Part shown: one piece after another, positions 1-64,000 of the stretch
Layout: every line of letters begins with the position of its first letter
Numbering within the stretch: the first letter of the stretch is position 1
Virus record (IMG/VR): IMGVR_UViG_3300042261_002385
Span: 372,266 to 436,265 of that record
Length of the DNA: 64,000 nucleotides
Strand: one strand, 5' to 3'
The notes under the pieces: model-generated
The model's database searches: none
Seen by the model: the letters and a program-made list of their open reading frames with translations, nothing else
Told to the model about the DNA's origin: nothing
Position numbers and translations under genes: made by a program

Positions 1-1
1 A

Positions 2-121
2 AGAGAAGATTTCGCTGACTGTTTGGCATTTGTAATTTTAGGATTTGAAGAAAAACTAAAAGGAGAAGGAGGCTTGAAAAAGCTTGAAATCATTAAGCAA
101 TTACTCAAAAAGATAGATTAA
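2..121 (+). CDS. 3' end of a CDS truncated by the window edge
   Basis: Open frame REDFADCLAFVILGFEEKLK...KKID ending TAA at 119-121. Confidence 0.5.
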   Translation, partial: REDFADCLAFVILGFEEKLKGEGGLKKLEIIKQLLKKID

Positions 122-176
122 TTTGAAATTTTAAGTGTTTTTTACTTTATATATAACTTAAAAATAAATTTAAGAT

Positions 177-1007
177 ATGTTATTAAAAGTAGGAAGTAAG
201 GGAGATGATGTAAAAAAACTCCAAACAAAATTAGGATTGACATCAGATGGTTCTTTCGGACCTGGAACTGAAAAAGCAGTTAAGGCTTGGCAAACAGCAA
301 ATGGACTAAAAGCGGATGGTATAGTAGGTGATGGAACCTGGTCTAAACTATTCGGAGAATCAGCTCCAGTAGCTGCAGCAAAACCAGCAGTTGTAATACC
401 ACCATCCGATTTCAAATTGGAAGCACTAAAAGGACATATTCCAGATGCGGTTATAGCTCAAATACCGGATACAGCAGCAAAATTTAATATCACAAATCCA
501 TTGAGATTGGCTCATTTTTTAGCACAATGTGGTCACGAAAGTGGTGGATTTAAAGCAGTTTCAGAAAATCTAAACTATTCAGCCAAAGGATTACTTGGAA
601 CTTTTCCAAAATACTTTAACGCTACAACAGCTGCTCAATATGAAAGAAAACCAGAAATGATTGCTTCAAGAGTTTATGGTGGAAGAATGGGCAACGGAGA
701 TGAATCTACAAAAGAAGGATTTAAGTTTAGAGGAAGAGGATATATTCAATTAACTGGAAAATCAAACTACACTAATTTTACGAAATTTATTGGAGAAGAT
801 TGTATTGCAAATCCAGATTTAATTGCTACAAAATATCCTTTAGCTTCAGCAGCTTTCTTCTTTGATTCAAATAAACTTTGGTCAATATGTGATTTAGGTT
901 CATCTGATGATGTTGTAACTAAAGTTACTAAGAGAGTTAATGGGGGAACTATTGGATTAGCTGATAGAATTAAACACTTTAAAGAATATTATGCTCTATT
1001 AAAATAA
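177..1007 (+). CDS. Endolysin: peptidoglycan-binding domain + glycoside hydrolase family 19
   Basis: PG_binding_1-like DGSFGPGT/DGIVGDGTW repeats; GH19 motifs AHFLAQCGHESGGF, FRGRGYIQLTG, VTKRVNGG. Confidence 0.92.
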   Translation: MLLKVGSKGDDVKKLQTKLGLTSDGSFGPGTEKAVKAWQTANGLKADGIVGDGTWSKLFGESAPVAAAKPAVVIPPSDFKLEALKGHIPDAVIAQIPDTAAKFNITNPLRLAHFLAQCGHESGGFKAVSENLNYSAKGLLGTFPKYFNATTAAQYERKPEMIASRVYGGRMGNGDESTKEGFKFRGRGYIQLTGKSNYTNFTKFIGEDCIANPDLIATKYPLASAAFFFDSNKLWSICDLGSSDDVVTKVTKRVNGGTIGLADRIKHFKEYYALLK

Positions 1008-1061
1008 AAATCAAAAAAATGATTTTAGAAAATAATATATAAAAAAAATAATTTTACTAAA

Positions 1062-1400
1062 ATGAAACATGTTAAAACTTTTGAAGGTTTCTTTTCAAGA
1101 TTATTCGGAGGAGACAAAATCGGAGACTGTGACAAAATGACTACTAATAGAGATGGTGATGGTATTGAAGGTATGGGTACTGATTATGTAATATTTGGTG
1201 GTAGAAAATTCGAAGAAGATGATATCGTTTATGCTGATGCAAAAGACCCAAAAAACAACGGATTTGAGAATAAATCAGGTATCTTACCAAGAATTGGTTA
1301 CAGAGAGAAAGATTCAAAAAACGACGGAAAACTTATTATCCCAGGTGGTGATATGTTGAAAAAATGGTTGAAATCTAGAGGACTCGGAAGTAGAATATAA
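1062..1400 (+). CDS. Hypothetical protein with N-terminal MKHVKTFE tag
   Basis: ORF; tag; AATATATA upstream. Confidence 0.75.
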   Translation: MKHVKTFEGFFSRLFGGDKIGDCDKMTTNRDGDGIEGMGTDYVIFGGRKFEEDDIVYADAKDPKNNGFENKSGILPRIGYREKDSKNDGKLIIPGGDMLKKWLKSRGLGSRI

Positions 1401-1405
1401 CTATT

Positions 1406-1435
1406 AAAAACCACTCAATATTGAGTGGTTTTTTT
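1406..1435. terminator. Bidirectional intrinsic terminator
   Basis: aaaaaccactcaat-attgagtggttttt inverted repeat between convergent genes. Confidence 0.85.
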
Positions 1436-2129
1436 AATTTAATACTTCTTCTAATTTTATTTCTCTAATTACAGATTTATAAATATCAGGACTAGTTGAA
1501 TTTAATATTTCTAAAACTTTTTTTCTATTAAAAAAACCTTTATAATATGTTTTTTTATTTTCAATGAAATCACCATACTCAGCAGTTAAGTTTATGAAAA
1601 GATTAGGTTTGATTCTTAGTATACATTTATAAAGTATACCACCAGTCTCATCATCATAAACACTTAATGTAAATGATTGCTCAAATTCAGAACCAACGTT
1701 AGAAAGCCCTGGTTTAAATCCTAATTTTTGAAACCAATCAATAACCAATTTATGTTTTGACCATCGACAAGTCATTTTAGTTTCAGTATCATAGTATGGA
1801 AATCTACTCGGCATTAATTCAAATTCCGACTCATCTGAAATATAATAATCATCTAATAGAATTTCATCTATATCAATATCTCTAGTTTCTTCTTTTGAGG
1901 TTGATAACTTTCGTTTAAATGTATTTGTTAAGTGTTTATCAAAAATGAATCTAGTCCTTCCATCTTGTGATAATCTTTCACACTCATCAATCAAAGATTT
2001 TGAAACTTCTGACTTAACAGATTCAACACTAAGTTCTTCAATAAAACCATCTGGTTTCTCATCTTCACTTATGACTGAGATTGTTCCATCTGGATTTTGC
2101 ATCACTTTCATACTTGTTATATTAAACAT
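1434..2129 (-). CDS. Hypothetical protein with C-terminal tag (REIKLEEVLN)
   Basis: 231-aa ORF; tag at C-terminus. Confidence 0.75.
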   Translation of the reverse strand: MFNITSMKVMQNPDGTISVISEDEKPDGFIEELSVESVKSEVSKSLIDECERLSQDGRTRFIFDKHLTNTFKRKLSTSKEETRDIDIDEILLDDYYISDESEFELMPSRFPYYDTETKMTCRWSKHKLVIDWFQKLGFKPGLSNVGSEFEQSFTLSVYDDETGGILYKCILRIKPNLFINLTAEYGDFIENKKTYYKGFFNRKKVLEILNSTSPDIYKSVIREIKLEEVLN

Positions 2130-2144
2130 TTAATATATAGTTTC

Positions 2145-2729
2145 ATGAAACATTTATCAACATTTAAACTATTTGAGAGATTAGATAATTCTACATTAGT
2201 TACAATAGACCAGTTACTTGAAAGAATTAGAATTCCAAATCATATGAGACCACAAATTATTAACTGGTGGAATCAAAATAGAAGTGAAATTAGAATTCAT
2301 TTTTTTAGATTTAATACTACAGAACCAATTGGTGGAATAATTATGGATGAAAATACTATAGTTTTGAACGATGACTTACAAACAAGACCAATGCCTCCTC
2401 ATATTAAATTATTTTTGGCACTTCACGAAAGTAGACACTGCGACCAACACAGAATGGGAAATTCAATAACACAATATTTTGATTCTGTCGTAAGAAACGA
2501 TAGACAATCATTTATGAGACATTATCAAGAATTAGAAAGTGATGCTAATGACTTTGCTATTTCATCTATGAGAGCTTGTGGTTTCGACAGACAAATGAAT
2601 TTTGAAGAAAGAATGCTTAGATCAAATGAAATGGCAGGAGATATGGTTTATCAAATGATGTCAGATGACATACAGAGATTGAATCCGGTTGATTTATTTG
2701 ACTTATTTAAAAAACAAATTGGAGTGTGA
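2145..2729 (+). CDS. HExxH metallopeptidase-like protein with N-terminal tag
   Basis: Start moved to ATG 2145 (MKHLSTFKLFE) behind taatatata; LHESRHCDQH plus downstream ELESDA. Confidence 0.6.
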   Translation: MKHLSTFKLFERLDNSTLVTIDQLLERIRIPNHMRPQIINWWNQNRSEIRIHFFRFNTTEPIGGIIMDENTIVLNDDLQTRPMPPHIKLFLALHESRHCDQHRMGNSITQYFDSVVRNDRQSFMRHYQELESDANDFAISSMRACGFDRQMNFEERMLRSNEMAGDMVYQMMSDDIQRLNPVDLFDLFKKQIGV

Positions 2730-3064
2730 AACATTTAAGAAAAATTTTTGAGTCAGCAGCAGAAGAAAATGAAATCAGAGAAGTTTGTATCTGGCTTCAA
2801 GACTTAGTTGATGATATTGAGATTACAGATAATGTTAGATGTTATGATATTAATATTCGTTGTTTTAGGAAGACTAATACATCTATTGGTGAGTTAGTTA
2901 AAAATTCAGAAAGACTTCAGGAAATAACAAAAGAATATGCTGACCTTTTATTAAGATTGGAGGATTTAGGATATAAAGTTTCTTATCATTTATTAGAAAA
3001 CAAACATCACCTTAACTTTTTTAGTATGACAGGTAAAATACAGATTAATAAAAAAGACCAATAA
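2726..3064 (+). CDS. Hypothetical N-tagged protein (paralogue family)
   Basis: GTG start, MKHLRKIFES. Confidence 0.7.
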   Translation: MKHLRKIFESAAEENEIREVCIWLQDLVDDIEITDNVRCYDINIRCFRKTNTSIGELVKNSERLQEITKEYADLLLRLEDLGYKVSYHLLENKHHLNFFSMTGKIQINKKDQ

Positions 3065-3069
3065 ATTCA

Positions 3070-3432
3070 GTGAAATACTTACAAACATATAAATTATTTG
3101 AATCATCTAATATAGAACAGGTAATAAAAAATATTTTACTTCCTATAAGTGATGGTCATTTTCAGTATGAGGTAAGTGTTGAAGAATATAGTTCTATTCC
3201 TCAGCTAGTCATAAGAGTTGTTTCATGGACCGATGAACCTCTACTGATAACGGATGGGATTAAAGAGGAATTTATGGGTATGAAAAATTATTTAGAATCC
3301 GAAGGTTATAATTATATTTTAGTAAAATACTGGAGACCTAACTCGGTCTCTAGTTCCAAACCATTTGATTATTTTATAAATAATTTTGAAGGAACTATAT
3401 CAAATCTACTATTTGTTGTTAAAAAAATATGA
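3070..3432 (+). CDS. Hypothetical N-tagged protein (paralogue family)
   Basis: MKYLQTYKLFES; IKNILLPISD...YLESEGY core. Confidence 0.72.
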   Translation: MKYLQTYKLFESSNIEQVIKNILLPISDGHFQYEVSVEEYSSIPQLVIRVVSWTDEPLLITDGIKEEFMGMKNYLESEGYNYILVKYWRPNSVSSSKPFDYFINNFEGTISNLLFVVKKI

Positions 3433-4058
3433 AACACTTACAAACATATAAACTATTTGAGTCAATTGAAAGTGAAATCAATTTTGATAAAATCGTTGAA
3501 GTCCTTTCAACTGAATGCTCAGAATTTTTAGATATTTTACAACAATTTAATATTGAAGGTGTTTTCAGAGGTCATAAAATTTGGGATGAAGGAAATATAA
3601 CTAAAGGATTTTGGAAGGTAACACCTTTTGAGAAAAGACTTCCAAGAGATACTAAAGCATCTATAAGTAAATTATTAGATGAAGAATTTGAAAAGAAATT
3701 TGGAATTCCTCTAAGAAGTAAAGGAATATTTGCAAGTAAAGATATATCAATTGCAGCAGATTACGGAAGACATAAAAACGAAGCCTTTTTATTTTTCCCT
3801 AAAAACGGATTTAGATATTTTTGGAATCCGGAAGTAGATGATCTTTTTACTCTTTTAAGAGACGATACCAGTTGGTATGATAAAGAGCCTGTCTTTTGGA
3901 AAACAATGGAATGGTTAGATTTTAAACAGATTGTAGGTGGATACAGAGAAGGTGGAATTCAATATGTAAAGTATCAAGAAATAACTTTTATTTGTGATGA
4001 ATATTATCTACTTGACTTAGATTACTATGACCAATTCTTAAATTACTTTATTAAATAA
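3429..4058 (+). CDS. N-tagged protein, possible ADP-ribosyltransferase fold
   Basis: MKHLQTYKLFES; FRG, IFAS...AADYG, QEI resemble the R-S-E ART pattern. Confidence 0.45.
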   Translation: MKHLQTYKLFESIESEINFDKIVEVLSTECSEFLDILQQFNIEGVFRGHKIWDEGNITKGFWKVTPFEKRLPRDTKASISKLLDEEFEKKFGIPLRSKGIFASKDISIAADYGRHKNEAFLFFPKNGFRYFWNPEVDDLFTLLRDDTSWYDKEPVFWKTMEWLDFKQIVGGYREGGIQYVKYQEITFICDEYYLLDLDYYDQFLNYFIK

Positions 4059-4089
4059 AACAAAATCCATAACTTTACATAAAAATTAA

Positions 4090-4395
4090 ATGATAAAGTT
4101 ATTTTCATACGGAACACTTATCGAAAAAGAAGTTCAACTTCGTGAATTTGGTCAAGAATTCAAAGTGGAATCAAATTTAGATGGTGTAAAAGATTTTACA
4201 ATTGATAAAATAGAAATTGAAGGAGAATACTATTATTGTGCCATCAGTAGACCAGAATCAATAATTCTGGGTCAAATTGTCCATATACCTGAAGAATTTA
4301 TGACTTTAGTCGATGATTATGAAGGTGAAGATTATAAAAGAGTAAGTGTCAAAACACTCTCTGATGTTGAATGTTTAATGTATGTAAAAAGATGA
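4090..4395 (+). CDS. Gamma-glutamylcyclotransferase (AIG2-like) family protein
   Basis: LFSYGTL motif and DDYEGEDYKRV C-terminus. Confidence 0.8.
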   Translation: MIKLFSYGTLIEKEVQLREFGQEFKVESNLDGVKDFTIDKIEIEGEYYYCAISRPESIILGQIVHIPEEFMTLVDDYEGEDYKRVSVKTLSDVECLMYVKR

Positions 4396-4745
4396 GCACC
4401 TTCGGAAAGAAATACTTAAATTATTGGCCTTATCGTTTTGATGAAATGATAACCGGTGATAGTTGTTTAAGATGGAATAAAACCGATAAAGATTTTCAAT
4501 TAGAAATACTTAAAAAATGGTATCCTATTGGAATGCGTGGAAAAGCCATTTTAGCTGGTAAAACGACAGGAGGTAACTTGTATGAGATTACCGGATATAT
4601 TGAGCATGTGTGGGGATGGAAATTAGATATTGATTATGTTGATAGTAATTTTAGAAAAGATGTGCATCCTATCAGATTTATTCCAGAAGAAGAAGATAGA
4701 CTTAGAATTTTAAGAGAGATTAGATTGGAAAAGTTATTAGACTAA
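4371..4745 (+). CDS. Hypothetical protein with C-terminal tag (REIRLEKLLD)
   Basis: ORF; tag. Confidence 0.7.
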   Translation: MFNVCKKMSTFGKKYLNYWPYRFDEMITGDSCLRWNKTDKDFQLEILKKWYPIGMRGKAILAGKTTGGNLYEITGYIEHVWGWKLDIDYVDSNFRKDVHPIRFIPEEEDRLRILREIRLEKLLD

Positions 4746-5099
4746 TCCATCTAAGTTTTTTCTACGTCTATAAATCTTTTTCGATTTTTCCTTTTCTTTT
4801 TCTATAAATTTTTCATCACTATACATATAATTGTTATAGTAAAGTAAAGTTCCATCTTCTTTATTTTCTTTTATACAATCATCACAGATTGCAATAATAA
4901 ACTGGTCACCATCATGTTTTGATCCGTAACCAGCATCAATAATCTGAATAATACCGTTATCAACCATTTCGTTGTTGATATTTAGAGTTGATCCATTTCT
5001 TTCCTTTTTAAAATAAAGCACATCTTCTTCAGTTTCAGAAAATCCACTTCGGTAGTTTTCTGGAATGACATTATTTTTTTTACAACAAATACAGTACAT
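4737..5099 (-). CDS. Hypothetical Cys-containing protein (CICC...CDDC), weak C-terminal tag
   Basis: ORF; possible Zn ligands; ends RRRKNLDGLV. Confidence 0.65.
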   Translation of the reverse strand: MYCICCKKNNVIPENYRSGFSETEEDVLYFKKERNGSTLNINNEMVDNGIIQIIDAGYGSKHDGDQFIIAICDDCIKENKEDGTLLYYNNYMYSDEKFIEKEKEKSKKIYRRRKNLDGLV

Positions 5100-5104
5100 A
5101 TTTT

Positions 5105-5347
5105 TTATTCTATGATAAATTTATCACAAGTCTCATAGTCTTCACTTTCAATTGCATCTAAATAATCCTCACAATTTTTTTTGATATCACCAGTAAAAGG
5201 TATAATATCAGAAAACTCTTCTCTCAAATCAATAGCTCTCTTTAACTTACCATCTAAGTCATTTGGTAAAGATGATGATATTTGTATATTCTCACGTTGT
5301 TTTATAATACAATCCAAATACCTTTTTTTGATAATTATTTTTCCCAT
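5105..5347 (-). CDS. Hypothetical protein
   Basis: ORF in minus-strand operon. Confidence 0.6.
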   Translation of the reverse strand: MGKIIIKKRYLDCIIKQRENIQISSSLPNDLDGKLKRAIDLREEFSDIIPFTGDIKKNCEDYLDAIESEDYETCDKFIIE

Positions 5348-5479
5348 TTAATTAAATATTCTTTCTATTTTTTCTTTTCTAAATGACTTTCTCAAAAGAA
5401 ATCTTTTACTTAAGTTATAAACTAAAGTTGATTGATAATACACATCAACACCACCTGAAATCACATTAATCTCTTTCAT
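5348..5479 (-). CDS. 43-aa ORF with C-terminal tag (RKEKIERIFN), absent from ORF track
   Basis: Manual translation MKEINVISGG...FRKEKIERIFN*. Confidence 0.6.
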   Translation of the reverse strand: MKEINVISGGVDVYYQSTLVYNLSKRFLLRKSFRKEKIERIFN

Positions 5480-5596
5480 AAATTCTTTTAATCTTGTTTT
5501 TTCTTATAAACCTTCTAAAGTATCTGCTAGCAGCACCTCTTTTAGGATTTAACTTCTGATACATTTTTTCTACAGCCTTTTCTACCCAACTTTCAC

Positions 5597-6202
5597 TCAT
5601 TTCTCACACACCTTTCTAAAATCAGATAATATACTATTTCTTAATTCTCTAAACTCTAAGTCTAATTCATTCCAAGTCCAATCTTTAGACACTAATTTAT
5701 CCCAGATATAGTTAGCCATCTCAAAGTCATAAATGGATCCAGTAGTTGCAACCTGAGTTGCAAAAATTGGAATTCTAAGTGAATGAAAAATAGATTTTAT
5801 TCCAGTGTGATAGTCTCCTATTTCTAATTTCTTTTTGCACTTCACCCAGCTATTTGAACTTACATGAGAAGTCGCGTGTCTAAGTTTAGGAAAATCTATA
5901 TCTAAATTGTATGGGATATTTTCTTGAATCTTAGCCCAGGTTGGGGCAAAAATACACTCTAAGTTATTTATTCTATGCCACTCTAAATCTTCCTTAAACT
6001 TATCTGGAGTATAGATATGAATGTTATACTTCTCTAATTTCAACTCAATTGCTTCTACTGAATTGTTTGCTACCATTATGATATCCCAATCAGAATTTCC
6101 TGTATGAGTATTGTAAATTCTACTTCCGAAGATATAGATGTTATGCACCCGCTTTGGATGAAGTCCTGAATGAAGTATTATATCTTGTGCAGTTGGTATC
6201 AT
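5597..6202 (-). CDS. Nucleotidyltransferase (DNA pol beta superfamily)
   Basis: IYIFGSRIY...NSDWDII (hGS...DxD). Confidence 0.8.
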   Translation of the reverse strand: MIPTAQDIILHSGLHPKRVHNIYIFGSRIYNTHTGNSDWDIIMVANNSVEAIELKLEKYNIHIYTPDKFKEDLEWHRINNLECIFAPTWAKIQENIPYNLDIDFPKLRHATSHVSSNSWVKCKKKLEIGDYHTGIKSIFHSLRIPIFATQVATTGSIYDFEMANYIWDKLVSKDWTWNELDLEFRELRNSILSDFRKVCEK

Positions 6203-6209
6203 AATTTAT

Positions 6210-6217
6210 CAAATATA
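6210..6217 (-). promoter_or_regulatory. Bacteroidota -7 promoter element TATATTTG
   Basis: caaatata on + strand, just upstream of the 6202 operon. Confidence 0.6.
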
Positions 6218-6260
6218 ATAATTTAATTTAATATATACTACAATAAAAAAAGATAAGATT

Positions 6261-6662
6261 ATGAAACACTTAAAATTATTTGAAGATTATAAATATAAGG
6301 GCAACATCCGAGTTAAATTACTCGGAAACAATGATTTGTGGTATGCTAGTAATAATGAATTTGAAATATCAAATATTAAATATACCATTCTCAGTCATAA
6401 TAGTAGCAAACAAGTAATTTATGTTGCTACACTCAATAATGCTGATGATTGTCAAGAAATTCAAATCTCTACGTTGAAGTATCACTACTTTGAGGGTGAT
6501 TTAGTGATGTATTCTGAAGTAGGTTCTCATTTATGGGACAAAGAAATAGAATTATTCAAAAATTTGGGCGGTCAGTTTGGTTATTTAAACTTTTGTAAAT
6601 TAGATAGTGGAACTGAAGTTGGTAAAACAGACCATAGGAAATGGTTTGAAATAGTAGGTTAG
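6261..6662 (+). CDS. Hypothetical N-tagged protein
   Basis: MKHLKLFED; C-terminus EVGKTDHRKWFE resembles that of 8305. Confidence 0.75.
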   Translation: MKHLKLFEDYKYKGNIRVKLLGNNDLWYASNNEFEISNIKYTILSHNSSKQVIYVATLNNADDCQEIQISTLKYHYFEGDLVMYSEVGSHLWDKEIELFKNLGGQFGYLNFCKLDSGTEVGKTDHRKWFEIVG

Positions 6663-6712
6663 ATGTAGAACTGAAGTTAGTAAAACAGAGCATAGGAAAT
6701 GGTTTGAAATAG
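6610..6712 (+). repeat. Two 45-bp direct repeats (2 mismatches, 58-bp period)
   Basis: gaactgaagtt[g/a]gtaaaacaga[c/g]cataggaaatggtttgaaatag at 6610-6654 and 6668-6712. Confidence 0.9.
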
Positions 6713-6739
6713 ATATAATAAGAAAAAAAGATTAGTATC

Positions 6740-6982
6740 ATGAAACACTTAAATAAATTTAATGAAGGTTGGTTTTCTAAAGATGAAGAAAATGAACCAG
6801 TAGATGCGGTAAATAGTAAAATTGAAGATGCTGCTTATAGTTTAGGATCATTTGGTACTATGACTAAGCAAGCCGCTTTTATAAACGGTGCTAAATGGGC
6901 TATTCATAATTTAACAGATGACGAGATTAAATTACTCAGAGAGAATACTGATAAAGACGACCATAGTTTCTTTGGTTTATAA
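6740..6982 (+). CDS. Hypothetical N-tagged protein
   Basis: MKHLNKFNEG. Confidence 0.7.
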   Translation: MKHLNKFNEGWFSKDEENEPVDAVNSKIEDAAYSLGSFGTMTKQAAFINGAKWAIHNLTDDEIKLLRENTDKDDHSFFGL

Positions 6983-7017
6983 TAATTTAATTTAATATAA
7001 TAGAGAAAAATAGGATT

Positions 7018-7623
7018 ATGAAATACTTAAAATTATTTGAAGAATTCAAGATTGATTCAGAGCGAAGTTATAACATCGGGGATACTATTAGTGGTGTTCC
7101 AGGTAGCGATACATCTATAGTTGTTCGAATTGATGAAAGGGGAAAACCTATATCTGTTATGGCGAGATTGGATGTTCATCCTCTCTTTACTCAAAGAGAT
7201 ATAAAAGAACTTTATGATCTTTCTGATGCAAAGAGCATTGGTGAAATATTAAGGCTACCGGAAAATAAATTCTCAGGAAATTCCGGGTGGAGAATTCCTC
7301 TTTTGAGTGAGGTAGATATCATGAGAAAGATGTATAAAGGTCAAATAAGTCAAAATTGGAACTTTACACGACTTGAAGAGCCTCTTTATCTATATTCTAA
7401 TCATGAGTGTAGAGAATTTTGGGAAATGGATCCAAATACTCGACTAACATATCAACTAAAAAATAAAGATAAACTAGGACTTTTAGATTTTGCAGGAGGT
7501 GGATTAGATAAATTAGGAACCATCACAAAGCAGTTTAATATTAGACTTGTATATGACCTTTATAATTATAAATATTCAGATACTCTGAAAGATTTTGTTA
7601 AAACACCAAGATTTGATAGTTAA
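7018..7623 (+). CDS. N-tagged protein with DUF1566/Lcl-like WRxP motif
   Basis: MKYLKLFEEF; SGWRIPLLSEV. Confidence 0.5.
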   Translation: MKYLKLFEEFKIDSERSYNIGDTISGVPGSDTSIVVRIDERGKPISVMARLDVHPLFTQRDIKELYDLSDAKSIGEILRLPENKFSGNSGWRIPLLSEVDIMRKMYKGQISQNWNFTRLEEPLYLYSNHECREFWEMDPNTRLTYQLKNKDKLGLLDFAGGGLDKLGTITKQFNIRLVYDLYNYKYSDTLKDFVKTPRFDS

Positions 7624-7690
7624 AAAAAAGACATTTTTAAATTTTATTATTAAATTATAATATAGAGAAAAAATAGAGAAAAATAGGATT

Positions 7691-8282
7691 ATGAAATATA
7701 TTAAATTATTTGAAGAATGGAGTCCTAATTTAGAGTATGATGAATCCCAGAAAGAGGAGTTGAAAATAAATTACGAAAAATACGTAATGTCCAGAGATTA
7801 TATTCCTAATATGATTAGAGATTTAATTAAGAAACATTTGTCTGAAAAATGGCATCCAACTCCCACACTAGATATTGTGGAAGTTAAGTGGGAACCAGAA
7901 CCTTTCAAAGATCTTGCGAAACAAAAGGGTATTGTCAGGAAAAAAGAATTTAATGATGTTACTTATGCAGGAAAACTTACTCTAAAATCTGATTTTGCAA
8001 ATACCCCAATTAGTTATAGCACAGGTGGTAACCCAATTTGTTGGTGGTGATTATAGAGCGATGTTAGGAGAGAGATTTGATTTAATCTTAGCCGAAGCGA
8101 CTAAATTACTTGATAATGTGTTGGATTTACCATATAAAGGCGAAATGGATGATAGTAGCCATGGACCAATTTCTTTCAGACAAGTTGATAATACCTATAC
8201 ACTCAAACAAGAATTTGACAGACCACATGAATATAAGGCAATTTTCGGTTTAATACTTGATAAGGTTTATTTAGAAATATAA
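7691..8282 (+). CDS. N-tagged protein, apparently split by a 1-nt frameshift near 8036 (ORFs 7691-8050 and 7995-8282)
   Basis: MKYIKLFEEW; removing one base in ccaattt gives a continuous ...GGNPFVGGDYRAMLGERF... reading. Confidence 0.5.
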
Positions 8283-8304
8283 AAAATAAAAAAAAGATAA
8301 GATT

Positions 8305-8856
8305 ATGAAACACTTAAAATTATTTGAAGACTTCAATGAGTATGATTTTGACGGTGCTAAAAACAATCCTGATAGAATTGTGGTCAAATTTGCGCCAGGT
8401 GGGTATAATAAATTTTGGGATCAATATGTAAAATCAACCGGTGATTATTATAGAGGATTAGGTGAGAATTGGACTTACTTTGGTAGTTGGGAAGACTTAG
8501 AAGAAAAATTTTCTAGTAAGGGATTAAAAATGAGAGATGGTGAATATTATCTTTTATATAAGAACTATGATCCAAAGGATATTAAAGATTGGTACTCTAA
8601 GGGGAAACCTGAAGGTAAATTAGCAGCGACATTCTATTTTCTAAAATATAGCAAAGAAGCTGGAGAAATATACATAGTCTCTGTATATGGAACTGAATAT
8701 CAATATGTAGAAGCGAACAAAGAATATACAACTGATAAACTTGAAGGATATCCACAATCTACTTATTGTCGTTTTGATAAAGGTGATGTAGCTAGATTGG
8801 TTGAGGTAGGTTCTATCGATCATAGAGGTTATTTTGAGGTCGCATCAGTATCATAA
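8305..8856 (+). CDS. Hypothetical N-tagged protein
   Basis: MKHLKLFEDF. Confidence 0.75.
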   Translation: MKHLKLFEDFNEYDFDGAKNNPDRIVVKFAPGGYNKFWDQYVKSTGDYYRGLGENWTYFGSWEDLEEKFSSKGLKMRDGEYYLLYKNYDPKDIKDWYSKGKPEGKLAATFYFLKYSKEAGEIYIVSVYGTEYQYVEANKEYTTDKLEGYPQSTYCRFDKGDVARLVEVGSIDHRGYFEVASVS

Positions 8857-8871
8857 ATAAGATTAAAACTA

Positions 8872-9123
8872 TTATAATAACTGACTTAATTTTAACTCTC
8901 TAATTATAGGAGTTAGTAAAATTCTTTGGTCATCCGGGAGTCCAATTAAACAACTTTGTAGTAAAACCGTAAAGTGTGAAACCTGGACTTCATCTTCATA
9001 GATATAAGCATTTGATAATTCTCTTTCAATTTCTCTTAAGTTTGAGGCAAGTTCATACATCTGCTTGTCAATTGCAGTATGTTTAATGTCTTTAATAGCT
9101 GATATAACTAAACCTGCTTTCAT
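8872..9123 (-). CDS. Hypothetical protein with C-terminal tag (RELKLSQLL)
   Basis: ORF; tag. Confidence 0.7.
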   Translation of the reverse strand: MKAGLVISAIKDIKHTAIDKQMYELASNLREIERELSNAYIYEDEVQVSHFTVLLQSCLIGLPDDQRILLTPIIRELKLSQLL

Positions 9124-9155
9124 AAAATAATATATAAAAAAAATTAATATATGTT

Positions 9156-10133
9156 ATGGCAAATGATCCAAAAACAATTATAGAAGAATGGGGAGTTGAT
9201 CCACTTGAAGGAGTTCAATTAAATGAAGTTCAACAAACAATAGTTGATGAGGCATTAGGAAATGCCACTTCATTCAGAAATGATAAAGTGGTAAGTGATG
9301 AACTTGAAAATAAATATTCTAGTTTATTCAGTCAATGTGATAGTGTAATTAAATCATTGGATGAAACATCTCTTAAAAGACTTCTTAGAAATGTTTATAT
9401 AAATGAAAATCCAAAGTGGCACCCTGAGAGAAACTCACTTGTTCATATTAAAATCGTTATGTCACGAGGAATTCAAACTGGAGATGATGACCTTATTCAA
9501 GCAGCACTTTATCACGACATTTCTAAATTTGATACTGTTTCATTTAACAAACAGGGATGGCCAACATCACTTGGGCATGACAAAGCAGGAGCTGATGTTG
9601 CTATGTCAGATGGTGCAAATGAAGTAGTTGTTTATGTTTGTGCTAAACATATGGTCATTAAGGGTTGGCAGGGAGCTTCAGAAGGTGGTGAATTAAATCC
9701 ATCAACTAAGTTTAAGATATTTGCAGATGCTCCAGGAGCAGACAATAATGAAAAAGCAAAATCATTTTGGAAACTTTGTGTGTTTTCTAAAATGGATAAT
9801 ATGGGAAATGATTTCAACTATGAAAACTTAAGATGGGATAATCCAAACTATGATAATTGGGATGAAGAGTGTCCTTTAAGAGATCAATTTAAGAAAGCAG
9901 AACTAGTTGAGATTAAAGTGGAAAAACCAAAACCTCCTTTCTCTGCTCAAGAGATTATGGCATTTGGAGTTCAACCAGGTCCAATGATGGGTAAAGTTAT
10001 TGGAGCTACTACTGGAAAAACTAGAGAAGAGGCTTTAGAAATTATTAAACAAATGACTGGTAATCCGAATTTGACTATGGAATCTAAAAGATGGATTAGG
10101 ACATTTGAGAGTTTTAGAAATAAATTAAGATAG
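9156..10133 (+). CDS. HD-domain phosphohydrolase with CCA-adding-enzyme-like C-terminal segment
   Basis: WHPE..SLVH, AALYHDISK, GH; GVQPGPMMGKVI; ends KRWIRTFESFR. Confidence 0.7.
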   Translation: MANDPKTIIEEWGVDPLEGVQLNEVQQTIVDEALGNATSFRNDKVVSDELENKYSSLFSQCDSVIKSLDETSLKRLLRNVYINENPKWHPERNSLVHIKIVMSRGIQTGDDDLIQAALYHDISKFDTVSFNKQGWPTSLGHDKAGADVAMSDGANEVVVYVCAKHMVIKGWQGASEGGELNPSTKFKIFADAPGADNNEKAKSFWKLCVFSKMDNMGNDFNYENLRWDNPNYDNWDEECPLRDQFKKAELVEIKVEKPKPPFSAQEIMAFGVQPGPMMGKVIGATTGKTREEALEIIKQMTGNPNLTMESKRWIRTFESFRNKLR

Positions 10134-10442
10134 TATTTCTTCTAATTTTAACTCTCTAATTTTTTGTAAGTCTAATTTCAATGTTTCAATTGATGAATAC
10201 TTAAAATGTTTTCCACCGTCATAAGACCAACAATCTAAAGTTGATACAACTCTATTCCAGTCAAGTGGTTTAACTAAAACCACCTGTTGATTTTGATTAT
10301 AAATAAGCTGAAAAGCATAAACACCTTCTTTTATATAATTAAGTATTTCAGATGTTTTTTCATCGGAAAATCGTAAATTATACTTTACTTTATGGTAATT
10401 TAACTCAGCTTTTATATAAACTTCAATCATAATCCTAAACAC
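10125..10442 (-). CDS. Hypothetical protein with C-terminal tag (RELKLEEILS)
   Basis: ORF; tag. Confidence 0.7.
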   Translation of the reverse strand: MFRIMIEVYIKAELNYHKVKYNLRFSDEKTSEILNYIKEGVYAFQLIYNQNQQVVLVKPLDWNRVVSTLDCWSYDGGKHFKYSSIETLKLDLQKIRELKLEEILS

Positions 10443-10648
10443 TTTAATTTATTATCTCTCGCTTTTGATTTAGTGGTAAATAATTCCTTTCTATAATTAC
10501 CAGTGATATCTAAATCATTAACAATTGTATAATGTCCTGTAACAATTCTTAGATAAACATATTTCTTCCCTTTAGTTAGGACTTTAACTTTTTGACCATT
10601 ATAAACATTTTGATATCGGTCTTTAATAGCAATTACATAATCCTTCAT
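10427..10648 (-). CDS. Hypothetical protein with C-terminal tag (RDNKLKCLGL)
   Basis: ORF; tag. Confidence 0.7.
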   Translation of the reverse strand: MKDYVIAIKDRYQNVYNGQKVKVLTKGKKYVYLRIVTGHYTIVNDLDITGNYRKELFTTKSKARDNKLKCLGL

Positions 10649-10681
10649 ATTCCTATTTTATTTTTTCAATTGGCATTGGAG

Positions 10682-10927
10682 CTACAGAAATATCTCATCT
10701 AACATTTTTTGCCTCCAAACATCTAAAGTAACAAAGTTCTTTGTTGGAAACCAATCCATCTTACTAAATCCTTCTAAGTTTAAGTAATTTTTATCCCATT
10801 CTACAGCATCGAAAAAAACAAGACTTGCTTCATATACTTTACCATATTCTAATGGCTCTTCTAATTTTAGAATTGGATCTCCACTTAACTTATTTGTAAA
10901 GTTAGCATCTATACAAACTACTTTCAT
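10682..10927 (-). CDS. Hypothetical protein with C-terminal tag (RQKMLDEIFL)
   Basis: ORF; tag. Confidence 0.7.
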   Translation of the reverse strand: MKVVCIDANFTNKLSGDPILKLEEPLEYGKVYEASLVFFDAVEWDKNYLNLEGFSKMDWFPTKNFVTLDVWRQKMLDEIFL

Positions 10928-11445
10928 ATTCCTAAATCATCTAATTTACTATCTCTTAAAAACTCTTTGATAAGTAAGTTCAATTCATATTTTCCATCAA
11001 CACAATCTCTTTCTAGAATCTTAATTGGTCTAATTTCTATTGTGTGAGTTCTATCAATTCTTTTATCAGAACCCCAATCGGATAACTGTGAATTTTTATT
11101 TTTGGATAGAATATCAAAAGTCATAAGTCTAATTGACCTCATCTTTTTTGATGTAACTATTTTTGTTTTAAAGTAATCCGATTTCTCAAAAGTAATCTCA
11201 ACTATGAAGTGAAACTTATCAGTGACTTCTGATAAGTTTGATGGCATAGTTTTATAAAACTGAGGCTGTTCAATATGAGAATAAGTAATGACTCCGCCAC
11301 TTTCTGAAACTGCGACATCATCAATTGTGAAAAAATCATCACTGGTCATTTCGAAAAAATTCTTTTGCTCAGGAAGCCAACTTAAAAAGATTAGACTTTT
11401 AGTTTCCTTATTAAATGAGTTTGATATATTGTAGTCAATTTTCAT
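10924..11445 (-). CDS. Hypothetical protein with C-terminal tag (RDSKLDDLGI)
   Basis: ORF; tag. Confidence 0.72.
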   Translation of the reverse strand: MKIDYNISNSFNKETKSLIFLSWLPEQKNFFEMTSDDFFTIDDVAVSESGGVITYSHIEQPQFYKTMPSNLSEVTDKFHFIVEITFEKSDYFKTKIVTSKKMRSIRLMTFDILSKNKNSQLSDWGSDKRIDRTHTIEIRPIKILERDCVDGKYELNLLIKEFLRDSKLDDLGI

Positions 11446-11563
11446 TAAATATCCTTTTAATTTTTTGCACTCTAACTGTTTTTTTGAATCTAAAGTATTT
11501 CAATGGAACACCAGAACCCTGTAACAACCTTTCATAGAAATATTTTAACTCAGACCTATTCAC
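11435..11563 (-). CDS. 42-aa ORF with C-terminal tag variant (RVQKIKRIFNEN), absent from ORF track
   Basis: Manual translation from GTG; fills the gap in the operon. Confidence 0.5.
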   Translation of the reverse strand: MNRSELKYFYERLLQGSGVPLKYFRFKKTVRVQKIKRIFNEN

Positions 11564-11903
11564 CTTTAATAATTTTGATGAGTTGATTATTAGCCATACC
11601 GGTTCCGATAAAATATTCTAAAGCTGTGTAGATGTTTTTACTGTGGTCTCTATATGAATTCTGAATTCTTAACTCACTTATATCACACTCTAAAACCGGC
11701 TTGTCAGAGGTCACATTTAACATCGAACATCTTTGATGTAAATCTATGACTCTTTTTGTATAACCAATTGATATAATTCTATCATAAAAATTGACATCAT
11801 TAAACTCTTCGGTTAATCTACTATCAATGTGACCATAATACTTTAACCACTCGGCTTCTGTTTTGGCACACTTCCACATTTTTTCTAAATCTAACATACC
11901 CAA
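11556..11903 (-). CDS. Hypothetical protein
   Basis: ORF in operon. Confidence 0.65.
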   Translation of the reverse strand: MGMLDLEKMWKCAKTEAEWLKYYGHIDSRLTEEFNDVNFYDRIISIGYTKRVIDLHQRCSMLNVTSDKPVLECDISELRIQNSYRDHSKNIYTALEYFIGTGMANNQLIKIIKGE

Positions 11904-11992
11904 TATTGATACTCATTTTCGTCTCTAAGGACTTCATTTATTTTTAATTCACGCTCAAATCTTATAACAGAAGCTAAAATGTCATTATACAT
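11891..11992 (-). CDS. 33-aa ORF consisting largely of the C-type tag (RELKINEVL)
   Basis: MYNDILASVIRFERELKINEVLRDENEYQYWVC*, first ORF after the promoter at 12030. Confidence 0.55.
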   Translation of the reverse strand: MYNDILASVIRFERELKINEVLRDENEYQYWVC

Positions 11993-12029
11993 TAATACTC
12001 TACTATTTGCTATAATCCTCATATTACGC

Positions 12030-12037
12030 CAAATATA
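12030..12037 (-). promoter_or_regulatory. Bacteroidota -7 promoter element TATATTTG
   Basis: Heads the minus-strand operon 11992-10125. Confidence 0.6.
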
Positions 12038-12060
12038 ATAAAAATTTTAATATATACAAT

Positions 12061-12585
12061 GTGAAACACTTAAAAAGATTTAATGAGAATATAACTTCTG
12101 ATAATAGAACTGAAAGATTTCAGTCTATGATGGATCTTGTGAAAGCCTTTGAGAAGGGAAAAATTACACCACCAACTGAAGATGTTCCAATAAGTCATGT
12201 CTATAAAGGTATAGTTATCAAAACGGTAAATAAAATTGATACAACTGGTTTAGGTGGAAGACTCGGATCTCCTGACACCGAGCTTTCTGGAGTTGAAGTC
12301 TATAATGATATTGCTGAAGATTGGTTTAGAAGAACACTAGATGTTGAAAGTAAAAACTATCAAACAAACTGGATTTATATAGGTCAAAATTTTCGCTCTG
12401 GTCAATTTAGTCTCTGTTTCTACGAAAGTGAAAGTGGAGTGAAACAAAGAGTATCGGCTAATTATGGTGTTGATTTTCACGACCATTTAATACTTAACTA
12501 CAATGATGTAAATCATGCTGAATTAGAAAACCTACTAAGTCAATTCGGAGTTGAAGTAGATGAAATGTGGGGAATTCCAAGATAA
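12061..12585 (+). CDS. Hypothetical N-tagged protein
   Basis: GTG start MKHLKRFNEN; taatatata upstream. Confidence 0.72.
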   Translation: MKHLKRFNENITSDNRTERFQSMMDLVKAFEKGKITPPTEDVPISHVYKGIVIKTVNKIDTTGLGGRLGSPDTELSGVEVYNDIAEDWFRRTLDVESKNYQTNWIYIGQNFRSGQFSLCFYESESGVKQRVSANYGVDFHDHLILNYNDVNHAELENLLSQFGVEVDEMWGIPR

Positions 12586-12588
12586 TTT

Positions 12589-13464
12589 TTATTCAACTTT
12601 TATTGAATTAAAAAATGATTTCCAATCCATCCAACCTCTTCCAACATAATGAACATTTGGGTTAGTTGGTATGTTATCAGGAAAATCTTTTCTAATAGTT
12701 TTCCAGTGTCTATGACTTGTAATTTCAGTATAATTCTCAGATAACCATTTTACACAATCATCATAGTTTAGAAAACACTTTTTTTGATTTTGCACCCTAT
12801 CATTTGATAAGAAATCTGACCAAGATATCCATCCTCTATTTTTATAATATCTTTCTGGTCTTCTCGGTAAAAAACTTGGAACCTCAATTTTTTTCCACTC
12901 AGCTAAGTTTTCTAAAATAATTTTATTTTCTTTTATCCAATTTTTAGCTTCATCATATGATAAGTAGCTAATCTTTTTATTATCTTGTATTCTGTTTGTT
13001 CCTAAAAAATCTCCCCATGAAATCCATCCTCTATTTAGATAAACCTCTCTTGGATTTCTGGATATGAATTCGGGTAAGTCTTTTATTTTATACCATTCAC
13101 TTTTGCTATTCACTGATAGGTTTTCTGAGACCCATTTTTTACAATCATCATATGAAATTTCATATTTAATAGTTCCTCCTCCTTTACCACCTTTAGATGT
13201 ATTGACTAGATTATCAAACTGAGTTATCCAATACTGTTCTCTTTCCGACCATATATTATCATCAATTTCTTCTAAAATTTTATAACCTATTTTTTTGTTT
13301 TCAGATAGTAGCTTTTTTATCCAACAATTCTTATGTGTCTTACTATTATTTCTCTGATAGATATGTCTTTTTAAACGGTTAGCTGGATTGTCAGCTTTAC
13401 CGACATATCTAATGATTTCATCATCCTCAGAATATAATCCATAGATAAATGTTTTTTTATCCAT
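12589..13464 (-). CDS. Free-standing GIY-YIG endonuclease with three C-terminal repeats (integrase-repeat-unit-like)
   Basis: IYGL...RYVGKA...RLKRH; 3x P..P...Y..RGW..W..F. Confidence 0.8.
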   Translation of the reverse strand: MDKKTFIYGLYSEDDEIIRYVGKADNPANRLKRHIYQRNNSKTHKNCWIKKLLSENKKIGYKILEEIDDNIWSEREQYWITQFDNLVNTSKGGKGGGTIKYEISYDDCKKWVSENLSVNSKSEWYKIKDLPEFISRNPREVYLNRGWISWGDFLGTNRIQDNKKISYLSYDEAKNWIKENKIILENLAEWKKIEVPSFLPRRPERYYKNRGWISWSDFLSNDRVQNQKKCFLNYDDCVKWLSENYTEITSHRHWKTIRKDFPDNIPTNPNVHYVGRGWMDWKSFFNSIKVE

Positions 13465-13544
13465 ATAAACTTTTTCTTTTATATATTATAAAACACATAG
13501 TCCCTATTCTGGGGTATTTGTAAAAACAACTAAAATTAAAAATT

Positions 13545-14270
13545 ATGAAAAGTGAAACAGAATTTAAGAAATTTGCACTAAGTGAGGGTTTATCATCAAT
13601 GGACCTACACTATCACCAACAACAAATTGAGGCTTCTATGACACCTTATATTCTTGAAGAAAGAGAAATGAGGGTCACACAAATGGATGTATTCAGTAGA
13701 TTACTAAGAGATAGAATTATTTGGATATCAGGAGTTGTAGATCAAAGAATGTGTGATGTCACTCAAGCACAGCTTATGTTTTTAGATTCAACAGAAAAGA
13801 AAGATATCACACTTCATATAAATTCACCAGGTGGTTCCGTTTTACATGGTTTAGGAATTATTGATGTTATGAACTATATCAACTCAGATATCCAAACAAT
13901 CAATACAGGAATGGCAGCATCTATGGGTTCTGTTCTACTTTCATCTGGAACAAAAGGAAAACGATCATCACTTCTACATTCAAGAGTTATGACACACCAA
14001 GTCAGTCACGGAATGCAAGGAAATATTCAAGATACAACTATTTCTCACATTGAAGGACACAAATACAACTATATCTTATTTAAGATTTTGGCTGACAACT
14101 GTGGAAAATCTTTTGAAGAAATGATTGAGTCTTCTCGTCGTGACAAATGGTTTAACTCACATGAAGCACTCCAGTTTGGATTGATTGATGAGGTTATCGG
14201 TGATAACTCTATGGATAAAATGTTAGTTGGATTTGATGACTATTATAACAGAGAAGTTTTATCAAAATAA
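13545..14270 (+). CDS. clpP: ATP-dependent Clp protease proteolytic subunit (Bacteroidota-type)
   Basis: PYILEER..DVFSRLL.DRII, INSPGGSV, GMAASMG (Ser), MTHQ (His), RDKW (Asp). Confidence 0.95.
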   Translation: MKSETEFKKFALSEGLSSMDLHYHQQQIEASMTPYILEEREMRVTQMDVFSRLLRDRIIWISGVVDQRMCDVTQAQLMFLDSTEKKDITLHINSPGGSVLHGLGIIDVMNYINSDIQTINTGMAASMGSVLLSSGTKGKRSSLLHSRVMTHQVSHGMQGNIQDTTISHIEGHKYNYILFKILADNCGKSFEEMIESSRRDKWFNSHEALQFGLIDEVIGDNSMDKMLVGFDDYYNREVLSK

Positions 14271-14291
14271 TAAATAAGAAAAAACAACATT

Positions 14292-14660
14292 ATGAAAAAT
14301 TTAATTTTAACTTTTATCTTTAGTTTAATCTCATTGATTTCTTTCTCACAGTCACAAATTGACTTTGTTGAACTAACACACGATTTCGGTAGAATTGAGT
14401 TCAAAGGTGATACATTAGTGACTCAATTCTGGTTTAAAAATAGAGGAACTTCAACACTAGAAATAATTGACGCAAAAGGTTCTTGTGGTTGCACAATAGC
14501 TGATTTTCCAAAAGAAGTTCCAGTGGGGACCGGAGGTTCAATCACTGTTAAGTATTATAGTGCTAACGAAGGTTTCATAAACAAAAGTGTAACTGTCACT
14601 ACAAACGATCCAAACAATCCAGTTGTAGTTTTGCGAATCAAAGGTGAAACCTATAAATAA
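14292..14660 (+). CDS. DUF1573 domain secreted protein
   Basis: Signal peptide ending SQ; HDFG, F.FKN.G, SCGCT, FINKSVTV.TN. Confidence 0.85.
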   Translation: MKNLILTFIFSLISLISFSQSQIDFVELTHDFGRIEFKGDTLVTQFWFKNRGTSTLEIIDAKGSCGCTIADFPKEVPVGTGGSITVKYYSANEGFINKSVTVTTNDPNNPVVVLRIKGETYK

Positions 14661-14666
14661 ATATAA

Positions 14667-16472
14667 ATGTCAAATTGGACTTTAATTAAAAGAATCTGGG
14701 AATTCGCTTACCCTTTTAGAAAAACTATTGGAGTAATTTTCTTATGTATTCTTTTTACAGCCATCATTGATGGAATCAATACTTATTTTTTAAGTAATAT
14801 TTTTGATATCATTCAGAAACACTCAAACGATCCAAATTATATGAATGCAGCTCTTCTATCAGCTGCATTGGCTGGAATAGGAGTATTTGTAAGAATTCTT
14901 ATTTCAAGATATCAAGGTAATCTTGAAATAAGAAAACTTGATATAACTGCCTCAAACCATTTAAATCATTTTTCAATTGCAAAATATTTTGGATTTTCTA
15001 ATGGTCAACACATCAATGAACACTCCGGAGTTAAACAAAATATAATTACATCTGGTTTTCAATCAGTTCAAGGTCAAATTCAGCTTTTTGTTTATCACTT
15101 ACTTCCAGCAGTTGCTAACTTTATAGTTTCAATTGTGATGTTGTTTTATATTAGCTCCTACATAGGATTCGCTTACTTAGGTGTGTCTTTTATTTTTCTT
15201 TGGTCGATATATAAGTTCAATACTTATCTTCAACCAAAATTGAGAGAAGTAAGAGACGCTAGAAATCAAACAGCTAGAACAATTTCTGAATTGTATCGAT
15301 TTGTATTTTTAATTAAAAATGAAGTAGCTGAAAAGAAATCCTTAAATGATTTGGATGATGTTCAAGATGCGCATCAACAGGCCTATGAAAAGACTTGGCT
15401 ACCTGGAAATAATTGGTTGACCATCATTCGATTATCAACTGCTGGATTTAGATACTTAACCATACTTTTTGCAGTTTGGTTGTTATTTAATGGTTTTATA
15501 ACTGCAGGTGCTATCTTCTTAATCTTTACCTGGTCTCAAAACTTCATAACGTCTCTTTGGATGATAACTGATATGCAAAAACAATTTATAACAGATAAAA
15601 TTAACATTGAAAAGTATTTTGAAATTTTAGAAATCAAGCCTGACGTTCAAGAAGTTGAGACTCCAATAAGTTCAGATTTAATAGGAGATATTGAGTTTAG
15701 AAATGTCGAGTTCAGTTATCCACAAAGAAAAAAATCACATAGTGATAAATTAGAAGATGAACTTCAATCAGAAATGGTTTTGAAAGGACTAACATTTACA
15801 ATTAAAGAAGGTGAAAAAGTTGCCTTTGTCGGTGAAAGTGGTTCGGGTAAATCTACAATTGCGAATCTTGTAAGAAGAGCATTCGATCCACAAAATGGTG
15901 AAATTTTAGTAAATGGTAATAATCTTAAAGAATTAGAACTAAAATCATTTCTTAGAAAAATTGGAAGCGTAGACCAAGAGGTAAATCTCTTTGATAAGAG
16001 TATTCGAGAAAACATTTCTTATGGAACAGAAAGACTACTAACCGATGAGGAGTTAAATAACATATCAAAGATGGCTCGTATTGATTCATTTTACAAAAAA
16101 CTAGAACATGGTTGGGACACTATTGTTGGTGAACGTGGAGCTAAAGTATCAGGCGGTGAAAAACAAAGAATTGGTATCGCAAGAGCATTGGCTAAGAATC
16201 CAGAAATACTTATCTTTGATGAGGCGACTTCTGCACTTGACACTGTAAGTGAAAGAGTGGTTCAAAAATCAATCGATGCTGTTAGTAAAGGAAAAACTTC
16301 TATAATCATCGCACACCGTCTTTCAACTGTAAAAAACTGCGACAAGATATTTGTATTAAAACAGGGAGTATTATTAGCTGAAGGAACACATGAGCAACTT
16401 TTAGAAAGTTGCGAATATTATAAAGAATTAGTAAAACATCAATTAACAAATAAACCAACAGAAAATGTATAA
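14667..16472 (+). CDS. ABC exporter, fused TMD + ATPase
   Basis: TM helices; GESGSGKS, VSGGEKQR, ILIFDEATS, IAHRL. Confidence 0.93.
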   Translation: MSNWTLIKRIWEFAYPFRKTIGVIFLCILFTAIIDGINTYFLSNIFDIIQKHSNDPNYMNAALLSAALAGIGVFVRILISRYQGNLEIRKLDITASNHLNHFSIAKYFGFSNGQHINEHSGVKQNIITSGFQSVQGQIQLFVYHLLPAVANFIVSIVMLFYISSYIGFAYLGVSFIFLWSIYKFNTYLQPKLREVRDARNQTARTISELYRFVFLIKNEVAEKKSLNDLDDVQDAHQQAYEKTWLPGNNWLTIIRLSTAGFRYLTILFAVWLLFNGFITAGAIFLIFTWSQNFITSLWMITDMQKQFITDKINIEKYFEILEIKPDVQEVETPISSDLIGDIEFRNVEFSYPQRKKSHSDKLEDELQSEMVLKGLTFTIKEGEKVAFVGESGSGKSTIANLVRRAFDPQNGEILVNGNNLKELELKSFLRKIGSVDQEVNLFDKSIRENISYGTERLLTDEELNNISKMARIDSFYKKLEHGWDTIVGERGAKVSGGEKQRIGIARALAKNPEILIFDEATSALDTVSERVVQKSIDAVSKGKTSIIIAHRLSTVKNCDKIFVLKQGVLLAEGTHEQLLESCEYYKELVKHQLTNKPTENV

Positions 16473-16893
16473 AGCTTATATTGTAATGAAAAAAGGTTAT
16501 GAATATGATGATAATATTTATAACGAAACAGAAGGTGGAACTCCTAAAACAGTTTGTTTCACAAAAGATGATGCGATTAAAAAGGCAAAAGAGCTGAATA
16601 TAAAAGAATATCAAACAAGTTCCATAACAGAATTTTCTTATGAGTATGAAGACTGTATAAATGTTGAATGGGATATATTTGAGAAATTCAATCAGTCTTT
16701 AGTTGAAAAGTATGGTAAAATTCAATCAAAATATACCTGGGACAATACAGAAAATAGACTTCATCCTGAAGCTAATCAGGATGAAATAAACGAATATTGT
16801 AAAATGGTTACAGTTTCATTTTATGATGTAGTTGAGGTAGATGTTGATATGTCAAGTTGGAGGGATAATCAACTAAATCAAATTATAGACTAA
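16465..16893 (+). CDS. Hypothetical protein with C-terminal tag (RDNQLNQIID)
   Basis: ORF; tag. Confidence 0.72.
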   Translation: MYKAYIVMKKGYEYDDNIYNETEGGTPKTVCFTKDDAIKKAKELNIKEYQTSSITEFSYEYEDCINVEWDIFEKFNQSLVEKYGKIQSKYTWDNTENRLHPEANQDEINEYCKMVTVSFYDVVEVDVDMSSWRDNQLNQIID

Positions 16894-16916
16894 CCACTTA
16901 TGAAAGTGGTTTTTTT
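16892..16916 (+). terminator. Intrinsic terminator
   Basis: aaccact-tatgaa-agtggtt + T run. Confidence 0.75.
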
Positions 16917-16945
16917 ATTTTAATATATAAAAGAAAAAGTTATCT

Positions 16946-17362
16946 ATGGATAATTATAATACTAATTCTAAAGTAAGAAATTTTGGTGATTTCTGTAACA
17001 ACTGGAAAGCTGAAAAAGAAAAACTTAAAACGGTTAAAAGAAGTTTTCAACCTAATTCTGATAGACAAAATCATACTACTAATACTAGAAACGAGTTTAA
17101 TCCGATCACTAGAAAAATCACAGCTTACACTGAGGATGAAGTAGAAGATACTTTAGATAACATGGCAGAAATCGAAAAAATGGAAGAAAAAAAGTCTGAA
17201 AAAGCTGAATCATTAGAAGACTGCCCATCATATTCAGAATTTAACAAAGCAATTTCAGAACTTAAAAAAGTCACAAAAAAAATCCATTCTGAATTGAAAA
17301 GAGGAACCAAAGGTGAAATTGATGATTATATCGAAAAGAAAATTTTTGGAAGAGATGTTTAA
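16946..17362 (+). CDS. Hypothetical protein
   Basis: ORF behind taatatata; KVRNFGDF may be a tag variant. Confidence 0.7.
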   Translation: MDNYNTNSKVRNFGDFCNNWKAEKEKLKTVKRSFQPNSDRQNHTTNTRNEFNPITRKITAYTEDEVEDTLDNMAEIEKMEEKKSEKAESLEDCPSYSEFNKAISELKKVTKKIHSELKRGTKGEIDDYIEKKIFGRDV

Positions 17363-17375
17363 ACATCTCTTTTTT
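17351..17375 (+). terminator. Intrinsic terminator / palindrome
   Basis: agagatgttt-aaacatctct + T run. Confidence 0.65.
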
Positions 17376-17391
17376 ATTTAAAACATTTCCT

Positions 17392-17399
17392 TATATTTG
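17392..17399 (+). promoter_or_regulatory. Bacteroidota -7 element TATATTTG
   Basis: Upstream of 17413. Confidence 0.6.
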
Positions 17400-17794
17400 T
17401 ATAAAATATAAGATGATGAATAAACTAATTAACAAGTTCAAAAATTATTTCAATCCTGAAATCAAAGGAGAAGATTTCATCGTAGGTGTAAAGACCTTAC
17501 ATCCAAAAGAAAAATCAAATCCAAAATTCAACTCAATGACCACAGGTGATAGAAAAAGATTTTTTGATAATTATAACCAAAATCTTCTTAATCGCATCTC
17601 GGATATAAAATCAAAAAATTCATAATGTTATTGATAATCTTTTCAATATTCGCAATTGTTACCGCCATTCTTATCATCACACTAGTAGCCTCTCTATGGA
17701 TACACAAAAACAAACGCGGTTCTAAAATTTGGAACTTTGTAAATAAACACATCATCACAGATGAAGATGAATATTTAAAAAATAAATAGTTTTT

Positions 17795-18091
17795 ATGGAA
17801 ATGATAAAATTCGAACTTCCTGAAATTCTATGGAAAGTCACCAGAGCTTATTTAACAAATGGAGTACCCACCCACTATTTGTTTGAAATCTTATCGAAAG
17901 AAAAAAGTTATTACTTTAAAGATCATAATTTAGCACAGGAATTTTGTGACTCATTCGCTGATGAAGAAATAATCGAACCAGTTGAGGTTGCTAAATTTAA
18001 TAATGAAAATATAGTTTATAATTTAAAAGTAGTTGCTTATATTGAAAGAATTGAGACGAAAAATATTATCCCAAAAGTTTTTGATTTATAA
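17795..18091 (+). CDS. Hypothetical protein
   Basis: ORF. Confidence 0.6.
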   Translation: MEMIKFELPEILWKVTRAYLTNGVPTHYLFEILSKEKSYYFKDHNLAQEFCDSFADEEIIEPVEVAKFNNENIVYNLKVVAYIERIETKNIIPKVFDL

Positions 18092-18100
18092 ATTTTTTAT

Positions 18101-18128
18101 TATCTTTGTATAAATAAAAAATCACTAC
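18101..18128 (+). promoter_or_regulatory. TATCTTTG promoter plus AATCACTAC leader motif
   Basis: tatctttg 18101-18108, atcactac 18121-18128, ATG 18132. Confidence 0.6.
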
Positions 18129-18131
18129 AAA

Positions 18132-18368
18132 ATGGACCAACAAAAAGTTAAAGACCACTTAAAAATTACAGGTATCGTAGCCGCAATTGTTTTCATCGGA
18201 TTCAGTTATATAGTTGGATCTTTCAACCACTCAGTAGCAACTGAAGATGATAGAGGAATGGCACTAATAATTTTTGCACTCGCTGCTATCATTCTAAATA
18301 TGATGTATTACGAGTCTTACACTGAAAAGAAAAAAGAAATTAAAGATAAAGAAAATGAAAATTGGTAA
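18132..18368 (+). CDS. Small membrane protein
   Basis: Two hydrophobic segments. Confidence 0.65.
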   Translation: MDQQKVKDHLKITGIVAAIVFIGFSYIVGSFNHSVATEDDRGMALIIFALAAIILNMMYYESYTEKKKEIKDKENENW

Positions 18369-18505
18369 AATGACAATCACTGAGGCTTATCATTACCTCA
18401 AACCTATAGCGAATAATCATGGACTAAATTTAAATCGTGCCAAAGAATTTAAACTGGCCAGATTAATTTTAGTAAACCTTTATTGCCACAATTAATATAA
18501 TCGTT

Positions 18506-18841
18506 ATGAGAGTTTATAAGATTAGTACTAATTTGACTAATGAGCAAAATAAAGAACTTGTTAAAAACATCGCTGAAGAAGATGCTAATTTTTTAGCAAC
18601 ATTAGATATTAAAGTATCAGTCGATCTTTTAGATGAAGAGGATAAATTAACCACTGTTATGGTCACTAACATCATCACAGTTGAAAAACTTAAAACATTT
18701 TTCAATAAAGCAAATATAGAATACGATGTTGAAGATATTACAGAATATTTTTCAACTGAAGAAGATGAAGATGTTTTAACTCCAATTCTTGAAGAATTGA
18801 CAACCGAAGACATTCTTAAAACATTCGGGGTAGAAATATAA
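18506..18841 (+). CDS. Hypothetical acidic protein
   Basis: ORF. Confidence 0.65.
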   Translation: MRVYKISTNLTNEQNKELVKNIAEEDANFLATLDIKVSVDLLDEEDKLTTVMVTNIITVEKLKTFFNKANIEYDVEDITEYFSTEEDEDVLTPILEELTTEDILKTFGVEI

Positions 18842-18846
18842 ATCCA

Positions 18847-19245
18847 ATGAAAGTAAGCTTTGATTTTGACGGGACACTGTCTCGAAAAGATGTGCAAAAT
18901 TTCGCAACGACTCTTGTTCAGAGTGGTGTCGAAGTTTGGATTGTAACATCAAGAATAGCTACAGAACCGGCTTTGAAAAAAGGTTGGCATTGGATCGAAA
19001 GACAAAACCAAGAACTATATGATGTCGCTGAAAAAGTTGGAGTTAAAAAAGAAAATATTGTTTTCACAGAATTTGTTGATAAAATAAAATTTTTAAAAGA
19101 TAAAAGTTTTATATTTCATATTGATGATGATGTCGATGAGCTTATGGCTATTTTAGATTCTAAAGACAGCTGTAAGGCTGTAAATGTTGAACACTCAGAA
19201 TGGAAACAAACTTGTGAAAATACTTTAAAAAATTTTGGTAAATAA
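18847..19245 (+). CDS. HAD-superfamily hydrolase
   Basis: VSFDFDGTL (DxDGT), IVTSR, HIDDD. Confidence 0.8.
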   Translation: MKVSFDFDGTLSRKDVQNFATTLVQSGVEVWIVTSRIATEPALKKGWHWIERQNQELYDVAEKVGVKKENIVFTEFVDKIKFLKDKSFIFHIDDDVDELMAILDSKDSCKAVNVEHSEWKQTCENTLKNFGK

Positions 19246-19296
19246 AAAAATATTTATATCTTTGTATCATTATTAATCACTTAAAACTTATAAAAA

Positions 19297-19512
19297 ATGG
19301 CAATTAAAAAAAATGCAGGAAAAGTAATCGGTCAGGTTGAAGGACTTAAAATTCGTCAAATCGATCAAACCGCTACCGTCAAAGGTAAAACAGTTACTAA
19401 GTCAACTCAAATTGGAATCTTTCGTGGTAAAAATGTGGTTGAAACTGGTTTTAAAAATCGAGAAACTGCACTTATACGAGCTAAAGAGATTAAATCACAA
19501 ATCGTTAAATAA
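19297..19512 (+). CDS. Small basic hypothetical protein
   Basis: ORF with TATCTTTG at 19257 and terminator at 19519. Confidence 0.7.
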   Translation: MAIKKNAGKVIGQVEGLKIRQIDQTATVKGKTVTKSTQIGIFRGKNVVETGFKNRETALIRAKEIKSQIVK

Positions 19513-19518
19513 CATCAC

Positions 19519-19543
19519 AGGAGACATTTAGTCTCCTTTTTTT
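19519..19543 (+). terminator. Intrinsic terminator
   Basis: aggagac-attta-gtctcct + T run. Confidence 0.8.
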
Positions 19544-19552
19544 ATATACTAT

Positions 19553-19660
19553 ATGAAAAAATGGTTGAAAAGAGTTGGTTTAGCTGGTTTTTTGTTCTTT
19601 TTAATCAAAGGATTAGTTTGGTTAAGTATTTTTATAGCAGCTTACTTTTTAGGTAGTTAA
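19553..19660 (+). CDS. 35-aa membrane peptide MKKWLKRVGLAGFLFFLIKGLVW...
   Basis: Manual translation; resembles a small membrane-peptide family I associate with Bacteroidota. Confidence 0.6.
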   Translation: MKKWLKRVGLAGFLFFLIKGLVWLSIFIAAYFLGS

Positions 19661-19899
19661 TTATCTAAACAAACACTTAATAATTTACCTTCTGAGTTAT
19701 ACCAATATCTACGAACTAAAACTCCAAACTCATTGTATTGGTAAACAATTTTGATATAGTTTTTTGAGCTATTAAATTCTTTTTGAATTATTTTTTTATC
19801 TTTAAATATTATTAAATCTTTTCCAATTTTGACAGTGTCTTGTGTAAATGAATTATTAAAGAATGATAGAAAAAATGTCAACAAACCAACAAACCTCAT
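19657..19899 (-). CDS. Small secreted hypothetical protein
   Basis: Signal peptide ending ...SFTQ. Confidence 0.6.
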   Translation of the reverse strand: MRFVGLLTFFLSFFNNSFTQDTVKIGKDLIIFKDKKIIQKEFNSSKNYIKIVYQYNEFGVLVRRYWYNSEGKLLSVCLDN

Positions 19900-20346
19900 T
19901 TGATATATATTTGAGGTTAATACTTAAATTAATAAAAAATAAATTAAATTATGAAAAGATATAGTCCAATACTATTTATCTGGTTATTTTGCTTTATAGG
20001 AACTACCTCTAACGCCTACATGACTTATATAACTGGTGATTTGTCAGAAACACTTGCTTGGTCTTCTGCTGGTGCCTTCTTAGCAAATCTAATTGTCTAT
20101 CATTTCTGGGCTACTAGAAAAGAAAAAGATTCTGAATTATTAGATGAATAAAGAACTTTTAGAATATAACATCTGTTTAATTTCTGAACAACTTACAATA
20201 GAACAAATTATCTTTGCTCGAAGAAATAGAGATTGGAGAAAGTTTGATAAATTAGATGAAATTTCAAAATTAAGAGTTAGATTAGAAGAGTTAGAGTATT
20301 TTGCTGATGATATAGATCCTAACTATAAACCAAAAGGATATTTTCA

Positions 20347-20562
20347 ATGATAAATAAAAAAAACATACAGGAATACTTTGAACTGATGAAATCAAAAAAT
20401 GTCATTGCTGACTATTGGAACTTTGATAATTTTCTGGAAGAATCGGAACATGTCAAAATCTACTATTCACATAAGTCTGGAAAACGATCTTCATTTAGAT
20501 TTACTAAAGAAATGGTAATTCAAGAACTTAGAGATAACAAGTTAAAAAAAATTTTTGATTAG
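20347..20562 (+). CDS. Hypothetical protein with C-terminal tag (RDNKLKKIFD)
   Basis: ORF; tag. Confidence 0.7.
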   Translation: MINKKNIQEYFELMKSKNVIADYWNFDNFLEESEHVKIYYSHKSGKRSSFRFTKEMVIQELRDNKLKKIFD

Positions 20563-20787
20563 TTACTTATTCTTAGGTGGTCTAAAAGGCATAGCTTTAT
20601 TCCACTCCTCTTTTCTTTTTTCACATCCACAATCTTCATATCCCAAAGTTTTTGCAACTTTCACTGCCAATTTATCAACACGAACTAATTTAGTTGCCTT
20701 AGCTACCAAATCACCCATACCTTTTAATTCTTCTGACATATATTGTATATATTTAGATTTTTTTTTATATTTGCTGTATGAAAACAT
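20563..20787 (-). CDS. Small protein with CGC motif
   Basis: GDLVAKATK...EDCGCEKRKE; true start probably the internal Met. Confidence 0.55.
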   Translation of the reverse strand: MFSYSKYKKKSKYIQYMSEELKGMGDLVAKATKLVRVDKLAVKVAKTLGYEDCGCEKRKEEWNKAMPFRPPKNK

Positions 20788-21113
20788 TATTTACATCACT
20801 AATACTTTTAACGTCAAGTGTAATTTATTCACAATATAAATATAACAATGACTACGATAATAATTCTTTAAATGAACAGACCTGGCAAATTTCAACCACT
20901 TTTACTAATCAACAAATATCTTTTAGTTGGGAAAAAGATATCGTAACTTCTATTATAATAAAATCGATAGACAATGAATTTTATCTACCTAAAATCGATG
21001 CTTTTATGACTTCACAGCTTACTTTAAATCAACTTGCTAGCGGTAGATACGAGGTGATTTTTTTAGATGATTGTGATGCTATTATGTATACAAAAAAATT
21101 CGAAATAAAATGA
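20778..21113 (+). CDS. Secreted protein resembling a T9SS type A C-terminal sorting domain
   Basis: Signal peptide ...YSQ; LTLNQLASGRYEVIF...KKFEIK. Confidence 0.55.
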   Translation: MKTLFTSLILLTSSVIYSQYKYNNDYDNNSLNEQTWQISTTFTNQQISFSWEKDIVTSIIIKSIDNEFYLPKIDAFMTSQLTLNQLASGRYEVIFLDDCDAIMYTKKFEIK

Positions 21114-21357
21114 CAATTTTTACTAGAGCTAAAATATCTAGAATCCTCCAAGACAAAACTAACTCTGGTGAGATAAGAGGATTTCAATTGGCTGATAATT
21201 ATTTAAGAATTACTAAGTCTAAACGAACTGGATTTACATTCAAAATTGACAACTTTACTGATAATGTTTTGATAAAAATACTTCAGAAAAAAACTCCTCA
21301 CCCATCAATTCAAAATATAGAAACTTTCTATGAAAATCAAATAGAAATATTTACAAT

Positions 21358-21741
21358 ATGAGACCAGAAAAAATTTTACTCCACATCGATAAAACAATAA
21401 TTGAAAAAATAAAAAATGGTGAACGTTGGCTCAGTTTAATTGACTATCTAAAAGATAATATAAATAAATACAAAAGAAGAGATGGATACATCCAGGTTTC
21501 TGAAAAATATCTAATTAATAATTGGGATAGAATTGACTGGAAAAAAAGAATGACCACAATGTTGGTAATTCAATCAAATAGACGTATTTCTGATATAAAT
21601 TGGATTAAAAAAAGTCACTCAAAATTTCCACAATTGGGGTCTATTGGTATGTATAATTTAATTTTATTAAAAGATAAACTAAGATATAATCAATCTTCCG
21701 ATTCTGAGTCTTCTAGATTATCTGATAATTCTAACTCATAA
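21358..21741 (+). CDS. Hypothetical basic protein
   Basis: ORF. Confidence 0.6.
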   Translation: MRPEKILLHIDKTIIEKIKNGERWLSLIDYLKDNINKYKRRDGYIQVSEKYLINNWDRIDWKKRMTTMLVIQSNRRISDINWIKKSHSKFPQLGSIGMYNLILLKDKLRYNQSSDSESSRLSDNSNS

Positions 21742-21922
21742 ACATCACCTCTAAATTCAATCCAGTGATTATCGTTGATTGAATATCTTTTAATGTAAGT
21801 CTCTATTTTATCTCCTGTTTTAAGTATGATTTTATTTTCTAAGATTTTTATAGTGCCTTTAATATCTGCCATACGTAATTTAAATTTTGTTTAATATATA
21901 TTGAAATAAAAAAACCCATTTT

Positions 21923-22042
21923 TTAATGGGTTTCTTGTTTATATTTTTTCAACAAAGCTTCGTTGAGTTGTATTCTTTTTAGTTTCTTTACTAAGTTTCC
22001 TCGGTTTCTTTTTGGTTTTCCTTCTTTTCTTGCTTTTGCCAT
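21923..22042 (-). CDS. 39-aa Lys/Arg-rich peptide MAKARKEGKPKRNRGNLVKKLKR...
   Basis: Manual translation; taatatata and AATCACTAC upstream; terminator 21908-21935. Confidence 0.65.
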   Translation of the reverse strand: MAKARKEGKPKRNRGNLVKKLKRIQLNEALLKKYKQETH

Positions 22043-22065
22043 AGTAGTGATTTTTTTATTATATA

Positions 22066-22716
22066 TTAAGTTTTGATATAATAATTAAACCAAGTTCCAG
22101 AATTAGACCAAGTCACATCTAATAAAATTTTACTTAGTGGTGGTCCGAAAATTTTATAAGTTATAAAGTGTGATCCAACTGGTAATAGATTCCAAATAGA
22201 CTGAGTCAACTCTACAGGAAAACAAACATCATTTGTGAATACAACAACAGGTTTTTCAAAGTCAAATTGCAAAATGTCATCGTTTAATAAAATGACATTA
22301 TTGAAATCGTGTTCTAACCTTTCTAGAAGTTCAACTGCATATACGTGTCGACCGGTCACAATCTCAACTCCTACAATATTTTCAAAATCTGAAATTAGAG
22401 ACATATGCAGACAAATTTTTCCGACACCACTACCTACGTCGATGAAAGTATCTATACCTTTGTTATGCTTACAAATCTCTTTGTGAATTGTCTCAACACC
22501 TGACTTAGTAATCTCACCATACACAAACTTCTTATCGTCATAAATAAGTGATTTTTTTTGTTGAATAGTTTTGTCTAAATCTTCCAATGAATATACTTTA
22601 TCACTAAATTCATTTTGAATTTTACTTGGATCTTCAGGTAAAAGATTGTTTAAAGTCATTTTGATATTAACATACTTGTCATATATTGTTTCTAACAAAT
22701 TATCCAACTTAGTCAT
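22066..22716 (-). CDS. Class I SAM-dependent methyltransferase, DOT1-like
   Basis: VYGEI, FIDVGSGVGK, GVEI...RH, VVFTN. Confidence 0.7.
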   Translation of the reverse strand: MTKLDNLLETIYDKYVNIKMTLNNLLPEDPSKIQNEFSDKVYSLEDLDKTIQQKKSLIYDDKKFVYGEITKSGVETIHKEICKHNKGIDTFIDVGSGVGKICLHMSLISDFENIVGVEIVTGRHVYAVELLERLEHDFNNVILLNDDILQFDFEKPVVVFTNDVCFPVELTQSIWNLLPVGSHFITYKIFGPPLSKILLDVTWSNSGTWFNYYIKT

Positions 22717-23534
22717 ACTATTTTATAATTTGAAACATTTTATGTTTAGATCATCTAAACTTTTTCAACAAATCTATTCAGTTATTAACATCCAGACAAC
22801 CTTTTAGAAGAATTAACGTATCTTTATAAAAAATTAATTATATGATGTTATCTTACTTACTTCTACTTTGCACACTTTATTTAGTGTGGTCTTTTAACTT
22901 ATCTTGTCTCGTTTTTCTTATAGAACAGGGATATTTCAGTCACAAATTTTGGACACGTTCACTTAGGTCTACTTTTGTGATGCCACCATTTGCAATATTG
23001 GTTTATTCGGTAATTTTCTTTAAAGAATCGGTTAGTGTTAATTGGGAAAATCTTAAGATGGTTATGACAAAAAGAAAAGATTAAAACTTTTCTTTTTGAT
23101 TATTAGACCATTCAAAGTAATCTTTTCTATCTCTGACAACAGTTGTAGTTAATAATGTCAATGAAAAAAGTGACAATATAAATAAAATTATTTCCATAGT
23201 CTATATATTCTTTAAATCGAAAAAAAGTGTAAATAACAGTTTAACAAATTGTTAATTATATTTGGTCAAATAAATAATAATCACTATATTTGTTAAATGA
23301 AAAGGATAAAACTCTTACCAATTTTAATTTTCACTTTTGTGACTGGTATTTTAGTTTTTAAATTTTCCAGTCGGCCATCTGGCTGTAAAACTATCGTTAT
23401 ACTACAAAATGGAGAATCCATAAATTGTAAATGGATTAACTCATACAACTCTGGGTTTTCAAGTATCCGTAAGTGTGATGGTTCTGATTTTCAAACAGCA
23501 ACTGCAAATATTAAACAAGTCATAAATAAATAAG

Positions 23535-23840
23535 ATGAAAAATTTTAAATCATTCTCACCTAAAGTTGATGAAAAAAGAAGATTAGTCTTAACTCGTTTT
23601 TATACTGGCGTTAAAGACTCTAACTCTTTTTGCTATCAGATAACTAAGATTACAAAAGTCGGAACTTTAGATAAAAAGTTTAAACCACTCTATGCTTTCG
23701 GAACAGACGACTTTAACTCAGTTAAATCATTCTCACATAGTGGTAACGGTCAACCAGTTAAAGTCTTCAGAAAACCTTTTAAATCAGTATTCGGAGTTGA
23801 AAAGAAAAACGATCCAGTCAGTGTTTGGCGAAAAATATAA
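23535..23840 (+). CDS. Hypothetical basic protein
   Basis: ORF in operon behind TATATTTG at 23285. Confidence 0.6.
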   Translation: MKNFKSFSPKVDEKRRLVLTRFYTGVKDSNSFCYQITKITKVGTLDKKFKPLYAFGTDDFNSVKSFSHSGNGQPVKVFRKPFKSVFGVEKKNDPVSVWRKI

Positions 23841-23907
23841 CTGTAAAAAAACCAGAAATCTATACACGTTATTTTTAACTTAATATATAAAAGAAAAAAT
23901 AACGCTT

Positions 23908-24081
23908 ATGAAACTAACTAAAGAACAATTGCTTGGAATCGTAAGACACACACTAACATTTGTTGGTGGTATCGTTGTAATGAAGGGACTTGTAGATGAA
24001 GCTACAGTAACTGAAATTACAGGTGGTGTTCTTACTTTAGCTGGAGCCATTTGGTCTATCATCGCTAAAAACAAGGCGTAA
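23908..24081 (+). CDS. Small two-TM holin-like peptide
   Basis: MKLTKEQLLGIVRHTLTFVGG...AGAIWSIIAKNKA; taatatata upstream; terminator 24104-24129. Confidence 0.6.
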   Translation: MKLTKEQLLGIVRHTLTFVGGIVVMKGLVDEATVTEITGGVLTLAGAIWSIIAKNKA

Positions 24082-24103
24082 TAGTCACTTAAGAAAAAAA
24101 ATT

Positions 24104-24129
24104 AAAACCCACTTAATAGTGGGTTTTTT
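24104..24129 (+). terminator. Intrinsic terminator
   Basis: aaaacccact-taat-agtgggtttt. Confidence 0.8.
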
Positions 24130-24178
24130 ATTTTGTATTGTAATCATTTATTGTTATATTTGTAGAAATAAATCCACT

Positions 24179-24457
24179 ATGAAAAAATTTGAATCAAGTC
24201 GTTTAACAGAAGGAAATAAGTTATTTCCAACTCAAATCTTATTATCAAGCAAAGGGGTCGTGGTAAAAAAACCAGGTATGTTTTCATCAGAAGAAAAAGT
24301 AATACCTTACTCACAAATTACTTATATTAATATTAACACACCACTAGTCGGTTTCTCAAGTATTGAAATCGGAACCGAAAATCAACCAGTCATAATCGGT
24401 GGTCTTCTTAAAAGAGAAGTGGAGGAAATTCAAAGTTTAATTTTAGAAACGTTATAA
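24179..24457 (+). CDS. Bacterial PH-domain-like protein
   Basis: Start moved to 24179; KKPGMFSSEEKVIPYSQIT.I.I pattern. Confidence 0.55.
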   Translation: MKKFESSRLTEGNKLFPTQILLSSKGVVVKKPGMFSSEEKVIPYSQITYININTPLVGFSSIEIGTENQPVIIGGLLKREVEEIQSLILETL

Positions 24458-24557
24458 ATTTAATTATTATGAGCACGGAAATTTTAGCAGCAATTATGAC
24501 ACCAGTTGTTATTTTTAGTATTTTAATTATTGCAACAATCAAAGATAAACGCAACTA

Positions 24558-24755
24558 ATGGTTGTTATATGCAGAGATAATAAAGACTATGAAAGGTTCC
24601 TAAAAATTGGCGAGAAGTATTTCGTTATAGAAATTCTTTGTCAAGAAAACCAATTTTGGTATAGAATTGAAGGATTGAATACTATTTTCAGCTACTTTCG
24701 ATTCTACCCAGTAGACCTTATTAGACAACAAAAGATTGAAGATTTAGGTATCTAA
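24558..24755 (+). CDS. Hypothetical protein with C-terminal tag (RQQKIEDLGI)
   Basis: ORF; tag. Confidence 0.7.
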   Translation: MVVICRDNKDYERFLKIGEKYFVIEILCQENQFWYRIEGLNTIFSYFRFYPVDLIRQQKIEDLGI

Positions 24756-24771
24756 AATTAATATATAACCT

Positions 24772-25329
24772 ATGAGGTTATTAAATTTCGAGCTTTTTTG
24801 TGAAGCCTACAACAAACCAAGAGCTGGTGGTAAACGTCGTTGGTCAGTCAAATATAAGAAGAAAATTGATTGTAGTAATCCAAAAGGATTTTCTCAAAAA
24901 CAATATTGTAAAAGAAAACGTAGAGGTGGTCACTATAAAACAGAATCAGTTGATAATGATTTTATAAAAAATACTCTTGGTCATATATTCTTAGAAGTAT
25001 CTGATGTTAGTGATTGGTTTTTTTCGGTAGAAGGCGATATTTTTAGTAACTACTATGAAGTTTATATATCATTTGGTGATTCTGAACCATATCGAGGAGA
25101 TGAAGGTGATGAATATCAACAAAGACAAATTTCTAAAGAATTAATAGATTGTATAAAAAGATCTATAGATTTTATGGACGGTGAAGATTTTTATTATAAT
25201 TTACTTTTTTGTTCAGAATATTCATCCGACCCTGGTGAAGATTATATAGATACAATAGATATTGAAGATTTGAAACCAGGTCAATCAATGTTAGAAAATG
25301 AATCTATCAGAATAAAATTTTCTAAATAG
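24772..25329 (+). CDS. N-tagged protein: basic Cys module + acidic paralogue-family domain
   Basis: MRLLNFELFCE; WSVKYKKKIDCSNPKGFSQKQYC; then IKNTLGHIFLEVSD. Confidence 0.65.
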   Translation: MRLLNFELFCEAYNKPRAGGKRRWSVKYKKKIDCSNPKGFSQKQYCKRKRRGGHYKTESVDNDFIKNTLGHIFLEVSDVSDWFFSVEGDIFSNYYEVYISFGDSEPYRGDEGDEYQQRQISKELIDCIKRSIDFMDGEDFYYNLLFCSEYSSDPGEDYIDTIDIEDLKPGQSMLENESIRIKFSK

Positions 25330-25366
25330 TTTAATCTTTTTTTCCAATAGACATATAACTCTTACT

Positions 25367-25726
25367 ATGAGTTTATTCTATTTCTTTACAATTGTTTTTA
25401 TTCTATGGGAGCTTAACACTCTCATTTTTACAAAGTCATATAACGATTTTTTAGAGTCAAGTATTCAAAGAATTCAAACACAGAAAGTCACTACAGATGA
25501 TATTGTTTTTTCACTTTTTAACCTTTCTTATTTTATTTGGACATCAATAGGAATATTTACCAATCAATATCTGTTTTTTTTACTACTTCTTATTTTAGGA
25601 GTTGTTAGTGCAACTGTTTCTAAAAAGATTAAAAAATCTAATATAGACAGAATTCTATTACACAGGAGAATCGATGCTGTTATTTCAATCGTAATATTAG
25701 TTTTGATTTGGTTCAGTCGGTATTAA
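25367..25726 (+). CDS. Membrane protein
   Basis: Four hydrophobic segments. Confidence 0.7.
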   Translation: MSLFYFFTIVFILWELNTLIFTKSYNDFLESSIQRIQTQKVTTDDIVFSLFNLSYFIWTSIGIFTNQYLFFLLLLILGVVSATVSKKIKKSNIDRILLHRRIDAVISIVILVLIWFSRY

Positions 25727-25806
25727 ATCAAATCGATGAAAAGATTAATCTTAAAAGTATTACTGTGGTGGAGCCTCAAATATAAAAAAAATAAAAGAAA
25801 GTCAAT

Positions 25807-26130
25807 TTGGGATTTATGATGTCAGAAAAAAATGAATTAAATGTAGTTCAGAGTCACATTAATAAAATATACGAACTTTTTAAATCACAATCAAAACTAA
25901 ATTATGTCACTCCATCTATACCAGGTCAACAAATTGTCGACTATCTTCAAATAGACAAGTCAGAGTATTACCACTTCTTTAATTTGATGTGCTATGAACT
26001 AAAAGTGCTTTCTATAAATCCAGGAACAGATGAAGTGTCTTATCATTGGCAGGAAAATGATTATGGATTACTAGAACCACTCAGAACTCAACTTGAAAGA
26101 GATATTAAAATTGATGAACTAGGTATATGA
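25807..26130 (+). CDS. Hypothetical protein with C-terminal tag (RDIKIDELGI)
   Basis: ORF; tag. Confidence 0.7.
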   Translation: MGFMMSEKNELNVVQSHINKIYELFKSQSKLNYVTPSIPGQQIVDYLQIDKSEYYHFFNLMCYELKVLSINPGTDEVSYHWQENDYGLLEPLRTQLERDIKIDELGI

Positions 26131-26351
26131 GAGTAGGTGATATTGTTAGATTAAAATCTGAACACTATTTAAATCAGTTCATTAAAGGAGACTGTTCTAT
26201 AACACAAGTAGTTAAATATAATAATAAACATAGAAGGACTCGATATCATATTAAAAATAGTCAAGATTGCATGACTTGGGTATATTTAGAAGAAATAGAT
26301 TTAATAAGTGATTTAAGAGACCAAAGACTATCAATGATAGGTATCAAATAA
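26127..26351 (+). CDS. Hypothetical protein with C-terminal tag (RDQRLSMIGIK)
   Basis: ORF; tag. Confidence 0.7.
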   Translation: MRVGDIVRLKSEHYLNQFIKGDCSITQVVKYNNKHRRTRYHIKNSQDCMTWVYLEEIDLISDLRDQRLSMIGIK

Positions 26352-26367
26352 ATAAATATATAAGTAT

Positions 26368-27021
26368 ATGTTAACAACCATCTTTATTATCTTAAACATT
26401 GTTTTATTAGAAATTGTTCTAAGCATTGACAATGCGGCTGTCTTATCAACTATGGTAGGACAACTTCCAAAATCTGAACAAAAAAAGGCACTGACTTGGG
26501 GAATCTTTGGAGCTTATATCTTTAGAGGTTTGGCACTTCTTTTTGCGACCATTTTAATTAAGTTGACTTGGTTAAAAGTAGTCGGTGGTCTTTACTTAGT
26601 ATATTTAGGAATTAAATCACTAAGTCTCCAATCAGATAGTAAAGAAAAACACCCAGTCAAATTACCGTTCTTAAATACATTTTGGTCAACTGTCGTTATG
26701 GTCGAATTTATGGATATTATTTTTAGCATTGACAATATATTTTCAGCAGTCGCATTTACCAACAACTTCTGGGTAATTTGTTTAGGGGTTTTTATAGGCA
26801 TTTTAGCTATTCGTTTTGCTACAACTAAAATGATTGAGTTAGTGAAAAAAATACCAGTTATTGAAAAAATAGCTTTTGTAGTAATCGGTGTGTTAGGTAT
26901 AAAATTAGTCTTATCTTCTTTCTTTCCTGAATTAACATCTGAACTAGTTGACTTAGTTTTTTCACTTGGAACACTAGTCGCTTTTTTGACACCGGTTTTA
27001 ATTAACAAGCTCAGTAAATAG
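26368..27021 (+). CDS. terC: TerC family membrane protein
   Basis: LEIVLSIDNA, DIIFSIDNI, RF.TT...L. Confidence 0.92.
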   Translation: MLTTIFIILNIVLLEIVLSIDNAAVLSTMVGQLPKSEQKKALTWGIFGAYIFRGLALLFATILIKLTWLKVVGGLYLVYLGIKSLSLQSDSKEKHPVKLPFLNTFWSTVVMVEFMDIIFSIDNIFSAVAFTNNFWVICLGVFIGILAIRFATTKMIELVKKIPVIEKIAFVVIGVLGIKLVLSSFFPELTSELVDLVFSLGTLVAFLTPVLINKLSK

Positions 27022-27045
27022 TTTTTGATATTTAATATATAATAT

Positions 27046-27336
27046 ATGAAATTAAAACATTTACAAGACTTTGCGCAAACAAGATTTGGAGGAGCTGAAA
27101 AAATAGCTAACACGGCTAAAGACAAAGGTGGACTAGCACTATTGACCTGGAGACACTTTAAAGTTAAACTTCCTTACTATAAAAAGGCTGCTGAGGGTGA
27201 ACTGGATTTAGAACAAGCAAAAAAAGAGTTTGATAAAACCCTAAAGTCAATTAATCTAAACATGACTCAAACTGAGTTTCAAACTGAAGTAGGTAGACTT
27301 GAAGTCTTAGGTGAGTTACTTATTAAAAACTCTTAG
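27046..27336 (+). CDS. Hypothetical protein, weak N-tag variant
   Basis: MKLKHLQDFAQ; taatatata upstream. Confidence 0.65.
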   Translation: MKLKHLQDFAQTRFGGAEKIANTAKDKGGLALLTWRHFKVKLPYYKKAAEGELDLEQAKKEFDKTLKSINLNMTQTEFQTEVGRLEVLGELLIKNS

Positions 27337-28106
27337 ATAGTTACTCTTTGAGAATTTATTTTCTGACCAATTAATTGTAACGATTCTCTATCAAATTCAT
27401 CACTACTACCGGTTGTAAAATACTTACACGTTCCACCTAAACTTGGTTCTATTCCTAAAGCGGAAATATAATCAACTATAATATCATCCTGAGAAATAAT
27501 CTTAATATCTGGATATAATTCCTTGATGATATCTTTTAAAATGATGTAGTGTGTGCATGCTAATAAAATTGTGTCAATATCATTGTTTAAGTTAAACAAT
27601 TCAGATAAATCCGACTTAATTATCTCTAAACCTTCAGATGTATTGAATTCACCAGTTTCAACCAACTGAGCCCAATTTGGACAACTTAAAGCCGTAACTC
27701 TGTCTAAAGACTTTTGATAAACACCCAAATGTATTGTTTTAGACGTTCCTAACACACCTAAATGATCATACTTGACTCTCTTTACCCAATCAATTGTTGG
27801 TGTGATTATATCAATTGTATTTGATGAATAGGTAGATAACGAACAAGCTGTATTACAAGCTACAATGTTTGTTTTACATCCTGACTGATTCAAAAAATCT
27901 AAACCACGAGTGGTTAGTGATACAATTTCTTGAGAATCAAGTTCTCCATATGGTGCTGTAAGATTGTCACCTAAGAAAACAAAGTCATAGTCTGGAAACT
28001 TTTTACGAAGTGTCGTCAATATAAAAAGACCACCATATCCAGAATCAAAAACACCGATAGGATTATAAGATGAGTTAAACTCAAGATATAATTTTAACCA
28101 CTTCAT
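27333..28106 (-). CDS. murI: Glutamate racemase with N-terminal tag
   Basis: PIGVFDSGYGG, GDN..APYG, ACNTA and LACTHY catalytic Cys; MKWLKLYLEFN leader. Confidence 0.92.
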   Translation of the reverse strand: MKWLKLYLEFNSSYNPIGVFDSGYGGLFILTTLRKKFPDYDFVFLGDNLTAPYGELDSQEIVSLTTRGLDFLNQSGCKTNIVACNTACSLSTYSSNTIDIITPTIDWVKRVKYDHLGVLGTSKTIHLGVYQKSLDRVTALSCPNWAQLVETGEFNTSEGLEIIKSDLSELFNLNNDIDTILLACTHYIILKDIIKELYPDIKIISQDDIIVDYISALGIEPSLGGTCKYFTTGSSDEFDRESLQLIGQKINSQRVTI

Positions 28107-28438
28107 ATATTTTGGTCCTGTAGATATCTTTCAACTTGAGTTTTAAAAACTTCAAAATCAGAAGGAATAGTTTTGAATTTAGACTGCCTTATGAAAATTT
28201 CTTGATTTCCATTTTTTTCTAAACTATAACCAAGATGTGTTTTTTTAATTATCTCACCTGTCGGTAGTTGTGCTGTCGACTCGTCTATAAACTCACCACC
28301 GATATTGGAAATAAACATTACTTCTGAATTTGAAAAATCATTTGGATCATACTCTTTAGTTTGACCATGACTTCTCATCACGGTTCTTAAATCATTTAGA
28401 CCCTCCTTAATATAATCTTTATATCTTTTAACTTTCAT
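28103..28438 (-). CDS. Hypothetical N-tagged protein
   Basis: MKVKRYKDYIKEG. Confidence 0.65.
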   Translation of the reverse strand: MKVKRYKDYIKEGLNDLRTVMRSHGQTKEYDPNDFSNSEVMFISNIGGEFIDESTAQLPTGEIIKKTHLGYSLEKNGNQEIFIRQSKFKTIPSDFEVFKTQVERYLQDQNI

Positions 28439-29541
28439 TACGCTCTAGTAATTGCAAATTGTTGTATTGAATCAAGTCCCCAATCACCTCCCCAGTTGGT
28501 TGTTCCACATGATGTAGTGGTTGAACCAGCTGGTGTGAGTTGTTTATATCCTAACAATTCGTCAAGTGAATAAAGAACATACTCTGCTGAATAAACATCT
28601 TCTGATCCAACGACAGCAACTATCCAAGCTGAGTCATTAAGTAAGAAACTACCTTCTTTATAGTAGGCTATAACGCTTGTAGGATGTGTGACTCCATCTG
28701 GAATAGAAATTGGATAAAATAAGTTTTCTTCTAATTGGTTAAAAGCAAACCAACTTAATGGTGTTTGGTAATAAATGAATTGATTATTTGAGTGTGTTGC
28801 TGCGTAACTAGCTGCTGATAAAGGTGTCAACGTTTGTGCTCCAGAACCGTAAGCCTCAAATGTTATACCTGTTATTAGTCCACAAGCTGGAGGAGCAGAA
28901 CCAGTCGTTACACTTGCAGTAAATGAAAATATTTGTTTGTCAAGATTCATAACACGATCGAGATATAAAGTATATGTGGTTGAATAACTAGCATTTGATG
29001 AAAAATTTATAGTAGCATCAGTAACTTTTAAGTCATCATACGTAATTTCAGTTGCTGGAATAATATCACCTGTATCATCTTTAACTAAACGAGCATATCT
29101 TGGTAACAAAGAAACTGAGATTACTGGTGCATCAAAGGTTACAGTCAAAGTATTTAAGTCTACAAATTCAGGGGTGATACCATTGGTAGTAGATATTTCA
29201 GTGGGTCTAAAACTTTCTCTAGACTTTTGTAATTGAGCAGCTACAGTAGGAGCTCCAGAAACAAACGGTGGAAAAACTCTATGTTTCTTTTGGTCATAAG
29301 TATTTGTTTCATCCCAACCTAAATCACCATTTGGTTCTTTTTCAACATCTACATAGAAAGTTTCATCAATTCTATCCCAGCAGAGACTTATGTAAGTAAT
29401 TTCTTTTTCATCTTCTATAATAATTCTACCTCTTGAATCGATTTGCCTTTCAAGACCAGAACCTTTTAAAGCTGCACTCCAAGCCACTTGACCAACAATT
29501 GAAAGTAAATTTACGACTCGGTTAGTATCATCTATAGCCAT
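28438..29541 (-). CDS. Putative virion protein with Ig-like segment; paralogue of 29580
   Basis: Shared WDRIDE...GAPTVAAQLQK and EAYGSG...CGT.NWGG.W domains. Confidence 0.55.
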   Translation of the reverse strand: MAIDDTNRVVNLLSIVGQVAWSAALKGSGLERQIDSRGRIIIEDEKEITYISLCWDRIDETFYVDVEKEPNGDLGWDETNTYDQKKHRVFPPFVSGAPTVAAQLQKSRESFRPTEISTTNGITPEFVDLNTLTVTFDAPVISVSLLPRYARLVKDDTGDIIPATEITYDDLKVTDATINFSSNASYSTTYTLYLDRVMNLDKQIFSFTASVTTGSAPPACGLITGITFEAYGSGAQTLTPLSAASYAATHSNNQFIYYQTPLSWFAFNQLEENLFYPISIPDGVTHPTSVIAYYKEGSFLLNDSAWIVAVVGSEDVYSAEYVLYSLDELLGYKQLTPAGSTTTSCGTTNWGGDWGLDSIQQFAITRA

Positions 29542-29579
29542 ATCACATTTTTTTCTTTTATATATTAATTCTCAAAAAC

Positions 29580-31067
29580 CTAAACTCTATTAATTCTGAA
29601 TTGCTGAATAGTATCTATCCAATTACCACCCCAATTAATTGTTCCACACAAATAAGTAGACGAACCAGCTGGACTTAATTGATATGTTTCACCAATTATG
29701 TCTAAAGAATAAAGCACGTATTCATAAGAACTATTATAGTCTAATTCAGAGCCTATAATTCCCACAATCCACGGTGCGTCTTCAAGCAAGTAAGCTCCGT
29801 TTTTATAATAAACATAAACAGTCGTTGGTATAGTAACGCTAGCCGGAACTAAAACAGTAGAATCTAATTTAGTTAAAAATTCAGTCCAATTCAATCCTTC
29901 TTGATAATAAATAAATTTATTATCAGTATTGGTGAGAAAAGACCATTCTGACTCTGACACTGGATAAATCAATTGCTCACCTGATCCATAAGCTTCTATG
30001 AAAATACTACTAATTTCAGGACAAGCTCTTGGGGCATCTATTGTTGTTGCTGAAACTTCATGAGATGTTGACTCTTTTGCCAAATTGAACACACCATCTA
30101 TAGTAATCACGTGTGTTGTGCCATATTCTGCCGGAGGCTCAATAGTTAAATAAACATCGTTTGTTTTATCTTCGTCAGAGTTAATTTCTGTAACTGTAAG
30201 ATTGTATGAAATTTCAGGTCCCGATGCAGTCACATCATCAATAGTAAAAATTGCTTCACTATCACCACCCGAAACTCTAATCTGATCACCGACACGATAT
30301 CCAGAACCACCAGAAACTATAGTTGCTGACTCAACTGCGCCTCCATCAACACTTTCTATTAAAAAAATTGAATTTCCATTACCTCTATCAATTACTAATG
30401 TTTCTCCTGCTTGATAGCCTGTTCCCGCTGATATAATTGTTGCTGATGTTAATCTGCCTCCTTCATGGGTCATTTCTAATGTTAGACCAGAACCACCAGG
30501 TGATCCAGTCACACTGCCTGTAAATGGATTTGTAAAACCACCTAATCCATCACCAGCAACAAATATACTACCACTTAGAACACGAGTTGGAGTAGCCGAT
30601 ACTAAGACTTGAGCAGAAGTTCCAACATCACTTAATACATTGTATGTAGTTGATATATAACCTGAACCAGAAGTTAGAAGACTTATACTATTGATATAAC
30701 CGTTAGCAAGTCCAGTGATAGAAATACTATCTGTTGATAGTAATGATGAGTAGATTTTATTTTTAAAATTTAAGTTTAGAGTTTGGAGATTTGAAAACTC
30801 TGCCGTAACGTCATTTCCTGTTGGAAGTGAAGTAGCTACATATCCTACTTTTTGTTTTTGTAACTGGGCAGCCACAGTAGGCGCTCCTTCTTCAAAAGAT
30901 GGAAAAATCTTATAAGTTTTTTTATTAGAATCATCTTGAACATAAAGTGCTTCATCTATTCTATCCCATATTATTGAAATCATAGCATCTTCAGATTTTG
31001 TAGTAAAAATTACAATTTTTCTATTCTCTGAAGTTATTTGACCCGCTCTTACTTCTCTATCAAACAT
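29580..31067 (-). CDS. Putative virion protein with Gly-rich G.GY repeats; paralogue of 28438
   Basis: SGSGY, AGTGY, GGSGY repeats; shared terminal domains. Confidence 0.55.
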   Translation of the reverse strand: MFDREVRAGQITSENRKIVIFTTKSEDAMISIIWDRIDEALYVQDDSNKKTYKIFPSFEEGAPTVAAQLQKQKVGYVATSLPTGNDVTAEFSNLQTLNLNFKNKIYSSLLSTDSISITGLANGYINSISLLTSGSGYISTTYNVLSDVGTSAQVLVSATPTRVLSGSIFVAGDGLGGFTNPFTGSVTGSPGGSGLTLEMTHEGGRLTSATIISAGTGYQAGETLVIDRGNGNSIFLIESVDGGAVESATIVSGGSGYRVGDQIRVSGGDSEAIFTIDDVTASGPEISYNLTVTEINSDEDKTNDVYLTIEPPAEYGTTHVITIDGVFNLAKESTSHEVSATTIDAPRACPEISSIFIEAYGSGEQLIYPVSESEWSFLTNTDNKFIYYQEGLNWTEFLTKLDSTVLVPASVTIPTTVYVYYKNGAYLLEDAPWIVGIIGSELDYNSSYEYVLYSLDIIGETYQLSPAGSSTYLCGTINWGGNWIDTIQQFRINRV

Positions 31068-31118
31068 TTGGTGGTTTAAAATTTTATTTATATATTAATA
31101 TTATAATATATATTAAAA

Positions 31119-31685
31119 ATGAAAGGATTAATCGTTTTAGATATAGATGAGACGTTGATATCATCTAAGGTAGTTTTAGAAAATGAACTTGACACAATTG
31201 ACCAAAACCAGTTTGATTTTAGCTTCACATTGGATTGGCAGTCAGAAACATATTATGTTTTTATCAAAAAAAGACCATTTTTAGACGAATTTATAGAATA
31301 TTTGGTCAAAGACTTTGAAATAGCAGTATTTACAGCAGCAGACAGAGAGTATGCAACAAAAATACTACAACACTTAGGTATATTTGACAGACTTAAATTC
31401 TTTAAATCTCGAGAGTCTTTAAGTATAGGGTTTGACTGGTTTAAACTATTTGTTTACCTAAAAAAACTTAAATCAATACCAGATATAGATTTAAAAAAGA
31501 CAGTCATAATTGACGACACTAAAGAAGTCGCAAATAGAAACTCTAAGAATTTAATACATGTCAATCAATTCAAATGGAACAGAAAATCTTCTGAAAATGA
31601 CGCTACACTTCTAAAAGTTATTTCTTTACTTGAACAAATAAAAGACTTACCAGATTGGACCTCAGTTAAAAAAAGAATTGTATAG
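31119..31685 (+). CDS. FCP1/NIF-like HAD phosphatase
   Basis: IVLDIDETL (DxDxT), KRPFLDEF, VFTAA, IIDD. Confidence 0.85.
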   Translation: MKGLIVLDIDETLISSKVVLENELDTIDQNQFDFSFTLDWQSETYYVFIKKRPFLDEFIEYLVKDFEIAVFTAADREYATKILQHLGIFDRLKFFKSRESLSIGFDWFKLFVYLKKLKSIPDIDLKKTVIIDDTKEVANRNSKNLIHVNQFKWNRKSSENDATLLKVISLLEQIKDLPDWTSVKKRIV

Positions 31686-31686
31686 A

Positions 31687-32052
31687 TTATTTAGACTGTT
31701 GTAATCTTTTAGTCTTTTCTTTTGACCTTTCACATTTTACTTTAATATAATCATGAGCTCTTTTAAGTCGTTTTTTAACTTCAGGATCTTTCGAGGTTCT
31801 TACAGCAACTCTTAATCTTTGTTCTATCAAATTTATAATCTGAGATTGACGCTTATGTGACTTACTCTTAAAACTTTGACTATTCAATGTCTTTCTGACA
31901 TCTTCTAAAGTTCTAAACTTTACTGATACTGTATCATCAGGATTTTCGTCAGTGTATAACCTACGAGAGGAACCTTTAGGCTTTTTTCCAGTTCCTACTA
32001 AAGGGTCTTTTTCTTCTGAGATAAATTGACCAAAGCTTTCTAAATGTATCAT
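31687..32052 (-). CDS. Basic hypothetical protein, N-tag variant
   Basis: MIHLESFGQFISE; GTGKKPKGSSRRLYTDENP. Confidence 0.65.
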   Translation of the reverse strand: MIHLESFGQFISEEKDPLVGTGKKPKGSSRRLYTDENPDDTVSVKFRTLEDVRKTLNSQSFKSKSHKRQSQIINLIEQRLRVAVRTSKDPEVKKRLKRAHDYIKVKCERSKEKTKRLQQSK

Positions 32053-32069
32053 TAGATTATATATTATAT

Positions 32070-33074
32070 TTAGTAACCGAATACTCCTTTGTCTGCATTA
32101 TAATTTTGTAAAACCTCATCTGGAGTTAAGGATCTTGTATAACAATAAACTTTAGATACTCTTCCATTTAGTAAATTACCACCAGGACTATAACAAGCTA
32201 CATTTGTAGAACCGTTACCGGTATAAGCTGTTTTAATAGTTGTATAACTACTATCTAATATTCCGTTTATATAAAGTTTCATTCCATCTGTTGTATTAAA
32301 AGTTAAAGCTGCATTATACCACTTGTTTAAACTAAACGTAGCAGTTGATGGATAGTTAGAAGGAAATCCTGCCCAATTTGAATGACCGTTATACATTTTA
32401 TTAGTTCCTTGAAAAAACATATAATGACCTCCAGTATTACTACTTAAAACATTGTTGTCTTGATATGAATTTAAATAAAACCAAACAGATTTAGTATAAG
32501 ATGTTGATGATAGAACCGCTCCTGAACCACTACCGTATTGATTAGAACCATTAAAGGTGAAATAAGCAGGTGATGTTGAAGTATATGTAGGATTATTAAC
32601 AAGTGTAATGTTTTGAGTCGTGCCTGCTAAATCTGTCCAAGTAGTTCCTGATCCTGTATAACTTAAAGGATTACCAGCATCTAGACGTAAAGATAAATCA
32701 GTAGTGACAATTTGACCATAAGACGTCCAATATCCATTTGAGTTTAAATAAGATAAAGCATTTGAAGCTGTTAAAAATGATTGACTCGTCAACTTTAAAA
32801 CAGTAGATAAGAACTCAGCATCAGTAAATTGAGAGGTTCTTCTGAATCCTACCGATGTTCCTGAAACTATCACACTTCCAGATGCTGCTGTTTTTGGGCC
32901 TGTATAAGGGTATCCAATTATATATCCTAAATCTTCATCGGGTCCGTTAAACCAAGTCAATCCACCACAACCGGCTGTCCAACCAGTGGACTGAATCGAT
33001 AAGTTTCCATACTGAGTTGATCCAGTCGGTGCACTTAAACTTGGATTATAAGCAAACGCTCTTGATGTTGGCAT
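32070..33074 (-). CDS. LamG/concanavalin-like domain protein (putative tail/virion)
   Basis: LRLDAGNPLSY.GSGTTW.DL, KLYINGILD, SKVYCYTRSLT..EV.QNY. Confidence 0.75.
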   Translation of the reverse strand: MPTSRAFAYNPSLSAPTGSTQYGNLSIQSTGWTAGCGGLTWFNGPDEDLGYIIGYPYTGPKTAASGSVIVSGTSVGFRRTSQFTDAEFLSTVLKLTSQSFLTASNALSYLNSNGYWTSYGQIVTTDLSLRLDAGNPLSYTGSGTTWTDLAGTTQNITLVNNPTYTSTSPAYFTFNGSNQYGSGSGAVLSSTSYTKSVWFYLNSYQDNNVLSSNTGGHYMFFQGTNKMYNGHSNWAGFPSNYPSTATFSLNKWYNAALTFNTTDGMKLYINGILDSSYTTIKTAYTGNGSTNVACYSPGGNLLNGRVSKVYCYTRSLTPDEVLQNYNADKGVFGY

Positions 33075-33084
33075 AGATTATATA

Positions 33085-33810
33085 TTATTTATATAATGTA
33101 GTATCTATCGTTTGTAGAATAAAATCACACACCAATATATGTCCTCGAGCAGTCGGATGTATTCCATCTGATGTCATACTTTGTAGATCATAAGGCTCAA
33201 TAAATTGACATTCGGTTAAATCTGATTTTAATTTCAGCTGTAGGTTTTTTCTTTTTTCAACATATGGAATCCAATCTGACCTTTTACTTAATAGATTTGC
33301 TGGTCTTCCGACAGGAAGAATGTTAATATCCATAAACTTACCTTCAATCTTCCAACCTAAGTTAACCCAAACATCACAACCATGTGAGTTGGATATGTCA
33401 ATCATTTTCTGAAAATTAGAAATAGTTGTCTCCAAAGGTATTGACATATTTGAAGCATCATTTCCACCACCATATAAGATAACACGGTCCCAATTTTTAC
33501 CAGTCTTAAACATCGATTCTAATTTTTCTAACATCCATTTTGAAGTCTTACCACCAGAAGCTCCAACATCAACAGTGACACCATATGGTGATAACTTTTG
33601 TGATAAGTGATTAGGCCAAGTCCAAGTTATCTTTTGTCCAGAATTAGTTGTAACAGCACTTTGTGAATCACCTATAATAAGAATAGACATCGGTGGTTTA
33701 ATAGTATCAGTTACAACCTGACTGTTTGTTTTGATAAAACTAATTTGTTTCTCATCTCTTAAAACTCCAGAAAACAAAAAAGATAAAATTAAAATTCCAA
33801 GCAATCTCAT
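33085..33810 (-). CDS. SGNH/GDSL hydrolase
   Basis: IIGDSQS, G.ND, DGIHP. Confidence 0.85.
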   Translation of the reverse strand: MRLLGILILSFLFSGVLRDEKQISFIKTNSQVVTDTIKPPMSILIIGDSQSAVTTNSGQKITWTWPNHLSQKLSPYGVTVDVGASGGKTSKWMLEKLESMFKTGKNWDRVILYGGGNDASNMSIPLETTISNFQKMIDISNSHGCDVWVNLGWKIEGKFMDINILPVGRPANLLSKRSDWIPYVEKRKNLQLKLKSDLTECQFIEPYDLQSMTSDGIHPTARGHILVCDFILQTIDTTLYK

Positions 33811-33899
33811 ACGTTATATATTATAATTTTTATAAAAACAAAGTTATAAACAAATCAATTTTTATATCGTATAACCGTGATATAAAATATTTACTTATT

Positions 33900-34409
33900 A
33901 TGAAAAATTTAATTCTTACCTTAATTTTAAGCTTTGTGTCGACAATTTTGTTTTCACAAACATCACTTGATATCTATGTTGTATCAAATCAAGGAACTGG
34001 AGTTCCTGAATGTCCTTTCGGGTTAGTCGATACCTGGTCCAGTCAATCAGGAGCTGGGAATATGACACTTATTTCACAAGACTCAATCTTTGGAGCGCCG
34101 GTATACCACTATGAGATTCCAGATACCACTTATCCTATTTTAGTGACTATCTGTCTTTATGTTGGTTCACAACAACCACCATTTCCACCACAAACTCCGA
34201 ACTGTGTAACATTGACAGTTAATGGTCCTATGATGGCTTATACAATTGTTGCAGATTGTGGACAACTACAAATAGAAGAAATTTTTACAGAAGATAAAAT
34301 CGTAAGTATTACAAATCTTTTAGGTCAACCAATCAGTTGGAAACAAGAAGAACTTATGATTGTTAAATTCTCTAATGGAACTTATAAAAAATTATTCGTC
34401 AATAAATAA
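33900..34409 (+). CDS. Secreted protein with T9SS type A-like C-terminal domain
   Basis: Signal peptide ...FSQ; ITNLLGQ...KFSNGTYKK. Confidence 0.6.
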   Translation: MKNLILTLILSFVSTILFSQTSLDIYVVSNQGTGVPECPFGLVDTWSSQSGAGNMTLISQDSIFGAPVYHYEIPDTTYPILVTICLYVGSQQPPFPPQTPNCVTLTVNGPMMAYTIVADCGQLQIEEIFTEDKIVSITNLLGQPISWKQEELMIVKFSNGTYKKLFVNK

Positions 34410-34662
34410 ATGACTAAATCTGAAATCATTTCCCGTATTATTTTTTTAGAGTCTCAGATAACTCAAAAAATTATTAGTGATAGAAGTTTTAGAGCTAGTG
34501 ACCAAGATGAGTTTAAAGAACATAGAACCGAATTAAGAATCTTAAGAGAAATGGTCAAAGATGAATTATATCCACCAAGCTATCTTCCTGATGGAAAAAA
34601 TCCTCAAAGACCTAGTGTTGATTTAGAAATTAAAAAACCAAAACTAGATAATAAGTTATAAT

Positions 34663-35007
34663 ATGGACTATAAAGAAATGCAACTATTAACAAATCAAAA
34701 GTTTGAATCACTAGACTTTAAAGTAGGTGATATCTTTTCAGAAATGTTAGCTCACTGGAAAGTAATTATTAAAGTTGATGGTGATAGACTTACTGTTATT
34801 TCTGGTTCATCAAAAAATCTAAAATTAGAATCATATACACCGAAAGAATTTAAAGAACATTGTTCTTATAAAAATATCACAGGTTATTGGATAGACTTTA
34901 TGAAAAACGATACTAGAAGAGCATCAGACTATTTAGAAGCTTACTTTGAGCAAATAGATATGAGTCAAAAAGAAATAAGAGATTTCAAATTAGATTTAGT
35001 TCTCTGA
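34663..35007 (+). CDS. Hypothetical protein with C-terminal tag (RDFKLDLVL)
   Basis: ORF; tag. Confidence 0.7.
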   Translation: MDYKEMQLLTNQKFESLDFKVGDIFSEMLAHWKVIIKVDGDRLTVISGSSKNLKLESYTPKEFKEHCSYKNITGYWIDFMKNDTRRASDYLEAYFEQIDMSQKEIRDFKLDLVL

Positions 35008-35206
35008 AAAAAAATTTTTGATTATGAAAAAACAATTTCTATTTATCGTTTTCGTTCTTTCTTGTGTTAATATCTGCACGTGTTTTATGATTGGTGATTC
35101 AGTAGCAGCAATTGCCTGGGTTACAGCAGCTATCTCTTCAATAGATCACTTTAATACTTTAAGAAGGTTAGACGATTAGTCTGTTTTACAACTAGATATA
35201 TAGAGT

Positions 35207-36079
35207 ATGAAACCACTACTTACTCTTATTGCTATAATATTATACACAAATTTATTTTGTCAACAATCACAAGATACAGTAAGTCTTAGTCCACAACAAT
35301 TATTCGAGTTTAACTCTAAATGGAATAACTTAGGTGTATCACAAATCTACGTAGATTTCTCTAAAGATGTGCTGTCAAACTCTGATTTATCATTCGGAGT
35401 AGTTGGTAGAAAAGTATCGACTACACTAAATCTATCATATAATATACAATCTCCAAATGGCAACTGGAGTCATATGATACTTAGTTCGATAAATCCTGTT
35501 TGGAAATACTATGGTTTAGGCTACGGATTTTCACATACTACCGATAAAAGAGTTACAACATTACAATCAATGATATCCTCTGATTTCAAGTTTCAAAACA
35601 ATATTAATTTGAATTTTATAGATATTTACAAAACAAAAAAAATAGGTAAACTGGGATGGGGAATAACCTTGTCTAAAACATACTGGGATGAATGGCAAGG
35701 ACCGTGGGAAGGCCAATATATTGTAGACTCATTAGGTAATTGGGTTAGTAATATTTATCCTATCAATCCACCATCTAATCAATTATCAACTCGAGCTATA
35801 ATAATGTATACATATACATTTAAAACAAAAATTGTTGATATATCACCTCAAACATTCATTACATCGGATATTCATAAAGTATTTAAAAGTCCTGAATTGC
35901 AAATTAGTTACTTTGATGATGTAAACCTGGATATTTACTACGGTGTTTGCATGAATTGGAAAATAACCAACAAGTTTCGACTTAATACTACTTTAAGATT
36001 TAATAACACATATGATAAACAAAATTTAGGATTCAAAAAAAGTAATCCTATCCTTTTTATGATTGGAACAAGTTTTTAA
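35207..36079 (+). CDS. Putative outer-membrane beta-barrel protein
   Basis: Signal peptide ...FCQ; alternating aromatic beta pattern; terminal Phe (MIGTSF). Confidence 0.5.
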   Translation: MKPLLTLIAIILYTNLFCQQSQDTVSLSPQQLFEFNSKWNNLGVSQIYVDFSKDVLSNSDLSFGVVGRKVSTTLNLSYNIQSPNGNWSHMILSSINPVWKYYGLGYGFSHTTDKRVTTLQSMISSDFKFQNNINLNFIDIYKTKKIGKLGWGITLSKTYWDEWQGPWEGQYIVDSLGNWVSNIYPINPPSNQLSTRAIIMYTYTFKTKIVDISPQTFITSDIHKVFKSPELQISYFDDVNLDIYYGVCMNWKITNKFRLNTTLRFNNTYDKQNLGFKKSNPILFMIGTSF

Positions 36080-36630
36080 TTATCTAAGATATTACTGGAG
36101 ACTTCAAAGTATTTACCATCAGTAGATCCTCCGATATTATCTAACTCTTCACCGTCATATAATACTTTAGAAATCATATCACCATAAAAGTAAGATGTGA
36201 TACCAACTTCTTGGTCAACTATTAATTTTAGTTTAGATGAATCAAACTCTTCACACTCTATTTTAGATTCAAAGAAAGAACCTTTTTCACCACTAACACA
36301 AATTAAAAGCGGATCAGTTGATGTTTGATATCTATCAACAAACTCAAAATTATCAACCTCATCAGAGTAAAGTTCTTCATCAGATATCTGAAAAACTTCA
36401 TGACCTGATTCATCGGTCACACTTAAAACAAACTTATCTCCGACACCCCAGTTGTGATAGATATCATCTATATCATAAAAAGATTTACCAAGTTTTTCAT
36501 CTAAAACAATATCTTGTAAAGTAGATTCTTTAGACAATTCTGAATTGATTATAGATATGTCTTGTTCTGATAATGTTCCAATAGTTACTTCAGCTCCATA
36601 ACCCCAGATAGTAATAGTGAATTTTTTCAT
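36076..36630 (-). CDS. Hypothetical acidic protein
   Basis: 184-aa ORF. Confidence 0.7.
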   Translation of the reverse strand: MKKFTITIWGYGAEVTIGTLSEQDISIINSELSKESTLQDIVLDEKLGKSFYDIDDIYHNWGVGDKFVLSVTDESGHEVFQISDEELYSDEVDNFEFVDRYQTSTDPLLICVSGEKGSFFESKIECEEFDSSKLKLIVDQEVGITSYFYGDMISKVLYDGEELDNIGGSTDGKYFEVSSNILDN

Positions 36631-36678
36631 AATTTTGAATTTATTATAGTTATATCGAAAAATAATATATAGTTTTAT

Positions 36679-38016
36679 ATGATATCAAGACTTTCAACAT
36701 TTTCGGGACCTATATCTACTATATTTAAAAAAATCACTAGTTCTACTTCTGTCGTCACAAATGGTTTAGTTCTTTACTACGATCCAAGTAATTCACAAAG
36801 TTATCCAGGAACTGGAAATACTATCTATGACTTATCTGGAAATTCACTTCACGGTTCAATGTCTAATATTAGTTTTACCAGTTCATATTTTACTTATAAT
36901 GGAACATCATCACAAATATCTATAACCGATAATTCCTTACTAGAACCTGGAAGTGGTAGTTGGACAATGGAAGCTTGGGTTAATCAAACTGTTTCAGGAA
37001 ACGATGTTGTATTAGGTAAATTTGATAACGGTGGTTTATCTGAAGATGTTAGTTATAGTCTTAGAACTACCGGAACTAACTATTATGGTCAATACAGTGA
37101 TGGTTCTGGAACAGGTGCAACTTTATTTCAAAATAGTATTACTGTTACAGCAAGTGTTGGAAACTGGTATCAAATAGTTTTAGTTTGGAAAAACGGAGCA
37201 GTAAAAACGTTAGAAACGTTTGTAAATGGTCTTAGTATAGGAACTTCAAGTCACAGTTTGACTAGCTTAGTTAATACCGCAAACAACCTTTATATTGGAA
37301 GTTACAATGGTGGTGAGTATACTCAATACTTTGATGGAAAAATTGGAGTAGTAAGATTGTATAATACAGCATTGACACAAGCTGATGTTTATCAAAACTT
37401 CTCTGCTGATGCTTCTAAATATGGTTTAGTATATGATGAGATTAGAGAACAACTTACCGAATCACAAAGGATAACATATGACGCAGCAACTGATGGCAAT
37501 TGGATTAAGGTAACACAGACTCAATATGATAATATCGCAACTAATGTGTTAGGCACCACAAAATACCGAGATACTGACTCTAATTTTACAGCTGGATCAT
37601 CTCAATGGGGTAGTCCTTTCTTTTTAGTGGGTGGTTCAGCAAGTTTCTATATACCGGCTGATAACTATATAGTCGCGTATAAATTTATTGCAGGTAGAAC
37701 AAATGAAACCTACTCTACAAGAATTTATCAATCAAATACTTATTCACCAACTGCCAGTTCTTGGACCGCACTTGGTGTGACTAACTCGTTTGTTACCGGA
37801 GCATCAGCTAACGAAGTGGCTTACTATGTAAGAAAGAAACCAAGTTCAGTTACTCCTATAAATGTATTTATAGCTATCTATTCATCTAACAATCTTAAAC
37901 AAAGTGTTGGAACACCGACTTATCTTAGCTCTAATTTTGGAACATCATTTACTACTTATGCTTCAACAAATTCACCAGCTTTACAAGTATTAGCGACTCC
38001 TACAAAATCTTGGTAA
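36679..38016 (+). CDS. LamG-domain protein (putative tail/receptor-binding)
   Basis: GLVLYYD...SYPGTG, WTMEAWV, YIG...FDGKIGVVRLYNTALT. Confidence 0.75.
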   Translation: MISRLSTFSGPISTIFKKITSSTSVVTNGLVLYYDPSNSQSYPGTGNTIYDLSGNSLHGSMSNISFTSSYFTYNGTSSQISITDNSLLEPGSGSWTMEAWVNQTVSGNDVVLGKFDNGGLSEDVSYSLRTTGTNYYGQYSDGSGTGATLFQNSITVTASVGNWYQIVLVWKNGAVKTLETFVNGLSIGTSSHSLTSLVNTANNLYIGSYNGGEYTQYFDGKIGVVRLYNTALTQADVYQNFSADASKYGLVYDEIREQLTESQRITYDAATDGNWIKVTQTQYDNIATNVLGTTKYRDTDSNFTAGSSQWGSPFFLVGGSASFYIPADNYIVAYKFIAGRTNETYSTRIYQSNTYSPTASSWTALGVTNSFVTGASANEVAYYVRKKPSSVTPINVFIAIYSSNNLKQSVGTPTYLSSNFGTSFTTYASTNSPALQVLATPTKSW

Positions 38017-38020
38017 AATT

Positions 38021-38683
38021 ATGTTAAATAGAATATCTAACTTTTCTGGACCAAAATCAGTAACATTTAAAAAAATAGCTGCAGCTACTGGAGCCGACTC
38101 AATTAGATCTTCTTTAAATGCTGGATCACAAACTAGATACGATAGTGCTACAGTTGGTGACTTTATAACTGTTTCATCAGCTGAATACGCTTCTGTTGTA
38201 ACCGCAGTCACTGCAACAAAGTATATTATGACAGATGCTGATTTAACCAGTTCATTTACTGGTTGGTCTACAGGATATAATGTTTCTTACCAAGATACAA
38301 CAAAGTCTGAAGGTGCGATTCCTACATCAAATTATATAATAGGATATGCATTTAGTGGAGGATTTGGAGCAGGCAATATAACAACATATTTAAGAACAGG
38401 AACCGCTTCTAATAATACACATACAAAATTAGGTTCGAATATTGTTTTTGCACCGGGTTCTGGAAGTAAAACACTTTACTTCATAAGAAAAGCTCCTACA
38501 ACAGCGACTTCCCAGAAAACATATGTTTCATTCTATATGAATGGAACTAACTTAGGTCAAGTTTCAGGTAAAACAAATTATCCAATTTACTATAGTCAAT
38601 TTATTGATACAAATACTTGGACCTCTTTTACTGGTGGTTATCCTACTTTACAGGTTATAGCAACTACAAATAAACTTTGGTGA
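38021..38683 (+). CDS. Paralogue of the C-terminal domain of 36679
   Basis: Similar N-terminal peptide and YD.AT.G..I.V...Y domain; both end LQV.AT..K.W. Confidence 0.7.
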   Translation: MLNRISNFSGPKSVTFKKIAAATGADSIRSSLNAGSQTRYDSATVGDFITVSSAEYASVVTAVTATKYIMTDADLTSSFTGWSTGYNVSYQDTTKSEGAIPTSNYIIGYAFSGGFGAGNITTYLRTGTASNNTHTKLGSNIVFAPGSGSKTLYFIRKAPTTATSQKTYVSFYMNGTNLGQVSGKTNYPIYYSQFIDTNTWTSFTGGYPTLQVIATTNKLW

Positions 38684-38685
38684 TG

Positions 38686-39138
38686 CTACCCAATCTTCCA
38701 AACACCTAATAACCGACAACGCAGTTTAGTAGCATCATTCGAGTTACCACCAACTACTTCACCATCTTTAATAGTAAACGCGTGGTGTGATACAACAATG
38801 ATATAAGTTCCTTTATCATACCACTTAACAAATTGTCCTACTGTTTTAATTGAGCTATCTGAAATAGGTTTAATCGATTTACGACCTAATTTACGACCTT
38901 CATTGACCAACCTTTTCATAGTAAACATAAACTTAGGTGTGCCTTTTTTATCTGGTCTTAAAAATTCTTTCTTTACAAATTTATGAGCTTTATCATAATC
39001 CCAATCACAAGCCGCTGCAAAAGCACGAACTACACAATCATTTTTTTCAGACTGAGCAATCTTTGATTCGACATAATTTTTGATAGAGTCTTTAGGTGAA
39101 GTAAAGTTTAATTTCATAGAGTGTAGTGATTTATACAA
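38686..39138 (-). CDS. Hypothetical basic protein (NDCVVRA...HAF), possible cysteine-peptidase-like
   Basis: Cys/His motif; probable start at second Met 39117 after TATCTTTG/AATCACTAC. Confidence 0.5.
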   Translation of the reverse strand: MYKSLHSMKLNFTSPKDSIKNYVESKIAQSEKNDCVVRAFAAACDWDYDKAHKFVKKEFLRPDKKGTPKFMFTMKRLVNEGRKLGRKSIKPISDSSIKTVGQFVKWYDKGTYIIVVSHHAFTIKDGEVVGGNSNDATKLRCRLLGVWKIG

Positions 39139-39225
39139 AGATACAAAAATTTTTTAGATTAAAAAACTTATTTAACTATTGCTGTTTACTAATAATTCCT
39201 TATATTTGTAGAAATAATCACTACA

Positions 39226-39519
39226 ATGTCATTCGTTAAAATCAATCAGGGAAAAGTTGAACTTCGTAACTGTTGGGGTGTATTAACTCGATACATCACT
39301 GATAGAGCTAAAAGCTGTAATATAAATCAATCACAAGACCTTATCTTAGTTACTAAATTAAATGGTCAAGTAGAACTTAGAAAATCAAATGGTATGTTAG
39401 TTAGAACTATTACCAATGCGGCCGAAGATGCTAAGTTTCAAGGTGATGATATCTTAGTGATTAAATATCCAAAATGTGAACTAAGAAATCAATGGGGTGT
39501 CTTAATTAGAAAGGTTTAA
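39226..39519 (+). CDS. Protein with three internal G.VELR...G.L.R.I repeats
   Basis: Repeats visible in translation; promoter 39201. Confidence 0.7.
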   Translation: MSFVKINQGKVELRNCWGVLTRYITDRAKSCNINQSQDLILVTKLNGQVELRKSNGMLVRTITNAAEDAKFQGDDILVIKYPKCELRNQWGVLIRKV

Positions 39520-39868
39520 TTGATAATCAAGTTTTGCTAATTATCTAGAATGGAATGCTCATAAACATCAGTATTTACAAGACTTTTAGATAAATTCTAA
39601 ATAACACTATTATATATATTGTATTATGAAGAAAGATAATTTAATTCCTATTGCTATCTTAATCGGTTGGTTTACGATTGTAATAGCATTTGCTATTTAC
39701 ATGGGATAAGATTAATAATATCTTATTTCTGTTACTTTATGACCTGAAACCTTTTTGTCTGCTTAAAACGTTATTGAAAATAAATATATAATAAAAATTA
39801 GGCGGATTATGAAAGTGATAATCCAAACGAAGAGTATTTCAATCTTAAAATAGTTGGATAATATCTAT

Positions 39869-40288
39869 ATGAAAAGAATTAAATCATTCATTTTGTTTGA
39901 GACATTTGATGAACAAGATGACGTCTATCAAATTACCACTACTGTAAAAGAAATGTTATTAGAGTTAGACTTCTTAGATATTGAAAAAAGAGTTGATATT
40001 GTTAAAAATCATTCTAAATTACAAATTGATGAATCCCCTGAGATTATTGTAATTAATCTATGGAAGAAGGCAATTAAAAAAGAAGACTATGGATTTAGAG
40101 CTTCTTATCATTGGAATGATGTTAAAGATGTTATAGTGCCAGTTATTGATTATTTAGAAGCGGAAGGATTTACTTGGCAAATGGATAGGGGAACGCTTGC
40201 TTATAATGGAGTTCCTATTATATCTACATCAGGTAGTCAGCAATTCGATACTGTTAGGAGTAAAGTAGAAATGTGGTTTATAAGATGA
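39869..40288 (+). CDS. N-tagged paralogue-family protein (close to 51347)
   Basis: MKRIKSFILFET; start moved from 39854. Confidence 0.72.
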   Translation: MKRIKSFILFETFDEQDDVYQITTTVKEMLLELDFLDIEKRVDIVKNHSKLQIDESPEIIVINLWKKAIKKEDYGFRASYHWNDVKDVIVPVIDYLEAEGFTWQMDRGTLAYNGVPIISTSGSQQFDTVRSKVEMWFIR

Positions 40289-40704
40289 GAAAGATTAAGT
40301 CATTTAAGTTATTTGAAAGTGATTATCTACCACTAAATTTTGATTATACACAGTATGATGAAGACCATAAATTCATTTCAGATACACTTTTAGATTTAGA
40401 AGACATAGGATATAAAATCAAAATCTCACCAGATGGAATTTCTAGTCATATAGGAATTAATGAAGAAATGCCATTCTTTATAATTGATAATAAAAAATAC
40501 TTTAAATTTTCTGATGTTAAAGAACAACTTCTTCAAATTAAATCTTACTTAGATGATAGATGGTTTAAGTGTGGTGTTCTTTTTGAAGGTGATCCTAAAA
40601 GACTAGAAGTTTATATAGATGAAAAAGATTATGACTATTTAGATGATTGGTTTCAAACATCAACTACAGCAATCGTAAATTTAGCAGTCTATTTTAATAT
40701 ATAG
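40285..40704 (+). CDS. N-tagged paralogue-family protein
   Basis: MRKIKSFKLFES; start moved from 40273. Confidence 0.72.
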   Translation: MRKIKSFKLFESDYLPLNFDYTQYDEDHKFISDTLLDLEDIGYKIKISPDGISSHIGINEEMPFFIIDNKKYFKFSDVKEQLLQIKSYLDDRWFKCGVLFEGDPKRLEVYIDEKDYDYLDDWFQTSTTAIVNLAVYFNI

Positions 40705-40707
40705 TTA

Positions 40708-41187
40708 GTGAAACATTTAAAATCATATAAAGTATTTGAAAATTCGGGTTCTGGAAATGCCCAATTTGATTGGTTGAGAAAACAAAATAATGAAAGATTT
40801 TTTAAGTTAGCAGATATACTTTATTCTGAAGTTTTTGATGAGTATGATGTTATCGAAAAAAAAGATGAAAGTTTTGATGGCCAAGCCGATCCTACTCACA
40901 AATTCTGGGGATTCAATTTATTAAACGGAGGTTTTGTAAAAAATAAAAGTGAAATCTCAGACACTGATTCTATTAAATCAATTTTCGTTTACAATATACC
41001 AGAACACGAAGAAAGTGAATTTTATGAATTGTTAAAAAGTTTAGATGAAAGAGTTTTTGATTATTGTGAAAAACATTTAGTCGTTACTCAAGAATCATAT
41101 GTCAATGATTATGTTTACTTTGACTTTATAATATCTTTCGGAGATGAAACTGCTTTTTATAACGAGTTAGGCGCACCACTTACTTGA
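40708..41187 (+). CDS. Hypothetical N-tagged protein
   Basis: MKHLKSYKVFEN. Confidence 0.72.
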   Translation: MKHLKSYKVFENSGSGNAQFDWLRKQNNERFFKLADILYSEVFDEYDVIEKKDESFDGQADPTHKFWGFNLLNGGFVKNKSEISDTDSIKSIFVYNIPEHEESEFYELLKSLDERVFDYCEKHLVVTQESYVNDYVYFDFIISFGDETAFYNELGAPLT

Positions 41188-41202
41188 AAACTTGAATAAA
41201 CT

Positions 41203-41679
41203 ATGAAAAGAATAAAGACATTTAAACTATTTGAATCAGTATCCGAACAAATTATAAGAGACATACTCTTAGATCTAACTGATGATAGTAATTTCAATGT
41301 TAATATCAAAAAGGTAGATTATCATTTAGAAGTTGTTATAACGAGGGGTTCTTATTTAGATTCAAGAAAAACAAGAGAGATTCCAGGAGCACCTGAAGCA
41401 CCAGGTGGATATCCAAATAATTTATTTTTATGGTTTGAAATCAAAGATGTTATTATAAGATTATGTGAGTATGTTTATTCAGAAACTGAATTAAAACCAA
41501 TTGAGAATAGACATTTTCAACAATGGTATTTACAGGCAGAACATTTTTCAAAATCACCATTTAGAATGAAAAATCTTGGTATTGGAAGTGAGTTTGGTAT
41601 AGGATGGCACAAAGCAGAAGATTTTACTTTAGGTGATTTTATTTCTTTTACTGGATTAAAATTAATAATTAAATTGTGA
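41203..41679 (+). CDS. N-tagged paralogue-family protein
   Basis: MKRIKTFKLFES; IRDILLDLTDD. Confidence 0.72.
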   Translation: MKRIKTFKLFESVSEQIIRDILLDLTDDSNFNVNIKKVDYHLEVVITRGSYLDSRKTREIPGAPEAPGGYPNNLFLWFEIKDVIIRLCEYVYSETELKPIENRHFQQWYLQAEHFSKSPFRMKNLGIGSEFGIGWHKAEDFTLGDFISFTGLKLIIKL

Positions 41680-41948
41680 GAAGAATAAAGACATACAAAT
41701 TATTTGAATCTGTTCAAAACTGGATAGAGATTAATGATAAACTTTGTAGAGATTTCGAGTTTTCTGATTTCAATGAAGCTTTACAATTCATTAATAAAAT
41801 ATCAGATATTTGTGAATCAGAAAATCATCATCCCGAAATCAATTGGACTTATAATAAGATAACTCTAAAGTTATCAACACACGATGCAGGAGATATTATC
41901 ACTGATAAAGATTTCAGATTAGCTAAATTAATAGATGATTTAGTATAG
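41676..41948 (+). CDS. phhB: Pterin-4-alpha-carbinolamine dehydratase with N-terminal tag
   Basis: F.F.DF..A..F.N......E..NHHP......LSTHDAG..T.KD. Confidence 0.88.
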   Translation: MRRIKTYKLFESVQNWIEINDKLCRDFEFSDFNEALQFINKISDICESENHHPEINWTYNKITLKLSTHDAGDIITDKDFRLAKLIDDLV

Positions 41949-41952
41949 GCAT

Positions 41953-41988
41953 AAAAAAACCTCATCAATTGATGAGGTTTATTTTTTT
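41953..41988. terminator. Bidirectional intrinsic terminator
   Basis: aaacctcatcaa-ttgatgaggttt between convergent genes. Confidence 0.8.
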
Positions 41989-41990
41989 GA

Positions 41991-42275
41991 TTACTGTCTT
42001 GCTGGAAATATACCTTGAACACAAATATAACTTTCAATGTATGGTGTTCCATCAGGTAATAAATCACCTTGTCTTAAGTATTGGCCATTAGCATCTTTCT
42101 TTCTTAAATCAGGTAGTTTGAAATTTGTTTGACCATCGCCTCCAAACTGAGTTCCTAAAAGTGCAAAAAGAGCTTGATTTTGTGCAATACCAATTGTTTG
42201 ACCGTGGCAAATCATCCAGCCTTGAGTTTCAAACATAAAAACAAATTGTTTAATAGTTCCTATAAATTCATCCAT
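41991..42275 (-). CDS. Stand-alone phage tail collar domain protein
   Basis: FIGTI...GWMICHGQ......QALFALLGT.FGGDG.TNFKLPDLR. Confidence 0.88.
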   Translation of the reverse strand: MDEFIGTIKQFVFMFETQGWMICHGQTIGIAQNQALFALLGTQFGGDGQTNFKLPDLRKKDANGQYLRQGDLLPDGTPYIESYICVQGIFPARQ

Positions 42276-42311
42276 AATAAATAATAATTTTAGTTTATAT
42301 ATCTAAAATGA

Positions 42312-43172
42312 TTATCTTAATTTGGCAATAGCTGAATTCTTAATCTGACGACATCTTTCTTGACCAACTCCAATCACATTAGAGATTTCAGAAATTGTCA
42401 TTTCAGAATGACCTGATAGCCCAAATGACATTTCAATAACCAATCGTTCTCTATCTGATAAACGAGTAAGTAGTTGTGATATCTCATACTTAACAGAATC
42501 AACTTCTAAGTCTTTATCAGTTTCTGAATCAGAACTTATTGTATCAATTAAAGTAAGGCTATCTTCATCAAAAGATATTTGACTATCTAATGAACTAACA
42601 TAAGCAGATGATTTTAAACTTAATTCAATCTTACTTACATCAACACCTAAAGCTTCAGATAGTTCTTCGGCAGTCGCTGGTCTTAATAACTTCTGTTCTA
42701 AGTTGATTTGACATTCTCTAATCTTATTTAAACTATTGATTTGATTTAAGGGAAGTCTAATCATTCTGGAGTTATCTGCCAAACTTTGAAGTATTGATTG
42801 ACGAATCCACCAAACAGCATATGAAATGAATTTTATACCTTTAGTTTCGTCAAACTTTTGTGCAGCTTTTATTAGACCAATGTTTCCTTCACTTACTAAG
42901 TCAGAGATATCTAAACCTCGACCTTGATATTGTTTTGCAATACTAACAACAAAACGTAAGTTAGCTTCGACTAATTCGTTTTGAGCTTTGAGACTTCCTT
43001 GTTTAATTTGTTTAGCAAGTTCTACCTCTCTGTCTGGAGTGATAAGTTGTTTAGGATTAATGTCTTTTAGATATTTATCAAAAGACTCGGAATCACGGTT
43101 AGTGATTGATTGTTGGATTTTCGTAGTGTTTCTCATATAATATAAATATACTATATAGACGTAAAAAGTCAA
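42312..43172 (-). CDS. rpoD: RNA polymerase sigma-70 factor, short Bacteroidota primary-sigma type
   Basis: ANLRFVVSIAKQYQGRG, EGNIGLIKAA..FD..KG.KFISYAVWWIRQSI. Confidence 0.9.
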   Translation of the reverse strand: MTFYVYIVYLYYMRNTTKIQQSITNRDSESFDKYLKDINPKQLITPDREVELAKQIKQGSLKAQNELVEANLRFVVSIAKQYQGRGLDISDLVSEGNIGLIKAAQKFDETKGIKFISYAVWWIRQSILQSLADNSRMIRLPLNQINSLNKIRECQINLEQKLLRPATAEELSEALGVDVSKIELSLKSSAYVSSLDSQISFDEDSLTLIDTISSDSETDKDLEVDSVKYEISQLLTRLSDRERLVIEMSFGLSGHSEMTISEISNVIGVGQERCRQIKNSAIAKLR

Positions 43173-43248
43173 TAAAGGTTACCAAAATTAACAATTTTTT
43201 TTGATTTTTTTAATTAAATATATACTTTATTAAAAAATAATAATTATA

Positions 43249-43485
43249 ATGAAACATATTAAAAATTATAGATTGTTTGAATCAGCTGGTCCAGAAGAAG
43301 CTTGGAGAGAATTATTCAAAAATTGGGATGGTAAAAGTCCGAATGCTCCATGGCACTATCAATATGATGAGTTCAAAAAAGAGCTTCAAGCAGAAGGTAA
43401 ATGGAAACCTGAATGGGATAAGAGTTTTAACTCTTCACGAGACCAAGCACAAGAAGATTATCTTACACATTTTAACAGACATTAA
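43249..43485 (+). CDS. Hypothetical N-tagged protein
   Basis: MKHIKNYRLFES; terminator 43491-43519. Confidence 0.7.
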   Translation: MKHIKNYRLFESAGPEEAWRELFKNWDGKSPNAPWHYQYDEFKKELQAEGKWKPEWDKSFNSSRDQAQEDYLTHFNRH

Positions 43486-43578
43486 ATTAAAGACCTCATT
43501 AAAAAGATGAGGTTTTTTTATGCTGTTTAATTTTTTTGTTTATCTTTGTCTTATTACTAACAATTTAAATTTATCATT

Positions 43579-43752
43579 ATGGAAAACATTAGAATGACTC
43601 CTGAACAGGAGCAAAAAGTAGCTGATTATGTATATCTTAAATACAAACAGTTTGAAAAGAAAACTTTGATTATCAAAGATAAAGGCACACACTATGAAGT
43701 ATTAGCTCACAAAGATGGTTCACCACTTATCTTAGGAAAAGATATTTTTTAA
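43579..43752 (+). CDS. 57-aa hypothetical protein absent from ORF track
   Basis: MENIRMTPEQEQKVADY...LILGKDIF*; TATCTTTG at 43541. Confidence 0.6.
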   Translation: MENIRMTPEQEQKVADYVYLKYKQFEKKTLIIKDKGTHYEVLAHKDGSPLILGKDIF

Positions 43753-43758
43753 ATCTCA

Positions 43759-43789
43759 TTTGAAATTTAAAAAAATTATCTTAAATTTG
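43759..43789 (+). promoter_or_regulatory. Bacteroidota promoter TTTG-N19-TAAATTTG
   Basis: -33 and -7 elements at consensus spacing. Confidence 0.7.
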
Positions 43790-43808
43790 TATAAAACTAT
43801 ATTACCGT

Positions 43809-44255
43809 ATGAAAAACAACTTTAAAACAAAATGGACTCGATTCAAACGTAAATTCATTGTAGCCTGGTATGGCCTTAGTGCAACACGAAGAGATTCTAG
43901 AATCCAAAAACCTAAAATGTCCGAGACCGAAGAACAAGCAGCCAGAATTTGGATTAAAGTAGTCCATCAAAAAGATTCTGATTTAATGTATAATCCACAA
44001 ACACACGAAGCTTATGCGCTCTGGGAATCACCAAGTGGAACTGTTTACCTATTCTTAGAAGCAGGAAACCTTAGAGTTATCAATACCGTTGTAGGTTATG
44101 ATATCAGATTAAGCTCACAAGTTGAACAGTGGTGTGCTAGTATCTTCTCACGAGAAGTGGCTAAACGTAGAGCGAAGTTTCGTAAGAATGCTGAATCTAA
44201 AGTAACACACTCATTAGATAGTCTTGAGACTAGATTAGAAACACTTGAGAAATAA
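43809..44255 (+). CDS. Hypothetical protein
   Basis: ORF. Confidence 0.7.
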   Translation: MKNNFKTKWTRFKRKFIVAWYGLSATRRDSRIQKPKMSETEEQAARIWIKVVHQKDSDLMYNPQTHEAYALWESPSGTVYLFLEAGNLRVINTVVGYDIRLSSQVEQWCASIFSREVAKRRAKFRKNAESKVTHSLDSLETRLETLEK

Positions 44256-44468
44256 TGTTATATGTTGTTAAAGTAAAAGATAAAGATTTGTTTTTTACTC
44301 GTGATGATTCAGATGAATGGATTTCTGAAATCCCACTTATTGTTACTTTAAAAGAAGCCGAGACCATTATGACTTGGGCGAAAACAAAGATACCCGATTT
44401 GTCAGAAGATAATTGGTATCAAAAACAAGATTTAGAAATTAGACAAATAACATATCAAATTATTTAAT

Positions 44469-44633
44469 CTTAGTGACCGTTAGTTGCACTAAGCTCTATG
44501 TCAAGATAGAGAATATAATCAATTAAGACTTGACTCAACTTAATTGTTTCGCTATTGACACTGAGCGAACGGGGTTTAAATCCACCTGTCTGTAAGATGG
44601 GGTCCAGAAGATGGGTGAATCAGTGTCTTTTTT
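44469..44633 (+). ncRNA. Candidate structured RNA with complementary loops
   Basis: Stems cttagtg/cactaag, ctctat/atagag, caattaag/cttaattg, gacactga/tcagtgtc; loop gtcaag complementary to cttgac. Confidence 0.55.
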
Positions 44634-44642
44634 ATTTTAACT

Positions 44643-44906
44643 ATGATAGTATTCAATACAATAAAGAAAGCAGAACACTGGTTAAAGTGGTATTCTAAAC
44701 ATAACGATTATCATAGAGATGGTTATGATTGGGAATCTGTTTCAACTTATATTGATGGAAATCTTGTTGTAACTCGTCACCAAGGTGATGGTTGTGGGTG
44801 TGGATGTGACGACCATCATTTTGATTTCATCACAGTTCATGGTAGAATTAAAAAATTCGATACTAAATCTATTCGTGGTGAAAAGATAAATGACTTAGGT
44901 GTATGA
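44643..44906 (+). CDS. Hypothetical protein with C-terminal tag (RGEKINDLGV)
   Basis: ORF; CGCGC motif; tag. Confidence 0.7.
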   Translation: MIVFNTIKKAEHWLKWYSKHNDYHRDGYDWESVSTYIDGNLVVTRHQGDGCGCGCDDHHFDFITVHGRIKKFDTKSIRGEKINDLGV

Positions 44907-45106
44907 TAGTTAAATGTAAATCAGATAATGACTCTGTTGGTAAACTTAAAGGCTTGACTATTGATAAATCATATACAGTTACTGGTATTGATAAAATAGG
45001 GTATAGAATAGTTGATAATGAATTTAGAAACTATTGGTATACAAAAGAATTGTTTTATCCGATAGATGAAGAAAGAAATAAAAAATTAAATGCCTTAGGA
45101 ATATGA
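44903..45106 (+). CDS. Hypothetical protein with C-terminal tag (RNKKLNALGI)
   Basis: ORF; similar architecture to 24558 and 10427. Confidence 0.7.
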   Translation: MIVKCKSDNDSVGKLKGLTIDKSYTVTGIDKIGYRIVDNEFRNYWYTKELFYPIDEERNKKLNALGI

Positions 45107-45450
45107 AAACCCCAGATGAAATTAGATTAGAAGAAACTAAAAAGTGTAAAGGATACACTAATAGACAATTACGTTTTAATCTTATAATTTATAACTTCTT
45201 TAAATTTCTTTTTTCAAGAACATTTATGTTTATTTTCTATGCTACACTAATCGTAATAATGTCAATGTTTATGATGGTTCCAATCGAAATTAGAATCTTC
45301 TTTGGTCTTATATCACACTTTATTCTTTTTATGGTATTTGATCCACTGATAAGTAAGTTTGTTGGTGTAGACTATACCAAAAAAGAAATCAATATCTTAA
45401 TACAGGTCAATAAAGAGATTCTAAAACAAAGACTAAATGAAAGAAGTTGA
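45103..45450 (+). CDS. Membrane protein
   Basis: Two hydrophobic segments. Confidence 0.65.
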   Translation: MKTPDEIRLEETKKCKGYTNRQLRFNLIIYNFFKFLFSRTFMFIFYATLIVIMSMFMMVPIEIRIFFGLISHFILFMVFDPLISKFVGVDYTKKEINILIQVNKEILKQRLNERS

Positions 45451-45916
45451 AATCCTTTTAGACATCATAAATAAACTTCCAGGAGTCGAAGTTACTGGTC
45501 ATATCTTAGACAGATCTTTTGACCAAATTAAATCAAAATGGTCAGGGCCCCTTATCTTTTTACATATAGATGAAAGTGAACAAGAAGGTTTATTCTTCTT
45601 AACCAGAGTATTAGATAAGAGATATTTTCAACACGGACATCTTTGGAGAATCGAACTATCAGTTGGAGACCTTAATTATAACAATGGTGATAGACCAATC
45701 ACCTATCAGATATTTAGACCACTAGTAGGAATCGAAACTGAAGAAACATTAGTCAGGGAATATAGTGACTTGATTGAAAACATGGTTTATCATTTCAATC
45801 ACAGTGAGTTTATGGACTGTTATAGAATGTGTAGAGAAAAATATAGTAATAGTAGACTTCATTGGACTAACGAGGCTTGGTTAAGAAAAGATAAATTAAA
45901 CAGATTAGGAATATAA
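45437..45916 (+). CDS. Hypothetical protein with C-terminal tag (RKDKLNRLGI)
   Basis: ORF; tag. Confidence 0.72.
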   Translation: MKEVEILLDIINKLPGVEVTGHILDRSFDQIKSKWSGPLIFLHIDESEQEGLFFLTRVLDKRYFQHGHLWRIELSVGDLNYNNGDRPITYQIFRPLVGIETEETLVREYSDLIENMVYHFNHSEFMDCYRMCREKYSNSRLHWTNEAWLRKDKLNRLGI

Positions 45917-45940
45917 ACAAAAATTAAATAATTTAGGAGT

Positions 45941-46288
45941 ATGAATAATTTTTTAGATGATACCGATATTTTTATAAAGGATAACTTAGACTGGATATTA
46001 GCTGGTAACTATGATGATAAGTTTAATAAAGAACAGTTAGATAAGATGATTGAACTAAGTTTTCTTTATAATCATATGATATTAGAAAACGATAAACTTA
46101 CTTTTGAGTATAGTAAGTATCAAATAAATCTAACTAATCTTTATGAACAATATAGTGAGTTGGTTTATCAATTAGGTAGAGAAGGAGTAAAGAATATGAT
46201 TATCACTACAATCACTTCACAGGACCAATTTAAGTTAGCTTTTAAATCATTCTTAAGAGATAGAAAGATTAATAAAATTATCGAATAA
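45941..46288 (+). CDS. Hypothetical protein with C-terminal tag (RDRKINKIIE)
   Basis: ORF; tag. Confidence 0.72.
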   Translation: MNNFLDDTDIFIKDNLDWILAGNYDDKFNKEQLDKMIELSFLYNHMILENDKLTFEYSKYQINLTNLYEQYSELVYQLGREGVKNMIITTITSQDQFKLAFKSFLRDRKINKIIE

Positions 46289-46294
46289 TCGAAT

Positions 46295-46436
46295 ATGAGA
46301 AGAAGACATCCAGAAATTAAAGGGTATAAAAGGGTATATTCTTATTTTAGATTATTCCGGTAATCGAAGACCACTCGGAACATTTGAACCGTAAGACGTG
46401 ATAAGAGATAAGAAGTTAAAGAAACTTGGAATATAA
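46295..46436 (+). pseudogene. Broken gene, or 12-aa tag-only ORF (GTG 46398, MIRDKKLKKLGI)
   Basis: Perfect tag preceded by an in-frame TAA and an upstream frameshift. Confidence 0.45.
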
Positions 46437-46458
46437 ATGAAAAGATATCTATAGAAAT

Positions 46459-46776
46459 ATGAAATGTTATAAGCTAGTCGATAACACACCAGTTAAATGT
46501 GAATTAGATGAGATAGATATGAAGGATAAAACTCTTTGGTATGATGATTTCTCAGGAGTTCAAGTTTCTACTGTATTCTTAGTTTGGGACCATTCATTCG
46601 GAAATGGAGCACAACCAGTTCTTTTTGAAACAATGGTGTTTGGTGGCGTCTATAATGACTATCAAATCAGATATAATACTTATGAAGAAGCCGAAGCAGG
46701 TCATAAAGAAACGTGTTATATGGTTAATAAAATATCTGATGATAGACAAAAAAAATTAGATGATTTAGGTATCTAA
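46459..46776 (+). CDS. Hypothetical protein with C-terminal tag (RQKKLDDLGI)
   Basis: VSTVFL..DH......LFETMVFGG motif; tag. Confidence 0.72.
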   Translation: MKCYKLVDNTPVKCELDEIDMKDKTLWYDDFSGVQVSTVFLVWDHSFGNGAQPVLFETMVFGGVYNDYQIRYNTYEEAEAGHKETCYMVNKISDDRQKKLDDLGI

Positions 46777-46778
46777 AA

Positions 46779-46809
46779 TTTGTATTATCAAATAATTTCC
46801 TTATCTTTG
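46779..46809 (+). promoter_or_regulatory. Bacteroidota promoter TTTG-N19-TATCTTTG
   Basis: Consensus elements and spacing. Confidence 0.72.
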
Positions 46810-46811
46810 TA

Positions 46812-46902
46812 GTGTCAGAAAAGATAACGGTTGCCGACGATATCAAAGTATGAAGGGCGGGGGTAAGACCACGAAGTAAATCAGAGGCAGGCTGCCTTTT
46901 TA
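46812..46902 (+). ncRNA. Candidate small RNA or attenuating leader
   Basis: GC-rich island after promoter, ending aggca-ggc-tgcct + T run, upstream of methyltransferase. Confidence 0.35.
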
Positions 46903-46943
46903 AAAAAAAAGAACTTTTCTACTTTGTAAGAGTAAAATTAATA

Positions 46944-47531
46944 ATGAAAATAGTAAACAATAGAATAGACTTCTTAAACGAAGTTAAGACACTCATACCA
47001 GACAACCCAACGTGTATTGAAATAGGAGTAGAAAAAGGAGATTTTAGTAAACTACTTATACAATATCTGACACCTAAAAAACTATTCTTAGTAGATCCGT
47101 GGCAAACCGGTCACGATAAAAACTCAGAACCTAATTATGGAACAGTGTTAAATAGTTTACCAACCGCTTACTCTACAGAACAAGATTACGCTTCTATCTT
47201 AACTCATTTCTATAAAGATATAAAATCAAATAAGGTTATTGTAAGACCGGACTTCTCATATAATGTAGTAGATGATTTTCCTGACAACTATTTTGACTTT
47301 ATCTATATTGACTCCTGTCACCTTTATGATTCTGTTAAGGCAGATTTAAATGATTTTCTACCTAAATTAAAAGTAGACGGTATAATGGCCGGTCATGACT
47401 ATTTTAACTATGATAACTTTGGCGTAATCAAAGCAGTAGACGAGTTCTGTATTGAACACGGTTTTGAAAAAATAGTAATGGCTCAACCATCTTGGGATTG
47501 GGCACTTAGAAAAACAAATCTTAATTTCTAA
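46944..47531 (+). CDS. Class I SAM-dependent methyltransferase (Methyltransf_24-like)
   Basis: IEIGVEKG, FDFIYIDSCH.Y, GIMAGHDY. Confidence 0.88.
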   Translation: MKIVNNRIDFLNEVKTLIPDNPTCIEIGVEKGDFSKLLIQYLTPKKLFLVDPWQTGHDKNSEPNYGTVLNSLPTAYSTEQDYASILTHFYKDIKSNKVIVRPDFSYNVVDDFPDNYFDFIYIDSCHLYDSVKADLNDFLPKLKVDGIMAGHDYFNYDNFGVIKAVDEFCIEHGFEKIVMAQPSWDWALRKTNLNF

Positions 47532-47736
47532 CTATTATTTTGATTAAATAATAAATATTAAGTATATTTGTGATATGAAGACATATTATTTAATCGTAAG
47601 TCTATTAGCAGTTATTGGATTATCTCAATTGCTATCTGACTATCCTATCTTAGTTGGTTTAATTTCATTTGGAATCGCTATTGGTTACTCTAATGAACTG
47701 CACATACTTAAACAGAAAACTAATAAACAGTAGTCT

Positions 47737-47973
47737 ATGAAAGTATTCTTTGAATTAGAAGTAGGGTTATTTGACCGTGCTTCAATAAGAACGCAATTAA
47801 ATAACTCTAAAGCAAAACTCGAATATTGGTATCCCCAGTGTCGTGTTCTTCTTACAGAAGATAAGAATTGGTTTGAATCAAAGTTTTATTTTGAAGCTGA
47901 TGGTTTACCAGATACGGCTAAACTACATATGCAACATTGGCTAGGTAAACTAAAGAGTTTAGCAAAATTATGA
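47737..47973 (+). CDS. Hypothetical protein
   Basis: ORF in operon behind TTTG-N20-TATATTTG (47539-47570). Confidence 0.65.
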   Translation: MKVFFELEVGLFDRASIRTQLNNSKAKLEYWYPQCRVLLTEDKNWFESKFYFEADGLPDTAKLHMQHWLGKLKSLAKL

Positions 47974-48338
47974 TAGAAAAACTATGGAATGATATTAGAC
48001 TTATCTATGACGGTTATAATTTTAAGAGTAATTCATTAGTAGATGATCTAATGATTGTCTCACAAGATAACTATTACATAGTAAATTTCAGCCGTTCGGA
48101 TAGCCTGTCTAAAAAAAGAATCACTACTCAAATAAGAATCGAAAAGAACTATAATTTAGTTAATATGTGGTCTATAGGTAAACAATTCGATGATAGATAC
48201 CACAATAAAACAGATTATAAACTCACGGTTCAAACAAATAATAAAATAGAAGTAGATGAAAACCACAAAATTGAATTAGCATATAAAATAATCACACCAT
48301 TCCTAAGAGAAGTTAAACTTGCTAAGATTATAAACTAA
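47970..48338 (+). CDS. Hypothetical protein with C-terminal tag (REVKLAKIIN)
   Basis: ORF; tag. Confidence 0.7.
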   Translation: MIEKLWNDIRLIYDGYNFKSNSLVDDLMIVSQDNYYIVNFSRSDSLSKKRITTQIRIEKNYNLVNMWSIGKQFDDRYHNKTDYKLTVQTNNKIEVDENHKIELAYKIITPFLREVKLAKIIN

Positions 48339-48342
48339 AGAT

Positions 48343-48627
48343 ATGGATTTAGAACAAATGATACAAAGATGTCCTGACATCACTAAACTTACTCAATCTT
48401 TGCTTAATGAAGTGGCTATAAAAAAAACCGGTCAAGAACTGAATTTCAATCTAACATTCATTGAGAACGGATATGATGATTTAGATGTAATTGAATTAGT
48501 AATGGAAATCGAAAAGATATTAGATATCACTATACCCGATGATGTGGTAGATGTAATTATAAAAGGAAAACCACCACGTTTCACCGAGTGGATTCGAAAT
48601 GAAAAGATTAGACAACTTGGCTTATGA
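48343..48627 (+). CDS. Acyl-carrier-protein-like protein lacking the phosphopantetheine Ser, with C-terminal tag
   Basis: GYDDLDVIELVMEIEKILDITIPDD vs ACP consensus G.DSLD.VELVM.LEE.F.I.IPD; RNEKIRQLGL. Confidence 0.7.
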   Translation: MDLEQMIQRCPDITKLTQSLLNEVAIKKTGQELNFNLTFIENGYDDLDVIELVMEIEKILDITIPDDVVDVIIKGKPPRFTEWIRNEKIRQLGL

Positions 48628-49027
48628 TAAAAAAAGTCAGTGATACACTCTTTGGTATATGGGGTCTTTGCTTATTTGCAATAAAATGGGTATTAGGATT
48701 TATATGGTGCCAAACTACCGGTCATAAATTCACTACTATACACTATTCTAAAAAAAGTGGTGAATCACTCGAAATATGTGAACGTTGTTTAAAAACAAGA
48801 ATAAATTATTGATATTGTAAATAATTTTAACTATATTTGTAATTATTAACTATCAAATCAAAACCACTATGAAAGGAGACCTAAACGAAATTGCTATCAA
48901 ATCTATTATACAAGGAGTTATTGCAAACGCTATCATAGTTATTAGCGTCACTCTATACCAACTGATTTTCTAATACAAAAATCTGTTCATTTTTCTGTAT
49001 ATTAGAAAATAATCCTTATCTTTGTGT

Positions 49028-49552
49028 ATGAAATCAACCGTAATTAAACACATCGAAAAATTATCTAAAAACACCATCCCTACGCCAGATGCCGCTGGTA
49101 ACTTCTATGAATATCCACTACAATCCCTATTCACTATAACACACGGTGGAACTAAATCCGGCCACGTAGACCTTATCACATCAGGTAAATTTATCATTAC
49201 CGAAAACGATTTTAAAGTTGATAAAACATTCGCCTCAATGTCTATGTCCAGTAAAATTGGAAACCAATACAGATATAAATTTATTGTAACTATTAATGAA
49301 CCTAAAGAATCAGATATTAAAATCACAGGTTCTGAAAAAGCCCTTTACTCTGGTGTCTACAAAAAAGAACACACCTTTATGTTTAATTCATTTACTGATG
49401 CTAATGAATTCTACTTACATATGAGTGATAAATTAAACCTAACCAACGATACCTATAAAAATAGGAGATATACTCAATTGGTTAATGATAATGCACCAGA
49501 ATTCACCAAAGACGTTTATTTAGACTTAATTAGAGAGTTCAATGTAATGTAA
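49028..49552 (+). CDS. Hypothetical protein
   Basis: ORF; TATCTTTG at 49017 so start set to ATG 49028. Confidence 0.65.
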   Translation: MKSTVIKHIEKLSKNTIPTPDAAGNFYEYPLQSLFTITHGGTKSGHVDLITSGKFIITENDFKVDKTFASMSMSSKIGNQYRYKFIVTINEPKESDIKITGSEKALYSGVYKKEHTFMFNSFTDANEFYLHMSDKLNLTNDTYKNRRYTQLVNDNAPEFTKDVYLDLIREFNVM

Positions 49553-49885
49553 TATAAAATGACTACGAAAGTTGTTTATAACTCTGATTTTTAATATACA
49601 AAAATATGCACACTTTTCTGTAGTCTTTCTTAAAGACTCAAACTTTGTTTGTAGTATTATATAGCCTAATAGCCTTCTCCATTCGCAAAACTCTACGCTT
49701 AATAAACCACCTGGCACGCTTATTACGATACATCTGACTGAGGTTCTCTATAAAGGTTATCTTATAGTCCATAAATACGTTTTATCTTCATCATACGAGC
49801 CGTCTTAATGAGTTTAGATTTGATACGAGCCTTCCATGATTTTGCAAGTGAAAATGATGTTACTACATTATCACTGGCGACTTTG

Positions 49886-50077
49886 TTACTCTCCCAATCC
49901 ATCTTTGACATCCATAAACTTCTTTATGACAAGTTCTAAAAGCTTCGAACGGTCGTAACCATTCGACTCACAGTAAGATTCAAACCGGTCAAATACTTTG
50001 GCATCAATTGTGCCACATAAACGTTTCTTAGCGGCGTTTTCTCTTTTCGCCATTTCAAATTCATCTTCTTCTTTCAT
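49886..50077 (-). CDS. Ribbon-helix-helix (CopG/Arc-like) DNA-binding protein
   Basis: KRLCGTID..VFDRFESYC...G..RS.LLE..I..F pattern. Confidence 0.6.
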   Translation of the reverse strand: MKEEDEFEMAKRENAAKKRLCGTIDAKVFDRFESYCESNGYDRSKLLELVIKKFMDVKDGLGE

Positions 50078-50099
50078 AGTATATTATATATTAGAATTT

Positions 50100-50365
50100 T
50101 GTGCTCAAGTTCTGATTTCTAATCGTGGCTAACGTAAGTAAATGTAATGGCTGACTTAACCCTTTTGACACAAACTTACAAATACAAATAGAATCAACAC
50201 AAAATCATACAAAAAAACGACCACATTTCTGTATGTGATACAAATATCCGTTCAGAATTTTGTATCTTTGTATTTTACTTATACAGAAAAACAAACAATT
50301 TTTTGTATCAATTACATACCTGAATACAGAAATTTGACCGGAATTTCGCCCCAAAAATCCAGCCC
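50100..50365. other. Non-coding region with ATACA/TGTAT repeats at a strand-skew switch (candidate origin)
   Basis: 10-bp inverted repeat atttctgtat 50225/atacagaaat 50324; C-rich + strand to the left, G-rich to the right. Confidence 0.45.
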
Positions 50366-50375
50366 ATTTCCAAGC

Positions 50376-50600
50376 TTATTCCCCTATAATTTGATTAATC
50401 TTACCTTGTCTTATTTGAGACCTTATACTATAGAAGCTATCTAAATTAATTGACCAACTATTATTAATAAACACAGTTTCGCCTACTATCTGGTATACAC
50501 TATCTTGTTTTTGGAGTTCGCCTAAAATCCAATCTTGTGAAACTTCCATTTCGCCAATAGGAGACATTATAACTAATTTATCAACTTTATTATCTAACAT
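50376..50600 (-). CDS. Hypothetical protein with C-terminal tag (RQGKINQIIGE)
   Basis: ORF; tag. Confidence 0.7.
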   Translation of the reverse strand: MLDNKVDKLVIMSPIGEMEVSQDWILGELQKQDSVYQIVGETVFINNSWSINLDSFYSIRSQIRQGKINQIIGE

Positions 50601-50614
50601 AGATATTATATTAT

Positions 50615-50827
50615 ATGAATTGGATTTGTCGTTTATTTAGGCATAAGTTTCGTTATCAAGAAAAAAGAGTTCCTTTACAGATTGGGTCTATTACTAAAAA
50701 GTTTAGAAAGTGTCAGAGATGTGGTCTTACTCAGAAGTATTTAAATGATACTGGCCAGTGGATTGAATTAAGAAAGACATTATCTGAGATACGGGATGAA
50801 AAGCTATCTAAATTAGGAATCAAATAA
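50615..50827 (+). CDS. Small Cys/His protein with C-terminal tag (RDEKLSKLGIK)
   Basis: CRLFRH...CQRCG; tag. Confidence 0.7.
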   Translation: MNWICRLFRHKFRYQEKRVPLQIGSITKKFRKCQRCGLTQKYLNDTGQWIELRKTLSEIRDEKLSKLGIK

Positions 50828-51346
50828 TTTTCTTCATATTGGAGTAGATAACAAAGTTAATTCTATCTACTAATTGAGGTCTTTCCCTATCGTTTATTAT
50901 AAGGACTTTGTTATCTACTATGAATTTAGTTTTATACACTTTATTTAGTGTAGTATTTTTAACTTTACCTTTAAGGTCAAATGTTGAGATGCAGAGTATA
51001 TCTATCATTTGATATTATTAAGAATATCTTTAGGTAGTTCTGACTCTGTAATGGTAGTTGTCTTAGTTTTAGTTGGAGTTATTTGGACCATTTCAAAATG
51101 GAATAATTGTTTATTTTGAGTTTTAGTTCTGACGTGGTAGTATTCAGAGATTTGTCCTGTAGAGTGAATAGTTCCTAAGTGTTTTTTATCTTTCATAGTT
51201 ATATTATTATTGTTATTATTATTAGTTTTATAAAAATTAGGTGAAGGCATATCTGAGTAGTGGCACCATTGTTCATCGTTCATAGTTTTTATATGATGAA
51301 GTGGGTTTTTGGTTTAAATATTTTATAAATTAATATATAACTTATT

Positions 51347-51736
51347 GTGAAAAAGATTAAATCATTTAGTTTATTTGAGTCAGTTGATGATGCATTAGAC
51401 ATTTTACCTGTTGTAAAGGATATGTTATTAGAGTTAAGTGATTTAGATTATATTACTAATTGTGTAGTAAGAAGAATGGATGGTTGTGAGTATATTAGAA
51501 TAGGAATTTCTAAGCCAGTTGTGATTGGAGATAGATATGATGTTAAGGCATCATTCGAGTGGATTGATATAAAAGATATTATGGATACTATTATAGAGTA
51601 TTTAAAATCCGAAGGGTATCATTATCAAGTGGATAAGGGAACCCTATCTTGGAGTGGTCATCCTATTGTGGTCACTTCTGGAAATGCCTTTGAAGGTATT
51701 AAATCAAGATGTGAAATGTGGTTTGAAAAGAGATGA
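51347..51736 (+). CDS. N-tagged paralogue-family protein (close to 39869)
   Basis: MKKIKSFSLFES; shared D.GTL...G.PI..TSG...EMWF C-terminus. Confidence 0.75.
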   Translation: MKKIKSFSLFESVDDALDILPVVKDMLLELSDLDYITNCVVRRMDGCEYIRIGISKPVVIGDRYDVKASFEWIDIKDIMDTIIEYLKSEGYHYQVDKGTLSWSGHPIVVTSGNAFEGIKSRCEMWFEKR

Positions 51737-52248
51737 AGAGGTTAAAATCATTTAAGTTATTTAATGAATCAAAAGATTATAATTTATCTACTATAAAGGA
51801 TATGTTATTAGATTTTACTGATAAGGATATTGATGTTGATGTCAGTGAAGGTTCTTGGATTTTAGATAATGGGGAAGTTGAATATGTTAAGATAAAGATT
51901 GGAAAATTTAATGGACCTCTTTTTAGTATAGAAAGGTGTTTATTAGATGTTATAGATTATTTAGAAGAATCTGGGTTTGTTATGATGGATGAGTCTTGGT
52001 ATTGGAATGATTCTTGGCAGCATTACGTTGGGTGTCCTAATTGTTTATCAGATGATTTTGAGGACAATTATGGTTTACGTGGAGCAACTCGTTGTAATAA
52101 GTGTGAGTATATCGGGCCTCCTGATAGTTTTTTACAAGACCAGTGGTCAGTTACAAGATATGATTTGGCAAAGGATATTAAGGGTAGGCAGGTTGAACAA
52201 ATAGAGTTACTTTTCAGTGATAGAAGGAGTAAGTTCGGTGGTGGGTAA
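51733..52248 (+). CDS. N-tagged paralogue-family protein with Zn-ribbon insert
   Basis: MKRLKSFKLFNES; CPNC...CNKC. Confidence 0.7.
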   Translation: MKRLKSFKLFNESKDYNLSTIKDMLLDFTDKDIDVDVSEGSWILDNGEVEYVKIKIGKFNGPLFSIERCLLDVIDYLEESGFVMMDESWYWNDSWQHYVGCPNCLSDDFEDNYGLRGATRCNKCEYIGPPDSFLQDQWSVTRYDLAKDIKGRQVEQIELLFSDRRSKFGGG

Positions 52249-52478
52249 TTAGAAATTCCTGCCTAAAAAATTTTTAAGCCGTCTTCGACGATAGGTCAAA
52301 ATTTTTTTTCGGGGAGTCAAAATTTTTTTAAACTGTAGAATCAGAATTAATCAGATAGTTTTTATGGGTTAGATGTGAAAGAGATTATTAGTCTTTATCA
52401 ATAATAGACCAAATTAATCCACTGATGCCAGCTGCTATAAGTAAAGTGATTAAGGTTGAAATATCCATAGTTAGATTT

Positions 52479-52748
52479 TTAGAATGCTGGAACGGTGTCT
52501 TTAATTACTTTATCGTATTTATGATCAATTAAGATAAAAGGAGCTGGAATTACCACTTGAGATCCGTCAGAGTTTCGGTAAGTGGCATAGTTTTCACCCA
52601 ATTCGATAGAATCAGTGAACCAGATGGCTTTATGTTTTTCGCCTTTGTAGTGGACGTATCCTTTAATTTCATAACGCCAGGTGGTTTCTTTTTTGGATTG
52701 TTGACAACTTAAAATAAGTAACGTGGTTAAGATAATTAGGTATTTCAT
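52479..52748 (-). CDS. Putative lipoprotein
   Basis: Lipobox LILSC after hydrophobic stretch. Confidence 0.7.
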   Translation of the reverse strand: MKYLIILTTLLILSCQQSKKETTWRYEIKGYVHYKGEKHKAIWFTDSIELGENYATYRNSDGSQVVIPAPFILIDHKYDKVIKDTVPAF

Positions 52749-52789
52749 ATTTTGTAATTTTAAGTTATATTAATCTGGTTTAAAAAGTT

Positions 52790-53542
52790 TTATATGATAT
52801 TAAACCAACAGTATTGTTTATGCCAGTTTTGGGTATGATTAAAGAAGTAACTTCCTGTTCTAGAGTTATCAATAAGTATTAGACCAGGTTGGTCTTGGTT
52901 ATTTCCTCTACAAACTATAATTTTATCATCATCTATTAATTCACTGAAATAGGTTTGTATTCCATTAAATTGATTTAGGGCATGATTTATATAAGGAGAT
53001 GATTTTTTTCCATATATGATAGATGTAGCGGGTCCAATTCTTCCTTCCATACTAATTATACTTGAGCACATTTGTATCTTTGTAATTATTCTTCGATAAT
53101 CTTGGTCAAAATCTCCGGTTAGTTTGACATCTAGTGATGACATTGGTCCATATGCAATTGATTTAGGAAGTTTAGTATTTTGGTTTAAGAAATCAATTAC
53201 TTCATCTTTGAGTTTTTGGTAAGTCTCAAATTTTTTAGAAGTCAGTGTAAGTTTCATAATTTTTGGACTTATCACTTGATTTCCTGAACTACTTACTATT
53301 GAGTTATATTGTGAGCTTAAATCAACTGCTATTGATGAAGTATTATTTTCTCTAAAATTGTTTAGTTCTTCAATCTTATCATCTAAAACAGCATCAACTA
53401 CTAATTCTCTGTTTCGTTGTTTAATCTGTCTTTGATATTCTTCTTCATCTTGTGATACCATATCAATATACATCAATTGAGCCGTTGGGTGACTCATTTG
53501 TTTATCTGAGTAGTTACAAATAGATTTAAGTTCGTCAATCAT
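52790..53542 (-). CDS. Hypothetical protein with internal tag-like helix
   Basis: RNRELVVDAVLDDKIEEL in the N-terminal part. Confidence 0.65.
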   Translation of the reverse strand: MIDELKSICNYSDKQMSHPTAQLMYIDMVSQDEEEYQRQIKQRNRELVVDAVLDDKIEELNNFRENNTSSIAVDLSSQYNSIVSSSGNQVISPKIMKLTLTSKKFETYQKLKDEVIDFLNQNTKLPKSIAYGPMSSLDVKLTGDFDQDYRRIITKIQMCSSIISMEGRIGPATSIIYGKKSSPYINHALNQFNGIQTYFSELIDDDKIIVCRGNNQDQPGLILIDNSRTGSYFFNHTQNWHKQYCWFNII

Positions 53543-53544
53543 AA

Positions 53545-55995
53545 TTATCTTAATAATCTCACGCTACCCTGAAGTTCTCTTTTATCATCGTTTTTTGGAA
53601 GACCAAACTCGATAGTCCAGTTATAGATTCCATCAGGACAGATTTTATTATTATAAGTTCCATCCCATTTACCAGTAACATCAAAAGATTCCCATACCAT
53701 TTCTCCCCATCTATTATACATAGTCATATGAAACTGATAGATATCAACTCCTGAAGTAATAATTGGAGAAAAGTATTGATTGTGTTCGTCTCCGTCTGGA
53801 GTAAATGAATTTGGAATATAAATTAATTCTTGTGGACAAAGTTGAATAGTAACTGTTATATTTTGTGGATAAGATTGGCAGCCTAATTCCCAGCGAGTTG
53901 CTTGAAATAAAAACACACCTTCTTGATTCCAAGTTAAGTTAATTTGGTCTCCGATTAAGGTATCTCCAAAAGTTGACCATTCTGTATAACCTGGTTGTGA
54001 AAAAAGTGATACATAGGTATCAGTAATTGAGTCTCCTTCACATAGTTCGTGATACTCAGAATTAGTGATTTGACCATCAATTTGTATTGAGAATTGTGGA
54101 CGTGGATTTACTTCAATTTGAGATGTTTGTGTAAATTGACACCCTGATTGAATATAAGTATACGTTATGGTGTTTAGACCTGCTAATTGTGTTGTTGGAC
54201 AGAACTGAGAATTTTGAACACCAACTCCTGAGAATTGACCACCTACTGGTTGTGCAGATAATTGGACACAGTTATCATAGTCACAAAGTGGAAGAACTGG
54301 TGTGATTTGTGGAACGATATCTAAATCTACAATAGTAAATGTTTGTGGAGGTGAAAGACATCCAGTTACATCTTCTCCTATAACAGTTAAGGCATTTGGG
54401 TAAACACCACCAGCGACTCCTGTCACATCGAGTAAGATGTTTTGGGTTCCTTGACCAGAGATTGTTCCGATTGTTGAGGTCCAGTTATAGGTTAAGTTAT
54501 TAAAAAGACTTGATGTTTGATAAGGGTTATTTGAAGAGTTAACACAAACTGTATCACTTCCTATTATTGGGTTTATTATAACTTGTGGTGGATCTGTTAA
54601 GGTAACGGTTCCAGTTGCTTGGCATCCATTAGCATCGGTTACTACAACACTAAAGTTTCCTTGGCAAAGACCAGTTGCAGTTTGTCCAGTTTGATTATCA
54701 GACCAAAGATAAGTGTAGGGTGCAATACCTGCTACTGGATTTACCACGGCTTGTCCATCACAGTAACTGTAGCAAAGTGGATTAGTTCCTGTAACTGGTG
54801 GTTGTGGAAGTGCTGCTGGTTCAACAATAGTGGCCAATCCTTGATAGCTACAACCAGATGCGTCCTGGAGTGTGAAGTTATAGTTTCCAGCACAAAGACC
54901 ATTTTGTGTTAGTGAGTTTCCGACTAAACCAGGCCAACTTATAGTTATTGGAGCAGTTCCACCTATTGGAGTTACAATTATCTGACAAGTGCAATCACCA
55001 TTACAAAGTGGATTCGTTATTTGAACTCCTGGAGGTGGTAGATTCGGGGTTGGAGTCACTAAAATAGTGTCTGGTCCTAAGTTTCCAGCTCCAGCATTAC
55101 ATTGAGACCAGCCTAGATTACAAGTTGGATAAACAAATTGACAAGTGTATTGAGTTGGTCCATTTGGAGTTACCGTGATTTGAGGTCCGGTTCCGATTGG
55201 AATTGGATTTCCAACTTGAAACCAAGTTAATGTAGGTGTCACTTGTGGACCTGATGGTGTCCATCTGTAAGCGTTGTTCTGAGTTGTCCACTGAGTTGAG
55301 TTTCTACCTGGAACAGTCACGGCTGCGGATCCTAAAAGGTTATGAACACCTTGAACTGCGGTTCCGCCAGCCCATTGTGGACAGTTTGGTTTATTTTGAA
55401 TATGATTTTCGATTACGTTTGTAGATTCGTAAATTACAATATGGAAAGTTCCTAATAGGTTAGTGCAAGAAAACATAGGAACGTTTATCCAACTAACAAT
55501 TAATCTACGACATGGAGCTACGCCTTGAACTTGATAACGGACTAAACCTCCGATACCTGGATTCCAGTCTTGCCACGGTCCCATAATACAATTCTTAGGT
55601 GTTAAGGCGTTTCCTGTTGGAATTGGATTTGATGTAAAAGTTGTTGGTTGACCAGCGCTAAATGAAATCCAACCGTTTGAACCTATCCAGAATTGTGTAT
55701 ACGTGTTTCCATAGTAACAGAAAGTAAAACCAATGTTAAATGGTCCAGATTGAGAGTCATCTCCTAAAGCAACAGTAGTTCCGGCATTGGGTTGACCGAC
55801 AAATGGTATGTTAGTAACGGTATAGTTTGTGGTTTGATTTGGATTAGAACCAGGTCCACACTGAGAAAGGTCAGCTGTTAAAGTAGTTTGTGTTACTCCA
55901 CAAGGTAGAGTTACATCTGGTCCTAAATAAGGACAATATTGACCAAATGTGAATTGGGCAAAGATAAGGCTTAAAAAAATTATTAGGTTTCTCAT
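53545..55995 (-). CDS. T9SS cargo adhesin-like protein: SprB-like repeats + gliding-motility-associated (type B) C-terminal domain
   Basis: Signal peptide ...FGQ; P.C...C.G....P..G.APYTY.WSD repeats; YIPNSFTPDGD...NRWGE...WDGTY...DGIY.W. Confidence 0.88.
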   Translation of the reverse strand: MRNLIIFLSLIFAQFTFGQYCPYLGPDVTLPCGVTQTTLTADLSQCGPGSNPNQTTNYTVTNIPFVGQPNAGTTVALGDDSQSGPFNIGFTFCYYGNTYTQFWIGSNGWISFSAGQPTTFTSNPIPTGNALTPKNCIMGPWQDWNPGIGGLVRYQVQGVAPCRRLIVSWINVPMFSCTNLLGTFHIVIYESTNVIENHIQNKPNCPQWAGGTAVQGVHNLLGSAAVTVPGRNSTQWTTQNNAYRWTPSGPQVTPTLTWFQVGNPIPIGTGPQITVTPNGPTQYTCQFVYPTCNLGWSQCNAGAGNLGPDTILVTPTPNLPPPGVQITNPLCNGDCTCQIIVTPIGGTAPITISWPGLVGNSLTQNGLCAGNYNFTLQDASGCSYQGLATIVEPAALPQPPVTGTNPLCYSYCDGQAVVNPVAGIAPYTYLWSDNQTGQTATGLCQGNFSVVVTDANGCQATGTVTLTDPPQVIINPIIGSDTVCVNSSNNPYQTSSLFNNLTYNWTSTIGTISGQGTQNILLDVTGVAGGVYPNALTVIGEDVTGCLSPPQTFTIVDLDIVPQITPVLPLCDYDNCVQLSAQPVGGQFSGVGVQNSQFCPTTQLAGLNTITYTYIQSGCQFTQTSQIEVNPRPQFSIQIDGQITNSEYHELCEGDSITDTYVSLFSQPGYTEWSTFGDTLIGDQINLTWNQEGVFLFQATRWELGCQSYPQNITVTIQLCPQELIYIPNSFTPDGDEHNQYFSPIITSGVDIYQFHMTMYNRWGEMVWESFDVTGKWDGTYNNKICPDGIYNWTIEFGLPKNDDKRELQGSVRLLR

Positions 55996-56117
55996 AAATT
56001 ATGATATGGTTTTTTTTAAAAAAAGTTTATTACGGTATATATTGATAAGTTGTTTGTGAATTATCGTAAATAGATAAAAGATTAGCAAACTTATTAACTG
56101 GATTAGCAACCAAAATA

Positions 56118-56164
56118 TTTGATAATTTAGATAAATTCCTTATCTTTGTATTATAAATCACTAC
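56118..56164 (+). promoter_or_regulatory. Promoter TTTG-N19-TATCTTTG with AATCACTAC leader
   Basis: Consensus elements at 56118, 56141, 56156. Confidence 0.72.
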
Positions 56165-56177
56165 AAAAACAACACTT

Positions 56178-56864
56178 ATGACATACGATATTAACAAGCG
56201 TTTCGAATTTTTAAATCAACTAACAGGACTTGTTGTTGATGGAATTACTCCATCTTTGATAGTTACTGGTGAAGGTGGACTTGGTAAAACTCACTCAGTT
56301 ATGCAAACTATCCGTCAGAAGCACGTTCCTGACCACGAATTTATAGTGTTTAAAGGATATTCTACCGCTCGAGGTCTTTACAATACTCTTTTTGATAATA
56401 ATGGTAAAGTTATTGTTTTTGACGACTGTGATTCTATTTTAGAGGACAGAGTGGCACTTAACATTTTAAAGTCGGCTCTTGACTCTTATGAGAAAAGAAC
56501 AATTTCTTGGATGTCACGTATGGCAAGAAATGACGAGTATCCACAACAATTTGATTTCAAAGGTCAAGTCATTTTTATCTCAAATAAAAATATGGATTCT
56601 ATTGATGATGCGATTTTGAGTCGTTCACTTACAGTAGACCTTTCAATGACTTCTGTAGAAAAAATTCAACGAATGAGTTTTATCTTACCGAATATTTTAC
56701 CGGACTATGATTTAGATATCAAACAAGAGGCTTTAGAGTTCTTGAATCAAAAGAAGGATGATGTTAATTTGAATCTACGTAGTTTGATTATTACTTCTAA
56801 ATTAAGAGCGGCTTATCCTGAAAACTGGAAAGACTTAGCCAATTATATGATTACTACTAAATAA
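56178..56864 (+). CDS. P-loop (AAA+-like) ATPase
   Basis: IVTGEGGLGKT Walker A; VIVFDDCD Walker B; IFISN sensor; SRS. Confidence 0.8.
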   Translation: MTYDINKRFEFLNQLTGLVVDGITPSLIVTGEGGLGKTHSVMQTIRQKHVPDHEFIVFKGYSTARGLYNTLFDNNGKVIVFDDCDSILEDRVALNILKSALDSYEKRTISWMSRMARNDEYPQQFDFKGQVIFISNKNMDSIDDAILSRSLTVDLSMTSVEKIQRMSFILPNILPDYDLDIKQEALEFLNQKKDDVNLNLRSLIITSKLRAAYPENWKDLANYMITTK

Positions 56865-56872
56865 TCTGTAAC

Positions 56873-56903
56873 AAAAAACCCACTCAATCGAGTGGGTTTT
56901 TTT
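56873..56903. terminator. Bidirectional intrinsic terminator
   Basis: aaaaaacccactc-aatc-gagtgggtttttt. Confidence 0.85.
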
Positions 56904-56928
56904 CTATGTTAGTAAAATAAAATTATTA

Positions 56929-57507
56929 TCAAAAAGGTGAAAGTTTATGACGTGAGGGGTTTAAATTTTTACCACTTCCTGCTACAGCGGACAAGCATTT
57001 CCAACATATCGCAGCTGCGAAAGTAATAATAGCTCCGGCTAAAACACCAATACCTAATCCAGTTCCTAATAAAGCAAGTAAAGTAACGATGGCTCCTCCA
57101 ATAGTGATTGCTGCTGAACTTAACCAACCTATCATTTTCAAGAATTCAACTGCACTCATACCTAAAATTTCTTCAGTAATTAACGTATAGTTTTCTTTTA
57201 ATACCGGTTGTAATTTTTTCTCGTCAGTTGGTGGAACATAATTTTTTAATTTTTCATAACAATCTTTTATGTCTTCTATACCAACTTTTTCGGATACTAT
57301 TTTACAAGCAGCATTGAATTTATCGGCATATTTCTCCATTACCTCTTTAGCCTTCTCCATACCTTCGCGGTAAGATCCTGTTAGTTTATCCCAGAGGTTT
57401 TTAAGACTATTTTTTAGTGAGTCCCACCACTCACCCAATCTGCTAAATAATCCTTCTTCTTCATTAATGGAATAAGAAAAACTTTCGAATGATTTGACGT
57501 ATTTCAT
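56929..57507 (-). CDS. N-tagged protein with C-terminal hydrophobic hairpin
   Basis: MKYVKSFESF; two Gly/Ala-rich TM-like helices near C-terminus. Confidence 0.7.
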   Translation of the reverse strand: MKYVKSFESFSYSINEEEGLFSRLGEWWDSLKNSLKNLWDKLTGSYREGMEKAKEVMEKYADKFNAACKIVSEKVGIEDIKDCYEKLKNYVPPTDEKKLQPVLKENYTLITEEILGMSAVEFLKMIGWLSSAAITIGGAIVTLLALLGTGLGIGVLAGAIITFAAAICWKCLSAVAGSGKNLNPSRHKLSPF

Positions 57508-57901
57508 TTTATTTAATATTTTTTTTATATATTAAGTGACAAAAATGTTTTTTTTACCGATTTTTCAACTGTTTTTTTTTGTTTGACTTAATTAATGTAT
57601 AGTCTAATGAGGATATATCTTAAACTCTACTCACGGTGATAAAAAGAAAAATGATAGAACCAGAATTCAAAGAATCGGTGATTACTTTCGAATCGGTGAG
57701 ATTTTAGACTAATCTTCAGTCCAGTTTTCGGGGTCTATCAAATCACCTTCATCAATCAAATCCATTTTTATATAGATAAACACTTGATTGTGTTCTTTAA
57801 TGAATTTTAGTTCATCGTAGTAGTTGAATTCTTTTTCTGCACGTTTTTTCCAATAATCATAAACGCCATCAAAGTCTTTGTTAAAAGAAGTTGCTTTTAC
57901 T

Positions 57902-58159
57902 TTACCAATTTTTTTGAGTCTTAGTTCCATTTATCAGCTGTTCTATTTTATAGTCTCTTTTATTTATTATTTTTTCATTTAATACATTTTCTAAAACTAA
58001 TTCTAGGTCAGCTGCAAGTGAGTCTATTTTTATTGTGAAGATTTCACCATCAAATGTATCTTTTAAGGTATATGATGGTAGAAATGTGGTTGAGTGGTAA
58101 GATATAGGTAGATGATTTTGGAATCTACCACTAAATTTTTTAAGTAATTTATCAATCAT
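57902..58159 (-). CDS. Hypothetical protein with near-terminal tag (RDYKIEQLING)
   Basis: ORF; tag. Confidence 0.65.
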   Translation of the reverse strand: MIDKLLKKFSGRFQNHLPISYHSTTFLPSYTLKDTFDGEIFTIKIDSLAADLELVLENVLNEKIINKRDYKIEQLINGTKTQKNW

Positions 58160-58170
58160 TTAATCTGATA

Positions 58171-58389
58171 TTAATTAAGTAGTTTATTTAATAGTTGTTC
58201 TCTATGAGATCTAAGATTTCTCCTATAAGAGTCTAAAATTATTACTTCAATTTCTTTTTCTGTGATGAGAAAACCATGATGCATATCTTGTATTATTTCA
58301 GGTGACAGGTCAAGTTTTACTCCTTTGTAATATGCTTGAGTAAGACCATCTGGTTCTTTAATCCATTTTATCTCGTCTTTCTCTATCAT
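58171..58389 (-). CDS. Hypothetical protein with C-terminal tag (REQLLNKLLN)
   Basis: ORF; tag. Confidence 0.65.
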   Translation of the reverse strand: MIEKDEIKWIKEPDGLTQAYYKGVKLDLSPEIIQDMHHGFLITEKEIEVIILDSYRRNLRSHREQLLNKLLN

Positions 58390-58582
58390 TTAGTATTTGT
58401 TCTAATTGTTTATCTCTTATTTGATCTAATTCTTTTTTATAGTAGAACATAATAATAGATTCTGCTTTCATATCTGTTTGAATGACATAGTCTTGAACAT
58501 TTTGACGAGTGACTTTAAGTTTTATATCGTCATAGAAAACTTCTTCGCCTTTAAATATTAGGAGTTCTTTGTTAAATTTCAT
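58358..58582 (-). CDS. Hypothetical protein with near-terminal tag (RDKQLEQILND)
   Basis: ORF; tag. Confidence 0.65.
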   Translation of the reverse strand: MKFNKELLIFKGEEVFYDDIKLKVTRQNVQDYVIQTDMKAESIIMFYYKKELDQIRDKQLEQILNDRERRDKMD

Positions 58583-58991
58583 ACTTTTTATATATTTTGC
58601 TCATTTTTTGTTGTTAAATTTTGTTTCTAAATTTTAACATAATCATATAAAACCGTTGATAATAAAGGGTTTCATAAAAAATAGCTATTTTTGAATTATA
58701 TATACAAAATGATTAGAAGGATTATATCGTGGTATAAAATCTGGATATTAAAAAGAGAAATAAAGTCAATTCAAGTAGAAATTGATGAGTATTATCTTAC
58801 GCTATTAGCCCGTAATGATGAATTTCATAAGGTCATAGACATAGACAAACACTTTCAGAGAGTTGTTAAACTAAGAGACGTTGAAAGACGTGAGTTAGAA
58901 AGACAGATTGAATCTCTTAAAAGGTAGTTAAAACTTCTCTTTTTAATTAAGTAATCAATTTCACTTAAATTGTTTACCCTAAATTTGTGCC

Positions 58992-60641
58992 TTAAATTTT
59001 AGTTACGAGATTTTCTACAATTTGGAGACCTCTTATTATTTTTGAATAATAATCATTTACTCTCCAATTTCTCAAATATTGACAAGCTCTTTCACCAGTA
59101 TCTTGACCTAAATAATCTATGAAATTTGATAAATTATCTAAACCGTAAGTGCTATTAGAAAAGAAGTTTGATAGACTTATCATTTTTTGACGAGCTATTT
59201 CTAAATCTTCTATGGTATTAAATTCACCAGACATTAGTCTTGTATAGAACTTTTGACTTATTCTTTCTAAACTTTCAACAATTGGTAAATATTTGTTTTC
59301 AGTTTCTTCACTGTCGGATTTTAGAATTTTTTTAACAGTTTCTAAATTTTTAGTGATTCTAGTAGTTCTTTCAGCTGCTCTTTTGTAAAGGTCTTTGATT
59401 CTATTATTAATTTGATTAATGCAGTATTCTTTATTACTTTCGTCTTCAGTAGACATCATATCATAATAAAGTTCTGATATTGATCCAAAATAGTTTTGAT
59501 ATCTTGAAGCTGATTCTAAGACAAACATTGACCATCTACCACCAACTCCTCTAGATACTAAATTTTTGATATTAGACACATCGCCTATGATGTCAGCTTT
59601 AAGTGCAATTTGAGTAAGATATCTTTCAATATTTTGTTTTCTAACATCATCATCACTAACTACTAATCTGCTGCCAGATTTAAGTTCTTCTCTTTCATCT
59701 TTTATTTCACTTCTACGTTGATACTCACCCGACTTTAATTTATTTAAGTCTAACACTAAGGCAAAATGAGCATCTTTTATAGTAGATTCTACATTTGTTC
59801 CAGTATATGATTTAAAGTATTGGTTTAGTCCAACATTCCACTCGTAAGGATCTACGGCATCTTTATCATCATCATCATCACCTTCTTCTTTTTCTTTAAG
59901 AACACAAATTCTGTTAAAATCTCCACCAGATACATTCCAAGAGTATCTTCCATAACTTCTCCAAGCACTACCATTTGGTGATCCACCGTCGAACCTGTCT
60001 TGAATACAGAATACTTCTCCACCACTTTGAAAAATCGTTGCAATTACATCTGGATCTCTATCATGTGCTGCAATTGTAACTTTTGTCAAGTGTGGTAGAC
60101 TACGGAGAGTTCTTACTCCATTTGAATCAGGTAACAGGGTAGATACTACTTTATATTTTTGCAAAGATTTTGATTTAGATGCTACGCTTCTAAGAACTCC
60201 ATCAACTCCAGTTTGTGTGATGAATTTACCATCTGATGAAAACCAGAATTTAATTATTTTTACCTCTGGTTGTTGTGGTTCTTTTCCAGATCCATCACAA
60301 TGGGGACAATCAACGATTCTAGTTCTTTGACCCCACATACGTGCTAATTTACCTGATTTACAAACCTCACCTTCAACACCGTGTTGTCTGAATGCGGTTT
60401 TAGAAGTCATTTTACAAGGTTCATCTTTAGGTTCAAATTTAACATTTAGTGCCTTTTTGAAAGGTAAGTATTCAAACATATCATCTGAAAACTGAGATAG
60501 TGGAAAATCGTAACTGCGAGCTAATTTTTCGAGTGTATTAATGAATCTTTGTTTAGATTCAGAATTTATATATCCTAAAATTTTAGTTAATTTAACTGAT
60601 TCAAATGCTTCGAAAAGTTTGAGATATTTTAATTGTCTCAT
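58992..60641 (-). CDS. Large N-tagged hypothetical protein
   Basis: MRQLKYLKLFEAFE; CPHCDGSG Zn motif; helical C-half. Confidence 0.75.
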   Translation of the reverse strand: MRQLKYLKLFEAFESVKLTKILGYINSESKQRFINTLEKLARSYDFPLSQFSDDMFEYLPFKKALNVKFEPKDEPCKMTSKTAFRQHGVEGEVCKSGKLARMWGQRTRIVDCPHCDGSGKEPQQPEVKIIKFWFSSDGKFITQTGVDGVLRSVASKSKSLQKYKVVSTLLPDSNGVRTLRSLPHLTKVTIAAHDRDPDVIATIFQSGGEVFCIQDRFDGGSPNGSAWRSYGRYSWNVSGGDFNRICVLKEKEEGDDDDDKDAVDPYEWNVGLNQYFKSYTGTNVESTIKDAHFALVLDLNKLKSGEYQRRSEIKDEREELKSGSRLVVSDDDVRKQNIERYLTQIALKADIIGDVSNIKNLVSRGVGGRWSMFVLESASRYQNYFGSISELYYDMMSTEDESNKEYCINQINNRIKDLYKRAAERTTRITKNLETVKKILKSDSEETENKYLPIVESLERISQKFYTRLMSGEFNTIEDLEIARQKMISLSNFFSNSTYGLDNLSNFIDYLGQDTGERACQYLRNWRVNDYYSKIIRGLQIVENLVTKI

Positions 60642-62302
60642 ATTTGTGGACCTACGATTTCTACTTTTATTCCGCTTCTTCTTAGTTCGGATACATATTC
60701 TTTAGTTTGCTTGTCAACTATAAGGTCACCAGAAATTACTAATTTTTTTACTTTTAAGTTACTGAAACCTTCTTTCATATCAGCTAATGTATCTAATGTA
60801 TAAAGTATTTGTAATTCTTCCAATTCAGTGAATATAGAAAGATCAATATCTCCTGTCATATCACAACTTAATATCTGAAGTTTCTTAATATTTGGATTTA
60901 CTGAAACAATTTCTTCGAATATCTTAGAGTCAAATTTACATTTATCAAATGCGATAGAGTCTGTTTTTACGTTGCTAAATCCTGACAATGTTTTTATTTT
61001 CAATGATTTGAATTTAATCCATTCTAAGTCAAGTGGAATTTGAGTCAAATTCTCTGGAATATCTGTAGTCTCAATTACTAGTTGTTTGATTTTTGCTTTT
61101 GGTGATATTTTTATCTTACTCCAGTCATAAACTGCACTTAAGTAAAGTGATTTAGTATTTTTTCCAATAAACTGAGCTTGGTCAAGTCTCATTCTATCCA
61201 TATAAGGAGCTCTAATTGAATCTTCAGGATCAATATCCGGTGTGAATAAATATCTAGAAGAACTTGGGCTTGTGTTTTCAACGTTGCTTGAATATTTTGT
61301 TACAAGCTCGTCAAATATATCTTTCATCCTATCTGGATAAGCTCTGTCAAAGTAAATCTTTGCTTCACTTTGGTCATCAAATGATTCGATATTTCTAATC
61401 ATCATTCTTGAAAGTGGTAGTTTATCTGATATTTTTTCATCATTCCAGAAAATCGGAGTATCAAATACAAAGAAAGCTGGAATTGAATTCGGATCGAAAA
61501 CGTTTCCTAATAGTTGTTCTCTGTAGCCACCTGTGTATAAATGTTGACAAGAACTATAGAATTTTGAAATAGACATGTTCAAAATATCACTCGGATTGTG
61601 GTCAATCTGAAGATATATATCTCTTCCAAAGATTGCATATTCATATCTGTAGTCACTGTTGTGATTTTCTTTAGCTAAATTTCTTAATTGACTAATATCT
61701 CTTGATGAGAAAATAGTTGTAGAGACTCTATCATCTGGATAACATCTATTGTAGTCATCAACAAAGCTATTGATATTAATTAAGTTCGTTGAGAAAACAG
61801 GATCACCTGCATTCTTTTTAACACGAATCATATTTCCTTCTTCATCTCTAATTGGTCTACCATTCTCATCTTTTTGAATTCTTTCTGAAGCTTGAGTTTC
61901 TCTAATTTCTAATTTTCTAAATACCGGCTCATAGATAAAAACTATTTGATCTACAGTTGGTGCTTGGATATTAAAATTATCCATAACCATTTTACTAGCA
62001 TCGGTTAGAAGCTCTAAATTTATAGACTCTTGAAGAACATGATTGAATTTATCTGGAATACTTGTAAATGAATTCATAATATTTTCCATATTACAATCAA
62101 AAAAATAAGATAAAACTTTAAGTTTATCTTCTTCTTCAAGTTTCCATCTACCTTGTTTAATCTTATCGGTCGGATCTACTTCTTCATAATCTAAGTATTT
62201 CTCACCCCATTGTTGAGCAACAGCTTTTGCTTGTTTTGGTAAGATAATATCTTTGATTCTGGCTTCGTTTAACCATTGTTCTCTAGTTTTAATCCACTTC
62301 AT
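60638..62302 (-). CDS. Large N-tagged protein with LRR-like C-terminus
   Basis: MKWIKTREQWLNE; MS....SSCQ motif; L..L.I repeats at C-terminus. Confidence 0.7.
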   Translation of the reverse strand: MKWIKTREQWLNEARIKDIILPKQAKAVAQQWGEKYLDYEEVDPTDKIKQGRWKLEEEDKLKVLSYFFDCNMENIMNSFTSIPDKFNHVLQESINLELLTDASKMVMDNFNIQAPTVDQIVFIYEPVFRKLEIRETQASERIQKDENGRPIRDEEGNMIRVKKNAGDPVFSTNLININSFVDDYNRCYPDDRVSTTIFSSRDISQLRNLAKENHNSDYRYEYAIFGRDIYLQIDHNPSDILNMSISKFYSSCQHLYTGGYREQLLGNVFDPNSIPAFFVFDTPIFWNDEKISDKLPLSRMMIRNIESFDDQSEAKIYFDRAYPDRMKDIFDELVTKYSSNVENTSPSSSRYLFTPDIDPEDSIRAPYMDRMRLDQAQFIGKNTKSLYLSAVYDWSKIKISPKAKIKQLVIETTDIPENLTQIPLDLEWIKFKSLKIKTLSGFSNVKTDSIAFDKCKFDSKIFEEIVSVNPNIKKLQILSCDMTGDIDLSIFTELEELQILYTLDTLADMKEGFSNLKVKKLVISGDLIVDKQTKEYVSELRRSGIKVEIVGPQI

Positions 62303-62377
62303 AAACTATATATTAAAATATTTTGTTTATTTTTTGATTTAGATAAAAACTTTAGTATCTTTGTCTATAACATAAAT

Positions 62378-63004
62378 ATGAAAACATCTTTTAAACTCTT
62401 TAACTTTTTAGGAGCACCAGTTGAAATTAGTGTCTGGTTTTTCTTAATTTTTCTTTTTTTGAATGTCAAAATAGTCTTAGCTCTTTTTATTTCTATATTA
62501 GTTCACGAAATGGCTCATGCGCTAGTTGCTCATAGACTCGGCTGGGGATTCTATGGAATAAAACTAGACCTGTTTTTCGGAACTGCAAACGTAGATATGT
62601 CTATGCCTGAAAGAGATTCAATACGTGTCGTTGCTGCTGGCCCGCTAAGTAATTTGCTACTTGCTGGTGTGACTTTGTTAGGATATTCACTCGCTGTAAA
62701 TTCAAACTTAGGTGTGAATCCACAAGTAGGTTCATTTCTGAATAGTCTTTTTACTATAAATATGATTTTATTTATTTTCAACTTACTTCCTATTTTTCCG
62801 ATGGATGGTGGTAGATTGGTTAGAGATATTTTACTTACTAGACTACGAAGTAGACTAAAAGCTCGTAGAATATCAGCAACAATATCATTGATAGCGTCAG
62901 CACTTCTTTTACTATATTCTGTTTCAATAAGTGCTATTTTCTTAATATTCTTTTCGGCTTTCTTTATATGGATTGCTTATAAGGATCTTCAAGAACTTAA
63001 ATAA
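62378..63004 (+). CDS. Site-2 protease (peptidase M50)
   Basis: HEMAH, AAGPLSN, NLLPIFPMDGG; start after TTTG-N19-TATCTTTG at 62333-62363. Confidence 0.9.
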   Translation: MKTSFKLFNFLGAPVEISVWFFLIFLFLNVKIVLALFISILVHEMAHALVAHRLGWGFYGIKLDLFFGTANVDMSMPERDSIRVVAAGPLSNLLLAGVTLLGYSLAVNSNLGVNPQVGSFLNSLFTINMILFIFNLLPIFPMDGGRLVRDILLTRLRSRLKARRISATISLIASALLLLYSVSISAIFLIFFSAFFIWIAYKDLQELK

Positions 63005-63270
63005 TCAAATAAATATATAGTTTATGATACTAAAAGACTGGCAAGTAATTGCTGAATCTGATGAATGTGTATTAGTTACTATTGATGAATCTGTCGATAT
63101 CAATGGTTTGGAACTAACATTAATTAGTGATACTAGAACTCCAATTTTAAAGTTAAAGGTAACTTGTAGAGAGATACACATTTGTTCACATACTGAGAAG
63201 CCAATGTTTGCTCAATTAGGAAACTCTGTCAAATACGTAAAGGGTTCTGGAAAATCTATGTATACAGAAA

Positions 63271-63459
63271 ATGTGTGATTGGAAACGACTTCGTGTTGAT
63301 GAATTAATAGAAGGAGTTGATTTCTATTGGGAAGAAAAAGAAGGTATTAGACTTAGAGTTTTTACTGAATCTTATTTACAGATGATTAGACCAAAGTGTT
63401 GTGAATCAGGTTGTCGACACTGTCCGTGGAATTTTAAAAAAGAGAATAATGTCAAATAA
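63271..63459 (+). CDS. Small Cys-rich protein (DUF5522-like)
   Basis: VFTE.YL..R..CC.SGCRHCPW. Confidence 0.7.
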   Translation: MCDWKRLRVDELIEGVDFYWEEKEGIRLRVFTESYLQMIRPKCCESGCRHCPWNFKKENNVK

Positions 63460-63688
63460 ATTTTACTGCCCTGGTTGTGGTTATGTTTGTGCTTTAGTTA
63501 CAGATTTAAATGATATATACGTTGCTAAAATTAACAAAAGAATATGGGTTGATTTTACGAATTATCAATGTGATAAATGTTTTGATTCATTTACTACTAC
63601 AGAATTAGATGAATTGAATTTGTTTGAAATTAATAAAGCAATTCGACGGTCTGAAAGAAAAACTAAAATAAAAACGTTATTAAAGTAA
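63401..63688 (+). CDS. Zn-ribbon protein with C-terminal tag (RKTKIKTLLK)
   Basis: CPGCG...CDKC; true start probably 63449. Confidence 0.6.
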   Translation: MNQVVDTVRGILKKRIMSNKFYCPGCGYVCALVTDLNDIYVAKINKRIWVDFTNYQCDKCFDSFTTTELDELNLFEINKAIRRSERKTKIKTLLK

Positions 63689-63720
63689 AAAAAACCCTCT
63701 GATTTCTCAGAGGGTTTTTT
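63688..63720. terminator. Bidirectional intrinsic terminator
   Basis: aaaaccctctga...tcagagggtttt. Confidence 0.85.
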
Positions 63721-63727
63721 GTGTAAA

Positions 63728-64000
63728 TTAATTTACACTTTTAGACAGTTCAGAACCTGGCTTAAATTTTGCCACTCTCTTCGCTGGAATCTCAAGAGTT
63801 TCACCTGTCTTAGGATTTCGTCCTTTACGTGCGTCTCTTTGAGTTGTAGCGAAAGTGCCAAAACCTACAAGTGTTACCTTATCTCCACCTTTAAGTGCTT
63901 CTGTGATAGTAGATACTAATGTATCAATCACTTCGTTACTTTTAGTTTTAGTAAGACCGGTTTTTTCTGCTAAAGAATTTACTAAATCTGCTTTATTCAT
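63728..64000 (-). CDS. hup: DNA-binding protein HU
   Basis: MNKADLV...GDKVTLVGFGTF....R.AR.GRNPKTGE...IPA....KFKPG. Confidence 0.96.
   Translation of the reverse strand: MNKADLVNSLAEKTGLTKTKSNEVIDTLVSTITEALKGGDKVTLVGFGTFATTQRDARKGRNPKTGETLEIPAKRVAKFKPGSELSKSVN

What the first reader, a model, noticed from the sequence alone, without database searches (positions are those of the whole stretch)
6244..8330. Near-identical DNA cassettes (leader + tag codons) head different genes
Seen: ataaaaaaagataagattatgaaacacttaaaattatttgaaga precedes and starts both 6261 and 8305; tagagaaaaataggattatgaaata..taaa.tatttgaagaa starts both 7018 and 7691. The genes diverge right after the tag, although 6261 and 8305 share a C-terminal EVG..DHR..FE motif. 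Inference: the leader+tag acts as a mobile module recombined onto new cargo genes, which would explain how the tag spreads.
Basis: partly seen in the sequence, partly recalled or inferred. Interest (0 to 1): 0.62.

Follow-up and report, generated by a model that had tools for sequence, protein, structure and literature searches.

The report
Address-tag gene cassettes in huge phage
A 436-kb freshwater phage begins about one gene in ten with the same ten-residue peptide tag, and in this five-gene array the tag and its short leader are also the DNA seams at which whole genes are inserted, lost or given a new head, much as in the internal-protein genes of phage T4.

Summary
Genes 6261 and 8305 share 42 exact bases, covering the 5' leader and the first 8 codons. 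Genes 7018 and 7691 share 27 exact bases. No such match appears in shuffles. The window is the end of a 436-kb huge phage with a T4-type head, probably infecting Bacteroidota.

The tag, M-[KR]-[HYW]-[LIV]-[KR]-x-[FY]-[EK]-x-F, heads 54 of about 525 genes, almost all unrelated ORFans. It occurs only at N-termini and its synonymous codon use matches the genome's, so it is selected as a peptide. Genome-wide the leaders are unrelated; leader-plus-tag DNA identity is confined to neighbouring genes.

Natural relatives show the array is hyperplastic. One has only gene 6740 between the same flanking genes. Metagenome contigs show deletions whose ends lie in the repeated promoter, the tag, or a 9-base repeat. 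Orthologues of 6261 lie elsewhere and carry a different leader. In other phage lineages, orthologues of 6740 and 8305 carry a different 22-residue tag that heads whole arrays there.

Best reading: an exchangeable N-terminal address label, most likely a T4-like capsid-targeting, protease-cleaved signal (inferred, about 0.35), whose codons and leader also serve as recombination seams (about 0.8).

The parts
6213..6238 (+). Promoter-like AT-rich element that ends in the genome-wide motif TAATATA[TA]A. It is native to the NTase/6740 intergenic region.
   Evidence: The motif has 140 copies in the genome, and 104 of them lie within 60 nt upstream of an ORF start. The element is conserved in relative L039 up to base 6238. 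A 20-base copy is at 6984-7003.
6239..6260 (+). Leader type 1, the likely 5'UTR of gene 6261, containing AAAGATAAGATT.
   Evidence: Identical to 8289-8304. The same leader type precedes the 6740 homologue in L042. Orthologues of 6261 (L048, L050, L051) have a different leader.
6261..6662 (+). Gene 6261 (133 aa). Tag MKHLKLFEDY at 6261-6290; the cargo is an ORFan with a C-terminal domain shared with 8305.
   Evidence: ORF list. No Pfam or PHROG match. 15 orthologue clusters at 70-89% identity, found in other neighbourhoods. hhalign to the 8305 family.
6607..6712 (+). 48-nt direct repeat (6607-6654 and 6665-6712): a duplicated 3' end of gene 6261.
   Evidence: the repeat finder family D3, 94% identity. 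The duplicate is also present next to the orthologue in L050 but not in L048.
6713..6739 (+). Leader type 1', a diverged copy that precedes gene 6740.
   Evidence: Alignments A1 and A6. It is absent from L039, where the promoter lies 4 nt from the ATG.
6740..6982 (+). Gene 6740 (80 aa). Tag MKHLNKFNE, a short linker, and a conserved three-helix cargo. This is the resident gene of the locus.
   Evidence: 72 homologue clusters. In alignment A3 the cargo is conserved and the N-terminus varies. It is the only array gene present in L039. AF2 model: residues 1-17 unstructured, H19-37, H43-56, H60-69.
6977..6985 (+). TTATAATAA, left copy of the 9-base direct repeat that flanks the 1.9-kb block 7018..8305. 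The right copy is at 8872-8880.
   Evidence: L039 has a single copy. Joints 6975>8871 (run X11) and 6976>8872 (run X6, 9 letters fit both sides).
6984..7017 (+). Copy of the local promoter (6984-7003) followed by leader type 2 (6999-7017), upstream of gene 7018.
   Evidence: Alignment A1. 27-nt exact match to 7672-7698.
7018..7623 (+). Gene 7018 (201 aa). Tag MKYLKLFEEF; the cargo is an ORFan.
   Evidence: No relative found in IMG/VR by the search for related loci. Shares only the tag with 7691.
7652..7690 (+). AT-rich promoter-like stretch and leader type 2 with a tandem 11-nt duplication, upstream of gene 7691.
   Evidence: A contig variant skips 7629-7686.
7691..8282 (+). Gene 7691 (119 aa, tag MKYIKLFEEW), followed by an overlapping +1 ORF 7995/8061-8282. 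This may be one frameshifted gene.
   Evidence: ORF list. Sequence at 8030-8065. Not resolved.
8287..8304 (+). Leader type 1 copy upstream of gene 8305.
8305..8856 (+). Gene 8305 (183 aa). Tag MKHLKLFEDF; the cargo is an ORFan.
   Evidence: 10 homologue clusters. Some orthologues carry other heads, including the 22-residue RLTESDL-type tag. A contig variant lacks 8275-9139.

Best explanation
The region is a hyperplastic array of five small, separately promoted genes of unknown function in a 436-kb huge phage with a T4-type head. The phage comes from fresh water and its host is probably a member of Bacteroidota.

Each gene unit consists of an AT-rich promoter-like motif, a leader of about 20 nt, an N-terminal tag of about 10 residues, and a cargo.

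The tag is a peptide-level address label:
- it heads about 10% of the genome's genes;
- it sits only at N-termini;
- it is predicted to be a free, unstructured extension;
- it is replaced by another lineage's tag on orthologous cargo.

The function I think most likely is the one known for the capsid targeting sequence of phage T4 internal proteins. The tag would dock the protein to the prohead core and be cut off after a conserved Glu by the T4-type prohead protease. The tagged ORFans would then be a large, fast-changing set of virion-packaged, injected proteins. This step is inferred; my probability is about 0.35.

Because every unit starts with nearly the same promoter end, A-rich leader and tag codons, these short stretches act as crossover points. 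Units are inserted, deleted and re-headed there, and neighbouring heads become near-identical. This step is shown by comparison with natural variants; my probability is about 0.8.
For: Tag census and peptide-level selection
- 54 of 525 genes carry the tag, with information also at positions not used to select them (E8, F10). The internal frequency is about 1e-4, so 0.07 or fewer are expected at N-termini.
- After the tag is removed, only five tagged pairs show any BLASTP similarity.
- Only 5 of 53 tagged proteins hit Pfam.
- Synonymous codon use in the tag equals genome usage, for example F7 TTT:TTC 26:8 against 75:25.
- The leader+tag RNA has no structure; z-scores run from -0.8 to +0.5.
- AF2 of gene 6740's protein: residues 1-17 have pLDDT below 50, and the cargo is a three-helix bundle.

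Tag distribution in other genomes
- Tag pattern counts: G000 20, LR756502 24, LR745206 16, LR756504 15, LR756500 10. The reversed-pattern control gave 0 in every genome.
- One tag variant lies on 61 stretches from at least 55 IMG/VR contigs.
- Each genome uses one tag type. Contigs L046 and L047 have arrays headed by MK[KR]II[RK]LTE[SR]DLTRIV..VI.E (14 of 26 and 6 of 18 genes). That tag is absent from G000 and the LR genomes, yet it heads orthologues of 6740 and 8305.

Recombination
- L039 lacks 6239-6739 and 6986-8880.
- Joints lie in the tag, in the promoter copy and in a 9-base repeat.
- The 6740 unit sits in a different neighbourhood in L042.
- Orthologues of 6261 lie elsewhere, with another leader and their own terminator.
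- Leader identity among tagged genes equals the control, and the top pairs are all neighbours.

Capsid-targeting lead
- T4-type head genes: Gp23 major capsid protein 7e-29, T4-type portal 5e-59, and a weak Peptidase_S77 match fused to a scaffold placed directly before the capsid gene, as annotated in phages MA9V-2 and PTm1.
- T4 ipII and ipIII share identical leader+tag DNA, and their tags MKTYQEFIAE and MKTFKEF fit M-K-x-hydrophobic-x-x-F.
- T4 internal proteins are diverse, with only the targeting sequence in common (PMC3012670).
- Every tag has a Glu at positions 8-13. 37 of 54 fit hydrophobic-x-E, mostly followed by S, N, E, D or G.
- The 'NE' that ends the tag is invariant across 28 members of the 6740 family although the N-terminus varies in length.
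- The scaffold carries about 14 [YF][ILV]AE repeats.
Against: - There is no direct evidence that any tagged protein is in a virion or is cleaved.
- The prohead protease match is below Pfam's cut-off (20-22.5 bits against 27) and has no PDB match by sequence.
- 17 of 54 tags lack a hydrophobic residue at P3 of the first Glu.
- A few tagged proteins look like ordinary enzymes: class-I GATase, an Asp/Glu racemase-like protein, a P-loop kinase-like protein and a cyanophycin-synthase N-domain.
- Fifty-odd packaged species is many.
- The tag is absent from the nearest cultured relatives with T4-type heads (pT24, MA9V-2, PTm1, PAU) and from Lak, T4 and the 735-kb LR756501.
- Scaffold repeats do not track tag presence.
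- The phage encodes a ClpP, which fits a degradation-tag reading equally well.
- The read laying joints come from short Logan contigs at 85% likeness, some with sides under 30 bases. The tool warns that such joints can come from other organisms. Only the L039, L042, L048 and L050 comparisons rest on long contigs.
Confidence: 0.5

Rival explanations
1. The tag is a different kind of peptide signal. It could be an N-terminal degradation tag read by an unfoldase working with the phage's own ClpP, giving timed removal of takeover proteins. It could also be a label for a chaperone or for some other compartment. Under this reading the recombination seams remain as described.
For: - The tag shows peptide-level selection, occurs only at N-termini and is unstructured.
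- The phage encodes a ClpP (window 13545-14270, Pfam 4e-54).
- Some tagged proteins are enzyme-like.
- All tag types begin Met-basic-hydrophobic. From my own memory this resembles ClpX N-terminal recognition motifs; I did not test it.
Against: - No unfoldase partner was identified.
- A degradation tag does not explain the resemblance to the T4 capsid targeting sequence, the Glu-ending of all tag types, or the parallel with the T4 ipII/ipIII cassettes.
- About 37% of tagged genes carry the same promoter-like motif as the portal, scaffold and tail-fibre genes, against 18% of other genes.
Confidence: 0.25
2. Plain tandem gene duplication followed by fast divergence of the cargo. Under this reading the leader and tag look alike only because purifying selection froze them, and no cassette-level recombination occurred.
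For: - Some neighbours are true paralogues: 205491/206614 in G000; pairs at 59% and 25-36% identity in the arrays of LR756500 and LR756502.
- 6261 and 8305 share a C-terminal domain.
Against: - Non-coding leaders are not constrained genome-wide (0.38 against 0.37), yet here they are 100% identical beside cargos with 0-28% identity.
- The heads are mosaic. 6261 shares its promoter with 7018 but its leader and tag with 8305.
- Orthologues of 6261 at 83-89% identity sit in other neighbourhoods with another leader.
- L039 lacks four of the five genes, and the breakpoints are at repeats.
Confidence: 0.1
3. The conserved head is an RNA or translation element, for example an optimised initiation region for a host without Shine-Dalgarno use, or the binding site of a translational repressor. 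The peptide would be a by-product.
For: - The leaders are A-rich and the second codon is AAA.
- The cassette spans roughly from the predicted transcript start to codon 8.
- The region is unstructured.
- From my own knowledge, Bacteroidota rely on A-rich leaders for initiation.
Against: - Synonymous sites vary freely, in genome proportions.
- Replacements are conservative at the protein level: K/R, F/Y, L/I/V and H/Y/W.
- Relatives use many different codons for the same peptide.
- The alternative tag is 22 residues long and conserved as a peptide.
- Leaders differ among tagged genes.
Confidence: 0.07
4. Chance resemblance in a 31% G+C genome.
For: A/T-rich, lysine-rich N-termini are common: 155 of 525 genes start with MK.
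Against: - Shuffles gave 0 matches.
- 0.07 or fewer tags are expected at N-termini, against 54 seen.
- The reversed-pattern control gave 0 in every genome.
Confidence: 0.01

Closest known systems
Phage T4 internal-protein genes (ipI, ipII, ipIII) and their capsid targeting sequence
   Same: - Unrelated, fast-evolving small proteins share only an N-terminal peptide of about 10 residues with the pattern M-K-x-aromatic/hydrophobic-x-x-F, ending in Glu.
- In T4, ipII and ipIII share identical leader plus tag DNA: 16 bases upstream and 32 coding bases. Here 6261 and 8305 do the same.
- The phage has T4-type capsid, portal and core genes.
- In T4 the tag docks proteins to the scaffolding core and is cut off by the prohead protease (PMC3012670; the cleavage rule L/I-x-E is from my own knowledge).
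   Different: - Three genes in T4 against at least 54 here, about 10% of the genome, some of them enzyme-like.
- The tag sequence differs.
- Packaging and cleavage are untested here.
- Distinct tag types in different phage lineages on orthologous cargo have not, to my knowledge, been described for T4-type phages.
PeSL (promoter-early stem-loop) mobile regulatory cassettes of T4-type phages (PMC2839356, PMC4122927)
   Same: - Short conserved regulatory sequences are repeated through hyperplastic regions rich in ORFans.
- Insertions, deletions and replacements between close relatives end in these repeats.
   Different: - The repeat here is a promoter-like AT motif plus 5'UTR plus the first 8-9 codons, so it reaches into the protein.
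- There is no sigma-70 two-hexamer excess and no stem-loop terminator inside the array.
- Mini-circles were not tested.
N-terminal packaging signals of other phages (P1 DarB, PMC9024508) and cleaved propeptides of ejection proteins in giant phages such as SPN3US (PMC5694885, PMC10052503)
   Same: An N-terminal segment directs large or diverse proteins into the head for delivery into the host. Giant phages package dozens of protein species.
   Different: Those signals are longer, are not a shared decapeptide across tens of genes, and are not known to mark recombination seams.

Membership tests
T4-type capsid targeting sequence / internal-protein genes | A short N-terminal peptide conserved among otherwise unrelated proteins of one phage | tested here: met
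   54 of 525 genes carry it. After removing the tag, only five tagged pairs show any similarity.
T4-type capsid targeting sequence / internal-protein genes | The phage builds a T4-type prohead (gp23 capsid protein, gp20 portal, gp21 protease, scaffolding core) | tested here: inconclusive
   Gp23 at 7e-29 and Portal_T4 at 5e-59 are above their cut-offs. Peptidase_S77 scores only 20-22.5 bits against a cut-off of 27. It is fused to a repeat-rich scaffold in the syntenic position, which is annotated as protease/scaffold in MA9V-2 and PTm1. No PDB match by sequence.
T4-type capsid targeting sequence / internal-protein genes | Sequence likeness to MKTYQEFIAE / MKTFKEF | tested here: inconclusive
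   Both fit M-K-x-hydrophobic-x-x-F followed by Glu. The peptides are too short for a statistical test of homology. The exact tag pattern has 0 hits in T4.
T4-type capsid targeting sequence / internal-protein genes | The tag ends at a prohead-protease site (L/I-x-E) and is removed | tested here: inconclusive
   All 54 tags have a Glu at positions 8-13, and 37 of 54 have L, F, I, Y or V two residues before it. Cleavage itself is not testable with these tools.
T4-type capsid targeting sequence / internal-protein genes | Tagged proteins are present in the virion, and the tag suffices to package a foreign protein | not testable with these tools
   The phage is uncultured and no proteome exists. 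The complex prediction of a tagged protein with the protease-scaffold gave no verdict.
T4-type capsid targeting sequence / internal-protein genes | Near-identical leader+tag DNA on neighbouring, otherwise different genes | tested here: met
   T4 ipII/ipIII, compared with 6261/8305 and 7018/7691 here.
PeSL mobile regulatory cassettes | Conserved short cassette repeated in hyperplastic, ORFan-rich regions | tested here: met
   The promoter-like motif has 140 copies, 104 of them upstream of ORF starts. The leader+tag is repeated within the array.
PeSL mobile regulatory cassettes | Strong sigma-70-like early promoter | tested here: not met
   21 consensus sites found against 23.6 expected. The motif here is TAATATA[TA]A, with no upstream hexamer detected. 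The promoter's timing is unknown.
PeSL mobile regulatory cassettes | A stem-loop terminator is part of the cassette | tested here: not met
   0 terminator-like sites in 5500-9500. A G+C-rich stem-loop followed by a T-run does follow the 6261 orthologues in their own context (L048, L050).
PeSL mobile regulatory cassettes | Indels and replacements between close relatives end in the cassettes | tested here: met
   L039 compared with G000, contig joints, and the 6261 unit's boundaries at 6226 and about 6725.
PeSL mobile regulatory cassettes | Excised mini-circles | not tested
   One backward joint (9087>6212, run X11) was seen but not resolved.

The most novel reading that the evidence does not exclude
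A clade of huge freshwater phages runs a greatly enlarged version of T4's capsid-targeting system. Interchangeable, lineage-specific N-terminal address tags would send a tenth of the proteome, mostly fast-evolving ORFans, into the capsid for injection. At least three tag types were seen: MKHLKxFE-type, the 22-residue RLTESDL-type and MKIIITEDQY-type. The tag codons would double as the recombination seams through which phages trade these injected effectors.
Probability: 0.3. Interest if true: 0.85.

Novelty: new variant of a known kind. Interest (0 to 1): 0.68.

Why it matters
Most genes of huge phages have no known function and no handle for study. A shared, exchangeable N-terminal label sorts about 10% of them into one functional class. 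If the capsid-targeting reading holds, it predicts which proteins are delivered into the host at the first moment of infection. These would be candidate counter-defence and takeover effectors.

The result also shows at base resolution how such genes are gained, lost and re-headed in natural lake populations. This extends to the translated start of the gene a mechanism so far described for T4-type regulatory cassettes.

If the tags do target proteins to capsids, they would also be portable tools for loading proteins into capsids. I found no paper in the searchable library that mentions either tag.

Tried and rejected
- Complex prediction of a tagged 88-aa head-module protein with the 698-aa protease-scaffold: score 0.00, no verdict. 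It counts neither for nor against binding.
- PDB sequence search with the protease domain: no match.
- Pfam and PHROGs on the array genes: nothing.
- The search for related loci in IMG/VR with 8305, 7018 and the flanking HD-domain gene: no relatives, although 225 stretches matched patterns that include the tag.
- Exact 44-mer in JGI metagenome contigs: 0.
- Literature searches for the tag strings: the type-1 hits were unrelated (an author's name), and the type-2 strings returned nothing.
- Sigma-70 promoter and terminator scan of the array: no excess and no terminators.
- RNA folding of the four cassettes: no structure beyond shuffles.
- Scaffold [YF][ILV]AE repeats as the tag's docking partner: they are present in LR756501, which has no tags, and nearly absent in LR756500, which has them. 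No correlation.
- Isoelectric point of the cargo: 72% acidic against 57% for other genes. Not diagnostic.
- First T4 region fetched (128-133 kb) did not hold the ip genes.
- One family scan exceeded the residue limit and was resent with fewer proteins.
- The large representative-protein search was not used.
Full report
**1. What the window is**

The window is the last 64 kb of a single 436,265-bp contig with 31% G+C. IMG/VR holds it as a virus record that is about 95% complete.

The genome has a T4-type head module:
- a Gp23-family major capsid protein (Pfam 7e-29);
- a T4-type portal (5e-59);
- directly upstream of the capsid gene, a 698-aa protein whose first 140 residues weakly match the T4 prohead protease family S77 (20-22.5 bits, below the 27-bit cut-off). 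The rest of that protein is a scaffold-like region with about 14 tandem 13-residue repeats containing [YF][ILV]AE.

By capsid protein, the nearest relatives are the uncultured huge phages:
- LR756502 and LR745206 (70% identity);
- LR756504 and LR756501 (about 50%);
- LR756500 (34%);
- Lak phages (29%);
- cultured jumbo phages of Flavobacteriia and Sphingomonas (25%).

A window gene carries a type IX secretion C-terminal domain and SprB repeats, which points to a Bacteroidota host. The array sequence occurs in freshwater and lake metagenomes from 12 studies.

**2.

- Bases 6245-6286 and 8289-8330 are identical over 42 nt: 16 bases of leader, the ATG and 23 further coding bases.
- Bases 6999-7025 equal 7672-7698 over 27 nt.
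- No shuffle gives such a match.
- Gene 6740 has a weaker copy of the same head.
- Beyond the tag the proteins differ.
- Genes 6261 and 8305 do share a real C-terminal domain of about 70 residues (hhalign probability 88.8%, E 2.5e-6, 28% identity).

The heads are mosaic. Gene 6261 shares a 20-base promoter-like stretch with 7018 but its leader and tag with 8305. Gene 7018 shares its leader and tag with 7691.

**3. The tag is a genome-wide, N-terminal, peptide-level feature**

I reduced the ORFs of 50 aa or more to 525 non-overlapping genes covering 94% of the genome. Of these, 54 begin with M-[KR]-x-[LIVFWM]-x-x-[FY].

Positions that I did not use for the selection are also informative: H/Y/W at position 3, E or K at 8, and F at 10. 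The same profile is met about once in 10,000 internal positions, so at most 0.07 N-terminal hits are expected by chance.

With the first 14 residues removed, only five tagged pairs keep any BLASTP similarity. Only 5 of 53 tagged proteins hit Pfam.

Synonymous codons at the conserved residues follow the genome's usage:

| Position | Codons in tags | Genome usage |
|---|---|---|
| K2 | AAA:AAG 31:11 | 83:17 |
| F7 | TTT:TTC 26:8 | 75:25 |
| E8 | GAA:GAG 24:7 | 78:22 |

Replacements are conservative at the protein level. The transcript start region has no RNA structure. In an AlphaFold model of the 6740 protein built on 28 homologues, residues 1-17 are unstructured and the cargo is a three-helix bundle. 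The model's mean pLDDT is 62, so this is only indicative.

**4. The leader is not part of a genome-wide cassette**

| Region compared among the 54 tagged genes | Mean identity | Control (random genes) |
|---|---|---|
| Upstream 30 nt | 0.383 | 0.371 |
| First 30 coding nt | 0.617 | not computed |
| Next 30 coding nt | 0.321 | 0.298 |

All the top leader+tag pairs are physical neighbours: the true paralogues 205491/206614, the window array, and 8581/9126.

What many genes do share is a promoter-like motif, TAATATA[TA]A. It has 140 copies, and 104 of them lie within 60 nt of an ORF start, at spacings of either 4-8 nt or 17-25 nt. It precedes the portal, the protease-scaffold, a tail-fibre gene and many others. 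It precedes 20 of the 54 tagged genes and is therefore not tag-specific. In the array, the conserved leader corresponds roughly to the whole 5'UTR downstream of that motif.

**5. The tag in other genomes**

A strict DNA pattern for the tag gave these counts:

| Genome | Hits |
|---|---|
| G000 | 20 |
| LR756502 | 24 |
| LR745206 | 16 |
| LR756504 | 15 |
| LR756500 | 10 |
| LR756501, T4, pT24, MA9V-2 | 0 |

The reversed-pattern control gave 0 in every genome. A slightly looser pattern gave 0 hits in MA9V-2, PTm1, Lak-B5 and PAU. It gave one hit in pT24 that runs into a stop codon.

Relatives hold long arrays with their own variants. LR756502 uses MKHLKxYNES and MKHLKxYKIFES in about 24 of 34 consecutive genes. 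LR756500 uses MKYIKEYEEF. Some neighbours there are paralogues and most are not.

One variant alone (MKHLKx[FY]NE[ST]) lies on 61 stretches from at least 55 IMG/VR contigs of 9.5-676 kb. In those stretches 154 of 797 ORFs are tagged.

**6. Tags are exchangeable between lineages**

The 6740 family has 72 clusters. Its cargo is conserved, while its N-terminus varies in length and sequence but stays tag-like. The Asn-Glu that ends the tag is invariant.

Two members of the 6740 family, and one orthologue of 8305, instead start with a 22-residue tag, MK[KR]IIRLTESDLTRIV.RVIKE. On the contigs that encode them (L046, L047), 14 of 26 and 6 of 18 genes start with that tag. A third type, MKIIITEDQY.., occurs there too.

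That second tag is absent from G000 and four LR genomes and from the 61 IMG/VR stretches. Type-1 tags are absent from L046 and L047. So each genome uses one tag type, and orthologous cargo wears the tag of the genome it lives in. This is what one expects of an address label read by a lineage-specific partner. The first ten residues of types 1 and 2 fit one pattern, M-K-x-hydrophobic-x-x-hydrophobic-x-E-S.

**7. The array is hyperplastic and its seams are the repeated heads**

L039 is a 77-kb contig from a close relative with 79-93% nucleotide identity in flanking genes. There the nucleotidyltransferase gene is followed by the promoter motif, 4 nt, the 6740 homologue, and then directly the 83-aa reverse gene.

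Relative to L039, G000 has two insertions:
- 6239-6739, holding leader 1, gene 6261, the 48-nt duplicate and leader 1';
- a 1,895-bp block holding 7018, 7691/8061 and 8305. This block begins with a copy of the local promoter and is flanked by the 9-base direct repeat TTATAATAA at 6977-6985 and 8872-8880.

The HD-domain gene 9156-10133 is a further insertion.

Logan contigs from four other metagenomes show:
- a tag-to-tag joint, 6275>6755;
- a promoter-to-promoter joint, 6237>7006;
- the 9-base-repeat joint, 6975/6976>8871/8872, in two runs. One of these is a minor variant beside contigs identical to G000;
- loss of 8305 plus the reverse gene, 8274>9140;
- loose ends where unrelated contigs match only the cassette.

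The tool warns that joints at 85% likeness or with short sides can come from other organisms. I therefore give these less weight than the long-contig comparisons.

In L042, the 6740 unit (promoter, a type-1 leader, tag and cargo, 93% aa identity) sits among entirely different genes.

Orthologues of 6261 at 83-89% identity (L048, L050, L051) lie between unrelated genes, next to an NAPRTase gene. They have a different A-rich leader and are followed by their own stem-loop terminator. Homology with G000 runs only from the promoter motif (about 6226) to about 6725. G000's 6261 therefore carries the leader of its new locus, not that of its orthologues.

**8. Mechanism**

Shown by the evidence:
- The tag is selected as a peptide.
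- The near-identity of leader plus tag is local and recent.
- Gene units are gained, lost and re-headed at the promoter end, the leader, the tag codons or short A/T repeats.

Inferred: what the tag does. The closest precedent is T4.
- In the T4 record, ipII and ipIII share 16 upstream and 32 coding bases exactly.
- Their tags are MKTYQEFIAE; ipI has MKTFKEF.
- T4 internal proteins are described as a diverse set of anti-defence proteins with only the capsid targeting sequence in common. That sequence places them in the scaffolding core (PMC3012670).

Here the head genes are of the T4 type. Every tag has a Glu at positions 8-13, and 37 of 54 fit hydrophobic-x-Glu. The scaffold is full of [ILV]-A-E sites. 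Tagged small genes lie inside the head module. Tagged genes carry the promoter-like motif of the structural genes about twice as often as other genes do.

I therefore favour a capsid-targeting, protease-removed signal, at about 0.35. The main rival is another peptide signal, such as a degradation tag linked to the phage's ClpP, at about 0.25.

**9. Comparison with known systems and novelty**

The finding works like the T4 ip/CTS cassettes. [quoted passage not shown]

It is not a PeSL: there is no sigma-70-type promoter excess and no stem-loop in the array. Membership of the capsid-targeting class cannot be established without protein data.

What appears new:
- the scale, about 10% of genes;
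- the extension of the recombination seam into the coding start;
- mutually exclusive tag types on orthologous cargo.

I rate it a new variant of a known kind.

Noticed in passing
window 6607-6654 and 6665-6712: A 48-nt direct repeat duplicates the 3' end of gene 6261 just past its stop codon. The same duplicate lies next to the orthologue in L050 but not in L048, so it is older than the insertion into this array.
   Followed up: partly
window 7691-8282: ORF 7691-8050 ends in TGG TGG TGA, and a +1 ORF (7995/8061-8282) continues. This may be one gene with a frameshift, either broken or programmed. Contigs from runs X3 and X6 show no difference there.
   Followed up: no
window 7662-7684: Tandem duplication of the 11-nt unit ATAGAGAAAAA in the leader of gene 7691. 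One contig variant in run X10 skips 7629-7686.
   Followed up: no
whole genome (G000); e.g. window 6228-6236: The promoter-like motif TAATATA[TA]A has 140 copies, and 104 of them lie within 60 nt upstream of an ORF start. The spacings fall into two classes, 4-8 nt and 17-25 nt. The short class implies leaderless or nearly leaderless transcripts.
   Followed up: partly
window 10077-10133: The HD-domain gene 9156-10133 ends with ...MESKRWIRTFESFRNKLR, a tag-like sequence at a C-terminus. It may be the stranded head of a lost tagged gene. The whole HD gene is absent from relative L039.
   Followed up: partly
window 13545-14270 and 14667-16472: A phage-encoded ClpP-family protease (Pfam 4e-54) lies next to an ABC-transporter-like protein with both membrane and ATPase domains.
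   Followed up: partly
window 53545-55995 (- strand): An 816-aa protein with a signal peptide, an SprB repeat, a PKD-like domain and a CHU_C type IX secretion signal domain. A phage-encoded T9SS cargo points to a Bacteroidota host.
   Followed up: partly
G000 269288-271387 (L019 9288-11387, - strand): The prohead protease-scaffold fusion carries about 14 tandem 13-residue repeats (..YSEY[IL]AENLDKNI..) and an acidic, His-rich stretch. The repeats are also present in LR745206, LR756501 and LR756504.
   Followed up: partly
L046 (JGI 3300042451) and L047 (JGI 3300071633): Arrays of genes headed by a 22-residue tag MK[KR]II[RK]LTE[SR]DLTRIV..VI.E, and by a third tag MK[IV]I[IL]TE[DS]Q... Many of these genes are preceded by a G+C-rich stem-loop and a TATTTAT-type motif.
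   Followed up: partly
LR756501.1 (735 kb): This close relative (capsid protein 51% identical) has no hit to either tag pattern, although its scaffold has the [YF][ILV]AE repeats. It may use yet another tag, or none.
   Followed up: no
window 9087 > 6212 (run X11): A backward joint links the 83-aa reverse gene, through 37 other letters, to the promoter upstream of the array. The same contig then skips to 7017. This could be a different gene order in a relative or an excised circle.
   Followed up: no
L025 5644-6165 (LR756502.1): A 173-aa tagged protein whose last 60 residues or so are the 6740 cargo (81% nucleotide identity), preceded by an extra domain of about 100 residues. The same cargo therefore occurs with and without an inserted domain behind the tag.
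   Followed up: partly

Follow-up and report, generated by a model that had tools for sequence, protein, structure and literature searches.

A previously undescribed structured RNA with a kissing-loop upstream of a small conserved gene of giant phages: a candidate cis-acting leader

Does the gap in front of a small phage gene hold a functional RNA, and what might such an RNA do for the gene? The question is raised by a virus record of 436,265 bp, the final 64 kb of which (30% G+C; henceforth called the window) were analysed. An initial annotation made from the letters of the sequence had pointed to an ORF-free gap of 175 nt, reaching from the stop of ORF 44255-44467 to the ATG at 44643, and the gene-free gap agrees with the sequence; a mechanically called ORF (44555-44698) overlaps the RNA element and is not conserved. 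Four stems had been proposed within the gap, together with a complementarity between the loops of the second and third stem (GTCAAG/CTTGAC), a further helix ttcgct/agcgaa (44548-53/44564-69), and a T run behind the fourth stem (44628-33). All of these are present in the sequence, the four stems as perfect complements, and the loop-loop pairing is additionally held up by covariation among homologues. The 165-base gap holds a genuine, previously undescribed structured RNA with a kissing-loop; its features are listed in Table 1.

Table 1 Coordinates of the RNA element and the associated gene in the window
Feature	Position	Strand	Remarks
P0 hairpin (stem 1 of the initial annotation)	44469-44493	+	cttagtg 44469-75 / cactaag 44487-93, perfect 7 bp; abuts P1
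P1 hairpin (stem 2)	44494-44511	+	ctctat 44494-99 / atagag 44506-11; loop L1 GTCAAG 44500-05
PK1 kissing-loop	44500-44534	+	L1 GTCAAG 44500-05 pairs with CTTGAC 44529-34 in L2
P2 hairpin (stem 3)	44520-44546	+	caattaag 44520-27 / cttaattg 44539-46; loop L2 44528-38
Near-invariant GUUUCGC	44546-44552	+	UCGC 44549-52 is the proposed PK2 5′ strand; just after P2
Linker TATT	44553-44556	+	joins PK2 to P3; loop 1 in the putative H-type pseudoknot
P3 (stem 4)	44557-44627	+	gacactga 44557-64 / tcagtgtc 44620-27; encloses GCGA and the P4 domain
Near-invariant GAGCGA	44563-44568	+	GA closes P3; GCGA 44565-68 is the proposed PK2 3′ strand, pairing with UCGC
P4 domain, variable	44569-44616	+	base 44569-70/44615-16; contains GGGGTTTAAATCC
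G and near-invariant AAUC	44617-44621	+	AA 44618-19 unpaired; UC starts the P3 3′ arm
U run	44628-44633	+	directly after P3
Associated gene, 87 aa	44643-44906	+	MIVFNTIKKAEH...GDGCGCGCDD; starts 10 nt after the T run

The gene directly downstream of the gap encodes a protein of 87 aa, also written MIIFNTIKKAEH...GDGCGCGCD, with 104 homologues in metagenomes at E ≤ 0.001. The homologues have in common an invariant N terminus, MI(I/V)FNTIKKAEH, and a GD(G/S)CGCGC motif; conserved residues of the protein further comprise a basic set (K8, K9, K19, R68, K70) and a His together with the CxCxC set. ORF 44643-44906 is protein-coding, given that its synonymous sites vary freely, and no RNA-level constraint was detected in its first codons, where synonymous sites vary as well. 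The protein had no match in Pfam, PHROG, PADLOC, NCBIfam, or the PDB sequences, and no fold relatives were found by Foldseek in PDB, VIA-align, AFDB clusters, and the ESM Atlas; the mean pLDDT of its AlphaFold model is 84. Within the gene, an imperfect direct repeat of 22 nt (44718-44739 and 44787-44808) was observed, the second copy of which encodes the conserved DGCGCGC.

Homologous loci were obtained by alignment-based searches of IMG/VR and JGI metagenomes plus exact-protein look-ups. An IMG/VR search with the single protein yielded no loci; a search of a phage collection gave one weak match, LR745206.1 (an uncultured phage of 634,780 bp carrying a related element), which led to the first homologue. 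In this phage (L002; loci are henceforth denoted by L numbers), a tRNA-Arg(TCT) gene (2156-2230) and a 44-aa ORF (2247-2381) are located just upstream of the RNA. The element was present in 45 of 45 distinct loci of the gene family having upstream sequence, and wherever the upstream sequence was long enough, the same element occupied the 120-200 nt before the ATG. These 45 copies originate from lakes and a TARA ocean sample and lie on contigs of up to 816 kb; the DNA of the phage itself is present in many freshwater metagenome runs. With a covariance model, a single copy was detected per record in six phage records (41-635 kb), and this copy preceded the gene in every case; neither the model nor regular expressions retrieved extra copies in the genome. 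Protein-independent searches of IMG/VR were consistent with this linkage: a DNA pattern for the 5′ domain returned exactly the six contigs already known from the protein, and a DNA pattern for the 3′ core returned three of these six along with 25 further matches. The latter were rejected as chance matches, being situated within coding sequence and devoid of P3 pairing; L092 is doubtful (5-bp stem, E 0.35). When 185,579 species genomes of cellular organisms were scanned with the pattern, two matches were obtained, neither of which was confirmed by the model.

No other neighbouring gene was syntenic, even where the protein is 86% identical; hence, the RNA and the one gene constitute a cassette. 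In several loci, the genes that come after the 87-aa gene are on the other strand. The initial annotation had placed the element upstream of a C-tag cluster; its location upstream of the gene at 44643-44906 holds, whereas a tie to the cluster does not, given the absence of other synteny. As for the surroundings in the window, a 286-aa ORF on the minus strand (42312-43172), 1.3 kb upstream of the RNA, matches phrog_351, a family of phage RNA polymerase sigma factors (E 2e-68), and shows no synteny with the RNA in other loci; a methyltransferase (Pfam PF13578; phrog_2675 “DNA methyltransferase”) is encoded downstream (46944-47531, plus strand). A 601-aa ORF (14667-16472, plus strand) matches phrog_2392 (E 1e-124), a family of ABC-transporter ATPases, and counts as an auxiliary phage gene. 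ORFs 32070-33074 (minus strand) and 36679-38016 (plus strand) share a virion-structural-protein domain (phrog_8510, phrog_24074) and are probably paralogues.

Folding of the single sequence did not differ from chance (MFE z-score of −1.2 on the plus strand; 22 of 200 shuffles fold equally well), so that the proof of the structure has to come from the 45 distinct homologous copies. RNAalifold, applied to 35 copies, recovered P1, P2, P3, and a 2-bp base of P4, with compensatory changes in 18 of 20 pairs. In a model-based alignment of 41 copies, 94.3% of the cells of P1, P2, P3, and the P4 base were paired. The nested helices held 195 double-compensatory cells compared to a shuffle mean of 53 (0 of 500 shuffles reached the observed value), and only 31-54% pairing was left when the helix partners were slid by 1-3 columns. 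Individually, P1 (91% of cells paired) and P2 (95.5%) showed compensatory changes at five of five modelled pairs each, and P3 (98.1%) at six of eight; the length of P3 is 6-9 bp in 40 of the 41 copies, with a mode of 8. G-U pairs occur in all helices, which identifies the plus strand as the RNA strand, and the RNA thus faces the ORF on the plus strand. P0 could not be aligned at the sequence level; nevertheless, about 34 of 41 copies have a predicted hairpin that ends 0-2 nt before P1, its sequence being unrelated between copies, and the first stem of the initial annotation was therefore named P0. It is dispensable, as a relative detected in the X20 run lacks 44256-44493. The contig in question fuses 44255 to 44494, i.e., it stems from a relative without the 70-aa ORF and P0, in which the RNA begins right behind the preceding gene.

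The kissing-loop PK1 was supported in the same manner. Its six aligned pairs were 96.2% paired in 36 copies versus 34-52% in slid controls, and 48 double-changed cells were counted against a shuffle mean of 13.4, a value reached by 0 of 1000 shuffles. The loop-loop pairs are hence maintained by compensatory change, the hallmark of a kissing-loop complex. At least 12 complementary variants were identified, including GUCAAG/CUUGAC (the window), GUGAGA/UCUCAC, GUAAGA/UCUUAC, GUGAUA/UAUCAC, GCAAG/CUUGC, GCGGA/UCCGC, GUAAAG/CUUUAC, AUAGAG/CUCUAU, and UUUGGAG/CUCCAAA. The most distant copies, those of a marine clade, possess a single strand, CCUGU, in place of the P1 hairpin, which pairs with the P2 loop (ACAGG or GCAGG), and since a single strand stands in for the hairpin, the interaction in this clade is a pseudoknot instead of a kiss. 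Mutual information revealed no tertiary pairs besides the helices and PK1. The word CCUCUCU in the P2 loop had been considered as an anti-SD mimic and was rejected as a core feature, as it is missing in the window's own clade. The covariation in homologues that the initial annotation had named as a check therefore confirms the structured RNA and its kissing-loop. Based on these comparative data, the fold comprises P0 and two hairpins, P1 and P2, whose loops kiss, followed by P3, which closes a variable P4 domain.

Three short words of the element are close to invariant: GUUUCGC, GAGCGA (at the top of the 5′ arm of P3), and AAUC. GUUUCGC is constant in the 41 aligned copies except for L032 (one C-to-U) and L026 (first base G-to-U), and was also found in four further copies beyond the 41; AAUC is kept in the aligned copies except for L071 (AAUU). 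UCGC and GCGA are complementary at all four pairs in each of the 41 copies, the lone double change being a compensatory one in L032 (UUUCGU/GAACGA). The initial annotation had regarded this helix as an alternative, which it need not be with respect to P3: the strand order (UCGC, linker, P3 5′ arm, GCGA, P4 domain, AA, P3 3′ arm) is that of a classical H-type pseudoknot. The order S1-L1-S2-L3 fits, as do the narrow sizes of L1 (2-4 nt; the linker between PK2 and P3 has this length in 37 of 41 copies) and S2 (6-9 bp). The tight lengths of P3 and linker count for the pseudoknot because a pseudoknot requires them and a plain terminator does not. From the invariance and the single compensatory change, we infer that UCGC and GCGA may pair into an H-type pseudoknot (PK2) with GCGA stacked on P3, and that the invariant AA may lie in the minor groove of UCGC:GCGA. 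A more distal GCGAA was also considered as the partner of UUCGC and was rejected, because the columns before AAUC covary with the start of P4 instead. When transcripts cut before the 3′ arm of P3 were folded thermodynamically, the predicted probability of the UCGC:GCGA hairpin averaged 0.47 and reached 0.8 or more in 15 copies, and the 5′ arm of P3 stayed mostly unpaired within the hairpin loop.

The P4 domain is variable, and the pairs at its base covary. Its interior measures 19-61 nt in the first 35 copies and is longer in L064 and L066, and its hairpins differ between clades; in the window copy, the MFE fold places them at 44572-75/44580-83, 44585-91/44595-601, and 44604-06/44612-14. A T-loop-like element proposed in the initial annotation, GGGGTTTAAATCC, turned out to be an ordinary hairpin in this domain that is restricted to close relatives, and, given the variation of P4 between clades, it is not a T-loop. 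In one GC-rich copy (L101 286-395 / L102 217-326), the P4 stem itself reads UCGC/GCGA and constitutes a second set of the pseudoknot words.

The element did not correspond to any known RNA family. Rfam 15, whose models cover hammerhead, twister, twister-sister, pistol, hatchet, and HDV-like ribozymes as well as all riboswitch classes, gave no match in the whole window at gathering thresholds, nothing overlapping the element at E ≤ 10 (44300-44800), and no match for five other copies at E ≤ 1. ARAGORN detected no tRNA or tmRNA in the window and called 28 tRNA genes elsewhere in the record; the latter are clustered at 37-75 kb and 162 kb (e.g., C1:37118-37204), and one has a four-base anticodon (agta). 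The failure of the initial annotation to match the element to tRNA, hammerhead, twister, or a known riboswitch is thereby borne out, and the Infernal search against Rfam that it had suggested returned no family for the six copies tested. To our knowledge, descriptions of structured RNAs in huge phages are few. No description of the motif was found in the literature, and riboswitches are not mentioned in the founding survey of huge phages (PMC7162821).

In most copies, among them copies of 56-58% GC, P3 is immediately followed by at least five T; the run is degenerate in about four (L026, L030, L045, L041). Only 6% of this genome's ORFs have a six-T run within 35 nt upstream. The distance from the U run to the ATG is 8-32 nt across copies, which leaves no room for a promoter, and the gene must consequently be transcribed through the RNA. 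P3 has the stable stem and the subsequent U run of an intrinsic terminator and lacks the compact loop of a few nt: 55 nt are enclosed in the window copy, and between about 25 and more than 65 nt in other copies. Because of this large domain, P3 escapes the simple terminator scan. A conserved antiterminator partner was found for neither P3 arm. A metatranscriptome run contained a contig of 151 nt, derived from a relative, that covers 44539-44690 including the U run, yet this hint of read-through is a weak one since DNA in that run is not excluded, and among the assembled contigs of a few RNA runs, the element was listed in none.

Upstream of the RNA, a TAnnTTTG box was found 23-29 nt before P1 in nine loci (L003, L025, L028, L029, L032, L040, L044, L007, L069), compared to about 0.1 expected per 120 nt. 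TAnnTTTG is the −7 element of Bacteroidota promoters. In L003, L025, and L028, a terminator-like hairpin and the box precede the RNA (in L003, the hairpin is compact and lies upstream of the box), which indicates that the RNA starts the transcription unit and forms the 5′ part of the transcript. In the window copy, such a box is missing, and the RNA comes immediately after ORF 44255-44467. SD-like words occur upstream of only 2.6% of the genome's ORFs (≥120 aa), and none precedes the 87-aa gene. Together, the few SD words, the TAnnTTTG boxes, and a protein with a CHU_C domain (type IX secretion) encoded on a related contig point to Bacteroidota hosts. For the four largest “Mahaphage” genomes, Bacteroidetes were predicted as hosts (PMC7162821).

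Considering position and structure jointly, we assign a probability of about 0.5 to the reading that the element is a leader acting in cis in the manner of a riboswitch or attenuator, in which P3 and the U run would form a conditional terminator governed by the folded core. Among the possibilities offered by the initial annotation (ncRNA, ribozyme, or attenuator), the attenuator or leader fits best because a distance of 8-32 nt always separates the RNA from the ATG of the one gene and because its 3′ end consists of a stem and a U run; the ribozyme part did not gain an Rfam match. Riboswitches are characterized by a 5′ leader that combines a conserved aptamer and an expression platform, and the element has the leader position, an invariant junction, and the stem with the U run. 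Counting against a leader terminator is the enclosure of 19 to more than 60 nt by P3, which is unusual for an intrinsic terminator. Mechanistically, the folded core would tune how efficiently P3 and the U run stop transcription as an intrinsic terminator: in the nascent RNA, UCGC:GCGA would form first and keep the 5′ arm of P3 in a loop; invasion by the 3′ arm could then be helped or hindered by an effector binding to the invariant junction, with termination or read-through as the outcome. Candidates for this effector are small molecules and proteins, among the latter perhaps the 87-aa product itself. The RNA thus probably controls whether the 87-aa gene is transcribed. As a tentative extension, the element might represent a new riboswitch class or protein-sensing switch that is restricted to giant phages, the hosts of which are probably Bacteroidota. 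In such a switch, the kissing-loop domain would stack on a pseudoknot with the terminator itself as second helix, and would gate a one-copy, single-gene cassette.

Other functions have to be weighed against the conditional leader. In the main rival reading, the RNA and the 87-aa protein would form a two-part module with the layout of type III toxin-antitoxin loci, in which a promoter-driven, stable pseudoknotted RNA would mostly end at P3 and the U run, a minority of read-through would yield the protein, and the RNA would bind or neutralise it. ToxIN-type loci contain a promoter, a structured RNA, a terminator, and the protein gene in this order, and the order of promoter, structured RNA, terminator-like stem with U run, and small ORF agrees with that layout. 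Such a module would also account for a self-contained cassette in variable contexts, with RNA and gene linked one-to-one and no other synteny, and the conserved basic residues and the His/CxCxC set are of a kind that could bind zinc and nucleic acid. However, no tandem repeats were detected in the RNA (44300-44950, minimum score 30) and no direct repeats within the element, and the protein has neither a match to ToxN, AbiQ, CptN, or TenpN nor one in PADLOC, Pfam, or PHROG, nor a fold relative, which leaves the module somewhat unlikely. Switching would be absent altogether from a constitutive structural leader, the compact, pseudoknotted 5′ end of which would protect the mRNA from degradation or offer a U/A-rich ribosome landing site in a non-SD host. 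The rarity of SD-like words (2.6% of ORFs, none before the 87-aa gene), the location of the RNA at the 5′ end of the transcription unit in several loci, and the lack of a conserved alternative fold in the data would suit such a leader. It is nonetheless a decidedly unlikely solution, since about 17 junction nt are near-invariant while the helices covary, which goes beyond the needs of stability, and since the stem with the U run is terminator-like and rare before other genes.

The remaining explanations account for less of the evidence. Compact, double-pseudoknotted folds with a small set of invariant junction nucleotides are typical of twister, pistol, and hatchet, and a new class of self-cleaving ribozyme or processing element, separating the leader from the mRNA, would be in line with the fold of the element, its few invariant junction nt, and its phage context; this is very improbable, as no Rfam ribozyme model matched even at E ≤ 10, the sequence suggests no cleavage site, and the U run would be left unexplained. 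A cis action on RNA polymerase like that of put in phage HK022, by which resistance to downstream terminators would be conferred, could be imagined from stacked hairpins just past a promoter-like box in a phage and from the phage sigma factor gene nearby in this genome. There would be little to antiterminate, though, because the gene is often alone on its strand, and with no similarity to put and a sigma gene that is not syntenic, the idea is more far-fetched still. Finally, the stems might be chance hairpins in an AT-rich spacer, the fourth stem and the T run terminating the upstream gene, so that no functional RNA would exist. The insignificant fold of the single sequence (z = −1.2) would be expected in that case, but massive covariation in 45 copies with differing upstream genes refutes it, and its probability is negligible.

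Irrespective of the function, a covariation-supported and compact RNA (about 140-165 nt) with a small invariant core and a putative second pseudoknot has the profile of those orphan riboswitch and ribozyme candidates that have repaid experiments. The RNA accompanies a conserved gene one-to-one from lakes to the ocean, and a sensed signal would provide a handle on the role of this gene in infection. A terminator stem doubling as a pseudoknot helix would, if true, be an unusual expression platform. The alignment and model from this analysis suffice as a seed for a new RNA family.

Compared to known systems, the element resembles intrinsic (Rho-independent) terminators in its covarying stem of 6-9 bp directly followed by at least five U. 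It differs from them in enclosing a branched domain of 19 to more than 60 nt instead of a loop of 3-8 nt, in the invariance of the top two pairs of the stem and of the flanks, and in that P3 and the U run are located before a gene and not behind one. With ToxIN, CptIN, and TenpIN it shares the succession of promoter, pseudoknot-forming RNA, terminator, and protein gene in a self-contained mobile cassette, whereas tandem repeats in the RNA are absent and the protein is half the size of the known toxins and unrelated to them. The joining of two loops by about six covarying Watson-Crick pairs is reminiscent of L5-L13 of the cobalamin riboswitch and of the hairpin pairs of guanidine-II; here, in contrast, the kiss joins two neighbouring hairpins of the 5′ domain with 8 nt between them, and does not link an aptamer to its expression platform. 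A similar type of fold is seen in riboswitches that are built on an H-type pseudoknot and carry a terminator platform, namely preQ1-I, fluoride/crcB, and ZTP/pfl, and, for the fold, in SAM-II. These are likewise leader RNAs in which the pseudoknot helix, short and invariant, is stacked on another helix, an A-rich strand is placed across the minor groove, peripheral stems vary, and a stem with a U run precedes the gene, an arrangement that PK2, P3, and the invariant AA would reproduce. Unlike these, the element has no sequence or covariance-model similarity to any of them, carries the extra kissing-loop domain P0-P1-P2, and would use the terminator stem itself as one of the two pseudoknot helices. 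The element constitutes a new RNA family whose general type, that of structured leaders or riboswitch candidates, is familiar and whose layout is unusual.

Follow-up and report, generated by a model that had tools for sequence, protein, structure and literature searches.

Genes and features at the locus

The locus lies in a roughly 520-kb freshwater phage of Bacteroidota. The sequence analysed here (the window, 64,000 nt) is the last 64 kb of the 436,265-bp IMG/VR record IMGVR_UViG_3300042261_002385 (31% GC; hereafter G000), and coordinates are those of the window unless stated otherwise. Around a small gene predicted to encode a ribbon-helix-helix (RHH) protein, a series of 28-bp palindromic units and a change in strand composition, the following features were recognized:

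48973-49000 (+), satellite unit U1, a 28-bp palindrome whose right arm overlaps the -33 region of the promoter of gene 49028-49552
49017-49024 (+), Bacteroidota-type -7 box TATCTTTG, 3 nt before the ATG at 49028
49028-49552 (+), strain-variable cassette gene (174 aa, no known family), transcribed towards the RHH operon
49596-49623 (+), unit U2 (one arm mismatch), in the zone where gene 49028-49552 and the RHH operon converge
49886-50077 (-), predicted RHH (Arc/CopG-like) gene, 63 aa
50078-50206 (-), promoter and leader of the RHH gene, with the -33 TTTG at 50203-50200, the -7 box TAAGTTTG at 50178-50171 and a roughly 90-nt leader; a nearly invariant non-coding block
50207-50332 (no strand assigned), array of units U3 (50207-50234), U4 (50238-50265) and U5 (50281-50308, opposite orientation), plus a half site at 50324-50332
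50421-50635 (no strand assigned), best estimate of the polarity switch, between genes 50376-50600 (-) and 50615-50827 (+); by gene-level counts it can lie anywhere in 49552-50615
50615-55995 (no strand assigned), strongly skewed island, with the + strand G- and T-rich and C- and A-poor at third codon positions in genes of both orientations
55996-62302 (no strand assigned), weaker tail of the same polarity

The record corresponds to coordinates about 85,975-522,239 of a 522,324-bp JGI contig, and record-wide results given below therefore leave out the 86 kb trimmed from its left. It is broadly collinear, in reverse orientation, with the curated circular 634,780-bp huge phage LR745206, in which 262 of 527 proteins have homologues. 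LR745206 is one of the Bacteroidetes-infecting Mahaphages of Al-Shayeb et al. (PMC7162821). The 'provirus' label of the record looks wrong, since it is a cut from a longer contig, has no integrase or resolvase and is collinear with a circular phage, in which the trimmed 86 kb should correspond to about 571-460 kb. A 21.6-kb contig continues 5.2 kb past the record's end with the same synteny. The phage is found in lake, river, estuary and drinking-water metagenomes from 12 studies. A Bacteroidota host agrees with a host-like type IX secretion surface protein and with a 3-fold enrichment of the Bacteroidota -7 box TAnnTTTG (consensus as in PMC9723704 and PMC6847099) at -40 to -11 of start codons. 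This box often ends only 3-13 nt before the start codon (peak at -20 to -11 for the box start), and many phage mRNAs would therefore be leaderless or nearly so. No other genetic code was needed.

The surface protein (816 aa, 53545-55995, -) has SprB repeat, PKD-like and CHU_C (type IX secretion sorting) domains and 40% GC inside the island, and its homologue (46% identity) sits at a different place in LR745206 (25.8-28.0 kb). Two adjacent paralogous genes at 51347-52248 (129 and 171 aa, N-terminus of the MKxxKxFxLFE type) belong to a family with many copies in all three phages compared here; in other strains contigs join 51436 to 51742, as expected for recombination between the paralogues. Also close to the site are a phage-encoded HU-type DNA-binding protein (63728-64000, -; Pfam E=1e-34), a 228-aa AAA ATPase (56178-56864, +; phrog_1250, weak clamp-loader similarity), a methyltransferase (46944-47531, +) and an acyl-carrier-like protein (48343-48627, +). 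A 34-aa hydrophobic ORF (48870-48974, +) ends exactly at U1; it was also called by JGI in a strain variant and is absent or replaced in one run (joint 48800 to 48972).

The predicted RHH protein matches the PHROG 3180 Arc-like family (E=5.9e-5), whereas its match to Pfam PF10723 (RepB-RCR_reg, E=0.019) scores 15.3 bits against a cut-off of 21 bits. A profile of the RHH family searched against PDB sequences gave no meaningful hit. The AF2 monomer (pLDDT 83) has three helices, with the expected strand modelled as a helix, and the top Foldseek neighbours are nearly all RHH proteins (ORF56, CopG, NikR, Arc, ParG), all with E>1. Homologues at 48-94% identity are always next to a unit array.

The palindromic units and their promoters

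A sequence-only reading of this DNA had proposed a candidate replication origin at a sharp strand-skew switch, citing composition counts in two 60-nt windows, about nine ATACA/TGTAT units, three ATACAGAAA copies and a divergent RHH gene. Each of these observations is confirmed. Window 49081-49140 has 18 C and 7 G, and window 51421-51480 has 1 C and 13 G. Nine pentamers lie at 50182-50328, the densest such stretch in 436 kb against a genome mean of 1.4 per 480 nt, and ATACAGAAA is found at 50226-50234 (-), 50281 (+) and 50324 (+). The possibility that an assembly join lies at this point, named beforehand as a refuting condition, was examined and excluded, as a 26.6-kb contig from another run spans 47500-53400 with 0 differences.

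The pentamers are the arms of 28-bp palindromic units with the consensus ATACAAAAA-N10-TTTTCTGTAT and a conserved G and C near the centre, so that contacts would fall about every 11.5 bp. Exact ATACA-N18-TGTAT occurs four times in the record, all at this locus (48973, 50207, 50238 and 50281), where shuffles give about two genome-wide. A weight-matrix scan finds five units (48973, 49596, 50207, 50238 and 50281) and none elsewhere in the record. LR745206 also has exactly five high-scoring units, all within 605.8-615.4 kb, and a 49-nt stretch around U3 is 90% identical between the two phages. Start-to-start spacings in the array, including the half site, are 31, 43 and 43 bp, i.e. whole helical turns. 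Exact-pattern scans of IMG/VR with the unit consensus returned 10 single hits, at chance level, and scans with the U3 block and with the invariant 17-nt core described below returned none. Only a degenerate unit pattern followed by a weight-matrix filter found a new, more distant relative, a 281,114-bp IMG/VR record (hereafter G001), in which 80 of 394 proteins are shared and the RHH is 48% identical.

In ten strain variants and in lineages whose RHH is 48-85% identical, units sit at the same distances from the RHH start codon (-157, -188, -231, and -274 or -284), although the flanking genes differ. The non-coding block between the proximal unit and the RHH gene is better conserved than the gene itself, being maintained in lineages whose RHH is only 62-70% identical, and it contains a full Bacteroidota promoter and the leader. 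A 17-nt core, TTTTGTGTTGATYCTAT, is invariant even in LR745206. An Rfam search of 48.8-51.0 kb found nothing. Within the leader (50124-50169, or about 50095-50206 by the alignment, A1 columns about 209-310) there is a 46-nt imperfect inverted repeat (GTAAGT ... ACTTAC) that includes the -7 box; the consensus fold shows no covariation because the sequences are identical.

The other units ('satellites') are nearly identical within a genome and lie in intergenic gaps on the RHH side. In at least seven independent places in relatives the unit ends 16-17 nt upstream of TATCTTTG, as U1 does at 16 nt; the unit's arm supplies or overlaps the -33 element, and the start codon often follows only 3-4 nt later, as in four satellite cassettes. 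The units are therefore promoter-linked putative operators of a small regulon and not simply iterons, with protein binding inferred from sequence and position. An array of subsites at the gene's own promoter is found in all lineages with an RHH. However, LR745206 has units but no RHH was detected in it or in GenBank phages, so that the RHH may not be the unit-binding protein, or is not essential.

In other strains, contigs leave and rejoin the reference exactly at the units. Breakpoints fall at 48972/48975/48999, joints run from 48999/49000 to 49655/49675 and from 48800 to 48972, and one contig carries about 1.2 kb of other DNA between U1 and U2. Gene 49028-49552 is replaced or absent in other strains, with joints at U1 and U2, and U2 is conserved in strain variants. 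This behaviour matches the PeSL 'mobile regulatory cassettes' of T4-type phages (PMC2839356, PMC4122927), in which a conserved promoter-plus-palindrome motif at the borders of small variable genes coincides with insertion, deletion and replacement breakpoints between close strains. Here, however, there are only 2-4 cassettes per genome, all beside one regulator gene, and the palindrome lies upstream of the promoter instead of forming a terminator stem-loop. The 10-bp inverted arms around an 8-bp alternating purine-pyrimidine centre, the occurrence of units in both orientations and the breakpoints at units might also suggest core sites of a site-specific recombinase (like dif or lox) that shuffles or inverts cassettes. 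This is very unlikely, since the record has no tyrosine or serine recombinase (no PF00589 or PF00239 match) and no inversion joints appear in the contigs. In addition, the promoter geometry explains the units' position, short-repeat homologous exchange explains the breakpoints, as with T4 PeSLs, and a recombinase would not explain the skew.

Strand bias at the array

Raw skews mostly follow gene direction, as sense strands are G- and A-rich and strand correlates with skew at r about 0.75. The raw cumulative GC skew has no global extremum at the locus (minimum at genome position 316,122), contrary to what the sequence-only reading required, and the raw AT curve peaks at 49570 simply where a block of 22 + strand genes ends. 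Once gene direction is removed, the site stands out. The residual (coding-strand-corrected) cumulative GC curve has its global minimum at 50598, the residual AT curve has its maximum at 50366, and the largest residual GC step in the genome is here for every window size from 3 to 13 kb. At third codon positions, the cumulative + strand G-minus-C (GC3) curve has its global minimum at 50421, and a two-sided scan ranks 50485-50635 first among C-to-G switches in the genome, at z 7.6-8.6.

All eight genes at 50615-55995, three on + and five on -, have a + strand G3 excess (15/19, 7/17, 9/23, 17/29, 29/43, 19/31, 12/48 and 70/174); the + genes sum to 61 over 91 sites and the - genes to 117 over 293. 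To the left, gene 49028-49552 has -32 over 54 sites. A weaker excess continues to about 62.3 kb (through 64000, +73 over 509 third-position G/C sites) and vanishes in the 5.2 kb beyond the record's end (-12 over 360 in the extension, L069). In this genome the bias is strongest next to the site. The + strand of the island has lost C and A and gained G and T, which is the pattern expected from deamination of a strand that is often single-stranded. The long arc of the genome has a weak, nearly uniform + strand C3 excess in both gene orientations. Two further, milder segments of positive GC3 skew, at 133-143 kb and 281-301 kb of the record, each lie within a single-orientation gene block and have no units; the second holds giant genes (1695 and 3055 aa) at 44% GC.

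Contig depth is about two-fold higher left of 50.5 kb in two runs, but these depths are per-contig sums over mixed strains and were rejected as evidence. An inversion cannot explain the island, because the rest of the genome has a bias of only 0.05-0.15 and an inverted piece could not reach 0.4-0.9; the collinear genes at 57.7-64 kb are also not inverted relative to LR745206.

Occurrence of the switch in related phages

In LR745206, an analysis in 10-kb bins suggested that the units were not at a skew switch, but per-gene counts reversed that conclusion. A sharp switch is found at about 605,050-605,365, 0.5-0.8 kb from the unit that shares the 49-nt block with U3, and the scan ranks 605,050-605,250 first in 635 kb (z 8.8-12). 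A 12.8-kb island (592,352-605,044; for example -103/163 and -88/248) lies on the corresponding side, and three strongly opposite genes lie on the other. In G001, a four-unit array (239,757-239,911) bounds a 13.3-kb island in which + and - genes alike have a GC3 skew of about -0.45 (-0.74 and -0.38 at four-fold sites). However, the array is the top C-to-G switch of G001 only at a 10-kb window, other sites ranking higher at 2-5 kb windows, and the bias is strongest 8-11 kb from the array, which does not fit a simple decay from an origin. In five partial contigs with unrelated flanking genes, the local minimum falls in the array-bearing gap, again for both gene orientations. No motif is shared at the distal island borders.

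Island gene content is not conserved, and homologues of the G000 island genes that lie elsewhere in LR745206 carry the opposite sense-strand bias. The bias is therefore made in place and depends on position relative to the array. Coincidence, i.e. a few genes of odd composition, such as host-derived genes, lying beside a regulatory repeat cluster, is largely refuted by the recurrence of the same polarity in three genomes and five partial contigs with unrelated island genes, although the island includes the host-like gene at 40% GC and other skewed islands exist.

Interpretation of the locus

The sequence-only reading, that a C-to-G switch marks an origin because leading strands tend to be G/T-rich, is partly supported. 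A sharp switch independent of transcription direction lies in or just right of the interval 49886-50365, is the strongest such switch in the genome and recurs beside the homologous repeats in other phages. Not supported as stated is a global extremum of the raw cumulative skew. Much of the raw flip follows gene direction, there is no classical genome-wide V, and the reversed-polarity arc is only about 5-13 kb, not a replichore, with sharp distal ends in LR745206 and G001. The repeats are promoter-linked and mark cassette boundaries rather than being classical iterons. No initiator, helicase loader or primase gene was found at the locus; there is no DnaA family hit in the record, the only DnaB-like gene is 230 kb away (at 192.6 kb), and no DnaA-box-like cluster was seen by eye. 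No distinct AT-rich unwinding element was found; the intergenic region is 30.5% GC against 31.5% for the genome, and a 14-bp pure A/T stretch at 50601-50614 is not conserved in relatives.

The analysis itself shows a conserved module composed of a predicted Arc/CopG-like RHH gene, its host-type promoter with an invariant leader, and a helically phased array of palindromic, putatively protein-binding units. It also shows that the same units, fused to consensus host-type promoters, head a few neighbouring accessory genes, that these pieces are the points at which strains have swapped cassettes, and that the array is the fixed point at which a strand bias independent of gene direction changes sign in this phage and in every relative examined. 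The strand running 5' to 3' away from the array has lost C and A and gained G and T at synonymous sites of the bordering 5-13-kb island. What remains inferred, from assembled contigs alone, is that this reflects frequent single-strandedness, that the RHH protein binds the units and that DNA synthesis starts at or next to the array. In this view, one fork or a strand-displacement stretch would run about 5-13 kb into the island, whereas the main fork would run the other way around the long arc, and the RHH protein would control the module in the way plasmid copy-control repressors control rep promoters. The polarity is that of DNA synthesis, or of some other process exposing one strand, moving outward from the array on both sides, which in bacteria marks an origin. 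A replication origin region with its control module is thus the best-supported reading, although it is unproven and its probability is estimated at about 0.45. The weak opposite bias of the long arc fits a main fork travelling away from the site, and Al-Shayeb et al. reported unidirectional skew patterns in about 30% of huge phages (PMC7162821). These authors also moved genome starts to intergenic regions that were in some cases suspected origins; the start of LR745206 maps by synteny to 45-47.7 kb of the window, which is at best weak, indirect support.

A purely transcriptional switch, in which an Arc-like repressor shuts off a handful of strong host-type promoters of early or accessory genes and the bias comes from very heavy outward transcription (R-loops and an exposed non-template strand), is considered unlikely. 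The promoter overlap of the satellite units, the resemblance of the RHH to Arc and CopG, the G-rich sense strands genome-wide, the absence of nearby replication genes and the orientation of most island genes away from the site in LR745206 are in its favour. However, five of the eight strongly skewed genes in G000, all eight island genes in L064 and about half in G001 point towards the array, and all of them carry the same strand polarity, so that antisense transcription would have to dominate. Further, no canonical outward promoter was found at the array, as the only + strand -7 box, at 50263, lacks a -33 element.

The alternative of a genome end or packaging site, offered by the sequence-only reading, is not excluded on contig evidence but is also unlikely. 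The island would then be a long terminal repeat or first-step-transfer-like region, or the start of packaging, and the array a pac, stop or end-processing signal. The island has a defined length with sharp distal ends in two genomes and holds small, variable, accessory-type genes behind host-type promoters. In addition, the 522-kb source contig ends about 14 kb right of the array, near where the bias fades, and many short contigs end within 0.1-0.9 kb of the array. Nevertheless, contigs in several samples run straight through the array and through the record's end, the short-contig ends are scattered rather than at one base and coincide with strain-variable DNA, and no terminal repeat is flagged for any record. 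Resection of a free end would also expose the opposite strand to the one that looks exposed.

Among known systems, plasmid copy-control RHH repressors next to origins (CopG of pMV158, ORF56 of pRN1) share a small, here predicted, RHH protein whose operator of phased, partly palindromic subsites lies at its own promoter and next to the replication region, which is here inferred. The weak Pfam hit is to RepB-RCR_reg and the top fold neighbours are ORF56 and CopG, but all matches are below curated or significance thresholds, no rep gene lies downstream, the 28-bp units are also dispersed at other promoters and the genome is about 520 kb. The phage lambda ori (four dyad-symmetric iterons) and iteron plasmids share a phased row of 3-4 dyad-symmetric repeats within about 130 bp at a strand-bias switch; here, the units are not inside or beside an initiator gene, no distinct AT-rich flank was found, and copies elsewhere are promoter-linked. 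In the P22 immI region (Arc and Mnt repressors), as would be the case here, an Arc-like RHH shuts off neighbouring promoters through palindromic operators overlapping promoter elements. The present units are 28 bp rather than 17-21 bp, with an upstream array of 3-4 units and Bacteroidota -33/-7 promoters, and no antirepressor was recognized. By analogy only, strand-displacement replication zones of vertebrate mitochondrial DNA show large synonymous-site GC and TA skew of one sign in genes of both orientations, as expected for a strand that stays single-stranded for long, whereas here the bias is confined to 5-13 kb of a roughly 0.3-0.6-Mb double-stranded phage genome.

Significance

To our knowledge, and from literature searches that were not exhaustive, no replication origin has been mapped in a huge uncultured phage. 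Here, a compact, conserved DNA element coincides in three genomes with a gene-orientation-independent strand-bias switch, the strongest in two of them, which provides a concrete candidate site and a candidate regulator. Third-codon-position skew scored per gene is also a simple computational marker that works where raw GC skew is swamped by gene direction. The hyper-skewed island is the least expected part and has no established explanation; if caused by single-strandedness, it would point to an unusual replication or DNA-handling step. A more speculative and unlikely, but not excluded, possibility is that huge Bacteroidota phages of the Mahaphage group keep one strand of a 5-13-kb domain single-stranded for long periods, as a giant displacement loop or strand-displacement start zone anchored at a palindrome array that in two of the three genomes lies beside an RHH gene. 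This would be a mode of replication initiation not described for large double-stranded DNA phages, leaving a mitochondria-like mutational scar that could be used to find origins in uncultured phage genomes. Separately, the unit-plus-promoter cassettes show how accessory genes are swapped between strains of a widespread freshwater phage.
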